A stretch of 5,526 bases of DNA from a virus. Below are positions 1-5,526 of this stretch, one piece after another. The number at the start of each line of letters is the position of its first letter. Within the stretch, counting starts at the first letter, position 1. The notes below the pieces were generated by a model. It was not told the DNA's origin. It saw only the letters and a list, made by a program, of their open reading frames with translations, and did no database searches. A program made the translations under genes and the position numbers. The stretch lies in UHGV virus genome UHGV-0392682; one strand, 5' to 3'.

Positions 1-369
1 GACGCAATCGGATTTCAAGAACTGATAGCAGAAGAAGCAGCTGCATGGAGCACAGAAACCACCGAAAACTACCAACACACGTACCAATCATTAGGAAAAC
101 AACCGTCATGGATCGAATACACAACAGACGTGAACGAAACGTACGGCGAATTTGCCGCGGGAATGCCTTTAGCATTCATGTGCTTAAACAGAGTATACGA
201 AGAAAATAAAGACGGCTCGATCAAAAACGCATCGACATACATCGACCCTACAATATACAACAGCATATTCGCAGAGTCGAGACTAAGTGCGCAAAACTTC
301 TGGGTACAAGTAGCGTTCGACGTAACAGCACGCCGAGTAATGTCAGCAAAACAAATTCCAAATTTGTAA
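1..369 (+). CDS. VP1: 5'-truncated CDS, 122 codons plus stop, open to the window start. It is probably the C-terminal part of the major capsid protein VP1 if the genome is circular.
   Basis: Frame 1 is open from nt 1 to the TAA at 367-369. It translates to DAIGFQELIAEEAAAWSTETTENYQ...NFWVQVAFDVTARRVMSAKQIPNL*. A-rich codon usage matches the other + strand genes. The next gene starts 4 nt downstream, the same packing as elsewhere. The frame is identical to the VP1 ORF that runs off the 3' end of the window (5526 is divisible by 3, and both frames are phase 1). Assignment to VP1 is inferred from circularity and gene order, not from a recognised motif. Confidence 0.55.
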   Translation, partial: DAIGFQELIAEEAAAWSTETTENYQHTYQSLGKQPSWIEYTTDVNETYGEFAAGMPLAFMCLNRVYEENKDGSIKNASTYIDPTIYNSIFAESRLSAQNFWVQVAFDVTARRVMSAKQIPNL

Positions 370-373
370 TACC

Positions 374-697
374 ATGAAAACAGCAAAAAATAGAAAAGGA
401 TGTATCGACAATCCAAACCTTACCTACCAGGCAGAACCGAGGGAGGTGAAACTAAGAAAGATAATCAGCGGAGAGGCCAGTAACATGGAAGATGGAGTAT
501 TCCCAACAATCTACACGGAAAAAAAAGATGGAGTACAACCCGAATACGACATAAGAACAGATCGATTCGAAGTAGCGATAGACGCAATGGATAAGATCAA
601 CCAAAGCATAGCAAGCCAAATCGCAAAAAACAAGAGCGAAACCGAGGCTGCGAAAAATTTCGGGACAGAAGGAAAAACCGATCCCGAAAAAAGCTAA
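374..697 (+). CDS. Hypothetical small protein, 107 aa, in the position that follows VP1 in the circle. Function unknown; an internal scaffold or accessory protein is possible.
   Basis: ATG at 374, 4 nt after the upstream stop, to TAA at 695-697. Same A-rich codon bias and same strand as the recognisable phage genes. A hairpin plus T-run terminator follows it. No motif I can assign. Confidence 0.5.
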   Translation: MKTAKNRKGCIDNPNLTYQAEPREVKLRKIISGEASNMEDGVFPTIYTEKKDGVQPEYDIRTDRFEVAIDAMDKINQSIASQIAKNKSETEAAKNFGTEGKTDPEKS

Positions 698-727
698 AGC
701 AGTCGTATAAAGATCTACCAAAACTCA

Positions 728-759
728 AAGAGGGGGGATATTTCCGCCCCCCCTCTTTT
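728..759 (+). terminator. GC-rich stem-loop followed by a T-run. It could be a rho-independent terminator or a structured element of the main non-coding region.
   Basis: AAAGAGGGGGG (728-737) pairs with CCCCCCTCTTT (748-758), an 11-bp perfect stem with an ~10-nt loop (GATATTTCCGC region). It is followed by TTTT (755-759). It sits 30 nt after the stop of the 374..697 ORF. Confidence 0.6.
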
Positions 760-852
760 AACCCTTGTAAATGTATGTAGCACAGAGCAGTAGACGTTTA
801 TACATATATAACAAGAACATAAGTATATATTCTTTTTAAAAAAAGAACGAAA
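760..852 (+). promoter_or_regulatory. AT-rich non-coding region upstream of VP2. It is likely a promoter and possibly a replication-origin region. Exact elements are not resolved.
   Basis: Non-coding stretch containing TTGTAA (764-769), TATACATATATAAC (798-811) and AAGTATATATTC (821-832), immediately upstream of the VP2 start at 853. No canonical Shine-Dalgarno sequence is present. This is the only intergenic region longer than 40 nt in the window. Confidence 0.35.
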
Positions 853-2061
853 ATGAACTTTAAAAAACTATTGGAATTACTCGAAAAAGGGGAGGATATC
901 ATGGACCCTCTCTCGGGAATCATAGGTAAAGCATCAGGAATCCTCAATACGCTGGGCGTAGGCAGGAGGAAACAGATGGAGCAACAGAAAGAAATGGTGG
1001 AGAACGCAGCCAAAATAAACTATAAATACGGAGAAATGGCGGCGAACAACGCATTCGAAAGACAGCAAGTGTTATACAACAGAACCTATCAAGACCAAAG
1101 TTACGCCAACCAAGTCGCGCAAATGGATGCAGCGGGATTGTCTCCCGGTCTAATGTATGGCAAAGGAGGTGCCGGAGGCGGAGGAGCCGGTTCGACAACA
1201 GGTGCTCCAATGGGTGCAACAGGAGCTACAGGAGCAGGAATGGCAGCCGATCCGAATACGCAACTGCAGGCATTGATGTCATTGCGACAGGTGCGGATGA
1301 GCGAACGAAAGAACGAGGCAGAAATCAAACTACTCAATACGCAAGCAAAAGCACTCGAAGCGGAAGCAGGCAAAAACCAAGAGGAAACCCAATCGATAAT
1401 CGAAAAAAGATTATGGCAAGTAAAGCAAGAGATGTTCGAAGGGTGGACGGATTTCATCGGTACGGCAAACCAACTATGGGACCAAATGGTAAAATGGCAA
1501 CCCACAAAAAAAACGACGATCGACGGCAAAGAAGTCGAGATACCTAAATACTTCGAAATAGAGGACGATAAATTCGGGAAGATCATATTCGGAGAAGAGT
1601 CATTTCAGGGCGATATGATGAAAGCCGAAAAACAAATCCTCGAAGGAACAGCGGCAATCAAAACTCTGGAAAGCATATATGCAGACGAAAAACTATCGTC
1701 AGAAATCAAAAAAATAAACGCGGACGCATGCAGCGCAATGGCTCAAGCAGCTTACTTCTACGCAGCAGGCGAAACCCAAAAAGCAGAAGCAAAAGTACTC
1801 GAAGCAAAAAAGAGAACCGAAGAAGCAACCGCAGATCTGCGAGAACTCCAATATTGGACCGAAATAGCGAATACAATCATCAAACTGGCGCAATTAGTGG
1901 GGAATCTGGCAATCGGAGGAAAAACAGGGAAAGCAATCAGAGAATACACAGAAAGAAGGATGAGCGAAACACTCCCCAAGAATTCATCGACAGTAACACA
2001 ACACTACGATCCGGAGATGAAATTCAAAGGAGTAGATAAGACCGTAACGACAAAATGGTAA
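853..2061 (+). CDS. VP2: Microviridae VP2, the minor capsid / DNA pilot protein, 402 aa.
   Basis: Complete ORF from ATG 853 to TAA 2059-2061. The N-terminal region (NNAFERQQVLYNRTYQDQSYANQVAQMDAAGLSPGLMYG) resembles the conserved N-terminal block of gokushovirus-type pilot proteins. A Gly-rich flexible segment (GKGGAGGGGAGSTTGAPMGATGATGAGMAA) is followed by a long, charged, alpha-helical/coiled-coil-like C-terminal region (KLLNTQAKALEAEAGKNQEE..., AEAKVLEAKKRTEEATADLRELQ). Its size and its position immediately before the Rep gene are typical. An alternative start is the in-frame ATG at 901 (MDPLSGIIG...). Confidence 0.85.
   Translation: MNFKKLLELLEKGEDIMDPLSGIIGKASGILNTLGVGRRKQMEQQKEMVENAAKINYKYGEMAANNAFERQQVLYNRTYQDQSYANQVAQMDAAGLSPGLMYGKGGAGGGGAGSTTGAPMGATGATGAGMAADPNTQLQALMSLRQVRMSERKNEAEIKLLNTQAKALEAEAGKNQEETQSIIEKRLWQVKQEMFEGWTDFIGTANQLWDQMVKWQPTKKTTIDGKEVEIPKYFEIEDDKFGKIIFGEESFQGDMMKAEKQILEGTAAIKTLESIYADEKLSSEIKKINADACSAMAQAAYFYAAGETQKAEAKVLEAKKRTEEATADLRELQYWTEIANTIIKLAQLVGNLAIGGKTGKAIREYTERRMSETLPKNSSTVTQHYDPEMKFKGVDKTVTTKW
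1150..1250 (+). repeat. Low-complexity, GC-rich Gly/Ala/Thr-coding tract inside VP2, with degenerate ~9-nt ACAGGWGCW repeats.
   Basis: ggaggtgccggaggcggaggagccggttcgacaacaggtgctccaatgggtgcaacaggagctacaggagcagga encodes GGAGGGGAGSTTGAPMGATGATGAG. This is a local GC island in an otherwise A-rich genome. It also generates the spurious minus-strand ORF 1101..1586. Confidence 0.6.
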
Positions 2062-2098
2062 AAAACGATTTTAAAGGGGGAAAATTCAATTAAAAACA

Positions 2099-3010
2099 GT
2101 GTGTCTATATCCAAGTACCATAGAGAATCCAAAGTACGCCAAATCGAACGAAAACGCTAAAAGAATAAGAGACCGTCGTCTAAGATGGATCCAAATTCCA
2201 TGCGGACACTGCGAAGAATGCAGACGCGCAAAAGCAAATGAATGGAGAGTGAGATTAATGGAAGAAATAAAATCCAATCCAAAAAATACTATATTTGCCA
2301 CGCTGACGTTCTCCGAAGAAAACCTAAAAAAATTGGAATATGACGAAAACGAACCAAACAAAGCACCTCAAAAAGCAATCAGCCTATTCAGAAAACGATG
2401 GTGGAAAAAGTATAAAAAACCACTCAAACACTGGCTAATCACAGAAATGGGACACGACAATACCAAAAGAATACATCTACACGGCATCGTATGGACGGAA
2501 CTAACAGAGGAACAATTCGAAAAAGAATGGGGGTACGGGTGGGTATTCTTCGGGTATGAAGTAAATGAAAAAACAATAAACTACATCATAAAATACATAA
2601 CGAAAAAAGACGAAGACAACCCTGAATTCAACGGAAAAATATTCACCTCAAAAAAAATCGGAATAAACTACATAAACAAAAACACACTCAACAGGCATAG
2701 ATATCAGGATAAATTCACAGAAGAAACATACAGAACAAATTCAGGAATAAAAACAGCATTACCAGCATACTACAGACAAAAAATATGGACGGATCAAGAA
2801 CGCGAAGCCCTCCGGATCATAAAGGAGGAAAAACAAGTAAAATACTACAACAAAACCCCTATTAAAGTAGAAACAATAGAACAATACAAAGAGTATGTAC
2901 ACGCAGTAAAATACTGGCAATCAATCAAAAAATATGACGGAAAGAGAAAAGAAGGAAATATGCAAAGGATATGCAGACCTGATCATAAAGAAAGAGAAAT
3001 TAATTCGTGA
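2099..3010 (+). CDS. VP4: Microviridae VP4, the rolling-circle replication initiation protein (HUH-type Rep), 303 aa, with a GTG start.
   Basis: The ORF is open from 2075 with no in-frame ATG before the conserved N-terminal block. GTG at 2099 gives M-C-L-Y-P..., which matches the conserved M-x-C-x-x-P N-terminus of microviral Rep proteins. Motifs: CGHCEEC cysteine cluster (2201-2221), motif I FATLTF (2294-2311), motif II HLHGIVW (2474-2494), motif III YIIKYITK (2582-2605) with the two catalytic Tyr one helical turn apart. TGA stop at 3008-3010. Confidence 0.9.
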   Translation: MCLYPSTIENPKYAKSNENAKRIRDRRLRWIQIPCGHCEECRRAKANEWRVRLMEEIKSNPKNTIFATLTFSEENLKKLEYDENEPNKAPQKAISLFRKRWWKKYKKPLKHWLITEMGHDNTKRIHLHGIVWTELTEEQFEKEWGYGWVFFGYEVNEKTINYIIKYITKKDEDNPEFNGKIFTSKKIGINYINKNTLNRHRYQDKFTEETYRTNSGIKTALPAYYRQKIWTDQEREALRIIKEEKQVKYYNKTPIKVETIEQYKEYVHAVKYWQSIKKYDGKRKEGNMQRICRPDHKEREINS

Positions 3011-3013
3011 AAT

Positions 3014-3373
3014 ATGGGAAACGGAATTCACAATCAGAAAAATAGAAAATATATTGACACGGAACAGGATAATAATGCCTGCAGAGGAAGAGGAGACATC
3101 GGAGATAGATCCACTAATCTTACAAAACTAATCGGTGCAGAAGCAGTATCCAAACGAAACTTCAGATACGAAGGAACATTCTACGTGACAGAAGACGGAG
3201 AAACATTCGACAAGGAATACGTAGATACTCAAAAACCACAAAGAACCGGCATCAGCTTCTACGAGGTAAGCAACTGGATATACAACCAAAGAAAACAACT
3301 GTACGAACCTATTATCAGGAGGATAGTAATAATCAAAAAAACCGACACTCAATTATCACTAAACTATGAATGA
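3014..3373 (+). CDS. Hypothetical protein, 119 aa, the first of three stacked small ORFs between Rep and VP1.
   Basis: ATG at 3014 lies 3 nt after the Rep stop, the same tight spacing seen at the other gene junctions. The ORF runs to the TGA at 3371-3373, which overlaps the next ATG (ATGAATGA). The N-terminal third is low-complexity and basic (KNRKYIDTEQDNNACRGRGDIGDRS). The C-terminal part looks globular (TFYVTEDGETFDKEYVDTQKPQRTGISFYEVSNWIYNQRKQLYEPIIRRIVIIKK). Its N-terminal 118 nt overlap an alternative-frame ORF (2934..3131), so the true start is uncertain; an internal GTG at 3185 is possible. Confidence 0.45.
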   Translation: MGNGIHNQKNRKYIDTEQDNNACRGRGDIGDRSTNLTKLIGAEAVSKRNFRYEGTFYVTEDGETFDKEYVDTQKPQRTGISFYEVSNWIYNQRKQLYEPIIRRIVIIKKTDTQLSLNYE

Positions 3374-3536
3374 AAAAGTTAAAAAAATCGTAAAGTGGAT
3401 CGCGGTAATAGCAGCCGCAATCGGCGCCGCAGCCGCCGTAATCATAGAGCAAGGATGCACTCACAAACACTACCTCAAAGCAAGCGGAATCAAAATCGAC
3501 ACAGTCGAAGTATCAACAACAACAAAAATTAAGTAA
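3366..3536 (+). CDS. Small single-pass membrane peptide, 56 aa. It is not in the supplied ORF track. Candidate single-gene lysis (amurin-like) or membrane-targeting protein.
   Basis: ATG at 3366 overlaps the upstream stop by 8 nt (translational-coupling geometry). TAA at 3534-3536 is followed 1 nt later by the next ATG. Translation: MNEKVKKIVKWIAVIAAAIGAAAAVIIEQGCTHKHYLKASGIKIDTVEVSTTTKIK. It has a positively charged N-terminus, a 19-residue hydrophobic Ala/Gly-rich helix (WIAVIAAAIGAAAAVII) with several small-xxx-small motifs, and a polar C-terminal tail. The locally GC-rich codons stand out against the A-rich background. Confidence 0.45.
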   Translation: MNEKVKKIVKWIAVIAAAIGAAAAVIIEQGCTHKHYLKASGIKIDTVEVSTTTKIK

Positions 3537-3537
3537 C

Positions 3538-3843
3538 ATGGACAAAAAATTCAGAAATCAGCTACTTGCTGAAAACGGAAAAAAAGAGGAAGAAATCGAA
3601 AGCGTAAACCTCGAAATCGAAGAAAGAGAGCAATCGGAAAACGGCATATTCGTGCTAATCCGCAACAAAAAAAACAAATGGGTGATCACAATGTGCGGCT
3701 CGCTCTTAAACGGAAAGGAATTCGACACCAAAGAGGAAGCTGAAGAACACATAGCTAAAAAAGAATGGGAAGACATCCTGACCGCAACATTCATATTCAT
3801 CCTGCACATAAACGAAGAAATGAGAAACACTCAAACAAAATAA
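3538..3843 (+). CDS. Hypothetical acidic protein, 101 aa, immediately upstream of VP1.
   Basis: ATG at 3538 is 1 nt after the previous stop. TAA at 3841-3843 is 3 nt before the VP1 ATG. Glu/Lys-rich N-terminus (KKEEEIESVNLEIEEREQSE), a central hydrophobic beta-like segment (IFVLIRNKKNKWVITMCGSLLNG), then FDTKEEAEEHIAKKEWEDIL. Codon bias is consistent with its neighbours. No recognisable domain. Confidence 0.5.
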   Translation: MDKKFRNQLLAENGKKEEEIESVNLEIEEREQSENGIFVLIRNKKNKWVITMCGSLLNGKEFDTKEEAEEHIAKKEWEDILTATFIFILHINEEMRNTQTK

Positions 3844-3846
3844 GCC

Positions 3847-5526
3847 ATGAAAAAAACATTAGGAGGAGACAGAATCCGAAGCGAAAGCAAAATGGAAGTA
3901 TATCTGCCTAATTTCGGTAGATCATCACATAACGTAGGAAAAATAATCCGAACATCACAAGCATGCGGCACAATCGTTCCCTATTGGTGCCAGATAGGTA
4001 TGGACGGAACGACATTTTACATCGATATCACGACAAAAGTGAAAACACTGCCGACAACCGGACCTGTATTCGGCAGCTTCAAACATCAAATCGACATATT
4101 CGTGATTCCGATCAGACTCTATGTGGCAGCGCTGCATAACAACGCTTTAGGAGTAGGGTTGAACATGAGTAAAGTGCTATTGCCGCAATTTCAAGTGTAT
4201 ACAGCCAATGCATCAATCTATGAAAACGACACCAACAGAGGACAAGTCAACCCGAGTTCACTACTCTCATACCTGGGAATAAAAGGATTCGGACGATCCG
4301 AGGTAAATCAATACCTCCGAAGATTTCCCGCAATATTCAATCTGGCGTACTGGGACATCTTCAAAAACTACTACGCCAACAAACAAGAAGAAAAGGCATA
4401 TGTAATCACCGGAGTGGACCATATTTGGAAAGAGATCCAAATAGGAGACGGGTACAATTGGGCCATAACATGGAACAATAACTCAGCTTCACCATACGAA
4501 GCCTCTCCAACGAGTGCAAAACCGCAATACATCAGGCTGGAATTCGAGGAAAACGTCTCGCCAGAAATAGTTAATGAAATACAATTCTTAACAAACAATC
4601 CAAACACACCAACAGTAGAGAGAAACGGTATAACAAAACTCGGAGACACTTTCGTATTCGAACGAACAGATCCGAATGCGCCGGGACTAAAAGAACCGGA
4701 AAACCCGAGGAAGGCGACCAATATTTACATGTATAAAATCAAAAAGGCCGTCAAATTTGCATACAAAATAAGTGCTACGTCCGGAAAAAATCCAATAACA
4801 ATGCCGGACAACCAAAAAATCAAACTAACAGCGTTCGCATTAAAAAACATCGACGACATGCGGACTGCAATCTTGGCGGCACCCAGCTCCTCGGCATTTG
4901 TAGTAGAAAATACAAAATTGCCATACATGGCAGCAACAGGGACTTTAGACCTGCCGAATTATGATCGCACAAAAACATACCACAGCTCAAATGCATGGTT
5001 CTCACAAGCAGGATTAGCGGTAAAAACATACCTTAGCGACAGGTTCAACAACTGGCTGAACACCGAATGGATCGACGGAACAACAGGGGGAATCAACGCA
5101 ATCACAGCGGTGGATGTAAGCGACGGAAAACTCACTATGGATGCTCTAATTCTCCAGAAAAAAATATTCAACATGCTAAACCGCGTAGCCATTACGGACG
5201 GTACTTACCAGGCATGGAGAGAAGCGACATACGGAGTCAGAAGCACGACACTACCCGAATCTCCTATATTCTGCGGCGGAATGCAGAGCGAAATCGCATT
5301 CGACGAAATCGTATCGAACTCAGCGACAGATGAGGAGCCATTAGGAACACTTGCCGGCCGAGGAATCGCAACCATGTACAAATCCGGAAGAGGCCTGAAA
5401 ATCAAATGCACAGAACCAAGCATGATCATGGCCTTAGGATCAATTACTCCCCGAATCGATTACAGCCAAGGCAACAAATGGTGGACAAGACTGCAAAATA
5501 TGGATGACTTCCATAAACCAACATTG
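3847..5526 (+). CDS. VP1: Microviridae VP1, the major capsid protein. 3'-partial: 560 codons, open to the end of the window. It was not in the ORF track because it has no stop in the window.
   Basis: Frame 1 from ATG 3847 has no stop through 5526. Translation begins MKKTLGGDRIRSESKMEVYLPNFGRSSHNVGKIIRTSQACGTIVPYWCQIGMDGTTFYIDITTKVKTLPTTGPVFGSFKHQIDIFVIPIRLY. It contains ...NLAYWDIFKNYYANKQEE..., ...ITDGTYQAWREATYGVRSTTLPESPIFCGGMQSEIAFDEIVSNS... and ...SITPRIDYSQGNKWW.... The YWDIFKNYYAN block and the R-S-x-x-N N-terminal motif are characteristic of microviral F/VP1 jelly-roll capsid proteins. An alternative start is the ATG at 3892 (MEVYLPNF...). Confidence 0.9.
   Translation, partial: MKKTLGGDRIRSESKMEVYLPNFGRSSHNVGKIIRTSQACGTIVPYWCQIGMDGTTFYIDITTKVKTLPTTGPVFGSFKHQIDIFVIPIRLYVAALHNNALGVGLNMSKVLLPQFQVYTANASIYENDTNRGQVNPSSLLSYLGIKGFGRSEVNQYLRRFPAIFNLAYWDIFKNYYANKQEEKAYVITGVDHIWKEIQIGDGYNWAITWNNNSASPYEASPTSAKPQYIRLEFEENVSPEIVNEIQFLTNNPNTPTVERNGITKLGDTFVFERTDPNAPGLKEPENPRKATNIYMYKIKKAVKFAYKISATSGKNPITMPDNQKIKLTAFALKNIDDMRTAILAAPSSSAFVVENTKLPYMAATGTLDLPNYDRTKTYHSSNAWFSQAGLAVKTYLSDRFNNWLNTEWIDGTTGGINAITAVDVSDGKLTMDALILQKKIFNMLNRVAITDGTYQAWREATYGVRSTTLPESPIFCGGMQSEIAFDEIVSNSATDEEPLGTLAGRGIATMYKSGRGLKIKCTEPSMIMALGSITPRIDYSQGNKWWTRLQNMDDFHKPTL

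Follow-up and report, generated by a model that had tools for sequence, protein, structure and literature searches.

An Alpavirinae-like microvirus genome from the human gut, apparently complete and linearised within its capsid gene

The stretch of DNA analysed here (the window; 5526 nt, UHGV virus genome UHGV-0392682) begins and ends inside a capsid reading frame, which raises the question whether it is a piece of a larger molecule or an entire circular microvirus genome opened within that gene. A first-pass annotation had favoured a linearised circle over a larger fragment, and this is borne out by terminal repeats, junction-crossing contigs and collinear relatives: the window is almost certainly one complete 5526-nt circular genome unit of an Alpavirinae-like virus of the Microviridae, as yet uncultured and assembled from human faecal metagenomes.

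The layout of the capsid gene is as first described. A frame-1 ORF begins with an ATG at 3847 and runs off the 3' end after 560 codons, while the 5' end opens mid-ORF in the same phase, with bases 1-369 providing 122 codons and a stop:

3847..5526, plus strand: VP1 major capsid protein, 5' part (codons 1-560), from the ATG at 3847 and continuing at base 1
1..369, plus strand: VP1, 3' part (codons 561-682 and the stop at 367-369), open in frame 1

The window length is indeed divisible by three and both ends thus share a phase, which by itself is no evidence of circularity. When base 5526 is joined to base 1, however, a single uninterrupted VP1 gene of 2049 nt results, which reads, as had been predicted, DFHKPTL up to residue 560 and DAIGFQEL from residue 561 onwards. 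Its product has 682 aa; the figure of 683 originally given includes the stop codon. The junction lies within the most conserved motif of VP1, HKPTL-DAIGFQEL. A gap relative to homologues at this point had been named as the sign of a false join, yet an alignment of 123 VP1 sequences (the window and 122 homologues) contains no gap up to 16 residues on either side, and L560 and D561 are invariant. The fused protein is recognised as an F/VP1-type major capsid protein, as expected for the Microviridae, by Pfam Phage_F (PF02305; residues 461-680 in a single stretch over the junction, 40.9 bits against a cut-off of 25), by PHROG 514 (major head protein; residues 22-681 in a single stretch, E=5e-40) and by the capsid structure PDB 8DES, which aligns to residues 429-598, again across the junction (E=2e-7). 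In tblastn searches, at least 80% of the fused query was covered in 107 phage records and, among the matches listed, the best phage records align over residues 1-682 without a break, as does PQ006946.1 at 56% identity. Profiles and homologues thus match from end to end with no indel at the junction. Judged from these comparisons, the continuity across the junction is far beyond chance. VP1 is under purifying selection, with a dN/dS of 0.05-0.11.

Circularity is established at the assembly level, by assembly graphs spanning several samples, assemblers and k values. The SPAdes contig NODE_2294_length_5581 (ENA; 5581 nt) consists of the window plus a 55-nt terminal repeat of the window's first bases, and such a repeat, as long as k, is what a circle typically leaves in a k=55 assembly. 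Two further contigs, L004 (k127, 5653 nt) and L005 (k113, 5639 nt), end in repeats of 127 and 113 nt, respectively, so that the proposed search for terminal redundancy was answered in three assemblies, the repeat equalling the assembler k-mer in each and leaving a 5526-nt unit every time. The k=127 and k=113 assemblies open the circle at different positions. Altogether, six contigs are near-identical to the window (0-5 SNPs, 0 indels) and collinear with the circle; four of them (L004, L005, L007 and L008) cross the junction internally, with 0-5 SNPs and no indel, and L008 carries an intact VP1 gene call of 682 aa. The exact junction 41-mer was not found in IMG/VR and JGI contigs. Nine contigs encode an identical VP2, the longest measuring 5653 nt, and none larger than 5.7 kb was found among contigs with this exact protein. 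Nor is the probable source contig much longer than the window, an objection raised at the outset: NODE_2294_length_5581 adds nothing but the 55-nt repeat. On this reading, the de Bruijn assembler went round the circle once and wrote it out as a linear contig, which begins at an arbitrary position within the capsid gene and has its first k-mer (55 nt) duplicated at the far end. Trimming of the duplicate leaves a capsid gene that is divided between the window's ends and is in frame once they are joined.

The best 120 VP1 homologues show 88-93% identity to the query across 98-100% of its length; almost all have 680-682 aa, and most are encoded on contigs of ~5.5-5.7 kb. A human-gut clade from IMG/VR, ENA and Logan, to which the nr entry 'MAG TPA: Major capsid protein [Microviridae sp.]' (P0085) also belongs, is 83-87% identical to the window at the nucleotide level and fully collinear with it, with units of 5523-5535 nt; the IMG/VR relatives with terminal repeats span this same range. 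Six complete units of relatives (5526-5534 nt) each gave one HSP with 100% reciprocal coverage against the doubled window, and collinearity over the entire unit extends to more than 25 independent relatives. The earlier view that gene content and a size of ~5.5 kb fit a complete Microviridae genome accordingly agrees with the order and size of complete relatives (5523-5535 nt). The clade relatives fall below 95% identity, the usual viral species level, which puts the window, together with its six near-identical contigs, in a species-level group of its own. Of the GenBank phage records searched, the closest complete genome is PQ006946.1 (Bajarodmic virus 724), which is circular, 5528 nt long compared to 5526 nt, and has the same gene order (VP1, a ~108-aa ORF, pilot protein, 303-aa Rep, small ORFs), with identities of 56% for VP1, 52% for Rep, 48% for the 107-aa and 47% for the 101-aa ORF; it also carries the window's intergenic block, described below, at 26 of 29 positions. 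It differs in that about one third of its DNA can be aligned to the window, in its origin from rodent faeces, in its hairpin sequence and in the ATG start of its Rep.

All genes lie on one strand, with a coding fraction of 96.3%. Besides VP1, these are a 107-aa ORF, the pilot protein VP2, the HUH Rep VP4 and three further small ORFs:

374..697, plus strand: 107-aa ORF directly 3' of VP1; conserved position, dN/dS 0.07-0.15
853..2061, plus strand: VP2, DNA pilot (minor capsid) protein, 402 aa; assigned by PHROG pilot families and synteny
2099..3010, plus strand: VP4, rolling-circle replication initiator (HUH Rep), 303 aa, GTG start; assigned by Pfam and PHROG
3014..3373, plus strand: 119-aa clade-specific ORF; called in independent contigs, 64% identity in L018
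3366..3536, plus strand: 56-aa ORF with one N-terminal hydrophobic helix; dN/dS 0.07-0.11
3538..3843, plus strand: 101-aa acidic ORF immediately 5' of VP1, a lineage core gene; dN/dS 0.24

Every gene is intact, and the ORFs are under purifying selection. VP2 (dN/dS 0.07) is matched by nine PHROG families annotated as 'pilot protein for DNA ejection', the best at E=1.7e-7, and its gene sits where PQ006946.1 has its annotated pilot protein, giving modest sequence support for a DNA pilot/minor capsid protein of the H/VP2 type; a Gly-rich linker is encoded around 1160-1250. Rep matches Pfam PF23343 (E=5.6e-12) and PHROG 942 (E=5.6e-32) and contains motifs I-III of an HUH initiator, FATLTF (residues 66-71), HLHGIVW (126-132) and YIIKYITK (162-169), which are conserved in the homologue alignment. 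Its GTG start aligns with the ATG of the homologues' conserved 'MCLYP' N-terminus.

None of the four small ORFs, the 119-aa and 56-aa ORFs included, matched a Pfam or PHROG family, VP3 and VP5 families among them, and for the 107-aa ORF no Pfam match appeared even at E<=10. The latter recurs at the same position, with 35-55% identity, in PQ006946.1, MG945452.1, a Faecalimonas-binned MAG contig (L020) and Bacteroidales proviruses. By analogy, it may occupy the place of the VP3-like internal scaffolding protein that has been proposed in Alpavirinae for the ORF position downstream of VP1 (PMC3394797). Constraint is weaker on the 119-aa ORF (dN/dS 0.3-0.5). The 56-aa ORF (Kyte-Doolittle 19-residue maximum of 2.33 at residues 9-27; pI 9.7) is predicted to be a small membrane protein, and one could speculate about a role in lysis. 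Counterparts of the 101-aa ORF, with 30-47% identity, occupy the equivalent place in PQ006946.1 and MG945452.1, and a Dysgonomonas provirus (L019) gives a weak match.

In an assembly, a linear molecule that is circularly permuted or has redundant ends would look no different from a circle, and one relative (L012) assembles as more than one unit, in a contig with an exact period of 5528 nt. It is nevertheless very improbable that the complete molecule is linear with terminal redundancy, or a tandem concatemer, rather than a monomeric circle. An HUH rolling-circle Rep is encoded, and Pfam and PHROG searches detected neither a terminase nor any other linear-genome machinery; the 5526-nt unit, as judged on assemblies, falls within the family range of roughly 4.2-6.5 kb for a circle; concatemers like that of L012 are expected as intermediates of rolling-circle replication; and characterised Microviridae all package monomeric circular ssDNA (PMC3091885).

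As to where this circular genome belongs, the Alpavirinae are a proposed subfamily of the Microviridae (Krupovic & Forterre 2011, PMC3091885; Roux et al. 2012, PMC3394797), corresponding to 'Family 5' of Kirchberger et al. 2022 (PMC9239249). According to Roux et al. 2012, their genomes lie at the larger end for the Microviridae, and VP1, VP2 and VP4 alone are detectable, in the order VP4-VP1-VP2 and with no homologues of VP3 or VP5 (PMC3394797). The window has this same core set and order, without VP3 or VP5, and shares the human-gut origin, the large genome and an unassigned ORF just 3' of VP1; it differs in having no M15 peptidase and no dif-like site. Full-length VP1 matches with 40-45% identity were found in proviruses of Dysgonomonas and of a Paludibacteraceae MAG. 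Placement by the shared features and by these Bacteroidales relatives suggests that the window is Alpavirinae-like.

Gokushoviruses, by comparison, have a VP3 scaffold and VP5, a VP1 of ~530-570 aa and a genome of ~4.4-4.9 kb. The window has a homologous capsid, a pilot protein, an HUH Rep and one-strand genes in common with them, but no VP3 or VP5 match, a VP1 of 682 aa and a genome of 5526 nt. In the Gokushovirinae genomes that we fetched (Chp2, phiMH2K and SpV4; 4421-4594 nt), the VP1 genes measure 1602-1698 nt, and the gokushovirus capsid chain of 8DES has 566 aa, so that a 682-aa VP1 fits Alpavirinae-like viruses and not gokushoviruses; the initial remark that this size is normal for either group holds for the former only. 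No named gokushovirus appeared among the organism names and entries of the tblastn matches listed at E<=1e-5. Bacteroides phage phiHBP1 (PV598014), the first cultured Bacteroidota microvirus according to its authors (PMC13064476), is likewise a gut microvirus with a Bacteroidales host. Its VP1, however, is 23% identical to that of the window, over the C-terminal part only, and its genome of 6319 nt encodes a peptidase.

The existence of proviruses among the relatives brings back the possibility that the window is a fragment of larger DNA, such as a Bacteroidales provirus or mobile element, with ends in frame by coincidence. The more distant relatives with 40-45% VP1 identity are indeed proviruses: they sit between dif-like direct repeats in Dysgonomonas and Paludibacteraceae contigs of 73-265 kb and lack an integrase, like the Alpavirinae-type Bacteroidales proviruses described earlier (PMC3091885). 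Moreover, an 83%-identical relative on an 11.6-kb contig (L009) runs into non-viral DNA with flanking integrase genes. The fragment is still extremely unlikely and already largely refuted: contigs with the exact VP2 do not exceed 5653 nt, repeats of 55, 113 and 127 nt all reduce to one 5526-nt unit, four contigs span the junction without insertion, and in the Bacteroidales proviruses the opening lies between Rep and the small ORFs and not within VP1. The window contained no match to the Dysgonomonas provirus dif-like repeat with up to three mismatches, and a single, chance-level match to the generic CATAA-N7-TTATG. In L009, the join sits in a poly-G run inside VP2, splitting this gene, and the viral part is exactly one unit, so that the contig looks like a chimeric assembly. 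We see no sign of host-chromosome integration for the window's virus. Temperate life via dif-like sites and host XerC/D is a feature of the founding Alpavirinae proviruses, not necessarily of every member. The virus most probably infects a member of the Bacteroidales.

That the circle is an assembly artefact, either a repeat-made false cycle or a chimera of two microviruses, has next to no probability, since, despite the low coverage of NODE_2294_length_5581 (cov 3.86 in its name) and the misjoined or broken contigs of relatives at the G-rich VP2 linker (L009 and L010), two assembler naming styles, three k values and several runs agree save for 0-5 SNPs, the genes are all intact and under purifying selection, and the unit is collinear with the >25 independent relatives.

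The complete circle leaves a single intergenic region of 155 nt, in which a hairpin is followed by an invariant block:

727..758, plus strand: GC-rich hairpin with an 11-12 bp stem, AAAGAGGGGGG / CCCCCCTCTTT, then T residues; from folding and a terminator scan
790..817, plus strand: invariant non-coding 28-nt block GTAGACGTTTATACATATATAACAAGAA; lies 36 nt before the VP2 start
830..847, plus strand: T-run/A-run palindrome TTCTTTTTAAAAAAAGAA, just 5' of the VP2 start codon

The hairpin (DNA fold z = -3.7) matched in a scan for terminator-like sequences, and GC hairpins occupy the equivalent place in different lineages, with differing sequences. It is likely a transcription terminator or, alternatively, may be a start site for complementary-strand synthesis. 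Some 30 clade genomes with an overall identity of only 83-87% share the 28-nt block without a single difference. It retains 23-28 of 29 positions where VP1 is 46-58% identical and has a weaker version in Dysgonomonas proviruses, making it a candidate promoter and/or replication origin. The palindrome folds as a small hairpin, and its T-run/A-run layout is kept in all lineages aligned. The region as a whole is probably where a genome-length transcription unit terminates and begins anew, and the origin may lie within it; to our knowledge, no origin has been mapped in this gut microvirus group.

A separate observation concerns silent sites, which are A-rich and T-poor throughout the lineage (the window, relatives down to 38% VP1 identity and the Bacteroidales proviruses), the opposite of phiX174. 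Four-fold degenerate sites on the window's coding strand are 52% A and 10% T (9% T in VP1), and those of relatives 45-67% A and 6-26% T, compared to 51-71% T in phiX174, Chp2, SpV4 and phiHBP1 (71% in the last). T-rich silent sites have been described as general among ssDNA phages (PMC3278643), but phiMH2K, a cultured gokushovirus, also has more A than T at these sites (46% vs 27%). Conceivably, the lineage encapsidates the strand complementary to its mRNAs and is thus a negative-sense microvirus; the packaged strand would then still be the T-rich one, and the invariant intergenic block would be an origin on the complementary strand. We consider this improbable, and purine loading of transcripts, selection for an unstructured genome or a host-specific mutation bias are likelier explanations.

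From family membership, the virion would contain circular ssDNA in a T=1 capsid of 60 VP1 copies; VP2 would pilot the DNA into the cell, where the host would convert it to a double-stranded replicative form, and Rep, through its HLHGIVW and YIIKYITK motifs, would nick an origin and drive rolling-circle replication.

For practical purposes, the window can be used as a complete replicon, its 'truncated' capsid ORFs being a single gene with nothing missing, and an assembly cut inside the capsid gene is an ordinary, well-understood event. For specialists, the invariant block GTAGACGTTTATACATATATAACAAGAA is a useful, concrete candidate for a promoter or origin, and the lineage-wide reversed nucleotide skew a useful by-product. 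The genome itself adds one species-level member to a very abundant, uncultured clade of human-gut microviruses, helpful for virome reference sets and biologically unsurprising.

The first-pass annotation had proposed that the window is a complete circular microvirus genome linearised within VP1, and this is borne out by terminal repeats, a single 5526-nt unit, junction-crossing contigs and collinear relatives. An exact look-up of the VP2 (DNA pilot) protein returned nine contigs, the longest of 5653 nt, and contigs with the exact VP2 were compared base by base against the circularised window:

Contigs carrying the exact VP2 protein
L004, k127, 5653 nt: terminal repeat of 127 nt, unit of 5526 nt, start at window position 5093
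L005, k113, 5639 nt: terminal repeat of 113 nt, unit of 5526 nt, start at window position 5372
L006, SPAdes NODE_2294, 5581 nt: terminal repeat of 55 nt, unit of 5526 nt, sequence of the window followed by a second copy of its first 55 bases
L007, 5522 nt: no terminal repeat, junction crossed
L008, 5406 nt: no terminal repeat, junction crossed, VP1 called intact at 682 aa and matching Pfam Phage_F

L006 is almost certainly the contig from which the window derives, and its repetition of the first 55 bases constitutes terminal redundancy in that assembly. That a single unit length results from three k values and three break points excludes a false cycle induced by a repeat. In L004, L005, L007 and L008 the join of base 5526 to base 1 is read straight through, with 0-5 substitutions relative to the window and no indels. 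Six near-identical contigs from different runs vary at six positions only (951, 1650, 1707, 2104, 3810 and 5526); at the last of these, the final base of the window, G/A variation yields TTG or TTA, encoding Leu either way. The samples are human faecal metagenomes, and the record name of L004 includes 'human.gut.metagenome' and PRJEB12449, a project employed in faecal colorectal-cancer metagenome studies. A 41-mer spanning the junction was not found in exact form among the contigs of IMG/VR or of JGI metagenomes; support for the junction comes instead from ENA and Logan contigs.

Relatives are organised in the same way. Those in IMG/VR whose terminal repeats are of k-mer size give units of 5523-5535 nt, and when six relatives' units (5526-5534 nt) were compared with the doubled window, each gave a single HSP with 100% reciprocal coverage, 84-87% identity and 10-24 gap positions. 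A further relative, L012, was assembled past one unit and shows an exact period of 5528 nt. The gene order is also matched by PQ006946.1 (Bajarodmic virus 724, 5528 nt), with capsid, hypothetical protein, pilot protein, a 303-aa Rep and small ORFs.

Since the window length of 5526 nt is a multiple of 3, the capsid reading frame necessarily has equal phase at both ends, and the decisive question is whether its fused product is an ordinary capsid protein. A frame-1 ORF starts with ATG at 3847 and stays open to the last base (560 codons), and the same frame is open over bases 1-369 (122 codons, stop at 367-369). With 5526 joined to 1, the gene measures 2049 nt and its product of 682 aa reads ...DFHKPTL|DAIGFQEL... 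at the junction. The proposed in-frame fusion of VP1, the major capsid protein, thus holds, but its length is 682 aa and not the 683 aa first given, which includes the stop codon. Compared with capsid profiles and homologues, the fused protein shows no gap or misalignment at the junction: Pfam Phage_F (PF02305) matches in one stretch over the boundary 560|561 (residues 461-680, model positions 285-499 of 501), and a single unbroken match to PHROG 514 (major head protein) extends over residues 22-681 (E=5e-40). A tblastn search with fused VP1 against 50,697 phage records matched 403, 107 of them with a query coverage of 80% or more; PQ006946.1, a circular genome, ranks first and aligns with residues 1-682 in a single piece at 56% identity. 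The best 120 matches in a protein search, mostly located on contigs of ~5.5-5.7 kb, share 88-93% identity with the fused protein across 98-100% of its length; almost all measure 680-682 aa. When the query and 122 homologues were aligned with MAFFT, no sequence had a gap in the 32 columns flanking the junction, and L560, D561, A562, G564, F565, Q566, E567 and L568 were invariant, indicating that the cut falls within the most conserved motif of VP1. Searching by sequence gave a single solved structure, 8DES (deposited as 'Major capsid protein'), which likewise aligns through the junction, with residues 429-598.

All genes lie on one strand of the circle, which is 96.3% coding:

Genes of the circular genome, all on the same strand
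3847..5526 plus 1..369: VP1
374-697: ORF107
853-2061: VP2
2099-3010: Rep/VP4, the HUH rolling-circle initiator
3014-3373: ORF119
3366-3536: ORF56
3538-3843: ORF101

Nothing is missing from this genome. VP1, VP2 and VP4 alone are recognisable by profile; the four small ORFs had no family match, with Pfam at E<=10 giving sub-threshold noise only, and Rfam and tRNA scans found no RNA genes. Measured against relatives, dN/dS is 0.3-0.5 for ORF119 and 0.05-0.24 for the six other genes (VP1, ORF107, VP2, Rep, ORF56 and ORF101). A 65-aa ORF in an alternative frame (2934-3131) spans the Rep/ORF119 boundary; stop codons interrupt it in orthologues, so it does not qualify as a conserved overprinted gene.

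For Rep, five of the six near-identical assemblies call a 250-aa protein from an internal ATG at 2258. We rejected this start because it would delete a conserved cysteine-rich N-terminus, including the four-cysteine region C2, C35, C38 and C41. In six homologues, one of them 87% identical, the conserved N-terminus MCLYP... starts with an ATG exactly at the position of the GTG at 2099, and the Rep motifs are intact (I, FATLTF; II, HLHGIVW; III, YIIKYITK, with two tyrosines). ORF56, whose first 8 nt overlie the end of ORF119, encodes a basic 56-aa protein with one strong N-terminal hydrophobic helix. It is under tight purifying selection, with a dN/dS of 0.07-0.11, and its product is predicted to be a small membrane protein. 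As the genome contains no peptidase or E-like gene, ORF56 might serve a putative lysis function.

The sole sizeable non-coding region, 698-852, contains three elements:

Elements of the intergenic region 698-852
727-758: GC-rich hairpin, followed by T residues
790-817: 28-nt block GTAGACGTTTATACATATATAACAAGAA
830-847: T-run/A-run palindrome, just ahead of the VP2 ATG

The block is identical in ~30 genomes of the clade that are elsewhere only 83-87% identical, and 23-28 of 29 positions are retained in lineages with a VP1 identity of 46-58%. GC hairpins of unrelated sequence occupy the same position in different lineages, so that structure, and not sequence, appears to be selected. On the best reading, the hairpin is a putative terminator and is succeeded by a promoter that would drive one genome-length transcription unit, with VP2 as its first gene and ORF107 as its last. 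The block is also a candidate Rep origin, or the hairpin a candidate priming site for the complementary strand. By eye, the reverse complement of the block is weakly similar to the phiX174 origin around CTTG-TAT, a resemblance that we judged not significant in its AT-rich context.

The coding strand is composed of 41% A and 17% T, and four-fold degenerate sites, in every gene, of 52% A and 9.6% T. The same A bias (45-67% A) extends to the proviruses and to relatives whose VP1 identity is as low as 38%. This is the opposite of phiX174, Chp2, SpV4 and the cultured Bacteroides phage phiHBP1, which have 51-71% T at four-fold sites, and it also runs counter to the preference for NNT codons that has been reported as general among ssDNA phages (PMC3278643). 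The most exotic reading of the A bias, negative-sense packaging, is unlikely. phiMH2K is A-rich like the window (46% A vs 27% T), providing a partial precedent for such a bias in a cultured gokushovirus.

With its gene order VP4-VP1-VP2, large VP1, gut source and an unassigned ORF downstream of VP1, the genome resembles the Alpavirinae of Roux et al., who suggested that the ORF in this position might be a VP3 analogue (PMC3394797). We consider the virus Alpavirinae-like, as judged from these shared features and from its Bacteroidales provirus relatives. It is very distant from phiHBP1, with 23% VP1 identity over the C-terminal part only. To our knowledge, phiHBP1 is the only cultured Bacteroides microvirus. 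Whole-window megablast against the 50,697 phage records gave only two ~50-nt matches and thus no close GenBank phage genome; nr contains an 89%-identical 'MAG TPA' capsid protein, and nucleotide identity to the relatives retrieved is below 88%. One relative with an 82%-identical VP1 (NZ_JACWEU010000076.1, 5673 nt) occurs in an isolate assembly of Acinetobacter lwoffii; it is a self-contained scaffold with VP2 split over its ends, and is probably contamination that carries no host evidence.

Integration was considered as well. When one genome per prokaryotic species was scanned with a VP1 profile, large contigs from Dysgonomonas sp. 521, D. macrotermitis DSM 27370 and a Paludibacteraceae MAG proved to carry full-length relatives with 40-45% identity. 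These proviruses share the order small ORFs, VP1, ORF107, VP2, Rep, and are bounded by imperfect direct repeats 6.0-6.3 kb apart, such as ...CATAATGGTAATTATATAACA... in L021 at 6664 and 12721:

Direct repeats bounding the proviruses, by contig
L021: 6664-6694 and 12721-12751
L019: 2660-2687 and 8662-8689
L022: 6518-6541 and 12812-12835

To the eye, the repeats resemble dif sites, in agreement with the model of XerC/D-dependent integration put forward by Krupovic and Forterre (PMC3091885), whose founding proviruses were found in Bacteroides and Prevotella, whereas those described here reside in Dysgonomonas and Paludibacteraceae.

An apparent integrated relative closer to the window is L009 (JGI 3300007105 Ga0102630_101894, 11.6 kb), in which the unit of an 83%-identical virus is joined to DNA encoding Bacteroidetes-type tyrosine recombinases, an AAA ATPase and a zeta toxin. 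The join (~5538-5545, window ~1174-1184) is a poly-G stretch in the Gly-rich VP2 linker, the first bases of the contig are likewise a G-run from this point of the viral genome, and its viral part amounts to exactly one unit; another relative, L010, breaks at the same place. L009 is most likely a chimeric assembly. No dif-like site or motif was found in the window, and no credible host flanks on any contig of its clade. A strictly lytic lifestyle is probable; at the least, the virus was captured in no form other than the free circle. The window is a routine instance of a circular viral genome opened at an arbitrary point, from a clade that is very common in the human gut and of which assemblies in IMG/VR, ENA and Logan already contain members.
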